A stretch of DNA of 64,000 nucleotides from Mobula birostris (Eukaryota): positions 53,740,935-53,804,934 of the forward strand of contig NC_092376.1 in NCBI RefSeq assembly GCF_030028105.1. The letters are read 5' to 3'. Shown piece after piece: positions 1 through 64,000 of this stretch. The notes under the pieces were generated by a model. The model did no database searches. It was not told the DNA's origin and worked only from the letters and a program-made list of their open reading frames with translations. The stretch's first letter is position 1. Each line of letters opens with the position of its first letter. The position numbers were made by a program, and so were the translations under genes.

Positions 1-268
1 GGATATCTGTATTGAATGATTCCCTGCTGTGGTAAGATGGACTCTAGACCTCTCAATTTACCCTGTTATGGTCTTGCACCCTTATTGTTTACCTGTACTG
101 TACTGCACTTTCTCTGTAGCTGTTACACTTCATTCCGCATTTTGTTATTGTTTTAGTTTGTTCTTCCTCAAAGCACCGTGTAATGATTTGATCTGTATTA
201 ATAGTATGCAAGACGAGCTTTTCACTCTAGATTGGTACATGTGAAAATAGTAAATTAATTCCAATTCA
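1..268 (+). repeat. 3' tail of a LINE-related dispersed repeat
   Basis: Ends in cttttcactc...gtacatgtgaaaatagtaaattaattccaattc, a polyA-signal-like motif plus short tandem tail similar to other LINE 3' ends in the window. Confidence 0.4.
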
Positions 269-369
269 GAAGCCTAGACTACTTGATCTCACAAAACAGA
301 CCTGCCATGCTAAGAAACAGTCTGGTCAATCGTCACTGTACTCTGTCAAAAATGTATCCATTTCAGATA

Positions 370-1270
370 AGGTGATTCAAATTGTACACACAACTCCTGG
401 AGTGGTCTCACAGGGCCTAATTTAACTGTAGTAATACGTACACTTTCACCCTTCTGTTCACTAAAGGCTCCCCACGAGCTCCCCAGGTTTCAAAAGGCCT
501 AACTTTTGGAAATCCAATTTTATGCCACACAGAAATATAGATATGAACAAAGAATATCTCTGTGAAAAAAGTCTGTCAATTGTACCTGTCCGTGGATGTT
601 TGCTGTAGTCTTCAATGTATAAAATAACACTGAATAATTTATTCTCAAAATGTCTGTATGGGCCACCGTCCAAATGTTTAAACTGTGGTTTAATTAAAAG
701 TAAATAAATGTTGTTTCTGCTGGCACTCTGGCTCTTTTATGACCCTATCTATAGTGACTGACTGGAAGTGAATGAACTTCTGTTGTTATTTCCTTCACTC
801 ACTTGTTTTCCCTTACTGGAAAACCATTTGGTTCCGACTGACAGATAAATTGATTCATGCATTTCTCAGGAAGGGAATACTGTACTTACATAACCTGGGA
901 GACCTCTGTATTATTTACATTCCCAGTGGACTGCTGTACTTATACCATAGTTTGTGTACAAGAGAATCTGCCCTTTGAGCATCAAATCTCCCTAATCTCT
1001 CACCATTTAAAAAGATGCCACACCTCTATATTCTTCTGCCCAAACATTACCACAGAATGGCAGGAGTTCTAGACAGTCGATATCTCAAATGTTATCATCT
1101 GCCCTGTATATTTCTCTGAAACTGCTGCTTCCCTATCAAACTGACATTTTCTTCTATGTTTTTGTTATCAGTAGACTGAGAAATATATTTAGTCACCTCA
1201 GCCATACAATTGATTGAGAATAACTGGGCCCAAGCACTGCTCCTGTGGAGCCCCACTGATCATAGCCTGC
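370..1270 (-). mobile_element. Highly degraded CR1 LINE fragments
   Basis: aaattgtacacacaactcctggagtggtctcac and actgggcccaagcactgctcctgtggagccccactg resemble the reverse strand of the CR1 ORF2 segments elsewhere in the window. Confidence 0.45.
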
Positions 1271-1289
1271 CAAGTCACCCCTTCTTATT

Positions 1290-1480
1290 ACAGGAGTCTG
1301 GGTTCAATCCTGGTTTTGGATGCTGTTTGCATGGATTTGCATATTCTCCTTGTAACTGCATAGGTTTCCTCCCATACTTCAAAGGTGTGCAAGTTAATAG
1401 GTTAATTGGTCTTTCTAAATTGTGAGCTGGTAGCAAGTTGATAAAAATAAAATGAGGCTATTGTAAGCTGACAGTAAATG
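1290..1480 (+). mobile_element. V-SINE (HE1-like) remnant
   Basis: B-box-like gggttcaatcc followed by the V-domain ggatttgcatattctccttgtaactgcataggtttcctccca...ggttaattgg. Confidence 0.7.
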
Positions 1481-3400
1481 GGTGGTTATACAGTTTTTTA
1501 ATCTGTTAACCAACTCTCCATCCATGCAAGTCTGCAAGTATATTAGTTCACCCCTACCCCCGCTGCATGTTCTACCTTTATTAACCATTCTCTCGTGTGG
1601 GATCTCATAGAAAGCCTTACAAAAATACAGAACATAAAATATTTGCTAATTCCCTATCTGCTGTTCTAGCTATGTCCTCAAAAACACTAATAGTTAATCA
1701 AACAAGATTCCCAATAGACCCATTTACCGTTTGTTGTTCTGTGGTTGTTGTAATGCCAGAAGTTCCAGTTATTGCTGGTGAGGGATGACATGTGCCATTT
1801 ACAACCCTTAGCATCACTGAGTGCAAATATCAAAAAAGCTGATGGAAATCGTGCATGGAAATGTCCAGTGCAATTTCTCCACTGGGACACCTCACCGAAA
1901 AATGATTGTTTGGGCAATCTAACCTAGGATAACTTGCTCCGAGCAATTCATGCGTTTAAAATCAGTACTAAATGTAACCGTACAGAAGTTGCTTGAAATA
2001 GTGAAGTTCTTAGTTTTAGCCAGTAGATGATGCAATTGAGTGAGCTGTGAAATCTCCCACCCAACTCTATTGTCCCTGCATATTTTTTAGAAATATTACA
2101 TTCATCAACAGGCCACAGAAAAAAAACCTCAGCATAGATTATTATTCTGCATATTATTCTGGATATCTATTACATATTTCATAATGAATGTAATTCACAG
2201 GCAATTTGCTTTTGACTGTAGATGTACTGATTATACCCGACCAAAGTACATTCACCGTATTCATTATCTGTTTAATGGAAAATAAACTGATTTCCTAGGG
2301 GCTGTGCAGCTGAGGCCTGAATCTGCAGGTGGGCCCTACTGCCAACGAAAAACTGGCTGATTTTTTTGTTTTAATTGGATATTCTGGATACCCCTTTGAT
2401 TCAGATAAGGCCAAAATATTGGAATTCCAGGCACTTAAAAACAATGTAGAACCCTCACTGTATATCCAACACTTAATGAACCAGGTCCCATAATCATCTG
2501 CAGCATTTCCAGCTGAATATTCTTTGGAGTTATTGCAAAAAAAAATGTGCTGAAGGAATTTAAAGCATGTGTATGCATAGGAAAATGGAAACAAAATAAA
2601 TGATCCAAGGGCGAAACAAAGAAGGAATAAGAGAATTTTATTCCTTAAATTTGATGGGCTAAAAATATGACTGGGCATTAAATCTATTTCCAGAGCATTT
2701 AATACTCTCTTCAGTGCCGTCAGTATGCTCAGAAGCTGCAGTGGCAAATGCAGGGACAGAGAAGCAGTGTATAATTGATCCCAAGTGTAAAACCCAGCTA
2801 ATGAAAGCATAAAACATCAGAAAAGGACAATGAATCATACGGGAGATGGCATGCTGCTGATTGCCACTTCCCTCTCCATTATCTGAAGGATATTAGTCGT
2901 GACCTATCTGAAGGGGAGCTAGGATTACGTGATGTCATTCATTCATGGCTCCAATAAATTTATTGCTTTCTAATAGATGTAATATTTGTTATCTGGGTTA
3001 AAACAAGGATTTATACAATCCATTTATTATGTCCAGCAATGACAAAAAATGCTTATTATTCAGACGAGATGTATTTTCTTGTAACATGCAAATGTTGCTT
3101 TATAAGTGGGTGATAAGGCTATATACACATTATAGAATTCTACCTGAAAAAGAAATCATTGGCTTCGGATACCATGGAAAGTAGGCATTTTTAGATGAGC
3201 TAACTTGGTCGTTGAAATACAAAATGCTTTAAATAATAAAGATAAACATGTAAGTGACTTTGTTGAGGGTCTATATATCATGTAGCCAATGCTCTAAATT
3301 GAACCAGTCAAAGTGATCTGTTGTTCCCTAATTACCACAGAAGGAAAGTGCCTTCTTCCAAAGATGAGATAAAAGCCCCACCATGAACAGTCGGACTCAC

Positions 3401-3726
3401 CCTTTCACTTTTCCGCTCTTCCAGTTTGGATAGCGTAGGAGCAGAGTTTGATGGACTGGAAGTCGCCAAGGAACTTGCTGGCCCGCCCATTGCATCTCCA
3501 TTCAGGTTGGCTGCATTAACATTCGGTGGAGTAATCGCTGCAGCCGCAGAGGTGAGTGAAATCGTTGGTCTAGTGCCAGGAGATCCAGAGGTTTGATGAA
3601 CATGTTGTGGAGAGGTCACAGGTTGCGGCCTCACCATGGTGGCAGGGACTCGGGTGGGGGGACTTTGTGTTCTTAGTGGTGGTACAGTTGCTGTTGGACG
3701 GTCAAGTACTTGAACAGCAGGATGGA
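3401..3726 (-). CDS. SH3RF3: SH3RF3 internal coding exon (326 bp, phase 1/0)
   Basis: Acceptor gtttttcag|TC and donor AGG|gtgagt. Translates HPAVQVLDRPTATVPPLRTQSPP...AAAITPPNVNAANLNG...EERKSER, with the DRPTATV and ITPPNV-AANLNG motifs of SH3RF3. The final exons were not found and presumably lie beyond base 1. Confidence 0.93.
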
Positions 3727-5149
3727 CTGAAAAACGAAACAGAGCATAGGAAAAGAGTTGGTTAGAATGACCCAAGTGCCCCTAGCTTGTGGCAAATAAG
3801 ACGGATGTTCATTTCGCAGATTATTTACAAATAATGTTAATGCCCAGATTATAATGCATAAAGAAAATTAGATACAGTAATTTATACAGAATATAATATA
3901 TACTACTGTTGGGGATTTCAGATGGATGGTATTCTACAAGTTACATTTGATAACTTAAATATATAATATTCAACATCCACTGCTCCACCCCAAAGGCCTT
4001 TCCTAGGCTAGGCAACAAAAGAAGAATTCTTTCATAAAACAGATAGCCTTTGAAGTTCTTTAGTTTGCTACTTTGTCTTGTGAAACCATTCAAGCCCAAA
4101 TTTAACTCATAAAACATGGCCTTACTGCTCCTGCTGAGATAACCAGGATATTACCAGTTATCTGAAACGCTATATTCTACTTATACTTTTCATGGGGACT
4201 TTTGCCATTAGCAACAGATGACAAGGCCAGCATATCAAAGCAACTTTCAAAACTCAGCTGAAAGAGTAAAAGAACAGGTTTGTTGCTTTCACGATAAACA
4301 GACCCTTCTTTTTATAGATCCATCTTGTTCTCCGGCCCTGTTATCACCAGGAGTTTGGGGCAACTTAAGGAAAGTTGCATCACAATGTAGGGGATGGATA
4401 TGGCAGATCATCCACCTCGTGCATTACAATATGACCTCTCCTTCAGTTCACATATTTTAATGTTGATGTGTGAAACACAAGCACATTTTCCTCTTGTACT
4501 CCAGAAATGTAACCTATGCGATTTTACTAAAGGAAAATGAATTATTAGTAAATGTTATACAAAAGGTTAAAAAAGTCATGAATTATTTACTTATTGTCAA
4601 AACAGATACTAAAAGACCAGAATACCAAGTTCTGACATAGATCTGTGCTACATTGAAAGTGCCTTCACTTCTTGTCCTCATGCTGCCTGGAGGCCAGGAA
4701 TCTCCAGGAACACATGTAATAGAAAATGCCTGTAATACATTCACTCAGTAGTCAGTGTGCTTCATTCTAAGGGGATGGAATCACATAAATCAATCCCCAA
4801 AGTGTAGGCAAAAGAATTCAAAAGCTCATATACGATCTATTAGAAGCGTGCATATAGTTAGCTGGCCTCTAGAGAAAGGGAATTAGAAAAGAAACAAGTT
4901 TCTTTGAAATGTATCATGTCACATGCCTTTTGTATAACATTCTTCAATCAACAGCAATGTTTGTCAGATCTTTCATTTAACATGCCCCTGCCTTTGTCCA
5001 CATTATGTTCTAGAGGATGTTTACCTGGGTCAGCTCCTGTCTTATTTACTGCTCCCTGCACTGTGGGAAAGGTGGCAATATTGCATCACGGAGCTGGCAA
5101 GGTTATGGAACTGGCTAATGTGAGGAGTGAAAGAGATCTGAACTGTATT

Positions 5150-5300
5150 GCAAATATGAGAATATTTGCAGCTACTGGAAATCCAAGCAATCACTCAAAA
5201 TGCTGGAGTCCTGTCGAAGGGTCTCAGCCCGAAATGCCGACTGTTTCCTCTTTTCCTTAGATACTGCTTGGCTGCCTGAGTTCCTCCAGCACTTTGTGTC
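5150..5300. mobile_element. Penelope-like element end (short fold-back) with degenerate hammerhead motif
   Basis: caaaatgctggag...ctccagcactttgtg inverted termini; gagtc-ctgtcga-agggtctcagccc-gaaa-tgcc-gactg at 5206-5243. Confidence 0.75.
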
Positions 5301-5523
5301 TGAACACTTAACGGGAGGTTAGCATACAAAGGAGGTAGGAAAAGATGATGTCCAGTGGAAAAGACTCACAAGGAGTATAAACAATCGCATGCATAAATTG
5401 GGTGAACAGCTTACTTTTATGCAATGAATATAACATTTACCAAGAGCGGCACTCCATTTAACCCAACGCATAGTAAAGATACGTTTTATTTGGAAGAAAG
5501 AGAAAATCATGTGCATTACATAC

Positions 5524-5768
5524 CCATCTGCGTGGCACTGCGAGCTTGGTTGACAGTTTGCTGTCCTGAGTATCGCAAACAGTTGAGTTGCGGACTGGAT
5601 GCATGAAGCTGTGCCTGTACAGGGGGGCTGGCAACAGGGGGAATAGGCCTCACTCCATTATTCACAAGACACGTTACTGCTGGGCTGCCTGATGAAGAGT
5701 TTCCTTTCATGTTTTGGGCCGTGCCTCCTGGCACTGTATTTCTTGACTGAGTTGCTGCAAAGGGAGCC
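5524..5768 (-). CDS. SH3RF3: SH3RF3 internal coding exon (245 bp, phase 2/1), Pro/Ser-rich linker
   Basis: Acceptor gttgttttag|G and donor ATGG|gtatgt. Open frame APFAATQSRNTVPGG...QARSATQM; phases match both neighbouring exons. Confidence 0.9.
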
Positions 5769-6011
5769 CTAAAACAACACATACCATGCCCCATTGAATG
5801 ACTACACACACCAACATTTCTTTACTTTAACAATATTGCTTATGGAAAAATATTTCAACAGCAGCAATTTATCTAGGCCTCTAGCAATGTTGAATATCCC
5901 AGCACATGTATTCCTCCTGCCACGATCCATCCCATCTTACTCTAGCTTTGTTAAAACCACATAGCAGGGTCACAGGCAGCTGCTCTCCCTAATTCTATGA
6001 TCTACACCCAC

Positions 6012-6182
6012 CTGGACACAGGAGTTACGTAATTCCCTGGAAAGACACCAGACATTCCTGTCCTCAGTGAAGTGCCTTTGAACCATCCATCTTGGCATTT
6101 CTCAATAACGCGATACATTTCCCCTTTCCGCAGCTCCATCTCATCCGCTTTTTGTGGCTTATAGCCATACATGGCCATGTAT
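6012..6182 (-). CDS. SH3RF3: SH3RF3 exon encoding the third SH3 domain (171 bp, phase 2/2)
   Basis: Acceptor gcatttcag|A and donor CCAG|gtgggt. Translates [57 protein letters not shown], an SH3 domain closer to SH3RF3 (YKPQK, EMYRV, SLRTG) than to SH3RF1. Confidence 0.96.
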
Positions 6183-7453
6183 CTGAAATGCAAAATGTCA
6201 AATCCGAGGTCTCAGTTCACAATCTCCTCCCTGCATTATGCATTAGTCAAAAGACCTCCATCGATGTTACTTTTATGAACAGTTTTTAGGGATATACTCC
6301 ATGTGCCCATTCTGAATGGCTTTTACTTGTTCTCACACGCCAATCCTCCATAAATTTCAAACAGCGAGTCTCGTCACAGTCCACTGGAGAGCAATCTACA
6401 TTGGTTGAAGGGGTTAAGGCAGCTATCAATTGCTGACCATAGCCCACCATTTTCACTCCACTTCCATCATTCTCCAATGGGCCACATGATCTAATGGATC
6501 GCATCATCTAAATGAAACTTGGAAACACAGGCTTTAAAGGAGCACTACCCAACGAGTCACCCTAACAAATAATGGTAGATTTTTTTAAACTGTTAAGTAG
6601 AGTATTGGAATGGTTTAAGACCCTGCCCAATTTTCCTATCAGATTAAGTAACTTGAAGTTGGCCCTATATCATGGTACGGGGCAATGGGGTGGTTGTAGA
6701 ATACGATGATATGAGATTTTTTTGGGCAGTAGATTAACTACTCAGATTTTTTTTCAGTGGCCCTTTAGCAAGTTATGCAACTTTAATATCATGAACTAGA
6801 TTTTTTAAATACTAAAAGACTTGTGTATCATACCAGATTTATTGTTCACTGAACTATTTGCACTGGTGAGCTTGGAATAAAACTGAACTACTGCAAGATG
6901 GCTAATTTACAAATTTGTACACTCTGAGGAAGTCATTGTTTTCTCTTTTTTAAGGATAACTTCAATGACATATCCTGAAGTCTCAGTCAGTTCCGCATAC
7001 TGATTCCTAATTATATGTGCAAATTGATGGTTCATTTGCCCTCAGGGCAATTGCATTTTAATTTTAAAAACAATTAATTGACCAAAATGTTTTGAGGTAT
7101 TTTTACGAAATCAGAACTCTTCAAATAAATTAATTTTTCTACAGGCTTATACATTTCACTCCTGTATTTTAGATTAGATCAGCAACAGATTCAATAACTT
7201 ATTAATGCATTAATTTCACTGTACATCTCAGTCACAGTCATCACACTAAGTGATAAACTATATATGTTAGTAGCTAGATAATAGCAACTATGAACAATGC
7301 TAAGCAGCATAATTTTGTAATAGAACTTATCCCCAACAACAATATTCCACTAATCACAATCAATGTTAGAAAAGCATTACCTTTTCTAGCCAGTTCTTTC
7401 CTAACTGGTTCTGTAAACAGACTTTGTCATTGTTAGGTATTTATATTGGCAGG

Positions 7454-7694
7454 TGTTGTGTATTTAATATGTCAGTAATATTTGTGTAATCTTGTATACG
7501 TATTGTTTGATTAAGCATCCTTCATAGTTAATATAATTCATCATAGGTTATATGTAAAATTACGTGAATTTCATACGTCATCACAATACCACATGATACA
7601 TGTGTGCTTCACTTAAACGAAACACAAAGTCAGACGCACAGTTAGGATTCTTGTGTTTCCCTTTGAAGTAGTTTAATGGTTACAAAGCATTACA
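7454..7694 (+). repeat. 5' LTR
   Basis: tgttgtgtatttaatat...gcattaca; aligns by eye to 15436-15667, 16138-16368 and the reverse complement of 42492-42737. Confidence 0.9.
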
Positions 7695-7695
7695 C

Positions 7696-7706
7696 TGGCA
7701 ATGAGG
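7696..7706 (+). promoter_or_regulatory. Primer-binding site, degenerate TGGCGACGAGG (tRNA-Ser(GCU)-type)
   Basis: tggcaatgagg immediately 3' of the LTR; the copy at 16370 reads tggtgatgagg. Both are CpG-decay products of TGGCGACGAGG, complementary to the 3' end of vertebrate tRNA-Ser(GCU). Confidence 0.7.
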
Positions 7707-7922
7707 TATTTTTTAAAGGAACCCGAGGTGGCTACTGGCCTGTTGAAGTGCAGCAACATGTACAAACTAAAAAACAAGCAGCAAGGTACAGCAAGTAAAA
7801 AAAAATGAAGCCTAGCACGTGCAGAGACAGTCAAGTGGAAAAAAAGGGCAGTAAACAGAAGAATTCACAAGTTCATAAAGACTTGAGTTCCAGGTGATAA
7901 TAAGCATTAAAAAAAGAGCAGA

Positions 7923-8695
7923 AATGGCTGGCTACATCAGAAAGATTGTGCTACAGAAAGATTAAGAAGGCACATTTGATTACAGAGACAAAATTGAATT
8001 GTAGATAGGAATAAAAGTGAGATAAACAAAACTGCAATATCCAAACAAAAACCAGCCTTCCTGAACAAGTTGTGTTACCATTGTGACATACACCATAAAA
8101 GCAAATTTAAAGGCAAAACTTGCAGAAAATGCAACAAAGTAGGACACATGCAAAGAGTATGTTGGGCAGACAAAGTAAATGGACTGCACAGAGGAGAGAA
8201 CAAGATAAAAAGTCTGGTTGCCATTTCAAAAAGAACACTAATCTGCACGGTATTGATGAAAAATCTGATAATGATGAGAGTGACAGAGGACTGTGCAGCC
8301 ATGAGATTTATAATGTGAAAACTAGCAATACACAAGCAATATGGCTTACACCAGAAGTAAACAGCAAGTTAACTAAAATGGAACTGGTTCAGCGGTTTCA
8401 GTCAGTCCATAAAATGGGTTTGAAGAGCTTTTCAAAGATACTAAACTGAAGCCTGCAGATACCCATCTAAGGACTCATACTAGAGAAAAGATACCTCCTG
8501 TGGGAATGACATTCATAACAGTAAAATACAATAACCAACAGCCACATTGAGCTTATATGTAGCAACAACAGGAGGAGGTGGGGATGAGATTGCCTGAGAC
8601 AACTACAACTTGATTGGAGATCTATCCACCATTTGCATGCCATATCCCCTGCAGTGAAGCCAACTGAAAGCGAATTAAGAAACGTATTTGATTAT
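7923..8695 (+). pseudogene. Decayed gag and aspartic protease region of the LTR element
   Basis: Starts MAGYI; CRKCNKVGHMQRVC is a CX2CX4HX4C knuckle; IWLTPEVNSKLTKMEL precedes the deleted DTG motif; multiple deletions and frameshifts. Confidence 0.85.
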
Positions 8696-8699
8696 GACA

Positions 8700-8862
8700 A
8701 AACTGTCTCCATGCTGTACATCATGAACAGTGGTCCAACAGAGGGCAAACAGGTTCTGTGCCTCTGGTTGGAAAGCATACTGGACCAAGGGAGGACCATG
8801 CAGCTTAGAGGGATGGTGAAAGTGTCGAAAGCAGTGGTCTGACCTCAATTTTTATAGGTAAC
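8700..8862 (+). pseudogene. RBM25: RBM25 retrocopy fragment, segment 1
   Basis: LVGKHTGPREDHA (from 8764) and SSGLTSIFIGN match RBM25 MVGKHLGARKDHP and NCGPTTTVFVGN (RRM RNP2; human sequence from memory). Confidence 0.75.
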
Positions 8863-8863
8863 A

Positions 8864-11800
8864 CATAGAGTCATAGAATAATATAGCACAGAAACAGTCC
8901 CTTTGGCCCATCTAGTCCATGCCAAAGCATTTCAACAGCCTACTCCCTTCGACTGCACCTGGACCATAGCCCTCCATACCCCTACCGTCCATGTAACTAT
9001 CCAAACTTCTCTTAAAATATTTAAATCAAACTTCCATGCACCACTTGCACTGGCAGCTAATTTCACATTATCATCACTCTCTGAGTGAAAATGTCTCCCC
9101 TCGTTCCCTTAAACTTTTCAACTTTCACCCTTAACCTATGACCTCTAGTTTTAGTCTCACCCAACCTCAGTGGAAAAAAGCCTGTTTGTATTTACCCTAC
9201 CTATACTGCTCATAATTTTGTATACCTCTATCAAATCTCCACTCAATCTTCTACGTTCTAAAGAATACAGTCCTAACCTATTCTTTCCTTATATCTCAGG
9301 TCCCCCAGACCTGCATTATCCTTGTAAATTTTCTCTGCACTCTTTCAACCTTGTTTACATCTTTCCTATAGGTAGGTGACCAAAACTGCACATAATACTC
9401 CAAATTAGACCTCATCAATGCCTTATACAATTACAACATAACATCCCATCTCCTGTACTCAGTACTTAGATTTATGAAGGCTACTGTGTCAAAAGCTTTC
9501 TTTATGACCCTATCTACCTGGGCCACGACTTTCAATTAATTACAGACCTGTATTCCCAGATCCCTTTGTCCTACAGCACTCTTCAGTGACCTGCTGTTCA
9601 CTGTGTAAGACCAACTCTGTTTGGTCCTACCGAAGTGGAAGACCTTGCATTTGTCTGCATTGAGCTTCATCTGTCATTTTTCAGCCCATTTTTCCAGCTC
9701 ATACAAATTCCTCTGAAAGCCACGATAGCTCTCCTCACTGTCCACTACATCCCAATCTTGGTGTCACCTGCAAATTTGCTGATCCAGTTAACCACATTAA
9801 CACACAGATCATTGATACAGATGACAAACAACAATGCACCCAGCACCGATCCCTGAGGCACGCCAGTAGTCACAGGCCTCCAGTCAGAGAGGCTTCATTT
9901 ACTACCTCATCCTGATGCAGAGTGACTGAACTTTCTTGACCAACCTCCCATGGTCAAATACCTAACTAAATCCACGTAGACAACATCCATTGCCTTGCTT
10001 TCATCAACTTTCCTGGCAACTTCCTTCTAAATCTCTATAAGATTGGTTTGACACAACCTACCACTCACAAAGCCATGCTGACTATTCCTAATCAGTTCAT
10101 GTCTATCCAAATACTCATATATCCCGTCTCTTAGAATACTTTCCAATAACTTACTCACCACTGATGTCAGGCTCACCAGCCTATAATTTCCTCCTTTATT
10201 TTTCGAGCCTTTCATAAACAGCAGAACAACACTGGCTATCCTCCAAACCTCCAGTACCTCACCCGTCACTAAGGATGATTTAATTATCACTGCTAGGGCC
10301 CCTGCAATTTCTGCACTTGCCTCCAACAGGGTCTGAGGGAACTCCTTGTCAGGCCCTATGACTGATATCTGTAGGACCCCTTTGGATTTTCCTTCACTTT
10401 GTCCGCTAGAGCAACCTCCTGATTTCTTTCTAAAGTCATCTCTTGCAATTTTTGTATTCCTTAAGTACCTCATTTATTCCTAACTGTCTATACCAGCTAC
10501 ACACTAACTTTTTTTCTTAACCAGGACCTCAATATCTCTTGAAATCCAAGGTTCCCTATATCTGTTATCTTTACCTTTTATTCTGACAGGCACATACAAG
10601 CTTTGTACTTTCAAAATTTCACTTTTGATGGACTCCCACTTACCAAGTTCACCTTTGCCAGAAAACAGTCTGTCCCAATCTATACTTGCCAGATCTTTTC
10701 TGATACCATCAACATTGATCTTTCTCCAATTTAGAATTTCAACCTGTGGACTAGACCTATCTTTTTACATATTTACTTTGAAGCTAATGGCATTATGATC
10801 CCTACGTGCAAAATGTTCCCATACACAATCTTCTGTCTCTTGCCCTATCTCATTCCCTAATACCAGATGAAGTATTTCACACTCTCTTGTTTGGACTTCT
10901 ATATGCTGATTAAGGAAACTTTCCAAAACACATTTGACAAACTCTATCCCACCTAGTCCATTTATAGTATGACAGTCCCAGTTAATATGTGGAAAGTTAA
11001 AATCACCTTATGTTTCTTGCTACAGTCTGTGATTTCTCGACAAATTTGTTCCTTTGAATCCTAGGGACTGTTAGGTGGTCTATAATCTAGACCATTAACA
11101 TAGACATGCCTTTCTTATTATTTACTTCCACCCATAAAGCCTCACTAGATGAGTTCACCAGTCTGGCTCCACTGAGCACTGACATGACATTTTCCCTAAG
11201 TAGTAACGTCGCCCCTCCCACTCTTGCGTCTAAAACAGCGGATCTTTGGAATATTGTGCTGTCAGTCGTCCCTCCTGCAGACAAGTCTCACTAATGGCTA
11301 CAATATCATAATTCCATGTATTGATCTATGCCCTGACCTCATCCACCTTTCCTATAATATTTCTTGCATTGAAATATATGCAGCTCAGGTCACAAGTCAC
11401 CTCATGTTCAACCTTTTGATTCCTGACTTTGTCTGAGGTCTTAACAACATCTGTCTCCACAACCTCTCCACTATCTGTTCTGGCACTCAGGTTCCCATCC
11501 CCCTGCAACTCTAGTTTAACCCCTCCCACCCCCACTGCAGCATTAACAAACCTTTCCGCTAGGATAATGGCACCTCCTCCAGTTCAGGTGCAAACCGTCT
11601 TTTCTATACAGGTCTCACCTTTCCTGGAAGAGAGCCCAAAGATCCAAAAATCTGATGCCCTCCCTCCTATACCAACTCCTTAGCCACATGTTAAACAGTA
11701 TGCTCCTTCTATTTCTGGCCTCACTAGCACACAGCAGTCCTGAGATCACAACTGTGGAGATCCTGCCCTTTAACTTAGCACCTAACTTCCTGCACTCACT

Positions 11801-11975
11801 TTGCAGAACCTCATCCCTCTTCCTCTGTTATTGTACCTACGTGGACCACGATCTCTGGCTGCTCACCTGCCCACTTAAGGATACTGAGGACTGGATCCAA
11901 GATGTCCTGGACCCTTGTAATTGTTCTTGTTAATCAATCCTGATCGCTGATTGACTGCTTCTCAAATGACTTTCT
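8864..11975 (-). mobile_element. Old CR1 LINE (ORF2 plus part of the ORF1 esterase), inserted in the RBM25 fragment
   Basis: 3' tail catagagtcatag at 8864; ORF pieces NYRLVSLTSVVSKLLESIL...SQHGFV and LSCIYFNARNIIGKVDE; many frameshifts. 5' boundary approximate. Confidence 0.88.
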
Positions 11976-11979
11976 CAAA

Positions 11980-12273
11980 ATATCTTAGAAAGTTTCTAAT
12001 ATATTAATCCGGCTTTAGGAAGAGAGTTTGAAGAGCTTCAGGAAAGTTGCAAACATTCAGCTTTTGCAAGTATAAAGAACCAGAAAATACTTTGCATGCA
12101 TTAAGGTTATTGCATGGGAGATGAAAGGCTACTTGTAAAGTAGATGTAAAGATCAAAGCCCAGCTGGATGAATGAAAGGCCAAAAAGAAAGGAGTCAATG
12201 GAGATACAAAAACAGAAGATTCATCAGATGATGTTGTGGATGAGAAAACCAAGAGGAGAGATCAAGTTGTAAA
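11980..12273 (+). pseudogene. RBM25: RBM25 retrocopy fragment, segment 2 (RRM)
   Basis: IS*KVSNILIR, ASGKLQTFSFCKYKEPENTLHALRLLH and VDVKIKAQLDE*KAKKKGVNG...VDEKTKRRDQVVK match RBM25 ISEKASDMLIR, ASGKLQAFGFCEYKEPESTLRALRLLH and VDAKTKAQLDEWKAKKKASNG...LDEETKRRDQMIK. Stops and indels present; no introns. Confidence 0.92.
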
Positions 12274-15002
12274 GACCATAAGACCATAAGTCAAAGGAGC
12301 AAAAGTTGGCCATTCAGCCCATTGAGTCTGCTCCGCCATTTTATCATGAGCTGATCCATTCTCCCATTTAGTCCCACTCCCCCGCCTTCTCACCATAACC
12401 TTTGATGCCCTGGCTACTCAGATACCTATCTATCTCTGCTTTAAATACATCCAATGACTTGGCCTCCATTGCTGCCCATGGCAACAAATTCCATAGATTC
12501 ACCACCCTCTGACTAAAAAAATTTCTTCACATTTCTGTTTTGAATGGGCACCCTTCAATCCTTAAGTCATGCCCTCTCGTACTAGACTCCCCGATCATGG
12601 GAAACAACTTTGCCACACCCACTCTGTCCATGCCTTTCAACATTCAAAATGTTTCTATGAGGTCTCCCCTCATTCTTCTAAACTCCAAGGAATACAGTCC
12701 AAGCGCGGACAAACATTCCTCATATGTTAACCCTCTCATTCCTGGAATCATTCTAGTGAACCTTCTCTGTACCCTCTCCAATGTCAACACATCCTTTCTT
12801 AAATAAGGAGACCAAAACTGCCCACAGTACTCCAAGTAAGGTCTCACCAGCGCCCTATAGAGCCTCAACATCACATCCCTGCTCCTATACTCTATTCCTC
12901 TAGAAATGAACGCCAACACTGCATTTGCCTTCTTCACTACCGACTCAACCTGGAGGTTAACCTTAAGGGTATCCTGTACGAGGACTCCCAAGTCCCGTTG
13001 CATCTCAGAACTTTGAATTCTTTCCCCATTTAAATAATAGTCTGCCTGTTTATTTCTTCTGCCAAAGTGCATAACCATACACTTTCCAACATTGTATTTC
13101 ATTTGCCACTTCTTTGCCCATTCTTCCAATCTATCCAAGTCTCTCTGCAGACTCTCTGTTTCCTCAGCACTACCGGCCCCTCCACCTATCTTCGTATCGT
13201 CAGCAAACTTAGCCACAAAGCCATCTATTCCATAATCCAAATCGTTGATGTACAATGTATAAGGAAGCAGCCCCAACACAAACCCCTGCGGAACACCACT
13301 GGTAACCGGCAGCCAACCAGAATAGGATCCCTTTATTCCCACTCTCTTTTTCCTGCTGATCAGCCAATGCTCTATCCACGCATGTAAATTTCCCGTAAGT
13401 CCATGGGCTCTTATCTTATTAAGTAGCCTTATGTGTGGCACCTTCTGAAAATCCAAATATACAACATCCACTGCATCTCCCTTGTCCAGCCTACTGGTAA
13501 TTTCCTCAAAAAATTGTAATAGGTTTGTCAGGCAGGATTTTCCTTTAAGGAATCCATGCTGAGTTCTGCCTATCTTGTCATATGCCTCCACGCACTCTGT
13601 AACCTCATCCTTGACAATCGACTCCAACAACTTCCCAACCACCGATGTCAAGCTAACGGGTCTATAATTTCCTTTTTGTTTCCTTGCCCCCTTCTTAAAT
13701 AGCGGAGTGACATCTGCAATCTTCCAGTCCTCCGGAACCATGCCAGAATCTATCAACTTTTGAAAAATCATAGCTAATGCCTCCGCAATCTCCACAGCTA
13801 CTTCCTTCAGAACACGAGAGTGCATTCCATCTGGTCTGGGAGATTTATCTACCTTTAGACTATTCAGCTCCCTGAGTACTTTCTCTGTCGTGATTGTGAC
13901 TGCGCACACTTCTCTTGCCTGCCACCCTTGAGTGTCCGGTATACTGCTGATGTCTTCCTCAGTGAAGACTGATGCAAAATACTCGTTCAGTTCCTCCGCC
14001 ATCTCCTTATCTCCCATTACAATTTCTCCAGCATCATTTTCTATCAGTCCTATATCTACTCTCTCCTGTCTTTTACTCTTTATATACTTGAAAAAGCTTT
14101 TAGTATCCTCTTTGATATTATTTGCTAGCTTCCTTTCATAGTTAATCTTTTCCCTCTTAATGACCTTCCTAGTTTCCTTTTGCAAGCTTTTAAAAGCTTC
14201 CCAGTCCTCTGTCTTCCCACTAATTTTTGCTACCTTGTATGCCCTCTCCTTTGCTTTAATTTTGGCTTTGACTTCTCTTGTCAACCACGGTTGCATCCTT
14301 TTTCCGTTCGAAAATTTCTTCTTTTTTGGAATATACCTGTCTTGCACCTTCCTCACTTCTTGCATAAACTCCAGCCACTGCTGCTCTGCTGTCTTTCCCG
14401 CCAGTGTCCCTTTCCAGTCAACTTTGGCCAGTTCCTCTCTCATGCCACTGTAATTTCCTTTACTCCACTGAAATACCGACACATCAGATTTCGGCTTCTC
14501 TTTTTCAAATTTCACAGTGAACTCAATCATGTTATGATCACTGCCTCCTAGGGATTCCTTCATCTCAATCTCTCTAATCACCTCCGGTTCATTACACAAC
14601 ACCCAATCCAGTACAGCCGATCCCCTAGTGGGCTCAACAACAAGCTGTTCTAAAAAGCCATCTCATAGACATTCTGCAAATTCTCTCTCTTGAGATCCAG
14701 TGCCGACCTGATTTTCCCAATCCACTCGCATGTTAAAATCCCCCACAATTATCATTACACTGCCCTTCTGACAAGCCTTTTCTATTTCTTGTTGTAATTT
14801 GTAGTCCACATCCCTGCAGCTGTTTGGAGGCCTATAAATAACTGCCATCAGGGTCCTTTTACCCCTGTGATTTCTTAGCTCACCATAAAGATTCTGCACC
14901 TTCTGATCCTATATCACCTCTTTCTAATGATTTAATATCATTTCTTACCAATAAAGCCACGCCTCCCCCTCTGCCTACTTTCCTATACACCATGTATCCT
15001 TG
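12274..15002 (-). mobile_element. Young 5'-truncated CR1 LINE (ORF2 endonuclease end plus RT), inserted in the RBM25 fragment
   Basis: 652-aa open frame 12644-14602 with NYRPVSLTS, QHGF, SGVPQG and FADDTK; (gaccataa)n tail at 12274; gtaaa repeated at both junctions. Confidence 0.95.
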
Positions 15003-15110
15003 GTAAAAGGAGCAATAGAAGGGTTGATAAGAGAAAACGCCAGTGAACTAAATGCACTTCCCAAGGTCAAGATGCAGAAACTAGAAAAAGAAAAAGGAAG
15101 GAGAAGAAAG
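15003..15110 (+). pseudogene. RBM25: RBM25 retrocopy fragment, segment 3
   Basis: VKGAIEGLIRENASELNA...RKRKRKEKK continues exactly where segment 2 stopped (RBM25 IKGAIEVLIREYSSELNA...RKKKKEKK). Confidence 0.9.
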
Positions 15111-15435
15111 GTGTTCTGAGCTGTCAGAACCACTTCTTGCAGTTTCAGAGACAGCTCCTGCAGTGACCACGGAGGAGGTCTCCGAGCCTGAGATTGCTTT
15201 CATAGCCATGGGTCTCACCCACCAGGCAGACTGATCCCCCTTGTCAGGAAGGATGTTTTCCCACGGGAGTGGGAAAGCCTATCCAGAAATTAAATCTTTG
15301 GACCTGAATGGGACAACTTAAAAATTTACTATGCTGTGGATATCTGTATATAGTAGTTATAGTACATAGCATAATGTGTATATAGGTGAGGTACAATCCT
15401 TATTGAGTTGGAGTTTATAGTTAAGCAGGGAAGAG

Positions 15436-15667
15436 TGTTGCGTATTTAATATTTCAGTAATATTTGAGTAATCTTGTATGATTAAACAGTCTTTGTTGTT
15501 TAATTAATTTTGGTTATATGTAAAAATATGTGAATTGCATACATCATCACATTACCACGTGACACGTGCGCACTTCGTTTAAAGTAAATGTGAAGTTTGA
15601 CTCACATTTCAGACTCCCATGTCTTCCTTTGAATTAGTTAAATGTTTTGAAGTTGCAAAACATAACA
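15436..15667 (+). repeat. 3' LTR preceded by a polypurine tract and 3' internal sequence (15111-15435)
   Basis: aagcagggaagag|tgttgcgtatttaatatt...aaaacataaca|gcagg. Confidence 0.9.
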
Positions 15668-16137
15668 GCAGGCACCATGAAATCAGAATATTTTATGAAA
15701 GCTCTGTGGGGTGCTCAGTTCATAATGTTCCAGTGTGATTCACTACGAGCACTAAATTATGTTTTATTGGCGGATGCTCACAGAATTGTTTGATAGTTAG
15801 ACAGAGCAGATGTGCTATGTGCTGATATTATAAGCCATCGTGAAATAAGATTGCATTTTTTAACAAACATATTTATCCTTCACATAATCCCACAATGATT
15901 TCATTCAAAGCAAGAAGTATCAAATCTGTCCCTGAGGTGATTTCCTGTTCCAATTTTATATCTGGGTGAGCCAGAATTTGTGTTAATTGTTCAAAGTGCC
16001 GGTTCTATTAGTGAAATATTGGAACAACTACTTCCCCAGGCATCAATTGGAAAGGATTGCTGGTTGGGCAATCCATCCAGCAACAAAATACTTTCATTGC
16101 TCCTATGTACCAGAGAATAAGATTGGATCATAGCGTC

Positions 16138-16396
16138 TGTTGTGTATTTAATATATCAGTAATATTGTAAATATATTGTTTGATTGAGCTTTCTTTGATG
16201 TTTAATTAATTCGCTATGATTACATGTACAAAGTACGTGAACGGCATATGTCATCATATGTACAAGCCCCAATAAAAGTACAAATGAACCAAGACACGCT
16301 CTACAGGGCTCCTGTCTTTTTTTTTTTTGCAATTAGTTTTTTTATGTTTTAGAGTTACAAAATGTAATGTGGTGATGAGGTATTTTCAAATGAACC
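16138..16396 (+). mobile_element. LTR plus PBS and short leader of the same Gypsy/Mag-like family, truncated at a CR1 fragment
   Basis: tgttgtgtatttaatatatcagtaatatt start; PBS tggtgatgagg at 16370; CR1 QGSVLGP sequence begins at 16396. Confidence 0.8.
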
Positions 16397-17200
16397 AGGG
16401 GTCAGTGCTGGGCCCACAACTGTTCACGATATATATTGATGATCTGGAAGAGGGGACTGAGTGTAGTGTATCTAAGTTTGCTGATGATAGTAAATTGAGT
16501 GGAAAAGTAAATTGTGCAGAAGATATGGAGAGTCTGCAGAGAGGTGTAGATAGGTTAAGTGAGTGGGCAAGGGTCTGGCATATGGAGTAGAATGTTGGTT
16601 AACACCAGGTCATCCACTTTGGAAAGAAAAATGAAAGGGAATTATTTTTTAAATGGTAAAAAAAATTGCAGCGTGCTGCTGTGCAGAGGGACTTGGGAGT
16701 GCTTGTGAATGAATCACAAAAGGTTGGTTTGCAGGTGCAACAGGCTATCAAGAAGGCAAATAGAATATTGGCCTTCATTGCTAGAGTGATTGAAGTTAAG
16801 AGCAGAGAGGTTATGCTGCAACTGTATAGGATACTGGTGAGCCGCATCTGGAGTATTGCATGCAGTTCTGGTCTCCTTACTTGAGACTTTGGAGCTGGTG
16901 CTGAGGAGGTTTGACAGGTTGATTCCAAAGATGAGGGGATTAGACTATAAGAAGAGATTGAGTCACCTGGGACTGTACTCACTGGAATTCAGAAGGATGA
17001 GAGGAGATACATGTAAAATTATGAAAGGGATAGATAAGTTAGAGGTAGGAAAGTTGTTTCCACTGGTAGGTGAGTCCAGAAAGTGTGGTGAATCTGTGGA
17101 ATTCTCTGCCCAATTAAGCACTGGAGGCTACCTCAGTAAATATATTTAAGACAAGGTTGGATAGATTTTTGCATAGGAGGGGAATTAAAGGTTATGGTGC
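16397..17200 (+). mobile_element. CR1 LINE 3' RT fragment
   Basis: QGSVLGPQLFTIYIDDL...KFADDSKL and GLYSLEFRRMRGD in broken frames. Confidence 0.9.
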
Positions 17201-17204
17201 AAAT

Positions 17205-18520
17205 ACTGTATGCTACCTTACTAAATCACCCAATTTGTTGATGTAGAAATGGTAGGATTACCTGTATCCAATGAATGCATAAGAATAAGTAACCCCTCTT
17301 TCTGTAATATCCAACAGTATAGTAGATTTTCAACAGACCAAACCAAAGTGTAGACAAGACAAGGATAACAGAGAAGCACAAATCTGGGGATGGGTATAAG
17401 AACATTTCAAAGGCACTGAATTTGCCTTGGAGCTCAGTTCAGTCAATTATGAAAAAGTGGAAAAAATATGAATCCACAGCCACACTACCTAGTTCAGGCC
17501 ACCCCTCTAAACGTAGTCGCCGGAGAAGAGTGGCACTTGTAATGGTACTGCGACGCTAACAGTCACTCTGAGTGAGCTACAGAAGTCAGTGGCTGTAAAT
17601 TGGAGATGAAGTTCATGGCTCCCAAATCTCTAAGACCTGGCACAAAGAAAGTAAGAGTGGCAAGGAGGAAGCTCTGGCTAAAAAAAAAGCAGATCCTAGC
17701 TCATAAAGATTTTGCAAAGCCTCTCTTAGGAGATACCGTAAAGATGTGGAAAGAGGGTCCTGTGGCTGGATGAACTAAAGTGCAAGTTTTAGGCTTCAGC
17801 ACAAAGCAGTACCTATAGTATAAATCTAATTCTGTACATGCGCCAGGTAACACCATCCCTACTGTAACGTATCCTGGATGTAGCATCATGCTATTGGGAT
17901 GAAAATCAGGTCAGCGTCGATTTAAAGATGAATGCTGCTAAATACAGAGAGGTCCTAGATAAAAACTTGCCAGACTCTGCCAGAAAGCTTAAACTGGGGA
18001 GGAAGTTCATCTTTCAGCAGGACAACGACCCGAAGCACCCTGCCAAAGCAACCATGGAGTGGCTTCAAATGAAGAAGATTGATGTCCTTGAGTGGCCCAG
18101 TCAGAGTCCTGACCTTAACCTGGTCAAGCATATCTGGCAAGATTTCAGGTTTGCTGTCCACTGCTGCTCCCCAACTAACTGGGCACAGCTTGAGCAATTT
18201 TGCAATGGGCAAATCTTGCTCCATCACATTGTGCAAAGCTAATAGAGACTTATCCAGAAAGGCTACCGGCTCTAATGACAGCGAGAGGTGGTTCAGCCAA
18301 GTAGTGAGCAAAGGCGGTTGAATACTTTTAAACTGCTGACACTTCAGGTTTTGAATCTTTAGCTTCTCATGCTTTACAATTTTCCTTGTCTTTGGGGCTC
18401 TACTGTGAAAAAACAGAGCATGTGATTCACAAATAAAAAGTCTCAGTTAAATTGATCAAATTCCCTGACTGTAACACTCATTTATGTGAACAAAGGGTTG
18501 AGGGCTGAATACTTTTACAA
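17205..18520 (+). mobile_element. Tc1/mariner DNA transposon remnant (left TIR missing)
   Basis: HKSGDGYKNISKAL helix-turn-helix region; MNAAKYREVL...FQQDNDPKH...WPSQSPDLN; right terminal region with two tgaatactttt direct repeats (~18320 and ~18506). Confidence 0.9.
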
Positions 18521-18779
18521 AGCTTCAGGAACAAAATGGCATCTTCCATTTGTCCAGGTCTTGGGCCCCAACAACAACTTCATCAGTTTCAGCCTTTCCA
18601 TTTTGTATCAATACCTGCCAATTCTTGAGGTGGTCGGCAGGTTAGATGACCCTTGTGCGAGAGGGGAGGTGATGGCAAGACTGCCATATTGGATGGACGA
18701 TTTCTTATGATAGGGATAGATTGTCTGTATGTGTTGCACCTACTTTCTTTCTTCAAATGCTACTTTATATTCTGATGTT

Positions 18780-19262
18780 TTCCAGAATCTTATGATTTTG
18801 TTTGATTCCCATTGGTTACAGTTCTTTGCTTTTCAATCCCTGAGCAGTTCTGACAAAGCCGGTTTTCTCTATTCAAAGATGCTTCTTGACCTATTGGGTT
18901 TTCCTAGCATTCTCCCTTATTTCAGATTTCCAGTAAATTAAAAAAAAATTATTTACAGCACCACCAGATTATTTTCTCTCACCTCTACGCTCCATCTATT
19001 TATAAGTCTTCCAGGTTGCCATGACCAAGTCTTTAGTATCCACCCTTAGACAACCCCAATCAGTTTATCTGTCTTCTTCACACTAACACAGACATCCTCT
19101 ATATTATTTCAAATCTTCCCCCTTTCCTCCAAGTTCAAATACGCATGTTCTTCTAAATTTTCACAATTCTGAAGCATCTTCAACTCAAAATATTAATATG
19201 TTTATCTCTCCAGAGATGCTGCCTGACTTACTGAGTTTTTCCAGCACTCTATTTTTATTTCA
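18780..19262. mobile_element. Very degenerate Penelope-like ends
   Basis: agatgctgcctgacttactgagtttttccagca and agatgcttcttgacctattgggttttcctagca resemble the PLE terminal repeat seen elsewhere in the window. Confidence 0.5.
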
Positions 19263-19409
19263 ATCTAATGATTCACTTTTAATTTATTCTCAGTTAGTAA
19301 GAAATAAAATTAGCTTGAGTTCCAAAAGCATTTTATTATCTTTAATGTTGCACAGTATATTGGGAATAAAATAGTTCAGCCACTTCTGCTTCATGTTTTT
19401 TTCTTTCTG

Positions 19410-19744
19410 GCGTGTGCCTGCATGCGTGCGAGTTTGCGCGTCTGCGTGTGCGTGCATGCGCATCTGTGCGTGTGCGTCTGCATGTCCATGCATGCGTCCA
19501 TGATGATGTCTTTTTCATAGCTTATACAAGGCGCAGAGCAAGAGAGAGAGACTGAGTGGCGCGCCACTCCTCACACAGACGTCTTTGCAATATTTTCCCT
19601 TTATTTTACGAGGTTGAGTTGTGATCTCAACACTCAACCCAGCACAGATGGAAAGCGTACTCGGGAGTGGACCCGACTAGTTTCGAACCCAGGAACCTCC
19701 GCTCCCGGGTCCGGCACCGATGTCATTGCACCACCAGCCGGCCC
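19410..19744 (-). mobile_element. tRNA-derived SINE with (GT/GC)n microsatellite-like tail
   Basis: Reverse strand begins gggccggctggTGGTGCAATGAc (A box) ... GGTTCGAAAC (B box); 19410-19500 is a degenerate tgcg/tgtg repeat. Confidence 0.6.
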
Positions 19745-19749
19745 TTCTG

Positions 19750-20346
19750 CTTCATGTTGATGGAGACAGACGTGAGAAGCATGGAGGAACATCTGGAGTA
19801 ACTTCTGAAATGCCCGGTTCACTGCCGCTGCTACTGTCCGATCGAGAATCTCCGGAGGGGAAGGCCCCAAATCCTCAGCTTTGCCTGTTACTGGCAGCTG
19901 GGGCTGGGGTCGAAGCGCCCGGCAGAGATGGCGCTTGGTGCTCAGTGTCAGAGGGCCGGTCGGAGGCTCGAAGTATTAGGACAAACTCAGAGTCGGACTG
20001 TGGTCGGGTGCTTCCAGGATGCTGCATCGGCTAGTTTGTGGCACGGGAAGCTCATGGCAGGGAGAGTTTTTTTCCTTCTACCATCTGTGTGAGATAATGG
20101 GATTTTCGAGAGACTTTGAGACTTTTTTTTACCATACTCATGGTCTGTTCTTCATCAAATTACGGTATTGCTTTGCGCTGTTGTAACTATATGTTATAAT
20201 TATGTGGTTTTTGTCAGTTTTTCAGTCTTGGCCTGTCTTGTGTTTCTGTGATATCACACTGGAGGAACATTGTATCATTTCTTAATGCAAAGGCATTACT
20301 AAATGACAATAAAAGAGGACTGTGTGTCCTCATAATCTAATCTAAT
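19750..20346 (+). repeat. Non-autonomous LINE-like repeat with (TAATC)n tail
   Basis: GC-rich 5' part, then aataaa and ataatctaatctaat at the 3' end. Confidence 0.5.
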
Positions 20347-20577
20347 GTTCTGATGGTAGTGTATTGGAAAAAAATCCATTATCAGTCTGGGCCCATCGAA
20401 TGTTTAACCAGGAGAGTGAAAGATGCTAACTTTGCTGAATACGGACTTCTCATACGGGTCACGAAGTCCTAAGTATTCATTCCTTCTCCAGCAAAGAAAC
20501 TTATTCTTTGGCATGCATCCAGCAGCCAATAAGAAAAGTGATGACACAAGGGAGGGTGGGGGAGGGTGAATATCAAT

Positions 20578-20905
20578 GGGCATAGTGACACAGCCGGTGG
20601 AACTGCTGCTTTAAAACTCCAGCAACACAGGTTCAATCTCGATCACCGGTGCGTGGAGTTTGCATGTTCTCCCTGTGACTGAGCGGCTTTACTCCGGCTG
20701 CTGCCACTTCCTCCCACATCCCAAAAATGAGCGCAGGTTAGTTGGTCAACTTGCCACTATCGGTTGTCTGTCATGTCATAATCTTGGAGGCAATGATGGG
20801 AATCTGGGGAGAATAAAATTGGTGAAGGTAAAAATAAAATAGGTGCCTGATGGCTGGACTGGACTCAATAGGCCGAGGGGCTCATTTCAGTCCTGTCTGA
20901 CTGTG
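20578..20905 (+). mobile_element. V-SINE (HE1-like)
   Basis: tRNA-like head with ggttcaatct; V-domain tggagtttgcatgttctccctgtgact...ttcctcccacatcccaaa; CR1-like tail ggactcaataggccgagggg. Confidence 0.8.
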
Positions 20906-21059
20906 TCTTAAACTATTAAAAATAAATTATAGCTTTGACAGGAGGCAAGTCTCTTCCCACAGCTATCAAACTCACACTGCTGGGCTTTGGGAGGTACAGG
21001 GTTAGCACAATAATTCTGTATTGCATCCACATTCAACCTTCATAAAAGGTGTCATAATA

Positions 21060-21555
21060 GTTTATAGTGTCAAGTTCTGGGTGTTACATTTTATAAAGGC
21101 ACAAAGTCAAGGATGCAAAATGCATTTAACAAAATGCTTCTAGAAAGGTGGGGCTCCTGTTGTGCAGATAGTCCAAAAAATCTGGTGTTGTTTCCATTCG
21201 AGCAGAGGAGACGGCAAGGGGATCTGACAGAATATTTAAAATCATGAAGGGATAGATACAGAGAAACTATTCCCTTTGAGAGGGGTCAAAGATGAAAATA
21301 GTGGCAAAAGGACCAAAAGTGACAGAGAGAATGTTTGTACTGTAAATGTTTAGAGTCTGGATTTATTGTAGTAGTAGTAAGAACGACAGGTTCAATTACA
21401 GGATTCAAAAAGGAAGCTGAATAAGTATCCGAAACAGAAGAGCTTACAAGGTTAAGGAAGCAGGGAGGAAGCAGGGAGTGGAACAAGATGGATACTGTAC
21501 GTAGGAATGGTGGTAAGACCCAAGGCTAAATACTATGCTGAATCATTCCGTGATT
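21060..21555 (+). mobile_element. Degraded CR1 3' end
   Basis: ggtgttgtttccattcgagcagaggagacggcaaggggatctgacagaatatttaaaatcatgaagg encodes the LF-LEQRR-GDL-KIM signature of CR1 ORF2. Confidence 0.65.
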
Positions 21556-21973
21556 CCAAATATGAGCAGGCATGGGACAGTTCCAGGCAGGGGAATTGAA
21601 ATAAAGGCAGTATCAAATAAAATGTGTCAGGTTAGCAACATAACCACATCAAATCTCACTGATGAAATTTAATTTTGAAAGCAGAATCATGCGCCTATTA
21701 AACATTATTTTCAGATCCTTTCTCCTGACTGTTACAATCTAGATAGCTGTTGCTTGGCATAACAGGAATGGGTAAATAAGGAGCACAATGGATGAACGTA
21801 TCGGGTCCTCATTTAAAAGGTCTTTGTCAACAGAAGCGACTGTGTATTGTGCTCCTATCAAGACATCTCAATGGGCAGGTGGGTGATGCATGGATTAAAA
21901 TGTGATCAATATTCCCCCTATTCTTGCAACTGCTACAATATTCAAATGACATTAATGAGAAAACATCACTTAC

Positions 21974-22080
21974 ACATTGAGCGGTAACTGGGTCTTTGGT
22001 GCTGTTCCTTGCTCCCCTGCGGCAGCACCCGGTCTTGGTCCCACGGCACCACCAACTGCATTGGCAGTAAGAGACGAAGC
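21974..22080 (-). CDS. SH3RF3: SH3RF3 internal coding exon (107 bp, phase 0/2); reading frame absent from the ORF track
   Basis: Acceptor gtatttttag|GCT and donor AATGT|gtaagt. Translates ASSLTANAVGGAVGPRPGAAAGEQGTAPKTQLPLNV, resembling GEQGTPPKVQLPLNV of mammalian SH3RF3 (from memory). Phases join the 354-bp and 171-bp exons in frame. Confidence 0.92.
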
Positions 22081-22529
22081 CTAAAAATACACCAGGCACA
22101 TGGATTTAATACAACAATCACAGGCATTACTTCTAAATGTTTATCGTTTTGAGCTTCTTGAAGTTGATGTTTAGTTAGTTGACAATTAAAAAGACCAAAG
22201 TATCCAGTTAAGGGAGCAGTGCCAAACCAGTTTAGAGTCACTTTTATTCTTTCCATAATCAACAAGATCACAGAAGCAGACAGGGTACTGTGCTGTTAAC
22301 ACTTTTCCAATATTGTTTTCCAGTCAATGATACCTCCATTTATTGTACACACCCAGAGGCTCAGCCACTGAAACTCTGCAAAATGTACATTTCCATTCAA
22401 GGTGAAGATTGATATGTCTAATATTTGTTGAAATGACTAACTCTGTGATATGATTTAAACCTCTCCAAAAATATTACAAAATACAAACAAATTTAACTGT
22501 TTGGTTGAGAAATCCTTAGTAAAGAACAA

Positions 22530-23232
22530 AATTTTACATTGTATTTCGAGAGGATTAGAATATGAAAGTAAGGTTATAATGCTGAGGCTTTATAAGTCAT
22601 TGGCCAGACTGTATTTTAAGTATTGTGAGCAGCTCTGGGCCCCTCATCGAAGAGTACGTGCTGGCACTGGGGAGGGTCCAGAGGAGATTCATGAGAAAGG
22701 TCTAGGAATAAAAGGGTTAATTTATGAGGAGTGTTTCATGGCTCTGGGCCTGAACTTTCTGGTGTTCAGAAATATTGTGTGTGTGTGTGTGTGTGTGTGT
22801 GCGCGTGTGTGTGTGCATGTGTGTGTGTGGTGGTGGTGGTGGTGGGGGGGTGAATCTTATTGAAACCTACCAAATATTGAAAGGCTGAGACAGAGTGGAT
22901 ATGGAGAGGATGTTTCCTTTTGTGGCAGAGTCTAGGACCAGCGGTCACAGCCTCAGAATACAAGGTCGTCCCTTTGGTACAGAGATGAGGAGGAATTTCT
23001 TTAGCCAGAGGGTGGCACATCTGTTTAATTCATTGTCCCAGACAGCAGTGAAGGCCAAGTTATCAGGTACTGTATATATAAAGCAAAGCTTGATAGGTTC
23101 TCGATTAGTAAGGGCATCAAAGGTTATATGAGAAGGAAAGAGAATGGGGTTGAGAGGGAGAATAAATCAGCCATGATCAAAGGGCAGAGCAGACTAATTC
23201 TGCTCCTATATCATATGGTCTTATGATGTTAT
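22530..23232 (+). mobile_element. CR1 3' end with an internal microsatellite
   Basis: ISRGLEYESKVIMLRLYKSL and RMFPFVAESRTSGHSLRIQGRPF...NFFSQRV; tail tatcatatggtcttatg. Confidence 0.9.
22777..22851. repeat. (GT)n / (GGT)n / polyG compound microsatellite
   Basis: Directly visible. Confidence 0.95.
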
Positions 23233-25409
23233 GAAACTGAGATGAAGCACATTGCTCCCTGCAGTAAGAGGCCATAGACAGAAGACAGAAAGTGAATTCA
23301 AGAGAACTTTCTTTATACAGAGAGTAGTGACAAAGTGAGACTTCCTTAGTGAGCAGCTGGGGCAGAAATGATGTAAGCATGCAAGATTAGTGGATAGCTT
23401 GACAAAGCAAAAAGGAGCATATGACGTGAGCAGAGTCGGTTAATGTCACAATAACTCCTAGCTTGCATTGAGGGTACAAGTTGATAGATTCATTGGACCA
23501 AGGTGAATTGTCGCATAAATGAATGATTCTCTGCATTAATGATAACAGCCTCTGATATTATTGCTCAGATCATTTTGGTTTTGGTGAGTGATCACACTGT
23601 TTACTGCCAGGCACTGGCTGCACCACTGTCAGAATGATGAGCCATACTAACCATGGGGGAAGAACTCCAATCTGAGTGGAGAGCAGGTAACTGAGGATGT
23701 GTTGTGTTTCTCCAGTGCTTTTCTTCAGCAGTTGCCCTGGCTAACACCGGGAGAGTTCCCGTAACACTGACCACTTTCCTGCAGTTAACAGCCGCAGCTG
23801 GGTCTGTGCAGGTTGTTGTTTTATGCACAGATCTGGGCAAATGTACGTCTCAACCAAGTCTTTCTGTGCAGGTCATTGGATTCGTCATCGCTACACGCAG
23901 TGCCTGTGTTAAGCAAAAGACTGCGTACCAACTTTCACTCATAAAACTGACAGCACAGTTCAGCTGTATGACAATGTAAAGGGTCAGGCAGGTGGACCCT
24001 GAAATTCCAGTGGATTACTTCATGGCAATATAAGGCGAATTTTCCACAGTATCTGTCTTGCCTTTGGCCATGCTGGATGTTTCTGCAGGGATTCCGCACA
24101 CAATCTTCCCGCTGGCAGAGTGGCTCTCACCACTTTAGCTGGACTCAGACCCCCGGCACCGGTGAAACCCAGCCCAGGCTCTCAGCTGGCGTCGAGCTTG
24201 GAAATTCTGAACGTCTTTACTTTCAAAATCTTTCATTAACACTCTGGGCAGGCAAATTGTTTTGACAAATTTCTACAATAAAAGAGCTAAAACACATACA
24301 CACTCATTTAGAACCAATAACATAATTAATACCAACTAATGAATTGCAACATAACTTGCCTTTCCCCAGGAGCTGAAACCTCCTGTTCGTTGGTACAAGG
24401 GCAGCCTCCCTTGCGCCAGGACTGACCCGGTGCAGGTTGAGGGCAGAAATGCCTGTTGAGAGCTGGAAGTGTGTGAAGAATTACAATGTCCGTTAGGGCT
24501 CCATCAGGCAGGGTGGGAGATGCCGTGGGCCACACCAATGCTGAGAGCCCAGGCTTTTGGGGGGATTACACTGGGTGTTAGCACTGGGGCAAAACATTTA
24601 ATCTATCTTTTCTAAAAAAGAATAGATACTTTAAGTGAAGAACTTAATTGGATTGAATTGTTCTTCACATTTTCATTTGTATCGACATTCAATATTTGAA
24701 GCAAGTGATTCAGATGTGAATTTTGGAATAATGTGCATTTTAATATGCTTTACTAATACAGTTGTCCATTCATTCCTTTTGAAACTTATAACCATGGAGA
24801 AATTTTGCTGCAGACTCCCAATGCCAACACTATTTAATTTCTCCAGCAATTATTCTCTTTGATATCTAATAACATTGTAGCATTACTCCGGAACAAAAGA
24901 AAACTGAAAATATTATTGCCTAGCAATCTATCTCATACTGCCTTGCATGATTGACTTGTGCCAGGATCACATTTTCCATCATGATCCCAGTGCAGTAATA
25001 CAGAGATATTTTCCCTTGGCGTTGTTTCCTAATGCTCGCGGCAACGGGGTCTTGAATAAATATAATTGAATCCTGCTCAGCTAATCATACTTCACCACGC
25101 CCCTCTACAAAAAGCCACGGCTCTACTGCAAATGATATGACTTTGTTCAGAAGGAGTTAGAAATGGTGTTTTTCTCAGAGTGACCTCAAGATCCTAATAG
25201 GTGAGGTCCACAAAAGAAAATAGGGCAAGATATGTCAAGTGAGAGCTTTAAACCCTTGAACTTCAAACTGGGTAATATATTGACTCAGTTGTTTACATAC
25301 CTTCACTCTCAGTTAGGCAGACACCAACGCTCCCCACAAACCACTTCACCTCTCCCTCACTGTCCATGCCCTGACTCCCACAAAACACATGCACATGCAG
25401 ACACACACA

Positions 25410-25675
25410 CGTTCTTTCTCCTTCCCCCTCTGGAGTCTCTCCTCTTCCGTTTCTTCCATGGTCCACTATCCTCTCCAATCAGATTCTTCAACTCTCCACC
25501 TCTTCTGCTGATCACCGCGCCCCCCCCCCACCCAGAGCACCTTCATATTCTGGCTTTGTCCCCCTTTCCCCCTTCCAGTCCTGATGAAGGCTCTCAGCCC
25601 AAAACATCAACTGTTCTTTTCACTCCATAGACGCTGCCTGACTTGCTTGAGCTCCTCCAGCGTTTTGTGTGTGTT
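25410..25675 (+). mobile_element. Penelope-like 3' end with hammerhead-like motif
   Basis: ccatggtccactatcctctccaatcagattc; cagtc-ctgatga-aggctctcagccc-aaaa-catc-aactg at 25576-25613; ctccagcgttttgtgtg terminus. Confidence 0.8.
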
Positions 25676-26399
25676 TATCCTCTCCTGCTCCCTCCCCCCC
25701 CCCACCACCCCCCGGTTTTCTAGTTGCCAATTTTGTGGGTTGCTGCAGACGGTGAAGAAATGAGAAGTGCTCTGGTGAGCACTGCAGGGATCCTGAGAGA
25801 AGCAGACTGTAAAGTCAAATCTCATGGAGACCCAAGGCATTCTCCACCAGACCGGAGGCATGATTCATTCGTAGTTGTGCTCAGCTGCGCTCTCTGGAGC
25901 ATGGAATCAGGAGCCGGGGAGAAGAATAGCATGTTTACTTTGGATGTAAGTCTCAGCACAGTGCTGGCATCCAAATATAGTAGGCATGGCAGACGGCATA
26001 AGAGTGAATGGATCTTGCTGATAAATAGCATCAGTTATGAGAAAATTCTTCCTGCCAAGACTTGTGCGTTCAAGGATAGGAAGCCTGCATGATTCACTAA
26101 GAGAGCTAGCTTCAGAAGGGGTGCTGAGCATGGTCTTTCACTGTATGCATCACTCAAAGCCAGCACAACAGTGTGTGCACTCACCCGCCAAGCTTCTTGT
26201 TCTTAAGTGAAGACAAAGTAGATGATAGGTAGAGAACAACAATTATCTCCCAATCCCTGACAGTTGGTGCAGATCAGCCACCATTAACTGGAATAATCTG
26301 GAAGCAATGAAGTCTGATAGATTGGAACCTGACCGGAATATCATTCTTGGCCAAAGTAAGAGGCAGGAATGGATTCATGACTCTGAGTAACTTTCCCTT

Positions 26400-27113
26400 A
26401 TGTGCCCAAAAATGCACACAATACTCCAAGTGTGGTCTCACGAATGCCTTATAGAGCCTCAACATCACATCCCTGCTCTTATATTCTAACCTCTAGAGAT
26501 GAATGCCAACATTGCATTCACCTTCTTCCCCACCGACTCAACCTGGAGGTTAACCTTTAGGGTATCTTGCACAAGCACTCCCAAGTCCCTTTGCATCTCT
26601 GCATTTTGAATTCTCTCCCCATCTAAATAATAGTCTGCCTGTTTACTTCTTCCACCAAAGTGCATGACCATACACTTTCCAACACTGTATTTCACTTGCC
26701 ACTTTTTTACCCACTCCCGTAAACTATTTAAGTCTCTCTGCAGGCTCTCTATTTCCTCAACACTACCTGCTCCTCCACCTATTTTTGTATCATCAGCAAA
26801 TTTAACCACAAATCCATTAATCCCATCGTCCAAATCATTGACATACATTGTAAAAAGCAGTGGTCACAACACCGACCCCGTGCAACTCCACTGGTAACTG
26901 GCAGCCAGCCAGAATAGGATCCTTTTATTCCCACTCACTGTTTTCTGCCGACCAGCCAATGCTCCACCCATGCTAGTAACTTCCCTATAATTCCATGGGC
27001 TCTTATCTTGCTAAGCAGCCTCATGTGCGGCACCTTGTCGAAGGCCTTCTTAAAATCCAAGGACACCACATCTACTGCATCTCCTTTGTCTACTCTACTT
27101 GTAATTTCCTCAA
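26400..27113 (-). mobile_element. CR1 RT fragment, same family as 12274-15002
   Basis: YVNDLDDGINGFVVKFADDTKIGGGAG...MLAFISRG; closely matches 12820-13510. Confidence 0.92.
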
Positions 27114-27734
27114 ATAATCAACGATTTTCATCTCCAAATAAATGCTGTACACAATTTGAAACAGTTAATCACATTTTTCTAAAATACTGGCATTATTTCT
27201 AAAATAAACCCCAGTATATTTTTGGATTATGTTTTGCAAGTTTGTATGCTAGTGCTTTTGAGTCAGAATTTAAATGAGATTCAAGGGATTTTTATTAAAT
27301 CCCGACTAAGTTTTGTCATTCTGAAGTGGAATTTCAAAGTCAATAAAAATTCTGTTGCTAGCATTCTGTTTATTGAGTAATCCTTTTCCCAAAACTCACC
27401 CAGTACGAAATATCTACATGTTGCAGTAATCCAGAGAATTTTGTGTGCGAAAAATTATTCACATCTTCCAGTAGTTGAGAATTTGTAAAGCAGAAACAAC
27501 AGCAGAGGAACAATTGCACAATTTTTTTTGTTCAGTATCTTTCAACAACACTCAAAAACCCATTGTCATCATTTGAGTGAATTTGTGAATTAAATTTATT
27601 TTGTTACTTCTTGACTGTATGTTGGCATGCTGATTAAATCCCATAGTAGATTAACTTTCTGTTGAAACATTACATTCCACCATACAAATTGAGCTCAATA
27701 CTGTATATATGTCTCTGTGAGTACTTGCTGCACT

Positions 27735-29800
27735 TGAAATTCAGTTCAAGTACAGGTGCACAAAAAATTCAGGAACACCAGTCCGATAGTGATCCCCAGT
27801 GTATGTGGCTGGACATCAAGGGCATTACTGACTACACAAGGATAAACTGTCTTGACTATACCAGTGATGCCTCCCTCCCTGAGGCTCTAAACAACTTTTA
27901 TGCATACTACACAACACTGAACATAATAGCTTCCCCCCTTAAAGGTGAGCAGCCAATGTTTTTAACAGCAGCAGGTGTGAGAAGGACTCTGCAGAGAGTT
28001 AACCCCTTAAGGTGACCGGGCCAGACAACATCCCAGTCAAAGAACTTAGGGAGTGTGCACATCAGCTCACTGATGTCTTCAACACTTCACTCATCCAGGC
28101 TGCTATGATACAAATTGGCCACCATCATCCCATGATTGTCAAAGAGCTCATAAAAAAAAGAACTCTACACCTTCAGAACTAAACAACTACTGCCCAGTGG
28201 TACTGATGCCGATGATCATGACAGACAAGAAAAGATCTGCAGATGCTGGAAATCTGAGCAACACACACAAAATGCTGGAGGAACTCAGCAGGCCAGGCAG
28301 CATCTATGGAAAGGAATAAACAGTTGACGTTTTGGGCCGAGACTCTTCCCCCACCTTCTTACTCGGACTTCTCATCTTTTTTTCCAGTCCTGATGAGAGG
28401 TCTCAGCCCAAAACATCAACTGTTTGTTCCATTCCATAGATGCTGCCTCACCTGCTGAATTCCTCCAGCATTTTGTGTGGGATGCCAATCACCATGAAGT
28501 GCTTTGAAGGGCTGATAATAGCACACATCAAAAACTCCATTCCTGCCACTTTGAATATTCACCAATAAACTAACTGACAGAACTGCTCTACAACAGATGC
28601 CATAGCCCTAACACACCTAGAAAACAAGAGCACTAATATCAGAATGCTGTTTCTGAATTTCAGTTCAGCATCCAACACTATTGTCCCAAAGACATTGGTG
28701 AACAAATTCCTACTCCTCGGACTAAACACACCACTGTGCAACTGGGTGTTGGACTTCCTAACCAACAGAGCTCAGACAGTCAGGATGCACAACGGCCTCT
28801 CCCTGCCCCTCATCCTCATCATGGGTACCACCCAGGGCTGTGTGTTGAGCCCACTGCTCACACAGGACTGCACGGCCAAACACCCGGGTAATCACATTGT
28901 CAAGTTCGCTGATGACACAACTGTGGTGGGGCTCATCACTAACAATGATGAGATGGCCTTCAGAGAGGAGGTGGAAGACCTGAAGGCCTGGTGCCAGGTA
29001 AATAACCTCTTCCTCAGTGTTGACAAGAGGGGGGGTATGGTTATTGACTTCAAGAGCACTCAGATCACTCACACCCCTCTTTACTTCGGTGGGCAGCAAT
29101 GAAAACTGCAAGCAGTTTCAAACCCCTGGGAGTGCACATCTCACACAACCTTGCAAGGGCCTAGAAGACATCCTACACAAATCAGGAAAGCTCCCCAATG
29201 CCACTACGTTCTGGAAAGGCTGAAGAGAGTTGGGCTATGCACATCTATTTTCACGTCCTTCTACAGCTGTGCAGTGGAGAGCATTCTAACAAGCTGCATC
29301 ACTGCTTGTTAAGCCAACTGCACTACAGTAGCAGGAAGGCTCTAAAACTGCCCAATGCATCCCCGACACCAGTCTACCCACCATCAAGGACATATGTACA
29401 GAAAGGTTCTGGGGAAAATCCCAGAAATATAATGAAGGATTCTATTCACCCTGCTCATGGACTCTTTGTCCCACTCCCATCAGTGAGGAGGCTACATAAC
29501 ATCCAAGCCAGGACCACTAGATACTAAAACAGCTACTTTCCTCAAGCAGTAAGGCCGTTCAACAACTCCACACACTAACCCACCCCTCCAACCCCTTACC
29601 ACCATTACTTTACCATTTCCTGTCAGTCATCTTAAGTGCAGACACTCCTGTGCCTAGCATCACTTTATGGACATACAATCAATCTATGCATATAAGGTAT
29701 CTTATGTCTTTATACTTATTGTGTTTTTTATGATTGTGTTCTTTAACATCCTCTTTTACACTTGTGTACTGGAAATGACATTAAATAATCTTGAATCTAG
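27735..29800 (+). mobile_element. Rex1/Babar-like LINE, 5' truncated, interrupted by a PLE fold-back
   Basis: [15 protein letters not shown]...QGCVLSPLL...[17 protein letters not shown]; HPAHGLFVPLPS C-terminus; tail attaaataatcttgaatct. Confidence 0.85.
28224..28480. mobile_element. Penelope-like fold-back insertion with degenerate ~17-bp target duplication
   Basis: Inverted cacacaaaatgctggaggaactcagcagg arms; flanks gatgccgatgatcatga (28205) and gatgccaatcaccatga (28481); hammerhead-like motif at 28385-28422. Confidence 0.85.
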
Positions 29801-30217
29801 AAACGTAGACATTGCTTCAATAGGAAACTTAAATATTCCAACATTTCTCTGTAGGGCCCCTTGTTGTCTATCTCTATACATCAGTAGACCCAAAACTCTC
29901 CTGGTCATTTCCTATCCCACACTGTCCTGCCCACCAATTATGCCAGCCTACTAGTGGGAGCTGGCTCCTCATCCCATGTTTGATAGATTTCAATTTTCAT
30001 TCCCGAGTTGAAATTCTTTCATGAACTTACTCCTCCTCGCCTGTGGAAATTCCAATGGCTCTACAATCTTCTAAATCAATTCTCACGTCCACTCTTCCCC
30101 TCTTTTTCCCTCTTTCTGCCCCACACTGCTGTCATTTTAGTCACACAAGATCTACAATGTGAAACATCTCAGCCTTTCCAAATCCCCATCCTCCTTTGAG
30201 GCATATCTCTTTAATCA

Positions 30218-30395
30218 ACACCCACAAAATGCTGGAGGAACTTAGCAGGTCAGGCAGCATCTGTAGAAATGAACGAACAGTCAACATTTCGGGCCGAGAC
30301 CATTCATCAGGAATGCTATCTGACTTGCTGAGATTCCCCAGCATTTTGTGTGTGTTGTTCTAGATTTCCAGCATCTGCAGAACCTCTTGCGTTTA
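30218..30395. mobile_element. Penelope-like fold-back insertion with 12-bp target duplication
   Basis: ctctttaatcaa on both sides (30207 and 30397); minus-strand CTGATGA...GAAA motif at 30278-30315. Confidence 0.85.
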
Positions 30396-31125
30396 CCTCT
30401 TTAATCAAATATTCCTTCAAATCCATTTGACTTAAAGGAACTAGATGACTGCAACTGGTCGCTATTATATGGCAAATAGAAAAAAACTGTTTAAAATAAT
30501 CAGTTTGGATTAAAAAATTTCAAAGTGTTAACTTAAATTCAATTGTTGACATTTGTCAAATTGTCCTTTCCTAAAAACAAATTGGCCACATTCTGCAAAT
30601 ATTGATTAATTTCATTGCCTCAAACAAAATGTCACTTTCCATAACAAATCGGGTTTAGCCAGGGCTCGGGGTTTTGTAACAGTTTCACGTATTGAGTGTT
30701 GTAACTTTACCCAGACAGACATAGACAGCTTTCGAATACTTTTTGTCAAGTGTATGGCAGAACTTAGCAGCAGCAACAAGAAAAGTCTGGGCTATATATA
30801 AATACAAGCGTTTTGAGAAAGGTATATAGTAACCCCAACTAACATGTAAAGGCTGTCAGTTGACAGCAATTGTTTTTAAACAGTGATAAACAACTGCAGA
30901 GAGCTTATTTGAGCCTGAAATATGATGAATCTTACAAAGTAATTTTCAGCAGCAAATTGGAAATCCACACTGCTGAACATGCAATCCATGTTTGGTCCCC
31001 ATATGCTTGGTCCCCTCTAGGAGGCTATAAGATCAAGTATTGGTATATGGAATTAGTATAGTTGGGCTGGTTTTATAACTGGTCTTCTAAGCAACTAGAA
31101 ATTGGATATAAGTTCAAAATTTATA

Positions 31126-32346
31126 AACACGAGAGATTCTACAGATGCTGGAAACCCAGAGCAACACATGTAAAATGCTGGAGGAACTCAGCAGGTCAGG
31201 CAGCGTCTATGGGAATGAATAAACAGTTGAATGTTTTGGGCCAAGTCCCTTCTTCAGGACTGGAAAGCATGGGAAAAGAAGCCAGGATAAGAAGGTGGGT
31301 GGGGGGCGGGGAGGAGGGGAACGAATACAAACTAGAAGGTGATAAGTGCATTAGACTGATTTGCAACAGAAAATATCTGCAGGAATTTCCTGCTGGACGG
31401 GTCTCAAAAGGAATTGGGGGCAAATGTTTAAAAATATATCCATGATATTTCGATGTGTGAATTATGCATTTAAAAAGGCACAAAGAGATCTGATTTCTAG
31501 CCTTCCCATAATGTCCCCTGCCACCTACCGTGGATCCTTGGTTTCTTCAATCTTAACATTAGTATAACTTGTATGTAGCTGAGCCCCCAAAACTGATCAC
31601 TTTGATAAGGGCTGGAGAAGAAGGAATCTGATAGGAGAGGAGTGTAGACCATGGGAGAAAGTGAAGGAGAAGGGGCAACTGGGGAGGAGATAGGCAGTTG
31701 AGGAGAACAGGAGAGGTGAGAGGGGAGCTAGGGTGGGGGATGAAAGAAAAGGGAAGGGAGAGGGTGGAAAATCACCAGAAATTAGAGAAATTGATGTTCA
31801 TGCCATCAGGTTGGAGGCTACCCGGACATAATATGAGGTGTCTCTCCCATTTCTCCCATGGTCCATTCTCCTCTCCTATCAGATTCCTTCTTCTGCAGCC
31901 CTTATCAAAGTGATCAGTTACAGTGGGGGGCTCAGCTACATACAAATTATACTAATGTAGAGACCGAAGAAACCAAGTATCCACAGTAGGTGGCAGGGAA
32001 CATTATGAGAAGGCTAGACATTGAATCTCTTTGTGCCTTTTTAAACACATAATTCACACATAGGAATGTCATGGATATATATTTTAAACATCTGCCCCCA
32101 ATTCCTTTTGAAGCTCACCCATCAGGAAATTCGTGCAGATATGTTCTGTTGCAAATCAGCCTAATGCACCCATCACCTTCTAGTTTGTATCCCTTCCTTT
32201 CCCCCTCCCACCTTCTTATCCTGGCTTCTTTTCCCTTGCCTTCCAGTCCTGAAGAAGGGACTCGGCCCAAAACATTCAACTGTTTATTCATTCCCATAGA
32301 TTCTGCCTGACCTGCTGATTTCCTCCAGCATTTTGTGCGTGTTGCT
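31126..32346. mobile_element. Large Penelope-like inverted repeat (arms 31160-31660 and 31850-32346) containing a non-PLE segment
   Basis: Arms are reverse complements over ~500 bp; the spacer carries the minus-strand PLE endonuclease C-terminus (ggtagcctccaacctgatggcatgaacatc). Confidence 0.9.
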
Positions 32347-33348
32347 ATGAATTAAAAATTCTTTTCTTCATATTGTTAAGTAAGTTAGGTCAGTTAGCTT
32401 ATAATTCTACAGTTTTCATGAAATCATTGGAGCAGAATATCGTTACGTCACTTCAGAAAAATGAATTGGAAAAGAAAACTGCTTTAAAACAATGTACTCA
32501 GTACTAATTTTAAAAGGACCACATGGGAACATGTCTGCTCTGCCTCTGAATAAGAGCATTGTCCTCAGCTCCACTTGCCTGAATGATCACCATTACCCTA
32601 GTCCAAAATATATGATCTAATTGAAATAAAGTTGATGATTCAATATTCTAGTTCTTTCAAGATAGAAAATCCAAAAGGTTGACATTCCTCATCCTCCCAT
32701 TTTGAATTAATTCTCCCACTATCCTGAGACTAGGCCCTTAATACTATATTCCTCTATCGGAGGAAACATCCCTTCAGCACCTGCCCCGTTAGTCCCCCTA
32801 ATATCCTCTACCCAGGGTCTTCACTTTGCACTCAGGATGTGTAACCAGGGAAGAGAACATGGATGAAATCAGCCTAACTGGGTAAGCATCGCACATTGCA
32901 CAGAGAGCGGTGTTACAGACCCAGTGGTGTTGGGTCGGCCTGGCCAAGTGTTTTAGCTGCTTAGCACTGCACCTGGCTGGCACAGGTATGGCAACTAATT
33001 TACGTGTTGATGGAACATCAGGACCCTATGGCATCTTTCGTTGCTTCCTTCAGCCATCCTTTCTCTGTGATGGAGAGAACTGCACTGCCAAGCAAGTTAA
33101 GAGGGAAGAGGACAACTTCCATTGTCTTCAGTGAGGTGAAGACTGAAACTAGGTCCAGGGAGGCCTGTCAACACATGGAGTAGGTGCTATCGGTTCTCAG
33201 CGATGTCATGCATTTTATTGCATGCATAGTTCACCCTTTTCAGTATGACGTATTCCCCGTTTTACTGCAAGTTACTTGTAAAAGCCAGAGGTGGTGACTT
33301 TTGATATAGAGTTATTAGCATAAAATATAATGGAGACATGAAAGTTGT

Positions 33349-33891
33349 ATTAGACTGATTTGCAACAGGAAATGCCTGCTTTAATTTCCTGATGAGTGGG
33401 CTTCAACAGGAAATGGGTGCAAATGCTTAAAAATATATGCACAGCATTTCAATGTGCAAATTGTGCATTAAAAAAAGGCACAAATAAATCCAATTTCTAT
33501 CCACAACATAATGTTCTGTGGCACGTGGCCAAGTGGTTAAGGTGTTGGACTAGTGATCTGAAGGTCATGGGTTCGAGCCTCGGCCAAGGCAGCGTGCATC
33601 TCCTTGAGCAAGGCACTTATCCACACAACGCTCCAGTCTACCCGGCTGAGAATGGGTACTGGCAAAAATACCAGATAGACTAGCGATAGACTAGCGTCCT
33701 ATCTAGGGGGAGTCTCGTACTTTCAGTCGCTTCACTCCACGGAAACCGGCATAAGCACCGGCCTGATGGGCCACAAGGCTCATGACAGTCTTTAATCATA
33801 ATATTCTAAACCACCTCCATACTTGATTTCTTTAATCTCAGACATCAGTCTAACTTGTATGTAGCTGAGGTCCCATAACTGATCCCTTTGA
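33349..33891 (+). repeat. Third copy of the ~255-bp segment found inside the PLE arms, split by a SINE
   Basis: attagactgatttgcaacag...ttaaaaatatat...aaaaaggcacaaa...aacttgtatgtagctgag...actgatccctttga aligns with 31350-31605 and the reverse complement of 31905-32165. Confidence 0.88.
33518..33796 (+). mobile_element. tRNA-derived CORE-type SINE, full length, with 11-bp TSD
   Basis: A box tggccaagtgg, B box ggttcgagcc, CORE-like tccttgagcaaggcactta; TSD cataatgttct (33507-33517) / cataatattct (33797-33807). Confidence 0.85.
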
Positions 33892-35615
33892 CATCCCCTA
33901 ACTCCAAGCTTGCCAATATCAAAATAAATGTTCACCATCAATATTATGAGCTCGTAGTTTGTGGAGCAAGTTTGTAAACAACATATTATCAGCTAACTTC
34001 AAAAAATTCTAAATACATCATATTCATGGATTCTTCTTTACTTTCATTAAATAATGCTAACTATTTTGCTATGTTTTTCTCAGCATTCTTTTACCACCTC
34101 CCCAACGTAGACGCCAATATTTTTTCAACAATAGGTATCGGCTGACTTAAAGGTCTCTTTTTTCTCCCCCTCCCTACTTTCTTGAATAGTAGTAGCATGT
34201 TGTTAATTCCATCCACAGGTATCTTTCCAGGGTCAAGGGAATTTTAAGAGACCACAACCAATATCTCCACCTACTCTCCAACAAAGCAGCCAGATCTTTT
34301 CAGAAGTGAGGCTTTCTCCAGGCATCTTTTACATACTTATTGGCCCAAAAATTGTTTCATTTTCTCAAAGTACAGACATCAAGGAAGTTGCATATTGGAG
34401 GCCACATGTCACATGGGTTACAGCTGAAAGAAGCTGGGAGGAAATGTCAGAGTTTCAACTGAGATAAGGTATTGTAGGACCCCAGGGTAACAGACATCAG
34501 GGCATCGGTGAATTACATTGTAGAAGCAATCAGTTACTGGAGGGGGATTGATTTTGTGTGTGATCAGCCTAGGATCACAAATAGAGAAATTGCTCTGCAC
34601 AATGCCACAATGTTCATTGGAATCCATTTGACAGACCTGCAATTAACTTTGTAAGAAAATCACATACACAGAGGGTCAGGAACAAATTTGGTATTTGACA
34701 AAAAGTTACATAAGCAATCACATTTATTAATTGGGTTTTTGATTAAATTCTTTTCATTACCACACAAAAATATTAATACATGGGAAAATTTTTCTTTGCT
34801 TCTGCCTTTATGCATAATTTAGGAATTACAATTCAATTTTGAATGATTGCATCTTTAACCATACTTTTAATTATGTAAGCAGGGAATAACCAATTAACAA
34901 AAGAGTACAAAGAATAGACAACCATCTGCTGTCTAGAGAGGCTTGAAATAATCTCATATAATTTTTCTCCATGTACTTAAGTCGTTGATCTGTATATATG
35001 GTCCAAAATTTCTGCTATAATGACAAAAGTTTAGGATACTACACACAAAAATGGTTAAATACCAAGCTGATTCAGTATATCACTGATAGCTGTTACCAGT
35101 GGCTGAATATGAAATTAGACTGTTTCCCAGCTGTTATGATAGAGAATTTACCCCTCAGCGAGTTAGATCTGATGCAGACTCCAATGAGAAAAGCGTTGGA
35201 CAGTGGTCAGAATGACACTGTTAAGTGTCTTACTGGAAGTCTGGGATTCTATTGTCCACACAAGAGGGCATCAGAAGTGATTCAGATTGCTGGGACCCAC
35301 AACGATATCCCGCAAAGCTGCCCTGTAGCACTGTCACATTTTCTGCCTTCTACTCTAGCTATCTTTGTTGTCTCCTGGAGCTTACTACTTAATAGCAAAT
35401 TAGATAGATTTTCATCCGACTGGTCTCTTGTGGGTTCTATTTCATTCCATCAAACAAGAGTGAACCACCTAGCTTCCTCCAGATTTCTATAAAGTAGCTA
35501 CACCTTTACTGATTATATAAGGTGAAAAATGAAATGCAATTCTTGATTGTAATTTTGCCCCTATTGAAAACATGACCTGCACATTTTCTGTACGTTTTTC
35601 TTAGGATGGTTTTAC

Positions 35616-35969
35616 CTGGGTTGGAGCGCTAGATGACAAAGGTGGAACTTCTCCAATCTTGGCAATAGCTCTGGGATCACTCGAACTGATGAGGACTGGT
35701 GCACTGATTTCCATGGAGTGCCTGTTGTTGACAGCTTGGGAAGACTTGTGCGACATGCTGAACGAAGTGAAGGAGTGCCGTTTCTTGGCATTTTTCTTGC
35801 CGTCGATGCATCTGTGAACAGCGCAGACAGCACCGGCACTGTTTAAGGGCGAGCTCGATGCTGGGCTGGCACTAGCACTGGTAGCAGCAGATGGAGCGAC
35901 ATTACTGTTCTGTGCAACTGGCAGACACTTTTTATCCATCTCAATCAGTTGTTTTGCAGTGGAATTAAG
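35616..35969 (-). CDS. SH3RF3: SH3RF3 internal coding exon (354 bp, phase 0/0), linker after the second SH3 domain
   Basis: Acceptor ttcacacag|CTT at 35970/35969 and donor CAG|gtaaaa at 35616/35615. Translates LNSTAKQLIEMDKK...KKNAKKRHSFTSFSMSHKSSQAVNNRHSMEISAPVLISSSDPR...APTQ, carrying the KKRHSF and RHSMEISAPVLISSSDPR motifs typical of SH3RF3. Confidence 0.95.
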
Positions 35970-36036
35970 CTGTGTGAAACAAATAAATAAAAGCCATTAA
36001 AAATGTTATTATTGAGTAAGTCAAGGTACTGCGAAG

Positions 36037-36750
36037 GGCAGTGTGGTAGCAGTGCAGTTAGTATAATCATAGTTATAGTCATAGTCATAGTCATACTTTA
36101 TTGATCCCGGGGGAAACTAGTTTTCATTACAGTTGCACCGTAAATAATAAATAGTAATAAAACCATAAATAGTTAAATAGTAATAAGTAAATTATGCCAG
36201 GAAATAAGTCCAGGACCAGCCTATTGGCTCTGGGTGTCTGACCCTCCAAGGGAGGAGTTGTAAAGTTTGATGGCCACAGGCAGGAATGACTTCCTATGAC
36301 GCTCTATGTTACATCTCGGTGGAATGAGTCTCTGGCTGAATGTACTCCTGTGCCCAACCAGTACATTATGTAGTGGATGGGAGACATTGTCCAAGATGGC
36401 ATGCAACTTGGACAGCATCCTCTTTTCAGACACCACCGTCAGAGAGTCCAGTTCCAACTCCACAACATCACTGGCCTTACGAATGTGACTGCAACTGGGG
36501 TTTCAATTCCCACCACAGTCTGTAAGGATTTTGTATGTTCTCCCCGTGACCAAGTGGGTTTCCTGCAGTTGCTCTGATTTCCTCCCACAATCCAAACATC
36601 TACAGTTTAGTGAGTTGTGGGCATGCTATATTGGCACCAGACTTCATGGTGACACTGTTGGGCTGTCCCAGACTGTGTTGGTTGTTGACACAAACAACGC
36701 ATTTCACGTTATTTTTTGATGTTACAAATGTGGCAAATAAAGTTAATTGT
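36037..36750 (+). mobile_element. V-SINE interrupted after its A box by a LINE 3' end
   Basis: gggcagtgtggtagcagtgcagttag head at 36037; B box and V-domain resume at ~36495 (ggtttcaattccc...tgtatgttctccccgtgacc). Confidence 0.75.
36068..36485 (-). mobile_element. Young 5'-truncated Rex1/Babar-like LINE 3' end with (ATGACT)n tail
   Basis: ORF ...LHAILDNVSHPLH...RHRKSFLPVAIKLYN; aataaa then the tandem tail (plus strand atagtcatagtcatagtcatactttatt). Confidence 0.8.
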
Positions 36751-37485
36751 TAATTAATTTTTAATCTTCATAATGAAGGGAGGTTGAAGCTGAGGGACAT
36801 CTGAGGGATGGCAGAAGAAAATCTTGGATTGTTCAAACAAATAGCTCGCACAGGCACAGCACGGGTAATCTGACTTTCCTCACCTCAACCAACCATAAAA
36901 TAAGTGGTCTGGATTTAGTGAGAAGTTAAAAACTTTAGAATTTAAACCCAAACCCAACTCTTCCACATCTGGAGTCAGTCAAGATGGGACTTCTGGCTGA
37001 GGCTAATCCATTGAGGCCAGTCAATTAGCAAAATCTGCCAAAAAGCCGATGTGCCTTCAGCCATTTAAAATACTTTTTAATGGGACAATACAGCACAGAG
37101 AGGATAATGAGACAGGGGAGCACACCCTGGGATTTGCAGGCAGAAACGTGCAAGTCCTGGTGGAAGCAACTGAAGAAGGGGGAGTGAGGCAGCCTGACCA
37201 GATTGCTTCAGGGAAGGCCTGGGATTTGGTGTTAAGACAACTATCAGCACACTCTCTCACAGCAAAGGACACAGATCAGTGCCACACAAAAAAGAATCAT
37301 TACTTGACCAGGTAGAGTAAGGTGGCACCTCATGCTTAGAACAATTCTGCTCTTTATATAAAGCAACAAAATAGTGCTACGTTAACACACACATATTCAC
37401 TCATCCTAGTACATATACATATATTCACATGATGCATACCATTCATCTATGCAACATGCAACAACAAGCAGCCATAAACATGCCA

Positions 37486-38064
37486 CCCAGTGGCCACCCA
37501 TTTTAATTCCACTTCCCATTCCCGTTCCAACATGTTAGTCTACAGCCTCTTCTACTGTGGTGATGAGGCCACACACAGGTTGGAGCAGCGACATCTTGTA
37601 TTCTGTGTGGGTAGCCTCCAACCTGAAGGCATGAGCATCGATTTCTCAAGCTTCCAGTAATGCTCCCCCCTCTTCACCATTCCCCATTCCCATTTTCTTC
37701 TCTCAACTGTCCATCAACTCCCTCCAGTGCTTCTCCCCCTTTTTTTCCTCCATGGCCTTCTGTCCTCTCCTATTAGATTCCCCCTTCTCCAGCCCTGTAT
37801 CTCTTTCACCAATCAAATTCCCAACTCTTTATTTCACCGTCCCCACCTCCCAGTTTCACCTATCACCTAGTATTCTTCCTCCCCTCCCCCCCACCTTCTT
37901 ACTCTGACTTCTCATCTTTTTTTACGCCAGTCTTGTTGAAGGGTTTTGGCCCGAAATGTCAACTGTACCCTCTTCCATAGATGCTGCCTTGTATGGTAAG
38001 TTCCTCCAGAAGTTTGTGTGTGTTGTTTGAATTTCCAGCATCTGCAGATTTTCTCTTGTTTGTG
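37486..38064 (+). mobile_element. Penelope-like element 3' part: GIY-YIG C-terminus plus terminal repeat
   Basis: PVATHFNSTSHSRSNMLVYSLFYCGDEATHRLEQRHLVFCVGSLQPEGMSIDF* is the VAxHFN...LxTLxPxGxN signature of PLE endonucleases; degenerate hammerhead at 37928-37965. Confidence 0.88.
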
Positions 38065-38590
38065 ATTGGACAAACATGCTGAGTTTTGTTTTATGGGGCC
38101 AACCTGCCAGGAATCACAGGCTGCCAACTGCCTTGTAAATCAGTGTGTATCCTGAATGGGTGTGGGCCACACAGTTTTTTTTTTGAGCTGCTGTATAGAA
38201 CCAGGTGTGTTTCTATACAATACTCTGACATCCCAAATTCATCTGGTTGGCCTTTCTTCAGCTGATCACATATCTGTTTCTTGCTTATACATAAAAACTC
38301 CCACACTCAAGCTAGCAAATATCTTCGTTTTTTGACCCTGCAGCAGTGACAAACATGGAAAGGCATGTGAGGGATTGAGCTCTTTTACAGGGCAAACACA
38401 GGCATTTGGAAGATGGGCAGCCAGAATTCAGATGTGTGCTCGGTGCTTCTTGATAAGAGGCCCTTGGGATTAGCAGCTTGCATATACAGGAAATGGAGAT
38501 GGTTTGAGTCTGGCCACAGAGCATGTTAGTGCAGCTGTTCTGGCCAAGAAGACACAGATGAGCAACATGAAAGATAAGTACACAATAATT

Positions 38591-38790
38591 ACACACACAA
38601 AATGCTGGAGGAACTCAGCAGGCCAGGCAGCATCTATGGGAAAGAGTAAACAGTCAACGTTTCGGGCTGAGACCCTCCATCAGGACGTTGGCTGTTCACT
38701 CTTTTCCATAGACGCTGCCTGGCCTGCTGAGTTCCTCCAGCATTTGGTGTGTGTTACTTGGATTTCTTGCTTCTGCAGTTTTACTTGTTT
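38591..38790. mobile_element. Penelope-like short fold-back
   Basis: Near-perfect inverted arms atgctggaggaactcagcaggccaggcagcatctatgg; minus-strand hammerhead-like motif at 38651-38686. Confidence 0.88.
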
Positions 38791-39091
38791 TGCTTACACA
38801 GGACTTAGTTGGAGGTGATTCATAACGAGATGCTAAGGGCCATAACCTACCAGCTAGCCACAGCAGGTGGGAACCACACAGAAATACATCCAAATTTTTG
38901 CCACTCCACACTTTGGCAGTTTAAGCCTGACAGGTTATTTATGTAACTTGCTGCCTGCACATGGCCTCCTCTTTGCTGCTTCCAAATAAATGCAGATGGA
39001 GTTAGATCAACAATTAAAACTAAGTTGGAAGCCTCAGTTGCATCCACTGGAGCTCTGCTGGGTGCAATTCATGAACAGGCTTCTGCCCTGC

Positions 39092-39422
39092 AAGCATGGT
39101 CTGTCGTGCAGGAGCAGAGGTGCAGGCTGTGGGCAGCACTGAGGGATTCTGAGGAACGAGCATGGTCTGTCGTTCAGGAGCAGAGGTGCAGGCTGTGGGC
39201 AGCACTGAAGGATTCTGAGGAACGAGCATGGTCTGTCGTTCAAGAGCAGAGGTGCAGGCTGTGGGCAGCACTGAGGGATTCTGAGGAATGAGCATGGTCT
39301 GTCGTTCAGGAGCAGAGATGCAGGCTGTGGGCAGCACTGTCTGAGGGGTTCTGAGAAACGAGCATGGTCTGTTGTGCAGGAGCAGAGGTGCAGGCTGTGG
39401 GCAGCACCGTCTGAGGGATTCT
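39092..39422. repeat. Minisatellite, 66-bp unit, about 5 copies
   Basis: Unit gagcatggtctgtcgttcaggagcagaggtgcaggctgtgggcagcactgagggattctgaggaac at 39092, 39158, 39224, 39290, 39360; the last two copies carry a 4-bp insertion. Confidence 0.95.
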
Positions 39423-41049
39423 ATAGTTCAGCACATAACTGCACAACAACTGTATGGCTTGCAGATGTTTACAGCCATGATAAACTGAAAATAACTGAGT
39501 GCTCACCTCCTTCAGGATCTAGCATTTCTCTTTCCCATACTAGTTTTCACATGCACCCTGCAGTTTACACTCCCAAACTGCGGTGAAATACGACAGGCTG
39601 AACAGAGCTGTTTGTGGATCTCTTTTTGACTATCTGATGTTGAAACAGATCAGACTTCCACGGTATGTCACAAGGAGGGTCTACTATAGTGGGTCACAGA
39701 ACCACAGGAGAGGAGAAATTGGTAATGAACCAGGATTAGAATGTGGAAATCCAGTCACTTTAAGAGAAGTCGTCATTAGGTGCATCCATTTGAATGAAAC
39801 AAGCAGCAAAGAAGTGACGTTTCCGCACACTGACTATGAATCTCATACACCTGTATTTCACTGGTGATTGTTTCAGAATAACATTGGAGAATCCAGCCGG
39901 ATCTCACAGCTCTTGTCCTGTCCTTTCTGAATACCTGAGTGATGCTTTATCAAATTCCACTTACATTTCTATTGCATCATCTGACAAAGCTGCTAATACA
40001 ACTTGCAATGTTATTTCACAGCGAGCTTTCACTCTTAGTTTCACTTTTGTGATAACATGTAATGTCTTAAATGTTCTTTGGAGTAAAATCAGATCATTGA
40101 TAATGATTATAAAGGAGCAGGTGGCACTGAAGCATATTCATTTACAGTATTTAATACATTACAATAGAAGGCAGCCTGTGAGACCTAATGACATTACCAG
40201 TGTCAGAGCTCGCATCACCTCAAGGCAAAATGACTTATCATGACAAAGTAAAATCCCCAAACCTCAGGAATTCACAGCTTGCAGAGTAGGGCTTGCAAAT
40301 TCATTACAAGAAAGATGTCTGCATTGTGACTGAGAGTTTAGATTTTTACAGTGGTGGCTTTGAGATGATATTTGAATAAAGCAGCTGTGGTTGGCACGTT
40401 AAATTCTAGAAGTTGAGAAAACATTTGGTTGAATTCTTCTAGGTGGCAACATACCTGCACAAGATAAGTTTTAATGCCAGAGTCAATGCTAAAGTTTACT
40501 GTTCCCGTTAAATCAATTGAAAGATATAACTGAGAATCAAGATATTTTATTCTCCCTGTATTGGACTTTCTTACGGGGTGAGGTCTGAGGTTTTTTAGTG
40601 TGGTGCACCTCTGCTGTGTATGTTTACTTTTGCCTTTATGTTTTTCTCCCTTTTGCTGCTCGATATTTAATTTGATTTTGTTATGGTTGTGGTTTTTGTG
40701 GATGTGCTGTATTTTTTTGTTTGTTTGTTAGTAATAAAAAATAAAAAGAATATTAAAAAATATATTTTATTCTTTTCCAGATATTGATAATCTGAAAATA
40801 ACAGTGCCCAGAGTTTCTGAAGGTAGTCCTATTAGGACCTACAGTATGTCTATTAAATTTTGGATGGGAGCTTTAGGAAGGTTCATGACAATGGGCTAGG
40901 AGAACTGGAGGCCTATTAGCTATTGTCTTGCAGCCCTAAAGACTCTCTACTTATCTGTCTTCGCAAGCTGCCCTCTTCCCCATCAGTAACTGAGAGGGTT
41001 ATGTGACTACAAACACATCATTTTCTCTGCTCCAATATTGATGCCATAG

Positions 41050-41352
41050 AGATGAAGAAAAAATGAAACAGATCCTTTGGTCCACCATGTCTGAAGTGAC
41101 CATAAAACACTTATCTACATTAATTCCATCTACAGTTTAACATATGCAACACCCTCTAAACCACACCCCCCCCCCAATTCTCCAGCAGGTACCTACCACC
41201 AACCAGTCTGCCTTTAGTATGAGAGGAAATGGGGATATTTACGGGATTCGCAAGAAAACAGGGAAAACGTGCAGACTCAACACAGGTAACATCCAGGCTT
41301 CTGGAAATGAAATGAAATGCAGCAGCACTAATCACTAATACTGTGCCATCCC
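41050..41352 (-). mobile_element. Degenerate V-SINE
   Basis: cagggaaaacgtgcagactcaacaca is the reverse of the V-domain; ends actgtgccatccc (reverse of the tRNA head). Confidence 0.6.
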
Positions 41353-42491
41353 AAGCTTAATGTATGCTTTCTGCCTTTTTTCTACTTCGCAATATCTGTT
41401 CTTCTTTCAATTCATCCAATGCTGAAACCCTTCTACACTTTGCAATTTTTACACATAACCTTCCTAGGTTTCTTTGGCTGGTTGGCCATCCGACATGTGA
41501 AATAGACTTGTATTTAGCTGAAACTCTGCTGCCTGTATTCTAATATATATCATCTTCTACCTTCCCATGATCGTCTTGGCATTTGATTGAGCAATGCCAT
41601 GATTTTGAAATGTTATCCTCCTCTTAAAATCCTTTCACACCTTTGTACTCTCTATCTCTGTAACTTTTAACTCCATAACCTTTTGAAATCGGTGCATTTC
41701 TCTAGTTCTGACTTCTCTTGCCTCCCTGATTTTAATCACTCTCCATTGGCAGTGTCTGGGTCAACTACTGCCAATAGTCTGCAATCAGAAATTCCTTCCC
41801 TAAAGCTTTTGACTAGCTTTCCTCCTTTAACATCCAATTGGAAGCTTCTCTCTAATGACTGACCGAGGAGAAACCAGGAGGGAATTTTGAGGGACATGCT
41901 GCACCTTTATAGAACGTAGAACAGTAAAGCACAGGAACAGGCGCCTCAGCCCACAGTGTTCTGCCAAATCAAATAAATTAGTAATCAAATAGCTAACCAA
42001 ACTAATCCCTTATGCCTACACAATGTTCATATCCCTCCATTTTCCTCACATCCATGTGCCTATCTAAACGTATTTTAAAAGTCCCTGATGTATTTGCCTT
42101 CACCACCACCCCAGGCAGCGCATTCCAGGTAGCTACCACTCTCTGTGTAAAAAAAACTTGCCTCTCACACCTCCTTTAAAATTACTCACCTCACCTTAAA
42201 AGCATGCCCTCTGGTATTAGACATTTTAACCCTGGGAAAAAGGATGCAGCCTGACTACTCTTTTTCTGCTTCTCATAATCTTATAAACCTTTATCAGATC
42301 TCCCTTTAGCCTCCGCAGCTCCAGGGAAAACAACCCAAGTTTGTCCAACCTCTTGGTTTTGCACATGCCCTCTAATCCAGGCAGCCTCTCCAAAACCTCG
42401 ACATCCTTCCTATAATGGAGTGACCAGAACTGTTTGCAACACTCCAGGTGCAGCCTAACAGGAGTTTTATAAAGCTGCAACATATCTTCCT

Positions 42492-42737
42492 TGTTATGTT
42501 TTGTAACATCAAAACATTAAACTAATTCAAAGGAAGGCATGGGAGTCTGAAATGTGGGTATAGCTTCGTGTTTACTTTGAGCGAGATGTGAGCATATCAC
42601 GTGGTAGTGTGATGACGGATAAAATTCACGTGTTTATACATATAAACTGTAATTTCATTATTTAAATGAAGAATGCTTATTCAAATAATATATTAACAAG
42701 ATTATTCAAATATTACTGAAATATTAAATACACAACA
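42492..42737 (-). mobile_element. Solo LTR of the Gypsy/Mag-like family with 5-bp TSD
   Basis: ttcct|tgttatgttttg...aaatacacaaca|ttcct; reverse complement of the LTR at 15436. Confidence 0.92.
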
Positions 42738-44261
42738 TTCCTGACATTTGAACTCAATGCCTCAATTAATAAAGGCAAGCATGTCATATACCTTCTAACC
42801 ACCCTATCAACCTGTGAAGCCACTTTCAGGGAGCTATGAATTTGGATCCCAAGATCTCTCTGCTCAACAACACTGTGGACGGTCTTTACATTTGACCCTC
42901 CAAGGTGCAACACTTCACATTTGGCCAGCTTAAACTTTTTCTGCCATTCCTCTGCCCATATCTGCAACTAACTGATCTATATCCCACTGTATTCTTCGTC
43001 AGTCTTCTAAGCTATCCACAAAACCAATCTTCATATGATCAGCAAATTTACTAACCTACCCATCTACATTTTCATCCAGGTCATTTATATACATCACAAA
43101 CAGCAGAGGTCCCTGCAGAACACCACTAATCACAAACTTCCAGTTAGAATAAGTCCCTTCAACAACGACCCTCTGTTTCCTATGGGCAAGGCAGTTCTGA
43201 ATCCAAATGGCCAATTCACCATTGATGACATGCATCTTAATCTTCTGGATGAAGCTCTCATGAAGGATCTTGCAGAGAATATCCATATGAATCACACTTT
43301 ACCTTCATCAATCACCCTTGTCACCTCATCAAAAAACTCAATCAAGTTAGTAAGACACAAGTTGCCCCACGCAAAACCTTGAATGTCTCTCTCTAATTAG
43401 GCCCATGGTTTTCAAAATGATCATAAATCCTATCCCTAAGCATTTTCTCCATAACTTTCCTACTGTCTCACTGGTCTAGTTTCAAGAATTATTCCTCATT
43501 CCCTTCTTGAGCAATGGAACAACATTAGCTACTCGTCAGTCTGCTGGGACATCACCTGTTGCTAGACATGAGACACAAAGATATTGGTCTAGGCCCCAGC
43601 AATCTCTTCACTGCTTCTCTGAATAACCTGGCTTATGACCCATGAGACCTTGGGGATTTATCCACTTTAATGCTCTTTAAGAGACCCAACACCACCCCCT
43701 CCTTTACTTTGAAATGCCCTGACATATTAATACTCTTGGCACTAACTCCCTGTCCGCCACGACTTTCTCCTTGGTAAATACAGGTGGAAAGTTCTCATTA
43801 AGGATCTCACCTACATCCCTCGCGTCCAAGAAAATGCTTGCCGCTTTATCATTGAGTGGTCCCACCCTCTCCCTATTTGTCCTCTTGCTCCTGATGTGTG
43901 TATAGAATTGTCCTGGGATTCTCTTTAATCCTACTTGCCAAGGGCTCTCCTGAATTTCCTAATTCCCTTTTTGAGTTCTTTCTGGCTTCTTTACAATCCT
44001 CCGGGGCTCTGTTTGATTCTAGCTTCCTAAGCTTTACATGTTTTTTCTTTTTCTTTTTGACTAAATTCATCAACTCACTCGACATCCAAAGTTCTCTTAC
44101 CTTGCTGTCCTTATTCTTCCTTCTGACTAGAACATACCTGTTCTGCACTCTGTGTCGTTGGTCTGTAAATACCCTCCACATGTCAGATGTGGACTTGCTA
44201 AAAAACAGCTCTTCTCAGTTAACTCTCCCCAGTTCCTGACTAGTGCTCTTGTAATTTGCCC

Positions 44262-44672
44262 TGTTGGAAAGACAGGGTGGCAAGGGCTGGGCCGATATTG
44301 CTCACTCGCCCACGATGTTTACTCCTTTCTCCACAACGCTGAAGTTGTGGGACTGCCCCTGGCTGCTGTGCTTCGTGTCTGTGAACTTCGTGGCGATTTG
44401 TCCCCCTAACATGATGAACTGAATACCGAGGCTTTGGACCTATACTGGGCTGATCTGGGGATTTAGCTCCAAGGACTCAATTTGGTTCAGAATGCTGTTA
44501 TTGTTGCTTGCTTCTATTGTTTGCGTGATTTGTGTTTTTTTCCCTCTTTGTGCACATTGGGGTTTGGTCTTTATTTTGTTTTAATTGGACTCTTTGGGGT
44601 TTCTTGCTTTGTAGCTGCCTGTAAGCAGACAAATCTCAAGGTTGTATAATTTACAAAATAAATGTACTTACT
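44262..44672 (+). repeat. Non-autonomous LINE-like repeat inserted in CR1
   Basis: Ends gctgcctgtaagcagacaaatctcaaggttgtata...aataaatgtacttactta, similar to the LINE tail at 62100-62180. Confidence 0.55.
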
Positions 44673-46148
44673 TACTCCAATTTGATACTCTCCCCCAAGG
44701 TCCGTGCTTATCCTTATCTATAGTTAAAACTTAAGGAGTTGCGGTCACTGTTCCCAAACTGCTCAACTACTAAAAGGTTGGTCATCTGCCCAGGCTTATT
44801 ATCTAACTTAAATTCCAGTAAAGCCCCTCCTCTTGTTGGACTGTTCTGCCCTAACTAAACTAATTGCACTAGGAATGTCCCAGTTTATAATTAGGGAAGT
44901 TGAAGTCCCTCAAGACAACATCCCTATTTTTTAACACCTTTCCTTAATCTGCCTGCATATCTGTTCCTCCCGGTGGCTAATTGTGGGAGGGGGGGTGTTG
45001 TAGTACAATTCCATCAGAGTGATTGCACCCTTCCTATTTTTGAGTTCCACCCATACAGCCTCTATGGGTGAGCCTTTCACTGTGTCCCCTATGAGTGCAG
45101 CTGTGATATTGTCCCTGATCAGTAGTGCAACTCCACCAACCCTTCCAAACTTTTACCTTCCTCTCTAACTTTTCTAAAACATCAAAACCCTGGGACATTA
45201 AGCACCCATTTATCTCCCTCTCTCAACCAAGTCGTTATAACAACCACCACAACATGGCTCCGTGTACTGATCCATGCTCTAAGTTCACCATCTTTACCCA
45301 TAATAATCCCACTATTTAAATACACGCACTTCAAACTATCCATCTCATTGTATCTGTTACTTTGCTCCTGCCTGTTTTTGATGACCCTGACATCTATCCT
45401 CCTCTCCATCCCTCCACTGTCAGACACAATGTTCTGGTTTGCATACTCCTACCAAACTCGTTTAAACCAGCATCTGCACATTTTCTTGTCTTTAAACCCT
45501 TCTGCGTAGCACTAGTGAACCTCCTGGCCAGGATATTGGTTCTCCTCCAGTTTAGGTGCAACCAATCCCTCTTTTACAGGTCATCCCTGCCCCAGAAGGG
45601 GGTCCAAGAACCTGAAATCCTGCCCCCTGCACCAGTTCATTCATCTGTATTGTTATCCTATTCCTGTCCTGACTAGCACTAGCATGTGACACTGGGAGTA
45701 ATCTGGAGATTACTACCATAGAGGTCTTACTCTTCAGCTTCTTTCCTAACTCCCTATACACTCTGTGCAGACCTTCTTCCACTTCTCTACATATCCTGCA
45801 TACATATCCTTCTCTACATATCTAGACATCCTGCTTCGGGTTTGATTCGAAGAAGGAGTCTGAGAGTCTGAGTGGGAGTGCCGAGAAAGACATTTTTGAA
45901 ATTTTCGTTATTTTTTTTCTCCAACGGCGTTCTGAGAGGCGGGACTGCGCAGGTGTGACGTCGGGCTGTGCAGTGCGGCAGATTTAAAAGGAACAGAGCC
46001 TCATAGAGCGGGCAGCGTAGTTTGCGGGCTGCGGAGTGAGCCGGGAGCAGAGTGAAGACTTAAGGGCTTCGGCTCAACGGGCTTAGGCGGAAACAGGCGA
46101 GGAAGGTTTGGCATTCATTTTCTGTTGTTATTTGAGGAGAGGGGCAGT

Positions 46149-47084
46149 ATGAGTGTGAGGGCAGTTTGCTGTTCTCGGTGTCGGATGTGGGAGGCCCTGG
46201 AGTCTCCAAGCCTCCCGGACGTCTACATCTGCGCCAAGTGCATCGAGATGCAGCTCCTAAGGGACCGCGTTAGGGAACTGGAGCTACAGCTCGATGACCT
46301 TCGTCTGGTCAGGGAGAGTGAGGGGGTGATAGAGAGGAGTTGCAGGCAGGTGGTCACGCCGGGGCCACGGGAGGCAGACAAGTGGGTCACGGTTAGGAGG
46401 GGGAAGGGAAAAAGTCAGGTAATAGAGAGTACCCCGGTGACTGTGCCCCTTAACAACAGGTACTCCTGTTTGAGTACTGTTGGGGGGGACAGCTTACACA
46501 GGGGAAGCGACAGTGGCCGTGCCTCCGGCACAGAGTCTGGCCCTGTAGCTCAGAAGGGTAGGGCAAGGAAGAGGAGGGCAGTTGTGATAGGGGACTCGAT
46601 AGTAAGAGGGTCAGATAGGCGATTCTGTGGACGTAGTCCAGAGACCCGGATGGTAGTTTGCCTCCCTGGTGCCAGGGTCCGGGATATTTCTGATCGTGTC
46701 CAAGATATCCTGAAGTGGGAGGGTGAGGAGCCAGAGGTCGTGGTACATATAGGTACCAATGACATAGGTAGGAAAAGGGATGAGGTCCTGAAAGGAGAAT
46801 ATAGGGAGCTAGGAAGGGAGTTGAGAAAAAGGACCGCAAAGGTAGTAATCTCGGGATTACTGCCTGTGCCACGCGACAGGGAGAGTAGGAGTGCGATGAG
46901 GTGGAGGATAAATGCGTGGCTGAGGGATTGGAGCAGGGGGCAGGGATTCAAGTTTTTGGATCATTGGGACCTCTTTTGGCGCAGGCGTGACCTGTACAAA
47001 AAGGACGGGTTACACTTGAATCCTAGGGGGACCAATATCCTGGCAGGGAGATTAGCGGGGGCTACTGAGGTGACTTTAAACTAG
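46149..47084 (+). CDS. CR1 ORF1 protein: zinc finger, coiled coil and SGNH/GDSL esterase domain (intact frame)
   Basis: CSRC...CAKC; LRDRVRELELQLDDL; VIGDSIVR, HIGTND, DGLHLN esterase blocks; ATG at 46149. Confidence 0.9.
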   Translation: MSVRAVCCSRCRMWEALESPSLPDVYICAKCIEMQLLRDRVRELELQLDDLRLVRESEGVIERSCRQVVTPGPREADKWVTVRRGKGKSQVIESTPVTVPLNNRYSCLSTVGGDSLHRGSDSGRASGTESGPVAQKGRARKRRAVVIGDSIVRGSDRRFCGRSPETRMVVCLPGARVRDISDRVQDILKWEGEEPEVVVHIGTNDIGRKRDEVLKGEYRELGRELRKRTAKVVISGLLPVPRDRESRSAMRWRINAWLRDWSRGQGFKFLDHWDLFWRRRDLYKKDGLHLNPRGTNILAGRLAGATEVTLN

Positions 47085-47089
47085 AATGG

Positions 47090-50053
47090 TTGGGGGGTGG
47101 GAATCAAATTAAAGAGGCTAGGCGTGAGGAGGTTAGTTCACAACAGGGGGATGGGAACCAGTGCAGAGAGACAGGGGGGTGTAAAGTGAGGGTAGAAGCA
47201 AAAAGTACTAAGGAGAGGAGTAAAAGTGGCAGGCCGACAAATCCAGGGCAAGCATTAAAAAGGGCCACTTTTCAGCATAATTGTATAAGGGCTAAGAGAG
47301 TTGTAAAAGAGCACCTGAAGGCTTTGTGTGTCAATGCAAGGAGCATTCGTAATAAGGTGGATGAATTGAAAGTGCAGATTGTTATTAATGATTATGATAT
47401 AGTTGGGATCACAGAGACATGGCTCCAGGGTGACCAGGGATGGGAGCTCAACGTTCAGGGATATTCAATATTCAGGAGGCATAGACATGAAGGAAGGGGA
47501 GGTGGGGTGGCGTTGCTGGTTAAAGAAGAGATTAACGCAATAGAAAGGAAGGACATAAGCCGGGAAGATGTGGAATCGATATGGGTAGAGCTGCGTAACA
47601 CTAAGGGGCAGAAGACGCTGGTGGGAGTTGTGTACAGGCCACCTAACAGTAGTAGTGAGGTCGGAGATGGTATTAAACAGGAAATTAGAAATGTGTGCAA
47701 TAAAGGAACAGCAGTTATAATGGGTGACTTCAATCTACATGTAGATTGGGTGAACCAAATTGGTAAAGGTGCTGAGGAAGAGGATTTCTTGGAATGTATG
47801 CGGGATGGTTTTTTGAACCAACATGTCGAGGAACCAACTAGAGAGCAGGCTATTCTGGACTGAGTTCTGAGCAATGAGGAAGGGTTAATTAGCAATCTTG
47901 TCGTGAGAGGCCCCTTGGGTAAGAGTGACCATAATATGGTGGAATTCTTCATTAAGATGGAGAGTGACATAGTTAATTCAGAAACAAAGGTTCTGAACTT
48001 AAAGAGGGGTAACTTTGAAGGTATGAGACGTGAATTAGCTAAGATAGACTGGCAAATGACAATTAAAGGATTGACGGTGGATATGCAATGGCAAGCATTT
48101 AAAGGTTGCATGGATGAACTACAACAATTGTTCATCCCAGTTTGGCAAAAGAATAAATCAAGGAAGGTAGTGCACCCGTGGCTGACAGGAGAAATTAGGG
48201 ATAGTATCAATTCCAAAGAAGAAGCATACAAATTAGCCAGAGAAAGTGGCTCACCTGAGGACTGGGAGAAATTCAGAGTTCAGCAGAGGAGGACAAAGGG
48301 CTTAATTAGGAAGGGGAAAAAAGATTATGTGAGAAAACTGGCAGGCAACATAAAAACGGACTGTAAAAGCTTTTATAGATATGTAAAAAGGAAAAGACTG
48401 GTAAAGACAAATGTAGGTCCCCTGCAGACAGAAACAGGTGAATTGATTCTGGGGAGCAAGGACATGGCAGACCAATTGAATAATTACTTTGGTTCTGTCT
48501 TCACTAAGGAGGACATAAATAATCTTCCAGAAATAGTAGGGGACAGAGGGTCCAGTGAGATGGAGGAACTGAGTGAAATACATGTTAGTAGGGAAGTGGT
48601 GTTAGGTAAATTGAAGGGATTGAAGGCAGATAAATCCCCAGGGCCAGATGGTCTGCATCCTAGAGTGCTTAAGGAAGTAGCCCAAGAAATAGTGGATGCA
48701 TTAGTGATAATTTTTCAAAACTCGTTAGATTCTGGACTAGTTCCTGAGGATTGGAGGGTGGCTAATGTAACCCCACTTTTTAAAAAAGGAGGGAGAGAGA
48801 AACCGGGGAATTTTAGACCGGTTAGCCTAACGTCGGTGGTGGGGAAACTGCTGGAGTCAGTTATCAAGGATGTAATAACAGCACATTTAGAAAGCGGTGA
48901 AATGATCGGACAAAGTCAGCATGGATTTGTGAAAGGAAAATCATGTCTGACGAATCTCATAGAATTTTTTGAGGATGTAACTAGTAGAGTGGATAGGGGA
49001 GAACCAGTGGATGTGGTATATTTGGATTTTCAAAAGGCTTTTGACAAGGTCCCACACAGGAGATTAGTGTGCAAACTTAAAGCACACGGTATTGGGGGTA
49101 AGGTATTGGTGTGGGTGGAGAATTGGTTAGCAGACAGGAAGCAAAGAGTGGGAATAAACGGGACCTTTTCAGAATGGTAGGCGGTGACTAGTGGGGTACC
49201 GCAAGGCTCAGTGCTGGGACCCCAGTTGTTTACAATATATATTAATGACTTGGATGAGGGAATTAAATGTAGCATCTCCAAGTTTGCGGATGACATGAAG
49301 CTGGGTGGCGGTGTTGGCTGTGAGGAGGATGCTAAGAGGATGCAGGGTGACTTGGATAGGTTGGGTGAGTGGGCAAATTCATGGCAGATGCAATTTAATG
49401 TGGATAAATGAGAAGTTATCCACTTTGGTGGCAAAAATAGGAAAACAGATTATTATCTGAATGGTGGCCGATTAGGAAAAGGGGAGGTGCAACGAGACCT
49501 GGGTGTCATTATACACCAGTCATTGAAAGTGGCCATGCAGGTACAGCAGGCGGTGAAAAAGGCGAATGGTATGCTGGCATTTATAGCGAGAGGATTCGAG
49601 TACAGGAGCAGGGAGGTACTACTGCAGTTGTACAAGGCCTTGGTGAGACCACACCTGGAGTATTGTGTGCAGTTTTGGTCCCCTAATCTGAGGAAAGACA
49701 TCCTTGCCATAGAGGGAGTACAAAGAAGGTTCACCAGATTGATTCCTGGGATGGCAGGACTTTCATATGAAGAAAGACTGGATGAACTGGGCTTGTACTC
49801 GTTGGAATTTAGAAGATTGAGGGGGGATCTGATTGAAACGTATAAAATCCTAAAGGGATTGGACAGGCTAGATGCAGGAAGATTGTTCCCGATGTTGGGG
49901 AAGTCCAGATCGAGGGGCCACAGTTTGAGGATAGAGGGGAAGCCTTTTAGGACCGAGATTAGGAAAAACTTCTTCAGACAGAGAATCTGTGGAATTCTCT
50001 GCCACAAGAAACAGTTGAGGCCAGTTCATTGGCTATATTTAAGAGGGAGTTAG
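47090..50053 (+). pseudogene. CR1 ORF2 (AP endonuclease plus reverse transcriptase) with three in-frame stops
   Basis: NARSI, GITETWL, YRPP, GDFN, SDH, PGPDG, SGVPQGSVLGP, FADD in one frame; stops at 47861-63, 49178-80, 49409-11; small deletion near 49980. Confidence 0.93.
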
Positions 50054-53000
50054 ATATGGCCCTTGTGGCTACGGGGGTCAGGGGGTATGGAGGGAAGGCT
50101 GGGGCGGGGTTCTGAGTTGGATGATCAGCCATGATCATAATAAATGGCGGTGCAGGCTCGAAGGGCCGAATGGCCTACTCCTGCACCTATTTTCTATATT
50201 TCTATGTTTTCTATATGTTATCAGTGCCAATGTACACCATAACCTCTAGCTGTTCACCCTCCACCTGGAGAACATTCTGTGGCCGGTTTAAGACATCCTG
50301 CATCCTGGTACAGTAGCAGGCAGGCAACACACTATCCTGGCACCTCTTTGTTGGCCACAGAATCTCCTATCCATCCCCCTGACTATCGAGCCTCCTGTCA
50401 CTATCGCTCTGCCTGACTTTACCCTTCCCTGCTGAGCTGCGGAGCCAGCCACAGTGCCACTGGCCTGGCTGCTATAAGCACACATGATCTTGCAGCAGAA
50501 ACACACAGTGACAACATTTGTAAATTTTATTCTTTCTATCAGCTGATCGTTTGCTTGTTTTTTTTAAAAAAAAGAGACATAGTCAGGTTAAGGTTGAAAA
50601 CTACCTCAAGTCATCTCAAAAATAAGAAGAAATATAGGGCTATTAAGAGGGATGACATAGGGTTAAATTGTACAAAATATGTCAAGAAAGCCGGTGGCAG
50701 AGAGTAGGCTCCAACAAAACAGAAAGCTTTATTGACAGTGGGAAGGCACAAGAATGGAAATGAACTGGAGACCAAAGAAACTTAAACACAGAAGGACATC
50801 AGGATGAAAACAGGTGTAGAGGCAGAGAGGCTGAGGTAGCCGGAGACTTTCCTCTTTACCGATCTATCTGTACTAACCTCCAAAATGAGGAGGGTGTCGA
50901 GATTCTAAGAATTTCCTGGCTGAAATCCAACAGTATAAATAGCACAACGTATTTGGACATTTGATGAATTAACTTCCATCTGGAATATTTTCAGCAGCAG
51001 TGTGTCCCAGATAAGAGACTGGAAGAATAAGATAGAGAAAGTCTACGGACAGAAAGCCAGCAGACGACATCCTTTTGATTGATTAATGATTAAAATGATT
51101 AAGTTTACTCTCATTGTTTCCAGTAATAAATAAAATGAAAGGTAATTACATTTTATTTCATAAGAAAAAATGGCCTAAATTATGTTTAATCTGCATTAGA
51201 TCCTGCCATCTACAGAGGCTCCAATGTTGCTGGCAGCATTTGAACATCATTACCTGACAATGGAGTAACAATGGAGAGGTTGTTCTCCAGAAGCTCAATG
51301 CCATCGGCAATCAATGGAAGATCAATAAATAGTTTTGGGCGGTAGCCCATTAAATAATTATCACAGTCTACTATATCCCTCTGTCTATGGAGACATATTT
51401 TCCTCTAACGTGGAAGATTTCGTTGTGCCCACCTAGAGACCACTTTTTCATTGCTGAATTGTACAGCTCTTCCTTGAATTTAACAAAGGTCAGCAAACAC
51501 AGGCATTCATGGCTTTTAAACAGCCTTGTGCAGCCAATTCTTCATTTTTGTTTTACCACTGCAGGCAATCAACACAGTGAATGAGGAATTTCACAGTAAC
51601 TGCTTTCATTCTGAAAATTATTTTCACCATTTGGCATGCGGAAATAGAATATTATGGTATCAAAGAAAAATTTATTTTGCAGCAACTGATGCATTAAACC
51701 AGCACTAACTTTACCCTGCCTGGAAAAACAGGTATGAGAATAGCTTAATTATTAGGCATTGTAAAATGAGGAAAATAATCAGCTCGTTGTTACCTTCTTA
51801 CTGGTAGGTCATTCAGCAAAATAACATCATGTGATAAAATTAATTGCAAGATTTATTTTCAACAGTTCCTTAGCTGCAATTAAAGAGTTAACAAACCAGT
51901 CGCTGAGCATCTTACTCAGTTCCAATGATTGGATGCCAAAACTGGCAAAGATCCAGCACAAGCAGGCTGTAACTCCACATATCATCATGATAAAAGCTAA
52001 CTGTATGAAGCTAACACATCAAACTGACATGGCGCAATCCGTCATCTGTAGTGAATGCAGAAGGAGGCTGCAGTCAATCCCAGCTGATATTCAATTAAAG
52101 GGCCATTTACACCAGTTGGAGTCTGCCACGTGAAGTCATTACCAGAGTCAATGGAGCACATTATAGCTGCATGCAGTGCCTTTGTGCAGCTGATTCTGTC
52201 CACAGCCTCCAAGCTCAGAGGCAGTGCAGATTTTTATTCATAAATGTAATCCATACAAAAGATGTCAGCACTGGAAGTAGCAGGCATTTCATGCCCCTGC
52301 TGCAAACATTTTCAAGAATAGATCGTAAATTTCATTCCATTTTTAAACCCTCTCTGACTCTGGAGACTCTTAGGGTTATGGGCCAATACACACTGAGAAC
52401 TTGGGAAAGGATCCGCCTCCAGGTCTCTTTCACATGCCACCAGGGACTCCGGAGCGGCTCAGACTGTCAGGGTCTACTCTCCCACTCTTTTTGTTAGAAA
52501 ACATCTGGATTCCTGTTGGCACCTTTCCATGATGAAGCAGATGAAATTGATGGCTTACTATGCAAAGCACTGCTTTTGGGTATGAACGGCGTTCTATCAC
52601 GTCATGATGCAAAATCCTGTGTTTGAAGACAGACGTTGCTGGGCTATGGCTACTTTGGGCTTTGAATGTTTTTTTGCACCGAGGTTGAAACAATTTCCTT
52701 TGCAGGATTTTTAATGACAATTGAAAACCCTTGCGGCCAGGAGAAAATTCAATTTTAATTTTTACCTCTGACATTTAGTTTTTATTCCTAAACAGAGGTG
52801 ACAAGATTGTACAGAAACCATAATGTTTTCTGAGATTTGGTCTGACGTTAATGCAAACAAATCAGACATTATCCAGCCCTTCCTTAGCTGCATGCACTGT
52901 ATTCCAGGCCACTGGCCCTATCATCCCAAGCCTGTTACATCTTACTCAGTTTTACCTAGGGCGATGAAAAGAATGTTCCCAAAGACACCATTTCAAGGGT

Positions 53001-53421
53001 AGTTGAAACATGCATCATTGGATGTTGGATAAAGGATAAAGTTGGGAGTGGAGGAGCCAACAAGAAAAGAAAAACCATGATGGAGCAATATTCCTGATGA
53101 GGTGATATGTATTTAAACCAGAGGGATATAGGAAAATGCAGTCTACCTGCAGTATGGTGACCTTTCACTTAACAATATGCCATACAGAGATAAAACTGTG
53201 ACTAACTACCACCACAATACCATGCAAACCCCCCGAGCTCCCTCTCTGGCATAGAGAAAATATACATCAAAGAGCTTCAGCTGAAATTCCAAAGAATTGG
53301 TTCTCCTCTGTGACCCACGATGAATATTCTTCCTAGACAGCTGTATGCCTCAGTGGAAAATTGATGCCAGGAAGCCTGCTCCTTTTCGTACATCTACAGA
53401 CAAAATCATTCCCCTTTTAAT

Positions 53422-56055
53422 TGTGGCCGTCCATTTTAATTCCACTTCCCATTCCCATGCCGGTATGTCGATCCATGGCCTCCTCTATTGTCGTGATGTG
53501 ACCACGTTCGGGTTGGAGGAACAGCACCTTATACTCTGTTGGGTAGCCTCCAGCCTGATGGCATGAACATCGATTTCTCAAACTTCCAGTAATACTCCCC
53601 CTTCATCATTCACCATCCCCTTTACCCTCTCTCACATTATCTCCTTGCTTTCCCATCACCTCTCTTTGGTGCTCCTCCTTCCCCTTCTTTCTTTAATGGC
53701 CTTCTGCCCTCTCTATCAGACTCCCCCTTCTCTAACCCTGTACCTCTTTCACCAATCAAGGTCGAAAAACCTCACTGGGAAGAGTAAAGGAGATGGGGTA
53801 TGCTTCATTGTCAACAATGCTTGGTGCGACCCCCAAAATGTGCATGCCCTCAAATCCTTTTGCTCCCTGGATCCAGAATACCTGGAGCTGCTGTGCAGAC
53901 CCTACTGGCTGCCTAGGGAGTTCACGGCTGTTATCATCACAGCGGCACAGGCTGATACTGACTTGGCTCTGAAGGAACTGTATGAGACCTTCTTCATGGT
54001 GGAGACTGCACACCCACTGACTTTAGTTGAGCGCCGTTGAAGAAGGTCTCTCCAAAGTTTTGTTGGCACATCCAGGTGAACACTTGTGGGGATAACACAC
54101 TTGATCACTGCTACACTGTCTTCTGCATCGCTTACAAAGCTCTCCCTCGCCCAGCTTTTGGAAAATCAGATCACTCTTTGATCCTGCTTTTGTTGACGTA
54201 TAGGCAGAAGCTGAAAGAAGAGGCGGTTGTAGTTAAAACTATCCACTGTTGGTCTGACCAATCGGCCTCCATGCTGCAGGATTGCTTCGATGATGTCGAC
54301 TGGAATGTCTTCCATGATGAGGATGTCTCCAAGTTCACAGATGGAGTCATGTTCTTCATCCAGAAGTGCAATGACGATGTTGTCCCCCAGAAGTCTGTCA
54401 GGGTCTTCCCGAACCAGAAACCCTGGATCAGTAGTTCCGTGCGAGCAGCACTTACAGCGTGACATCCAGCTGACATCGCTGGCGATCAACTAGAGCTCAA
54501 GAAAACTTGCTTTGATCTGCGCAATCAAGGCTGTGAAACAACAATATAGGGAGATTGAGTCAAGATTCACTACAAATAGCACACGTGACTTGTGGGGGGG
54601 GGGCTGTGTACCATTGCATACTTCAAAGCCAAACGTAGTGGTGCCGTCAATATTGCGGCCTCTCTCCCAGAGGAGATCAATCACTTTTACACTCAGTTCG
54701 ACATCGCTAACTATGAGCCTCTGAGGAAAGCCACTGCTACAACCTGCAGCCTGGTCATCTCTGAGGCTGAGGTATGCAGATGTTTCCAATGAGTGGACAG
54801 TCACAAGGCAGTCGGACCAGACAGTATCCCAGGGTGAGTGCTCAGGATGTGCATAGCACAACTGGCACGTGTGTTTAGAGACATTTTTAATCTCTCCCTC
54901 TTCCAGTATAGAGTGCCCTCCTGCTTCAAATTATCCACCATTGTCCCTGTACCAAAAAAGACCAAGGTAACATGCCTGAACAACTGGCGTCCTGTTGCAC
55001 TCACCTCAATAATACGCAAGTACTTTGAGGGGCTGGCCAAGGATTACATCTGCAGCTTGCTATCACCCAAACTGGATCTCCTACAATTCACCACCCGACA
55101 CAACCGATCGACAGATGACACAATAGCTACTGCTCTACATACCATCCTCACACATCTGGAGAAGAAGGATGCTTATGCGAGAATGCTTTTCTTGGACTAC
55201 AGTTCAGCATTCAAAATCTTAGTTCCATCCAAGCTCGACAAGAAATTCAGAGACCTTGGCCCTGACCCTGCCTTGTGCAGCTGGATCCTGGACTTCCTGT
55301 CAGATTGCCAGCAGGTTGTAAGACAGTGCCTCTTTCACCTCAAGACAGTTCAGGAAGTTTGGTATGGGTGCCCAAGTCCTAAAAACTTTCTACAGGGGGG
55401 GGTAATTGAGAGCATCCTGACTGGCTGCATCACTGCCTGGTATGGGAACTGTACCTCCCTTAATCACAGGATTCTGCAGAGAGTGGTGCAGACAGCCCAG
55501 CACATCTGTAGATGTGAACTTCCCATGATTCAGGACATCTACAAGGACAGGTGTGTAAAAAGGGCCCGTAGGATCATTGGGGACCCAAGCCATCCCTACC
55601 ACAATTATTCCAGTTGCTACCATCCGGGAAGCAGTACTGTGGCATAAAACCAGGACCAACAGGCTCCGGGACAGCTTCTTCCACCAGGCCATCACACTGA
55701 TGAACTCATGCTGATTTGAGTGTTCTCTATATTACATTGACTATTCCATTTATTATAAATTACTATGCTTGCACATGGCACATTTACATGGAGACGTAAC
55801 ATAAAGATATTTACTCCTAACGTATGTGATGTAAGAAATAAAGTCAATTCAGTTCCAGCTCTTTACTTCATCCCTCCCCCTCCCAGTTTCCCCTACCACC
55901 TTGTGCTTCTCCCCCCCCCCCACCTTTTAAATCTACTCCTCGTCTTTTTTTCTCCAGTCCTGCCGAAGGGTCTCGGCGCAAAACGTTGACTGTACTCTTT
56001 CCATAGAAGCTGCCTGGGCTGCTGAGTTCCTCCAGCTTTTTGTGCGTGCTGTTTT
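53422..56055 (+). mobile_element. Penelope-like element 3' part split by a Rex1-like LINE
   Basis: VAVHFNSTSHSHAGMSIHGLLYC...LEEQHLI at 53423-53590; the PLE UTR stops at accaatcaa (53759) and resumes at ~55851 (ttccagctctttacttca), collinear with the uninterrupted copy at 37800-37840. Confidence 0.88.
53760..55850 (+). mobile_element. Rex1/Babar-like LINE with internal deletion of the RT core
   Basis: [57 protein letters not shown]; jumps to the C-terminus at ~55320; aataaagtcaattc tail. Confidence 0.88.
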
Positions 56056-57329
56056 AACTTGCTGACTCTGGGGCAGATCAAGGCAAGGCACGACAGAAAA
56101 TGTTGAGCACAGGTCAAATTTGACTGACCATCCGTGCATTAACAGATGGACTGTAATAGATATTTCCTACCGAAGAGTTTCGCAGATAAAAAAAAGAATT
56201 ATGTTCACATTGTTCTGAGCATTATCCCCTTCCCATCAGGGATTCTGCAAATTCCCGCTGATACACAGCAAACAATGACAGGCTCCCAGGACCTCAGCTC
56301 TGACTTCCGATGATGACTAATTCTCCAAATGCACGCAAATGATACTATCTTTGCAGAGGATATTACTTATTAATGCACATCATACAGAATACTGTGAGTC
56401 AATGAGTACAGCAGATTTATAAGAAATGGATGCCCTCAGGCGTCCTCTGGGATCAGCTACCAACCCTGCCAACCTAGAAAATAATCAATGGTCGAAAGAA
56501 TCTGACAGAGCTACAGTACATGAATACAAAACAAAACAGAAGAAAGCTGGGATGCACAGGTACTTTTTTTTTTAACATGCTTTTCCTCTGGTTTAGTCTT
56601 TGCTGTTTTGAAATGGAGTATCTATTAAATATATTGAATAAGATCAGTCTCAAAATGGATTATTAGCTGTTACTGAGGAATGCTACTCTTACAGGCAGGC
56701 ACTGTTAATGTAAAGAGAAATTTGACAATAAATTATACAGCTATTTTATATCTAAACACTGCATCACAAAAAGTGTTTCATAACATCAAAAGGCTACATT
56801 TTGCAATTATCATTCAACGCAGGAATTCGGTGCATATTTCAAACCCTGTAGAATGTGCCGTAATAAACCTGCTGAAGTTACTGGAGCAGATTTGCAACCA
56901 ACGAACCTCTGGATTACATAATCTCCCTCTGTATGGCTTTCCCTCTGTCTCTGGATGTTAATTTGAAATACATTTGGTTATTGTAAAACAATGCAATTTA
57001 TTCATGATTAACAGCAGGATATGTAAAAATAGAAAAGGGAGAACTGAAAGGAGATAGTTTCCACTGCCTCAATGGTACCACTAATCTCCACACAGAAAAA
57101 ATCTGCACTCATGAAAAAGTCTGGGTAAAACTCAGGCAAACTGATAAAGTCAAACAACCACCATACATATACAGCAATTTTAATGTAGAGTCAGAATCTT
57201 TTGTGACATTCATTAGTAATAACCTGCACTAACATAGCAAATGTAATGTAACACCCAAAGAATTTCACAGAAGGAATTGTCCCCAAACCATGGGCCGTGC
57301 AGTGTAGTGAACAATTCATCTATAAACTA

Positions 57330-57572
57330 CCTTACTGATGCATCCAACAGAACAACCTCCCGCAACTTCCTGTCGTCTATCACGCAGGTCTTAGACGACG
57401 GCAAGCAGGAGAGTCTGGATATGCCACTGACCCTGGACGAGCTGACAGGCTCCATCCGTTCCTTTGAGTCGACTAAGACTCCCGGAAGCGACGGCTTACC
57501 GGCTGAGTTGTATTCAGCTGTGTGGAACTGGATGGGCCCTGACCTGCTGGAAGTGTACAACGCTATGCTTCA
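57330..57572 (+). mobile_element. Tx1/L1-clade LINE internal fragment
   Basis: LDMPLTLDELTGSIRSFESTKTPGSDGLPAELYSAVWNWMGPDLLEVY matches the pre-RT PGxDGLPxExY motif of Tx1-like elements. Confidence 0.75.
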
Positions 57573-57574
57573 GG

Positions 57575-58169
57575 CCGAAACAAATCAAACAGGTCAACAA
57601 TGATAGGCAATTCAAAGAACTTCTAGTGGGACTGGAGAAAATCACAAGGAAGGTATTCATGGATGTTGTTGAAACATTACTTGGCAACTACAGAGCACCA
57701 AACTACATGCAGCTGGTTGACAACATGCTTCAAGCATACAAAACCATTTAGTGCAACATGTCACTAAGGATTAATCTTCTGCATTCCCATTCCTGCAAAT
57801 CTTAGTGCTGTCAGTGATAAGCATGGTGAACATTTTCACTAGGACATTGCGGTCATAGAGAAATGGTATCAGGGCAACTGCAATCCATCAATGCTGGCTG
57901 ATTATTGATGTACACTTAAGCAAGAAGCCTCACATACTGAGTACAAATGAACATAATCAACAAAGCATTTTTAGCTTAGTTGAACAATTGCAAAGCATCA
58001 GCACTGTTATGCAATTAAATGCATTATAGTCAATAAAATTGCTTGTTTCTTCAAATTCCTATGCGATATAAGTAGTCTGAAATTATATTTGTGTTCAGCT
58101 TCATATGGTCTATCATACCCACAAAAAATTCTGAGGAAGCAACACTTTCGAAAATATTTCTGTCCAGTG
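57575..58169 (+). mobile_element. Chapaev3-like (CMC) DNA transposon 3' part
   Basis: LGNYRAPNYMQLVDNMLQAYKT*CNMSLRINLLHSH...NLSAVSDKHGEHFH*DIAVIEKWYQG...MLADY; ends in ...tgtccaGTG, consistent with CAC...GTG termini. Confidence 0.75.
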
Positions 58170-58944
58170 TAATTAAACTGAGACTGATTTTCTCCATATG
58201 TATGTTTTGTGTAAAAATATCTCTACTCACTGCAATTTTCCAGAGGAGTTACACTGCTTAACCGGAAAATGTTGCTGTAATTTCCATGCCTAGTAAATGT
58301 ATGTAATCTTTTCCAGTGCTTGACCAGACTATTCACTTTCCCTGTACAAAACTTGAAATAAGCCAAAAAGACGTTTCAACATTGTTATGATGGCTTATAT
58401 GAAGAAATGTGTGCTGAAGAGAACCTGTACCAACCCTCATGGGAGCCCAGCCGTTTCAGTTACTGCCAACACTTGCTGTGTAAGAGTTACAGAGGGACAT
58501 CAACCTTTAATTGCAGTCCTGACTGTAGCCAAACAGCAACAACGCACAATTAAGACTGCCGCTAATCTTTCACTTATTTAATATGTTCTAGAGGTCCTGT
58601 GTGCTGGGAGAGGGGACCCTCCAGGACACTCATTCAAAGAGCCTACAGGATGCGACTGGAGTACTGCTAGCCAGGAATAAGGATTGTTGATGATTTCAGT
58701 AATTGACTGCGTTAAGTGATAGATATGTATACAATCAAATATGCAAACTGTTATTTCATCAACACATTCCACCCACTCCTACACCAACCTAATCCTTATC
58801 TTGCCAGTAACAAGATATGCCCATTTAGCAGTTAATCTTTTGATAATACAGCTGACCATTACCACCCCCGCCCACACCCCCCCCACCACCGTGTTATGGA
58901 GGGGTTTTGTTTGTTGAAAACCATCAGAATTGTAATTTTCCATA

Positions 58945-59210
58945 ACATGAATCCCTATATCTCTTCACCATGGAAAGTCCCAAGCCCAGTAGTGAAAGGA
59001 GGAGGGTTTAGCACGGGGCTAACAAAACCCAGAGTTACAGAAATGCCAGAAGAAGCTCCAAAGACCTCATCCCTGGCAGAGGAAGAATCGTCACTTAGAG
59101 GATGTAGGAAGTCACAGGGTGAAAGCGGAAGCACAAGGGCCGATCAACAGAGGATTCTGCCGAGCTGCTGTCAGCGGCCTACGCCCCTGTAGCATAGAGG
59201 AGGAAGAAGA
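58945..59210 (+). mobile_element. RTE-derived non-autonomous retroelement (bipartite)
   Basis: gggtttagcacggggctaacaa resembles RTE 5' UTRs; gctgctgtcagcggcctacgcccc resembles RTE 3' ends; (gaa)n tail. Confidence 0.5.
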
Positions 59211-59731
59211 AACCCTATCTTCCATTGGATTTCATGTTATGCGTGGAGGTGCATCCAACACAGTGTTTTTCTCTCGATAATTATAATAGCACCACAGCTA
59301 CTCGTTAATTTAAGAAATTGCCTTGTCAGTTTCTAAAGCAAATCTCATAAGTGGCTAACAGTGGTGTTTGATGACACAAGCAATTGCAGAGGCTGTATTT
59401 TTGGAGTGAAAGAACAAACTGAAGGCTGGAAGATAATAGCTAGAGATAGATAAGGAGAGAAAGAGAAAAGGGCAGGTGGCAAGAGGGGAGAATGGAGGTA
59501 GGTGGCAGCTTTCTATGCCTCCACTTATCACCTTCAAGCTTCAGTTTGAATGGGGGCATACACTTTTAAACATGTATCTCATATAGGTAAGGTAGGTGAA
59601 TGATAATCCTCAATTTCTTCACCTGAAGACCCCAGTCAGTTCGATTGGCAACAACATCATCTCCACAATCTCCGTCAGCACTGGTGCACCTCAAGGCTGT
59701 GTGCTTAGCCTCCAGCTCTACTCGCTTTATA

Positions 59732-61456
59732 CAGAACCTATATAAAGTATTCACCCAACCCCCCCAGAAGTTTTTATGTTTTATTGTTTTACAACATTGA
59801 GTCAATGGATTTAATTTGGCTTTTTTGACACTGATCAACAGAAAAAGACTCTTTCATGTCAAAGTGAAAACAAATCTCTACACACTGATCTAAATTAATT
59901 ACAAATATAAAACACAAAATAATTGATTGCATAAGTATTCACCCTCTTCAATCCGTATTTAGTAGATGCACCTCTAGCAGTAATTACTGCCTTGAGTCTG
60001 TGTGGATAGGTCCCTATCAGCACTGCACATCTGGACACTGCAATTTTTCCCCATTCTTCTTTACAAAACTGCTCCAGCTCTGCCTGATTACATGGGGATT
60101 ATGAGTAAACAGCTATTTTCAAGTCCATGCACAAATTCTCAATTGGACTGAGGTCTGGAATCTGACTTGGCCACTCCAGAACATTAATTTTGTTGTTTTT
60201 AAGCCATTCCTGCGTAGCTTTGGCTTTATGCTTGAGATCATTGTCTTGCTGGAAAACAAATCTTCTCCCAAATTGCAGTTCCCTTGCAGACTGTGAATCA
60301 GATTTTCCTGCAGAATTTCCCTGTATTTTGCTGCATTCGTGTTACCCTCTACCTTCACAAGCCTTCCAGGGCCTGCTGCAGTGAAGCATCCCCACAGCAT
60401 GATGCAGCCACCACCATGCTTCATGGTAGGGATGGTGTAGTTTTGATGATGTGAGGTGTTTGGCTTATGCCAAACACAGCATTTAGTCTGATGGCCTAAA
60501 AGCTTAATTTTGGTTTCATCAGATGATAGAACCTCCTTCCAGCTGACTTCAGAGTCTTCCACATGCCTTCTGGTAAACTCTAGCTGAGATTTCATGTGAG
60601 TGATTTTCAACAGTGGCTTCCTCTTTGCCACCCTCCCATAAAGCTGCAACGGGTGAAGCACCCGGCTAACATTTATTGTATGCGCAGTGTCTCCTATCAT
60701 AGCCACTGTAGCTTGAAACTCCTCCAGAGTTGTCACAGGTCTCTTGGTGGCCTCCCTCATTAGTCCCCTTCTTGCACGGTCACTCAGTTTTTAAAGACCA
60801 CACACTCTAGGCAGATTTACAGCTGTGCCATATTCTTTCCATTGCTTGATGATTGATTTAACTGTACACCAAGGGATATTCAGTGAAGTGGACATTTTCT
60901 TGTATCCAATCTCCTGACTTGTGCTTTTCAATAACCTTCTCGTGGAGTTGCTTGGAGTGATCGTTTGTCTTCATGGTGTAATTTTTGCGAGGATATCGAC
61001 TCACTCATGGTGTAGTTTTTGCGAGGATATCGACTCACTCATGGTGTAGTTTTTGCGAGGATATCGACTCACCAGTAGTTGGAACTTCCAGATACAGGTG
61101 TACTTTTACTACAATCAGTTGAAACACCTTGACTGCACACAAATCTCCAAAAACAAATCTCCATTTAACCAATTATATGACTTCTAAGACCAATTGGCTG
61201 CACCAGTGATGATCTGATGGGTCATATTAAGGGGGAGGGGAGGAGTGAATACTCATGTAAACATTCATTTGGTGTTTTATTTTTAAAAATTAATTTAGAA
61301 CACTTTGTAGAGATCTGTTTTCACTTTGAAACTAAAGAGTTTTTTTCCTGTTAATCAGTATCAAAAAGGCGAAATTAAATCCACTGTGATTCAATGTTGT
61401 AAAACAATAAAACATGAAAATTTCCAAGGGGGGATGAATAGTTTTTATAGGCACTG
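59732..61456 (-). mobile_element. Full-length Tc1 (IR/DR type) transposon with decayed transposase
   Basis: TA on both sides (59730-31, 61457-58); ~210-bp TIRs with internal aagtattcac direct repeats; ORF 60119-60760 with [12 protein letters not shown] and [13 protein letters not shown]. Confidence 0.93.
60971..61072. repeat. 34-bp tandem triplication inside Tc1
   Basis: tcatggtgta(a/g)tttttgcgaggatatcgactcac at 60971, 61005 and 61039. Confidence 0.95.
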
Positions 61457-62189
61457 TACTTATGTCTGTGAGGATAAGCATGGCTCCAATGTCATATTCA
61501 AGTTTGCTGATGACACCAGTGTCATAGGCTGAATCAAAGGTGGTGACAAGTCAGCATATAGGAGGGAGATTGAAAATCTGGCTGAGTGGTCCCATAACAC
61601 CACTTCTCACTCAGTGTCAACAAGATGAAGGAGTTGATTATTATTGACTTCAGGAGGAGGAAACCAGAGGTCCGTGAGCCAGCCCTCAATGAGGCATCAG
61701 AGGTGGAGAGGGTCAACAACTTTAAGTTCCTCGGTGTTATCATTTCAGAGGACCTGTCCTGGGCCCAGCATGTTAGTGCAATTATGAAGAAAGCACATCA
61801 GTGCTTCTACTTCCTTAAAAGTTTGTGAAGATTCGGCATGACATCTAAAACTTTGACAAACTGCGATAGATGTGATGTGGAGAATATACTGAGTGGATGC
61901 ATCACTGCCTGATCTAGAAACACCAATGCCCTTGAAGGGAAAATCCCTCAAAAAGGTAGTAGATACCGCCCAATCCTTCACAGGTAAAATCCTCCCTATC
62001 AATGAGCACATCTACACAAAAATTTGCACGTTGATTGTTTGTCTATTGTTCTGGGTGTGGTCTTTCATTGGTTGAATTATGTTTCTTGGATTCACTAAGT
62101 ATGCCTGCAGGAAAACGAATCTCAGGATTATATATGGTGGCATATATGTACTTCGATAATAAACTTACTTTGAACTTTGAAGAATACAA

Positions 62190-62460
62190 AACATAGAACA
62201 GTACAGCACAGAAACAGACACTTTGGCCCATGGTGCCTGCGCTGAACACAATACCAGACTAAACTAGATCTCTTCGAACTGTACATACTCTTCTGTCACC
62301 TGCATAATCATATGCGTAAAAAACTTGCCCCACACATTATCCTTAATTTCCAAACACCTGCAATGCATGTCCATCAGTATGTACCGTTTCTATTTTGGGG
62401 AAAAAATTCTGACTGCCTACCCTGTCTATCCTTCTCATAGTTTTGTAAACTTCTATCAGA
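62190..62460 (-). mobile_element. CR1 3' end
   Basis: acatagaacagtacagcacagaaacag tail, similar to 8864 and 41909. Confidence 0.75.
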
Positions 62461-62482
62461 AGTGACAGCTGACACGAAAGCA

Positions 62483-62660
62483 GTGCGACTCATCACCAGC
62501 AATGATGATGTCATGACCTTGTGGGGCTCATCACCAGCAATGATGATGTCATGACCTTGTGGGGCTCATCACCAGCAATGATGATGTCATGACCTTGTGC
62601 GACTCATCACCAGCAATGATGATGTCATGACCTTGTGGGGCTCATCACCAACAATGATGA
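62483..62660 (+). repeat. 38-bp tandem array (4 full plus 1 partial) at a LINE 5' truncation point
   Basis: gtg(cga/ggg)ctcatcaccagcaatgatgatgtcatgacctt at 62483, 62521, 62559, 62597; the partial copy at 62635 runs into the LINE. Confidence 0.93.
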
Positions 62661-63540
62661 GACGGTCTACAGAGAGGAGGTGGAAGAGCTCGATGCCCGG
62701 TGCCAGGCAAATAACGTCTTCTTCAAGATAAAGGAAATGGTTACCAACTTCAAGACAACTCTCCATCACTCATACCCCTCTTTATATTGGTGGAAACAGC
62801 AGTGGATACTGTGAGCAGTTTCAAACTCCTAGAAGTATACATCTCACACAACCTCTCATGGTCCAAGAACACATTCTACACAATCAAGAAAGCTCACAAA
62901 CACCTCTATGCTCTGCAGAGGTTGAAGAGAGCTGGACAATGCACATCTATACATACATCCTTCTACAGATGTACAGTAGAGAGCATCCTCAGATGCTGCA
63001 TTACTGCATGGTAAAGAAACTGCACTGCAGCAGACAAGAAGGCTCCACAATGGGTAGTCAAAACTACCCAATGCATCACCAGCATCACCCTACTTTCATC
63101 TTCAAGGACGTATACACAGAAAGGTGCTTTAAAAGGACCAGTAACATCATGAAGGATCCCACCCACCCTGCTCATGCGCTGTTTGTCCCACTCCCATCAG
63201 GGAGGAGATTGCTTAGCATCCAGACCAGAACCACCAAACTCAAAATCAGTTACTTTCTCCAAGCAGTGAGGCTGATCAACATCTCCAGCCACTAATTCAC
63301 CTCTCCCCACTCATTCCCCACCAGCATCACTATTTTTATCTCCTGTCAGTCACCTTTTGCAGAGACACTCCTGTACCTAGTATCACTTTATAGACATATA
63401 ATCGTCTATGTTTATAAGCTGTATGTATTTATACTGTATTTATTGTGTTTTTAATGTGCTGCTTCGGATCCAGAATTACAACTATTTCATTCCCATTTAC
63501 ACTTGTCTACTTGAAATGACATTAAACAATCTTGAATCTC
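62635..63540 (+). mobile_element. Rex1/Babar-like LINE 3' end, same family as 27735-29800
   Basis: [17 protein letters not shown]; SFYRCTVESILRCCITAW; HPAHALFVPLPSGRR; tail attaaacaatcttgaatct. Confidence 0.88.
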
Positions 63541-63564
63541 CCAGCCTCCAACACACAACAGAAA

Positions 63565-63710
63565 GAAAAACCCAACCTCTTCCTAAGGCTCACACCCTCT
63601 TATCCTTACAGCATCCTGATAAACCTCTTTCACATCCTTTCTAAAGGCACCACACCCTTCCTGTAATGGAGCATCTAGAATTGCAAAGAATGCTCAAGTG
63701 AGGCCAAAAA
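63565..63710 (-). mobile_element. Small degraded CR1 fragment
   Basis: acacccttcctgtaatggagcatctagaattgcaaagaatgctcaagtgagg is the reverse of the HLE-C-QFW-PHYRK motif. Confidence 0.55.
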
Positions 63711-64000
63711 CTCTCAATAAATAGCAGTTCTCAGAAAGGATTACAACTTTATTGTGAGAGTTGAAAAAATAAAATTGGCTAAAGTTATTGTTTCAGTTCT
63801 ATTTTGTCTTTGTTTTCCCCCACAAAGTCCATAATAATAAATTTTATTCAGTAGAGATGATCTGAGATTTTCTTTTGCCTTGAAGTGCCTAATCTCTGGC
63901 CATTTGTGTCTGTCAATGCTGTTCCATTCTTTTCCTTTTATTTATATTTTCCTGCCTGATCGGCATATCCCAGTAGGCCAAGATCATCCAGACTTCACAA

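Follow-up and report, generated by a model that had tools for sequence, protein, structure and literature searches.

Organisation of the locus

The window, meaning the whole stretch of 64,000 nucleotides analysed here, contains at 7454-15667 a decayed copy of a Ty3/Gypsy retrotransposon, with an LTR at either end and a target duplication of 5 bp that matches exactly (Table 1). Both of these features had been recognised in the first-pass annotation and they stand; the LTRs differ by a K2P distance of 0.267 (212 columns). Equally upheld, through comparison with the tRNA and with the fish Gypsy polyprotein P0190, is the succession of primer binding site (PBS), gag zinc knuckle and protease remnant after which the reverse transcriptase (RT), RNase H and integrase are missing. 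As a full-length query P0190 matches the window at the gag knuckle and protease only (8073-8538, residues 196-360), with no match in the window to its RT, RNase H or integrase. Most of gag has been deleted from this copy, while in the family it is whole, other copies having about 500 nt more. In place of the missing domains lie three pieces of the gene for RBM25, separated by two later insertions. The earlier reading of these as two CR1 insertions stands in so far as the second carries a LINE RT and has a target duplication of its own; the name CR1 is provisional for both.

Table 1. Features of the retrotransposon copy and its RBM25 insert, in window positions
Feature	Position	Strand	Remarks
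Left target duplication (TSD), GCAGG	7449-7453	+	Exact match to right TSD
5' LTR (TG...CA)	7454-7694	+	72% identity to 3' LTR
PBS	7696-7706	+	Complement of tRNA-Ser(GCT) 3' end, 2 mismatches
Leader plus what remains of gag, including the zinc knuckle	7707-8230	+	zf-CCHC E 0.002 (below Pfam cut-off); P0190 residues 196-235 at 8073-8180
Protease remnant and linker	8231-8694	+	P0190 residues 254-360 at 8231-8538
RBM25 piece 1	8695-8863	+	7-nt word, last 10 nt of E3, 48-nt E3b, part of E4; host residues 49-111
Later LINE-type insertion, may be composite	8864-11979	-	RT-like minus-strand frames; splits exon E4
RBM25 piece 2	11980-12273	+	Remainder of E4 (in part deleted), E5, E6, beginning of E7; covers the RRM region, as far as host residue 222
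Later LINE insertion	12274-15002	-	RVT_1 (Pfam) E 3e-23; own TSD GTAAA
RBM25 piece 3	15003-15109	+	E7 as far as residue 246, followed across two deletions by scraps of E9 and E10
9-nt word common to element and RBM25 mRNA	15101-15109	+	Ends RBM25 piece 3
Pol 3' end downstream of integrase, plus 3' untranslated region	15110-15422	+	Runs on from integrase in pol-bearing siblings
Polypurine tract (PPT)	15423-15435	+	From sequence; position matches other copies
3' LTR	15436-15667	+	Homologous to 5' LTR
Right TSD, GCAGG	15668-15672	+	Equals 7449-7453

The RBM25 insert and its parent gene

RBM25 protein aligns to the window through residues 73-109, 114-223 (tblastn E 4e-22) and 221-239, in order and in one sense, and identity to the spliced exons of the host itself amounts to 81, 83 and 85% in the three pieces. 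The parent gene maps to a different contig (G000:C1:154.44-154.49 Mb), and all its exons have AG/GT ends. It was found by protein search; a genome search with the Pfam PWI domain led to two genes other than the RBM25 parent, presumably SRRM1 and PRPF3. The captured piece comprises nine exons with eight junctions, encodes residues 49-406 and reduces 28 kb of gene to 1,072 nt. It includes the 48-nt exon E3b, which is annotated in a shark RBM25 too, and a shark RBM25 with this exon is the best protein match, which lends indirect support to the first-pass placement of the locus in a cartilaginous fish.

In the window copy four exon junctions can be read directly (8704/8705, 8752/8753, 12053/12054 and 12202/12203) and a fifth has gone in a small local deletion, whilst across a sample of 39 copies the eight junctions are contiguous in 30, 30, 32, 38, 38, 4, 5 and 12, respectively. 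The first-pass annotation had described three same-sense pieces, collinear over residues of about 40-240. The order and sense hold; the start has to be moved from 8700 to 8695, and collinearity extends up to residue 246, after which piece 3 is broken by two deletions and retains only scraps, from residues 286-292 and 403-406. From the last of these scraps it follows that the original capture extended to residue 406. No run of at least seven A occurs in or beside the RBM25 part of the window copy, and no TSD flanks it. Both breakpoints of the insert lie inside coding exons, far from the mRNA's 3' end.

Breakpoints and pol-bearing siblings

Both breakpoints were placed using natural LINE-free copies together with siblings of the element that lack RBM25. 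In five such siblings (L151, L152, L156, L160, L164) the protease runs on into pol, with Pfam domains RVT_1, RT_RNaseH, Integrase_H2C2 and rve in the order protease-RT-RNase H-integrase, and LTR, gag, protease and tail are common to them and the chimeras. The insert replaces about 3 kb of pol rather than interrupting it. These siblings were found by a search with the tail; a genome search with Integrase_H2C2 gave no locus similar to the family among 30 fetched from 150 matches. No intact helper was seen because the siblings examined are as decayed as the chimeras. Pol matches occur in 4 of 40 chimeric loci: three are on the opposite strand and come from other insertions, and one (L061) is a recombinant in which a short chimera passes back into RNase H-integrase.

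Comparison with the siblings reveals words common to the element and the RBM25 mRNA at both ends of the insert, 7 nt at entry and 9 nt at exit, whose chance at random switch points is 5e-4 and 1e-5 (4e-5 in the purine-rich part), respectively. They fit the acquisition by template switching that had been put forward for this insert. The 7-nt word has decayed in the window copy. The 5' junction is identical in most of 52 aligned rows. Of 40 rows, 25 have host-like bases after the 7-nt word and none has element-like ones, 12 showing other bases and three being unanchored.

Family size and spread

The non-autonomous chimera has itself transposed, and its copies are estimated at one to three thousand. 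The exact 22-nt chimeric 5' junction occurs 145 times genome-wide, against 0 for a control, and the corresponding RBM25-free junction of the siblings 308 times. Extrapolation from the two of 39 copies that keep the exact junction gives about 1,300-2,800 chimeras, with a 95% range of 840-23,000. Chimeras make up about a third of the family by exact junctions (145/453) and about half by first-look candidates (2526 vs 5278). Their apparent dominance among tail-search matches (30/39) was set aside in favour of the exact junction counts because the query was chimeric and hence biased. The 39 sampled copies were picked by their likeness to the window copy from about 2,500 candidates.

The LTR-gag-protease-RBM25-tail-LTR layout is present without the LINEs at unrelated loci with other target duplications, which shows that the two LTRs in the window belong together. 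Chimeric copies occupy many contigs, their similarity ends at the LTR ends and their flanks are unrelated. Target duplications match at 4-5 of 5 positions in six of 17 copies with callable ends (shuffled mean 0.63), a modest yield because the copies are old and several ends are poorly called. The tRNA-Ser(GCT) PBS is found in 4/4 loci scanned; across 21 copies it is exact in one and has at most two mismatches in eight. Many diverged copies of the family are present in four further organisms. The family may belong to the Mag clade of Gypsy, which it resembles in its single ORF and two knuckles.

Origin of the chimera

What, then, put a piece of a splicing-factor mRNA in the place of pol? The explanation that we prefer, at a probability of roughly 90%, is that the locus is a dead non-autonomous Ty3/Gypsy copy in which spliced host RBM25 took the place of RT-RNase H-integrase, two template switches within one reverse transcription being the likely cause, and which was likely spread by the enzymes of pol-bearing siblings. 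The capture was likely a single event. Host RBM25 mRNA of the isoform with the 48-nt exon would have been packaged alongside element RNA and, during minus-strand synthesis, the RT would have left the pol tail at the 9-nt word for exon E10, synthesised across 1,072 nt of RBM25 mRNA and, at the 7-nt word, returned to the protease linker. The chimera retained LTRs, PBS, PPT and gag, so that packaging, copying and integration in trans were possible. The RBM25 piece would then have travelled as a passenger, its purine-rich repeats being trimmed during later rounds, and the window copy would afterwards have lost part of gag and gained its two LINE insertions. We infer the template switch and the trans-mobilisation, neither of which can be observed directly.

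Fate of the cargo

The cargo was lost stepwise, in nested deletion subfamilies, and the RBM25 part decays neutrally. The age of the burst is given as LTR divergence rather than in years, the LTR pairs of the family showing a K of about 0.23. A tree of the tails is star-like, although poorly resolved and with a bootstrap that had not settled, and leaves chimeras and RBM25-free siblings unseparated (8 changes, shuffled mean 7.5; no starred branch).

Could the cargo have been useful to the element? An in-frame fusion of Gag and protease with RBM25 (RRM and charged repeats), or the RNA itself, might have aided packaging, export or escape from silencing. Master copies making such a fusion might then have helped a pol-less element to reach a third of the family, with the frame kept through successive deletions. 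We hold both the general proposal and this particular form of it to be improbable. The 5' junction preserves the frame, three copies (L069, L071, L079) have natural frames without stops from the protease linker into the RRM, and the RRM part is retained where the repeats are lost; moreover, the commonest deletion classes, leaving 90, 93 and 201 nt, all keep the reading frame, as do 23 of 49 measured copies. Against this, transitions per opportunity are alike at synonymous (2.22), non-synonymous (2.20) and stop (2.33) sites, such that no sign of purifying selection on the RBM25 part is seen among the 39 copies, in a star-like tree that has little power to reveal selection on master copies. Where the commonest codon among the copies departs from the host's, the 17 synonymous and six non-synonymous differences are compatible with evolution on the host side together with CpG decay, and the pattern of loss is explained by deletions lying between direct repeats. 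An RBM25-free deletion derivative has multiplied too (4/39 tail matches), and RBM25-free junctions exceed chimeric ones genome-wide. If true, the proposal would provide a retrotransposon counterpart of a gag-onc fusion, serving the element, and would have populated the genome with thousands of RBM25 pseudogenes from which small RNAs directed at an essential gene could arise.

Other routes of capture

Read-through and splicing onto host exons is the route by which retroviruses acquire oncogenes. By this route an element within the RBM25 gene would have given a transcript spliced to host exons, with one switch at the 3' side only. The 5' junction lies just 10 nt before an exon boundary, and two family LTRs sit upstream of the first coding RBM25 exon detected, at distances of 36 and 64 kb. 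Both LTRs are, however, antisense to the gene, and the three bases ahead of the exon boundary are those of the host E3 end in the 25 host-like rows and those of the element in none; the E3/E3b junction was therefore already present in the mRNA, and this route is very unlikely.

Slightly less probable still is that a LINE-made processed pseudogene of RBM25 landed in a Gypsy element already present, the composite then being amplified in trans. LINEs are abundant in this genome and their product would likewise be intronless and multi-copy, but the pol segment has been replaced rather than interrupted, both ends of the insert fall in coding exons away from the mRNA 3' end, and both sit on words common with the element. 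The marks of a processed pseudogene, namely a 3' polyA, a TSD of its own and truncation at the 5' end only, are absent. The first-pass annotation had argued for LTR-mediated transduction over a LINE pseudogene, and each finding that it had named as counting against this turned out otherwise: the RBM25 match is significant, the region represents many parental exons rather than one, polyA and a separate TSD are lacking, and the LTRs are a true pair. Its further suggestion, that other LTR-gag-RBM25-LTR loci with different TSDs would reveal transposition of the chimera, is borne out by the family. Segmental duplication of a single chimeric locus at the DNA level would account for the breakpoints common to all copies, but is refuted for the sampled copies by their unrelated flanks, many contigs, differing target duplications and similarity that stops at the LTR ends, and is the least credible of all.

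Relation to known systems

Capture of host mRNA through template switching by LTR elements has been published (Tan et al. 2016, PMC5131818), and the present case offers no new mechanism and an unusually large scale. There, nine young Drosophila retrocopies account for 18 insertion sites, two of the nine occupying more than one, and the median microsimilarity at the switch points is 6 bp. Like these, the RBM25 insert is a spliced, internal, tail-less and doubly truncated mRNA piece without polyA or TSD that replaces part of the element ORF, has microsimilarity beyond chance (7 and 9 nt here) and forms a non-autonomous element that went through further rounds. Unlike them, it is an old, probably single capture with an estimated 1,300-2,800 copies in nested deletion subfamilies. 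A kept ORF under purifying selection, as expected of a functional retrogene or selected viral cargo, was not seen in the 39 copies from about 2,500 candidates.

Among vertebrates, PMC4299795 reports KIT-ligand in CrocERV29 and nectin3 in CrocERV31, with nine and six copies, where an LTR element likewise took up host mRNA and multiplied after the capture. The crocodilian elements are retroviruses, their cargo ORFs are kept under purifying selection and nectin3 replaces env, whereas the RBM25 host element is a Gypsy that lost pol and whose cargo decays neutrally. HERV-K capture of FAM8A1, whose fusion points show microsimilarity, and maize Bs1, both as cited in PMC5131818, also place host mRNA pieces between LTRs, in other element classes and other hosts. 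The fish K02A2.6-like single-ORF Ty3/Gypsy elements (P0190, P0186) have the order Gag-protease-RT-RNase H-integrase and are 42-50% identical to the protease-linker region of a sibling; unlike the chimera they are autonomous and without host cargo. No RBM25-carrying family is reported among the listed literature on RBM25 retrotransposons, cartilaginous-fish Gypsy, captured genes and shark or ray retrocopies, though it may be catalogued in Repbase or Dfam, and RBM25 is absent from the main text of the VGP preprint.

Significance

The family documents how a vertebrate Gypsy element captured an mRNA in nature: the parent gene, the helper family, both switch points and the trimming are all readable. 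In scale it exceeds the vertebrate cases compared here, which have at most nine copies, by some two orders of magnitude, and therefore one gene may supply a large share of this genome's retrocopies. Pipelines that drop repeat-masked retrocopy candidates, as described in the main text of the VGP preprint, could miss such copies. In addition, the copies retain the sequence of an old mRNA isoform, that with the 48-nt exon, and offer thousands of presence/absence markers common to related species.

Structure of the window copy

The first-pass annotation had described two LTRs with a common flanking 5-mer and a gag knuckle and protease from which pol was absent, and this layout is borne out. The window covers G000:C8:53740935-53804934. 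The two LTRs align, with GCAGG on either side of the pair, and the matches of a full fish Gypsy polyprotein (P0190) to the window are confined to the knuckle and protease. Matches to bichir RBM25 confirm the order of the three RBM25 pieces, and the second insert, which had been read as a CR1 insertion, contains a LINE reverse transcriptase and a target-site duplication (TSD) of its own (GTAAA). Apart from small corrections, the original observation stands. Two additional family LTRs are found in the window. The one at 16138 leads into a stretch resembling a primer site before a LINE interrupts it, and the one at 42492-42737 looks like a solo LTR.

Features of the window copy, the parent gene and related loci
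Feature	Location	Strand	Remark
LTR pair	7454-7694 and 15436-15667	+	align at 72%
Knuckle and protease (P0190 matches)	8073-8538		
RBM25 pieces (bichir matches)	8755-8862, 11957-12274, 15000-15056		in order
Third family LTR	16138-about 16395	+	
Fourth family LTR	42492-42737	-	
RBM25 exon E3b	G000:C1:154450900-154450947 (L039:900-947)		48 nt, in-frame, two ATGs
Two family LTRs	G000:C1, about 154.379 and 154.406 Mb	antisense	
Recombinant candidate L061	G000:C13:35066700-35074700		short-form chimera

The chimeric family

How widespread is this arrangement within the 4.0 Gb genome? The middle RBM25 piece used as a genome query gave 2526 first-look candidates, and all 40 that were scored match it, the 39 besides the window copy at 79-85%. 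Most of the scored loci have the layout LTR-gag-protease-RBM25-tail-LTR free of the window's LINEs, and insertion-free chimeric copies are about 2.6-3.2 kb in length. A 196-residue stop-free frame from one copy retrieves RBM25 in a protein search (E 5e-62), the best match among shorter proteins being shark RBM25 at 77%. The search for further LTR-gag-RBM25-LTR copies suggested by the first reading returned many loci. Among 17 copies with callable ends, the window copy included, six carry flanking repeats that agree at 4-5 of 5 positions, and these six TSDs are all different; shuffled pairs gave a mean of 0.63 matching copies and a maximum of 4 in 2000 shuffles.

The exact 22-nt chimeric 5' junction occurs 145 times in the genome and the corresponding RBM25-free junction 308 times (controls 0 in both cases), such that chimeras make up roughly a third of the family. 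Scaling by the 2 exact matches in a sample of 39 gives about 2,800 chimeras (95% range 840-23,000), and scaling by per-base identity about 1,300. With the 3' tail as query, 39 further loci were recovered, 30 chimeric and 9 RBM25-free; as an estimate of chimeric share this proportion was rejected as biased.

Two other multi-copy sequences stand out. A Gypsy family with a 1515-codon open frame, present on many contigs as dozens of copies of identical score, marks a young and probably recent burst unrelated to the RBM25 family. A tRNA-Ser(GCT) 3' motif has 73 of its 85 matches scattered along contig C17, perhaps as a repeated tRNA cluster unit.

The captured mRNA and its breakpoints

The last exons of the parent gene lie on contig C1 at 154.48 Mb, and 11 further exons were mapped upstream, all with AG/GT ends. 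Mapping of the parental exon junctions, as the first-pass annotation had proposed, reveals that the captured stretch takes in the final 10 nt of exon E3 and stops after the first 28 nt of E10, thereby spanning 9 exons, 8 junctions and residues 49-406 and reducing ~28 kb of gene to 1,072 nt. The junctions are contiguous, in order, in 30, 30, 32, 38, 38, 4, 5 and 12 of 39 copies. The captured piece includes exon E3b, which is annotated in shark RBM25, there as the protein start, and is absent from all bony-vertebrate RBM25 proteins compared. This distribution suggests that the source was an alternatively spliced RBM25 mRNA; E3b may be an alternative start or a cassette exon of cartilaginous fishes. 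On the upstream side of RBM25, 64 and 36 kb from its first identified coding exon, there are also two family LTRs, both antisense.

What do the breakpoints reveal about the capture? At L151, L152, L156, L160 and L164 the family's LTR, gag and protease lead on to pol, making these loci pol-bearing siblings. Element and mRNA have a word in common at each breakpoint, TGCCACA on the entry side and GAGAAGAAA on the exit side, the chance of such sharing at random points being 5e-4 and 1e-5, respectively. The entry preserves the reading frame; at the exit, the insert and the pol tail are in different frames. Directly past the entry word, 25 of 40 rows have host-like bases and no row has element-like ones, which speaks against the use of a splice donor in the element.

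In the nine RBM25-free loci from the tail search, the tail is reached via the integrase end in five and via a common internal deletion in four. A second non-autonomous derivative, free of host cargo (L154, L155, L160 and L150), has a common deletion between the integrase zinc finger and the purine-rich word also used at the RBM25 exit; as both use this one word, it may be a switching hot spot.

History of the family and its cargo

Over 204 positions, the commonest codons of the copies agree at the amino-acid level with the host against shark at 6, with shark against the host at 1 and with neither at 5, the remainder being identical throughout (187) or without a shark residue (5). With this one outgroup, the balance of 6 to 1 argues for capture inside the host lineage, after its parting from that shark. 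LTR pairs have a median K2P of 0.23 at 16 chimeric loci and 0.27-0.29 at three RBM25-free loci. In a weakly supported tree, 46 tails radiate in a star with terminal branches of about 0.1, and chimeric and RBM25-free copies are not separated.

Of the segment between E7 and the tail, 72-556 nt remain in the 49 copies that could be measured, with deletion classes at about 90, 93 and 201 nt, each having breakpoints in common; 27 of the 49, the window copy among them, have the shortest kind of remnant. At L061 a short-form chimera continues through about 45 nt of tail into RNase H-integrase, possibly as a chimera-helper recombinant; this single case is consistent with co-packaging with a helper, though nesting of elements followed by a deletion could also have produced it.

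Relative to the commonest letter in each column, transitions per opportunity across 39 copies are 2.22 for synonymous, 2.20 for non-synonymous and 2.33 for stop changes, with no deficit among variants in common between copies. Mean identity is 87.6% to the host and 83.4% among the copies. There is thus no sign of functional retention of the cargo in these 39 copies; for the master lineage, a star tree has little power.

In six further organisms, 0.18-0.45 of sampled words from one copy are present. Four of these (B, C, E and F) yielded 19,047-24,575 contig pieces covering 30 of 30 bins, and at most of the listed RBM25 positions the number of distinct contigs is around a hundred or higher. Among the pieces listed, sequence set X5 has both the 5' and the 3' junction bridged, and X9 and X11 have the 3' junction bridged; those of X12 cross exon junctions only. 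These many copies and junctions suggest that the family either predates the separation of these organisms or spread in each.

Comparison with known captures

The RBM25-carrying family is real and well supported, and its mechanism is already known: Tan et al. 2016 (PMC5131818) describe it for LTR-mediated retrocopies, further rounds as a non-autonomous element included. The crocodilian ERV captures reported in PMC4299795 number nine and six copies and are under purifying selection, whereas the RBM25 family has an estimated 1,300-2,800 copies and no sign of such selection among the 39 copies compared. A literature search, with Repbase and Dfam outside its scope, found no paper on an RBM25-carrying Gypsy family. 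The family is notable for its scale and for the completeness with which the capture event can be read.
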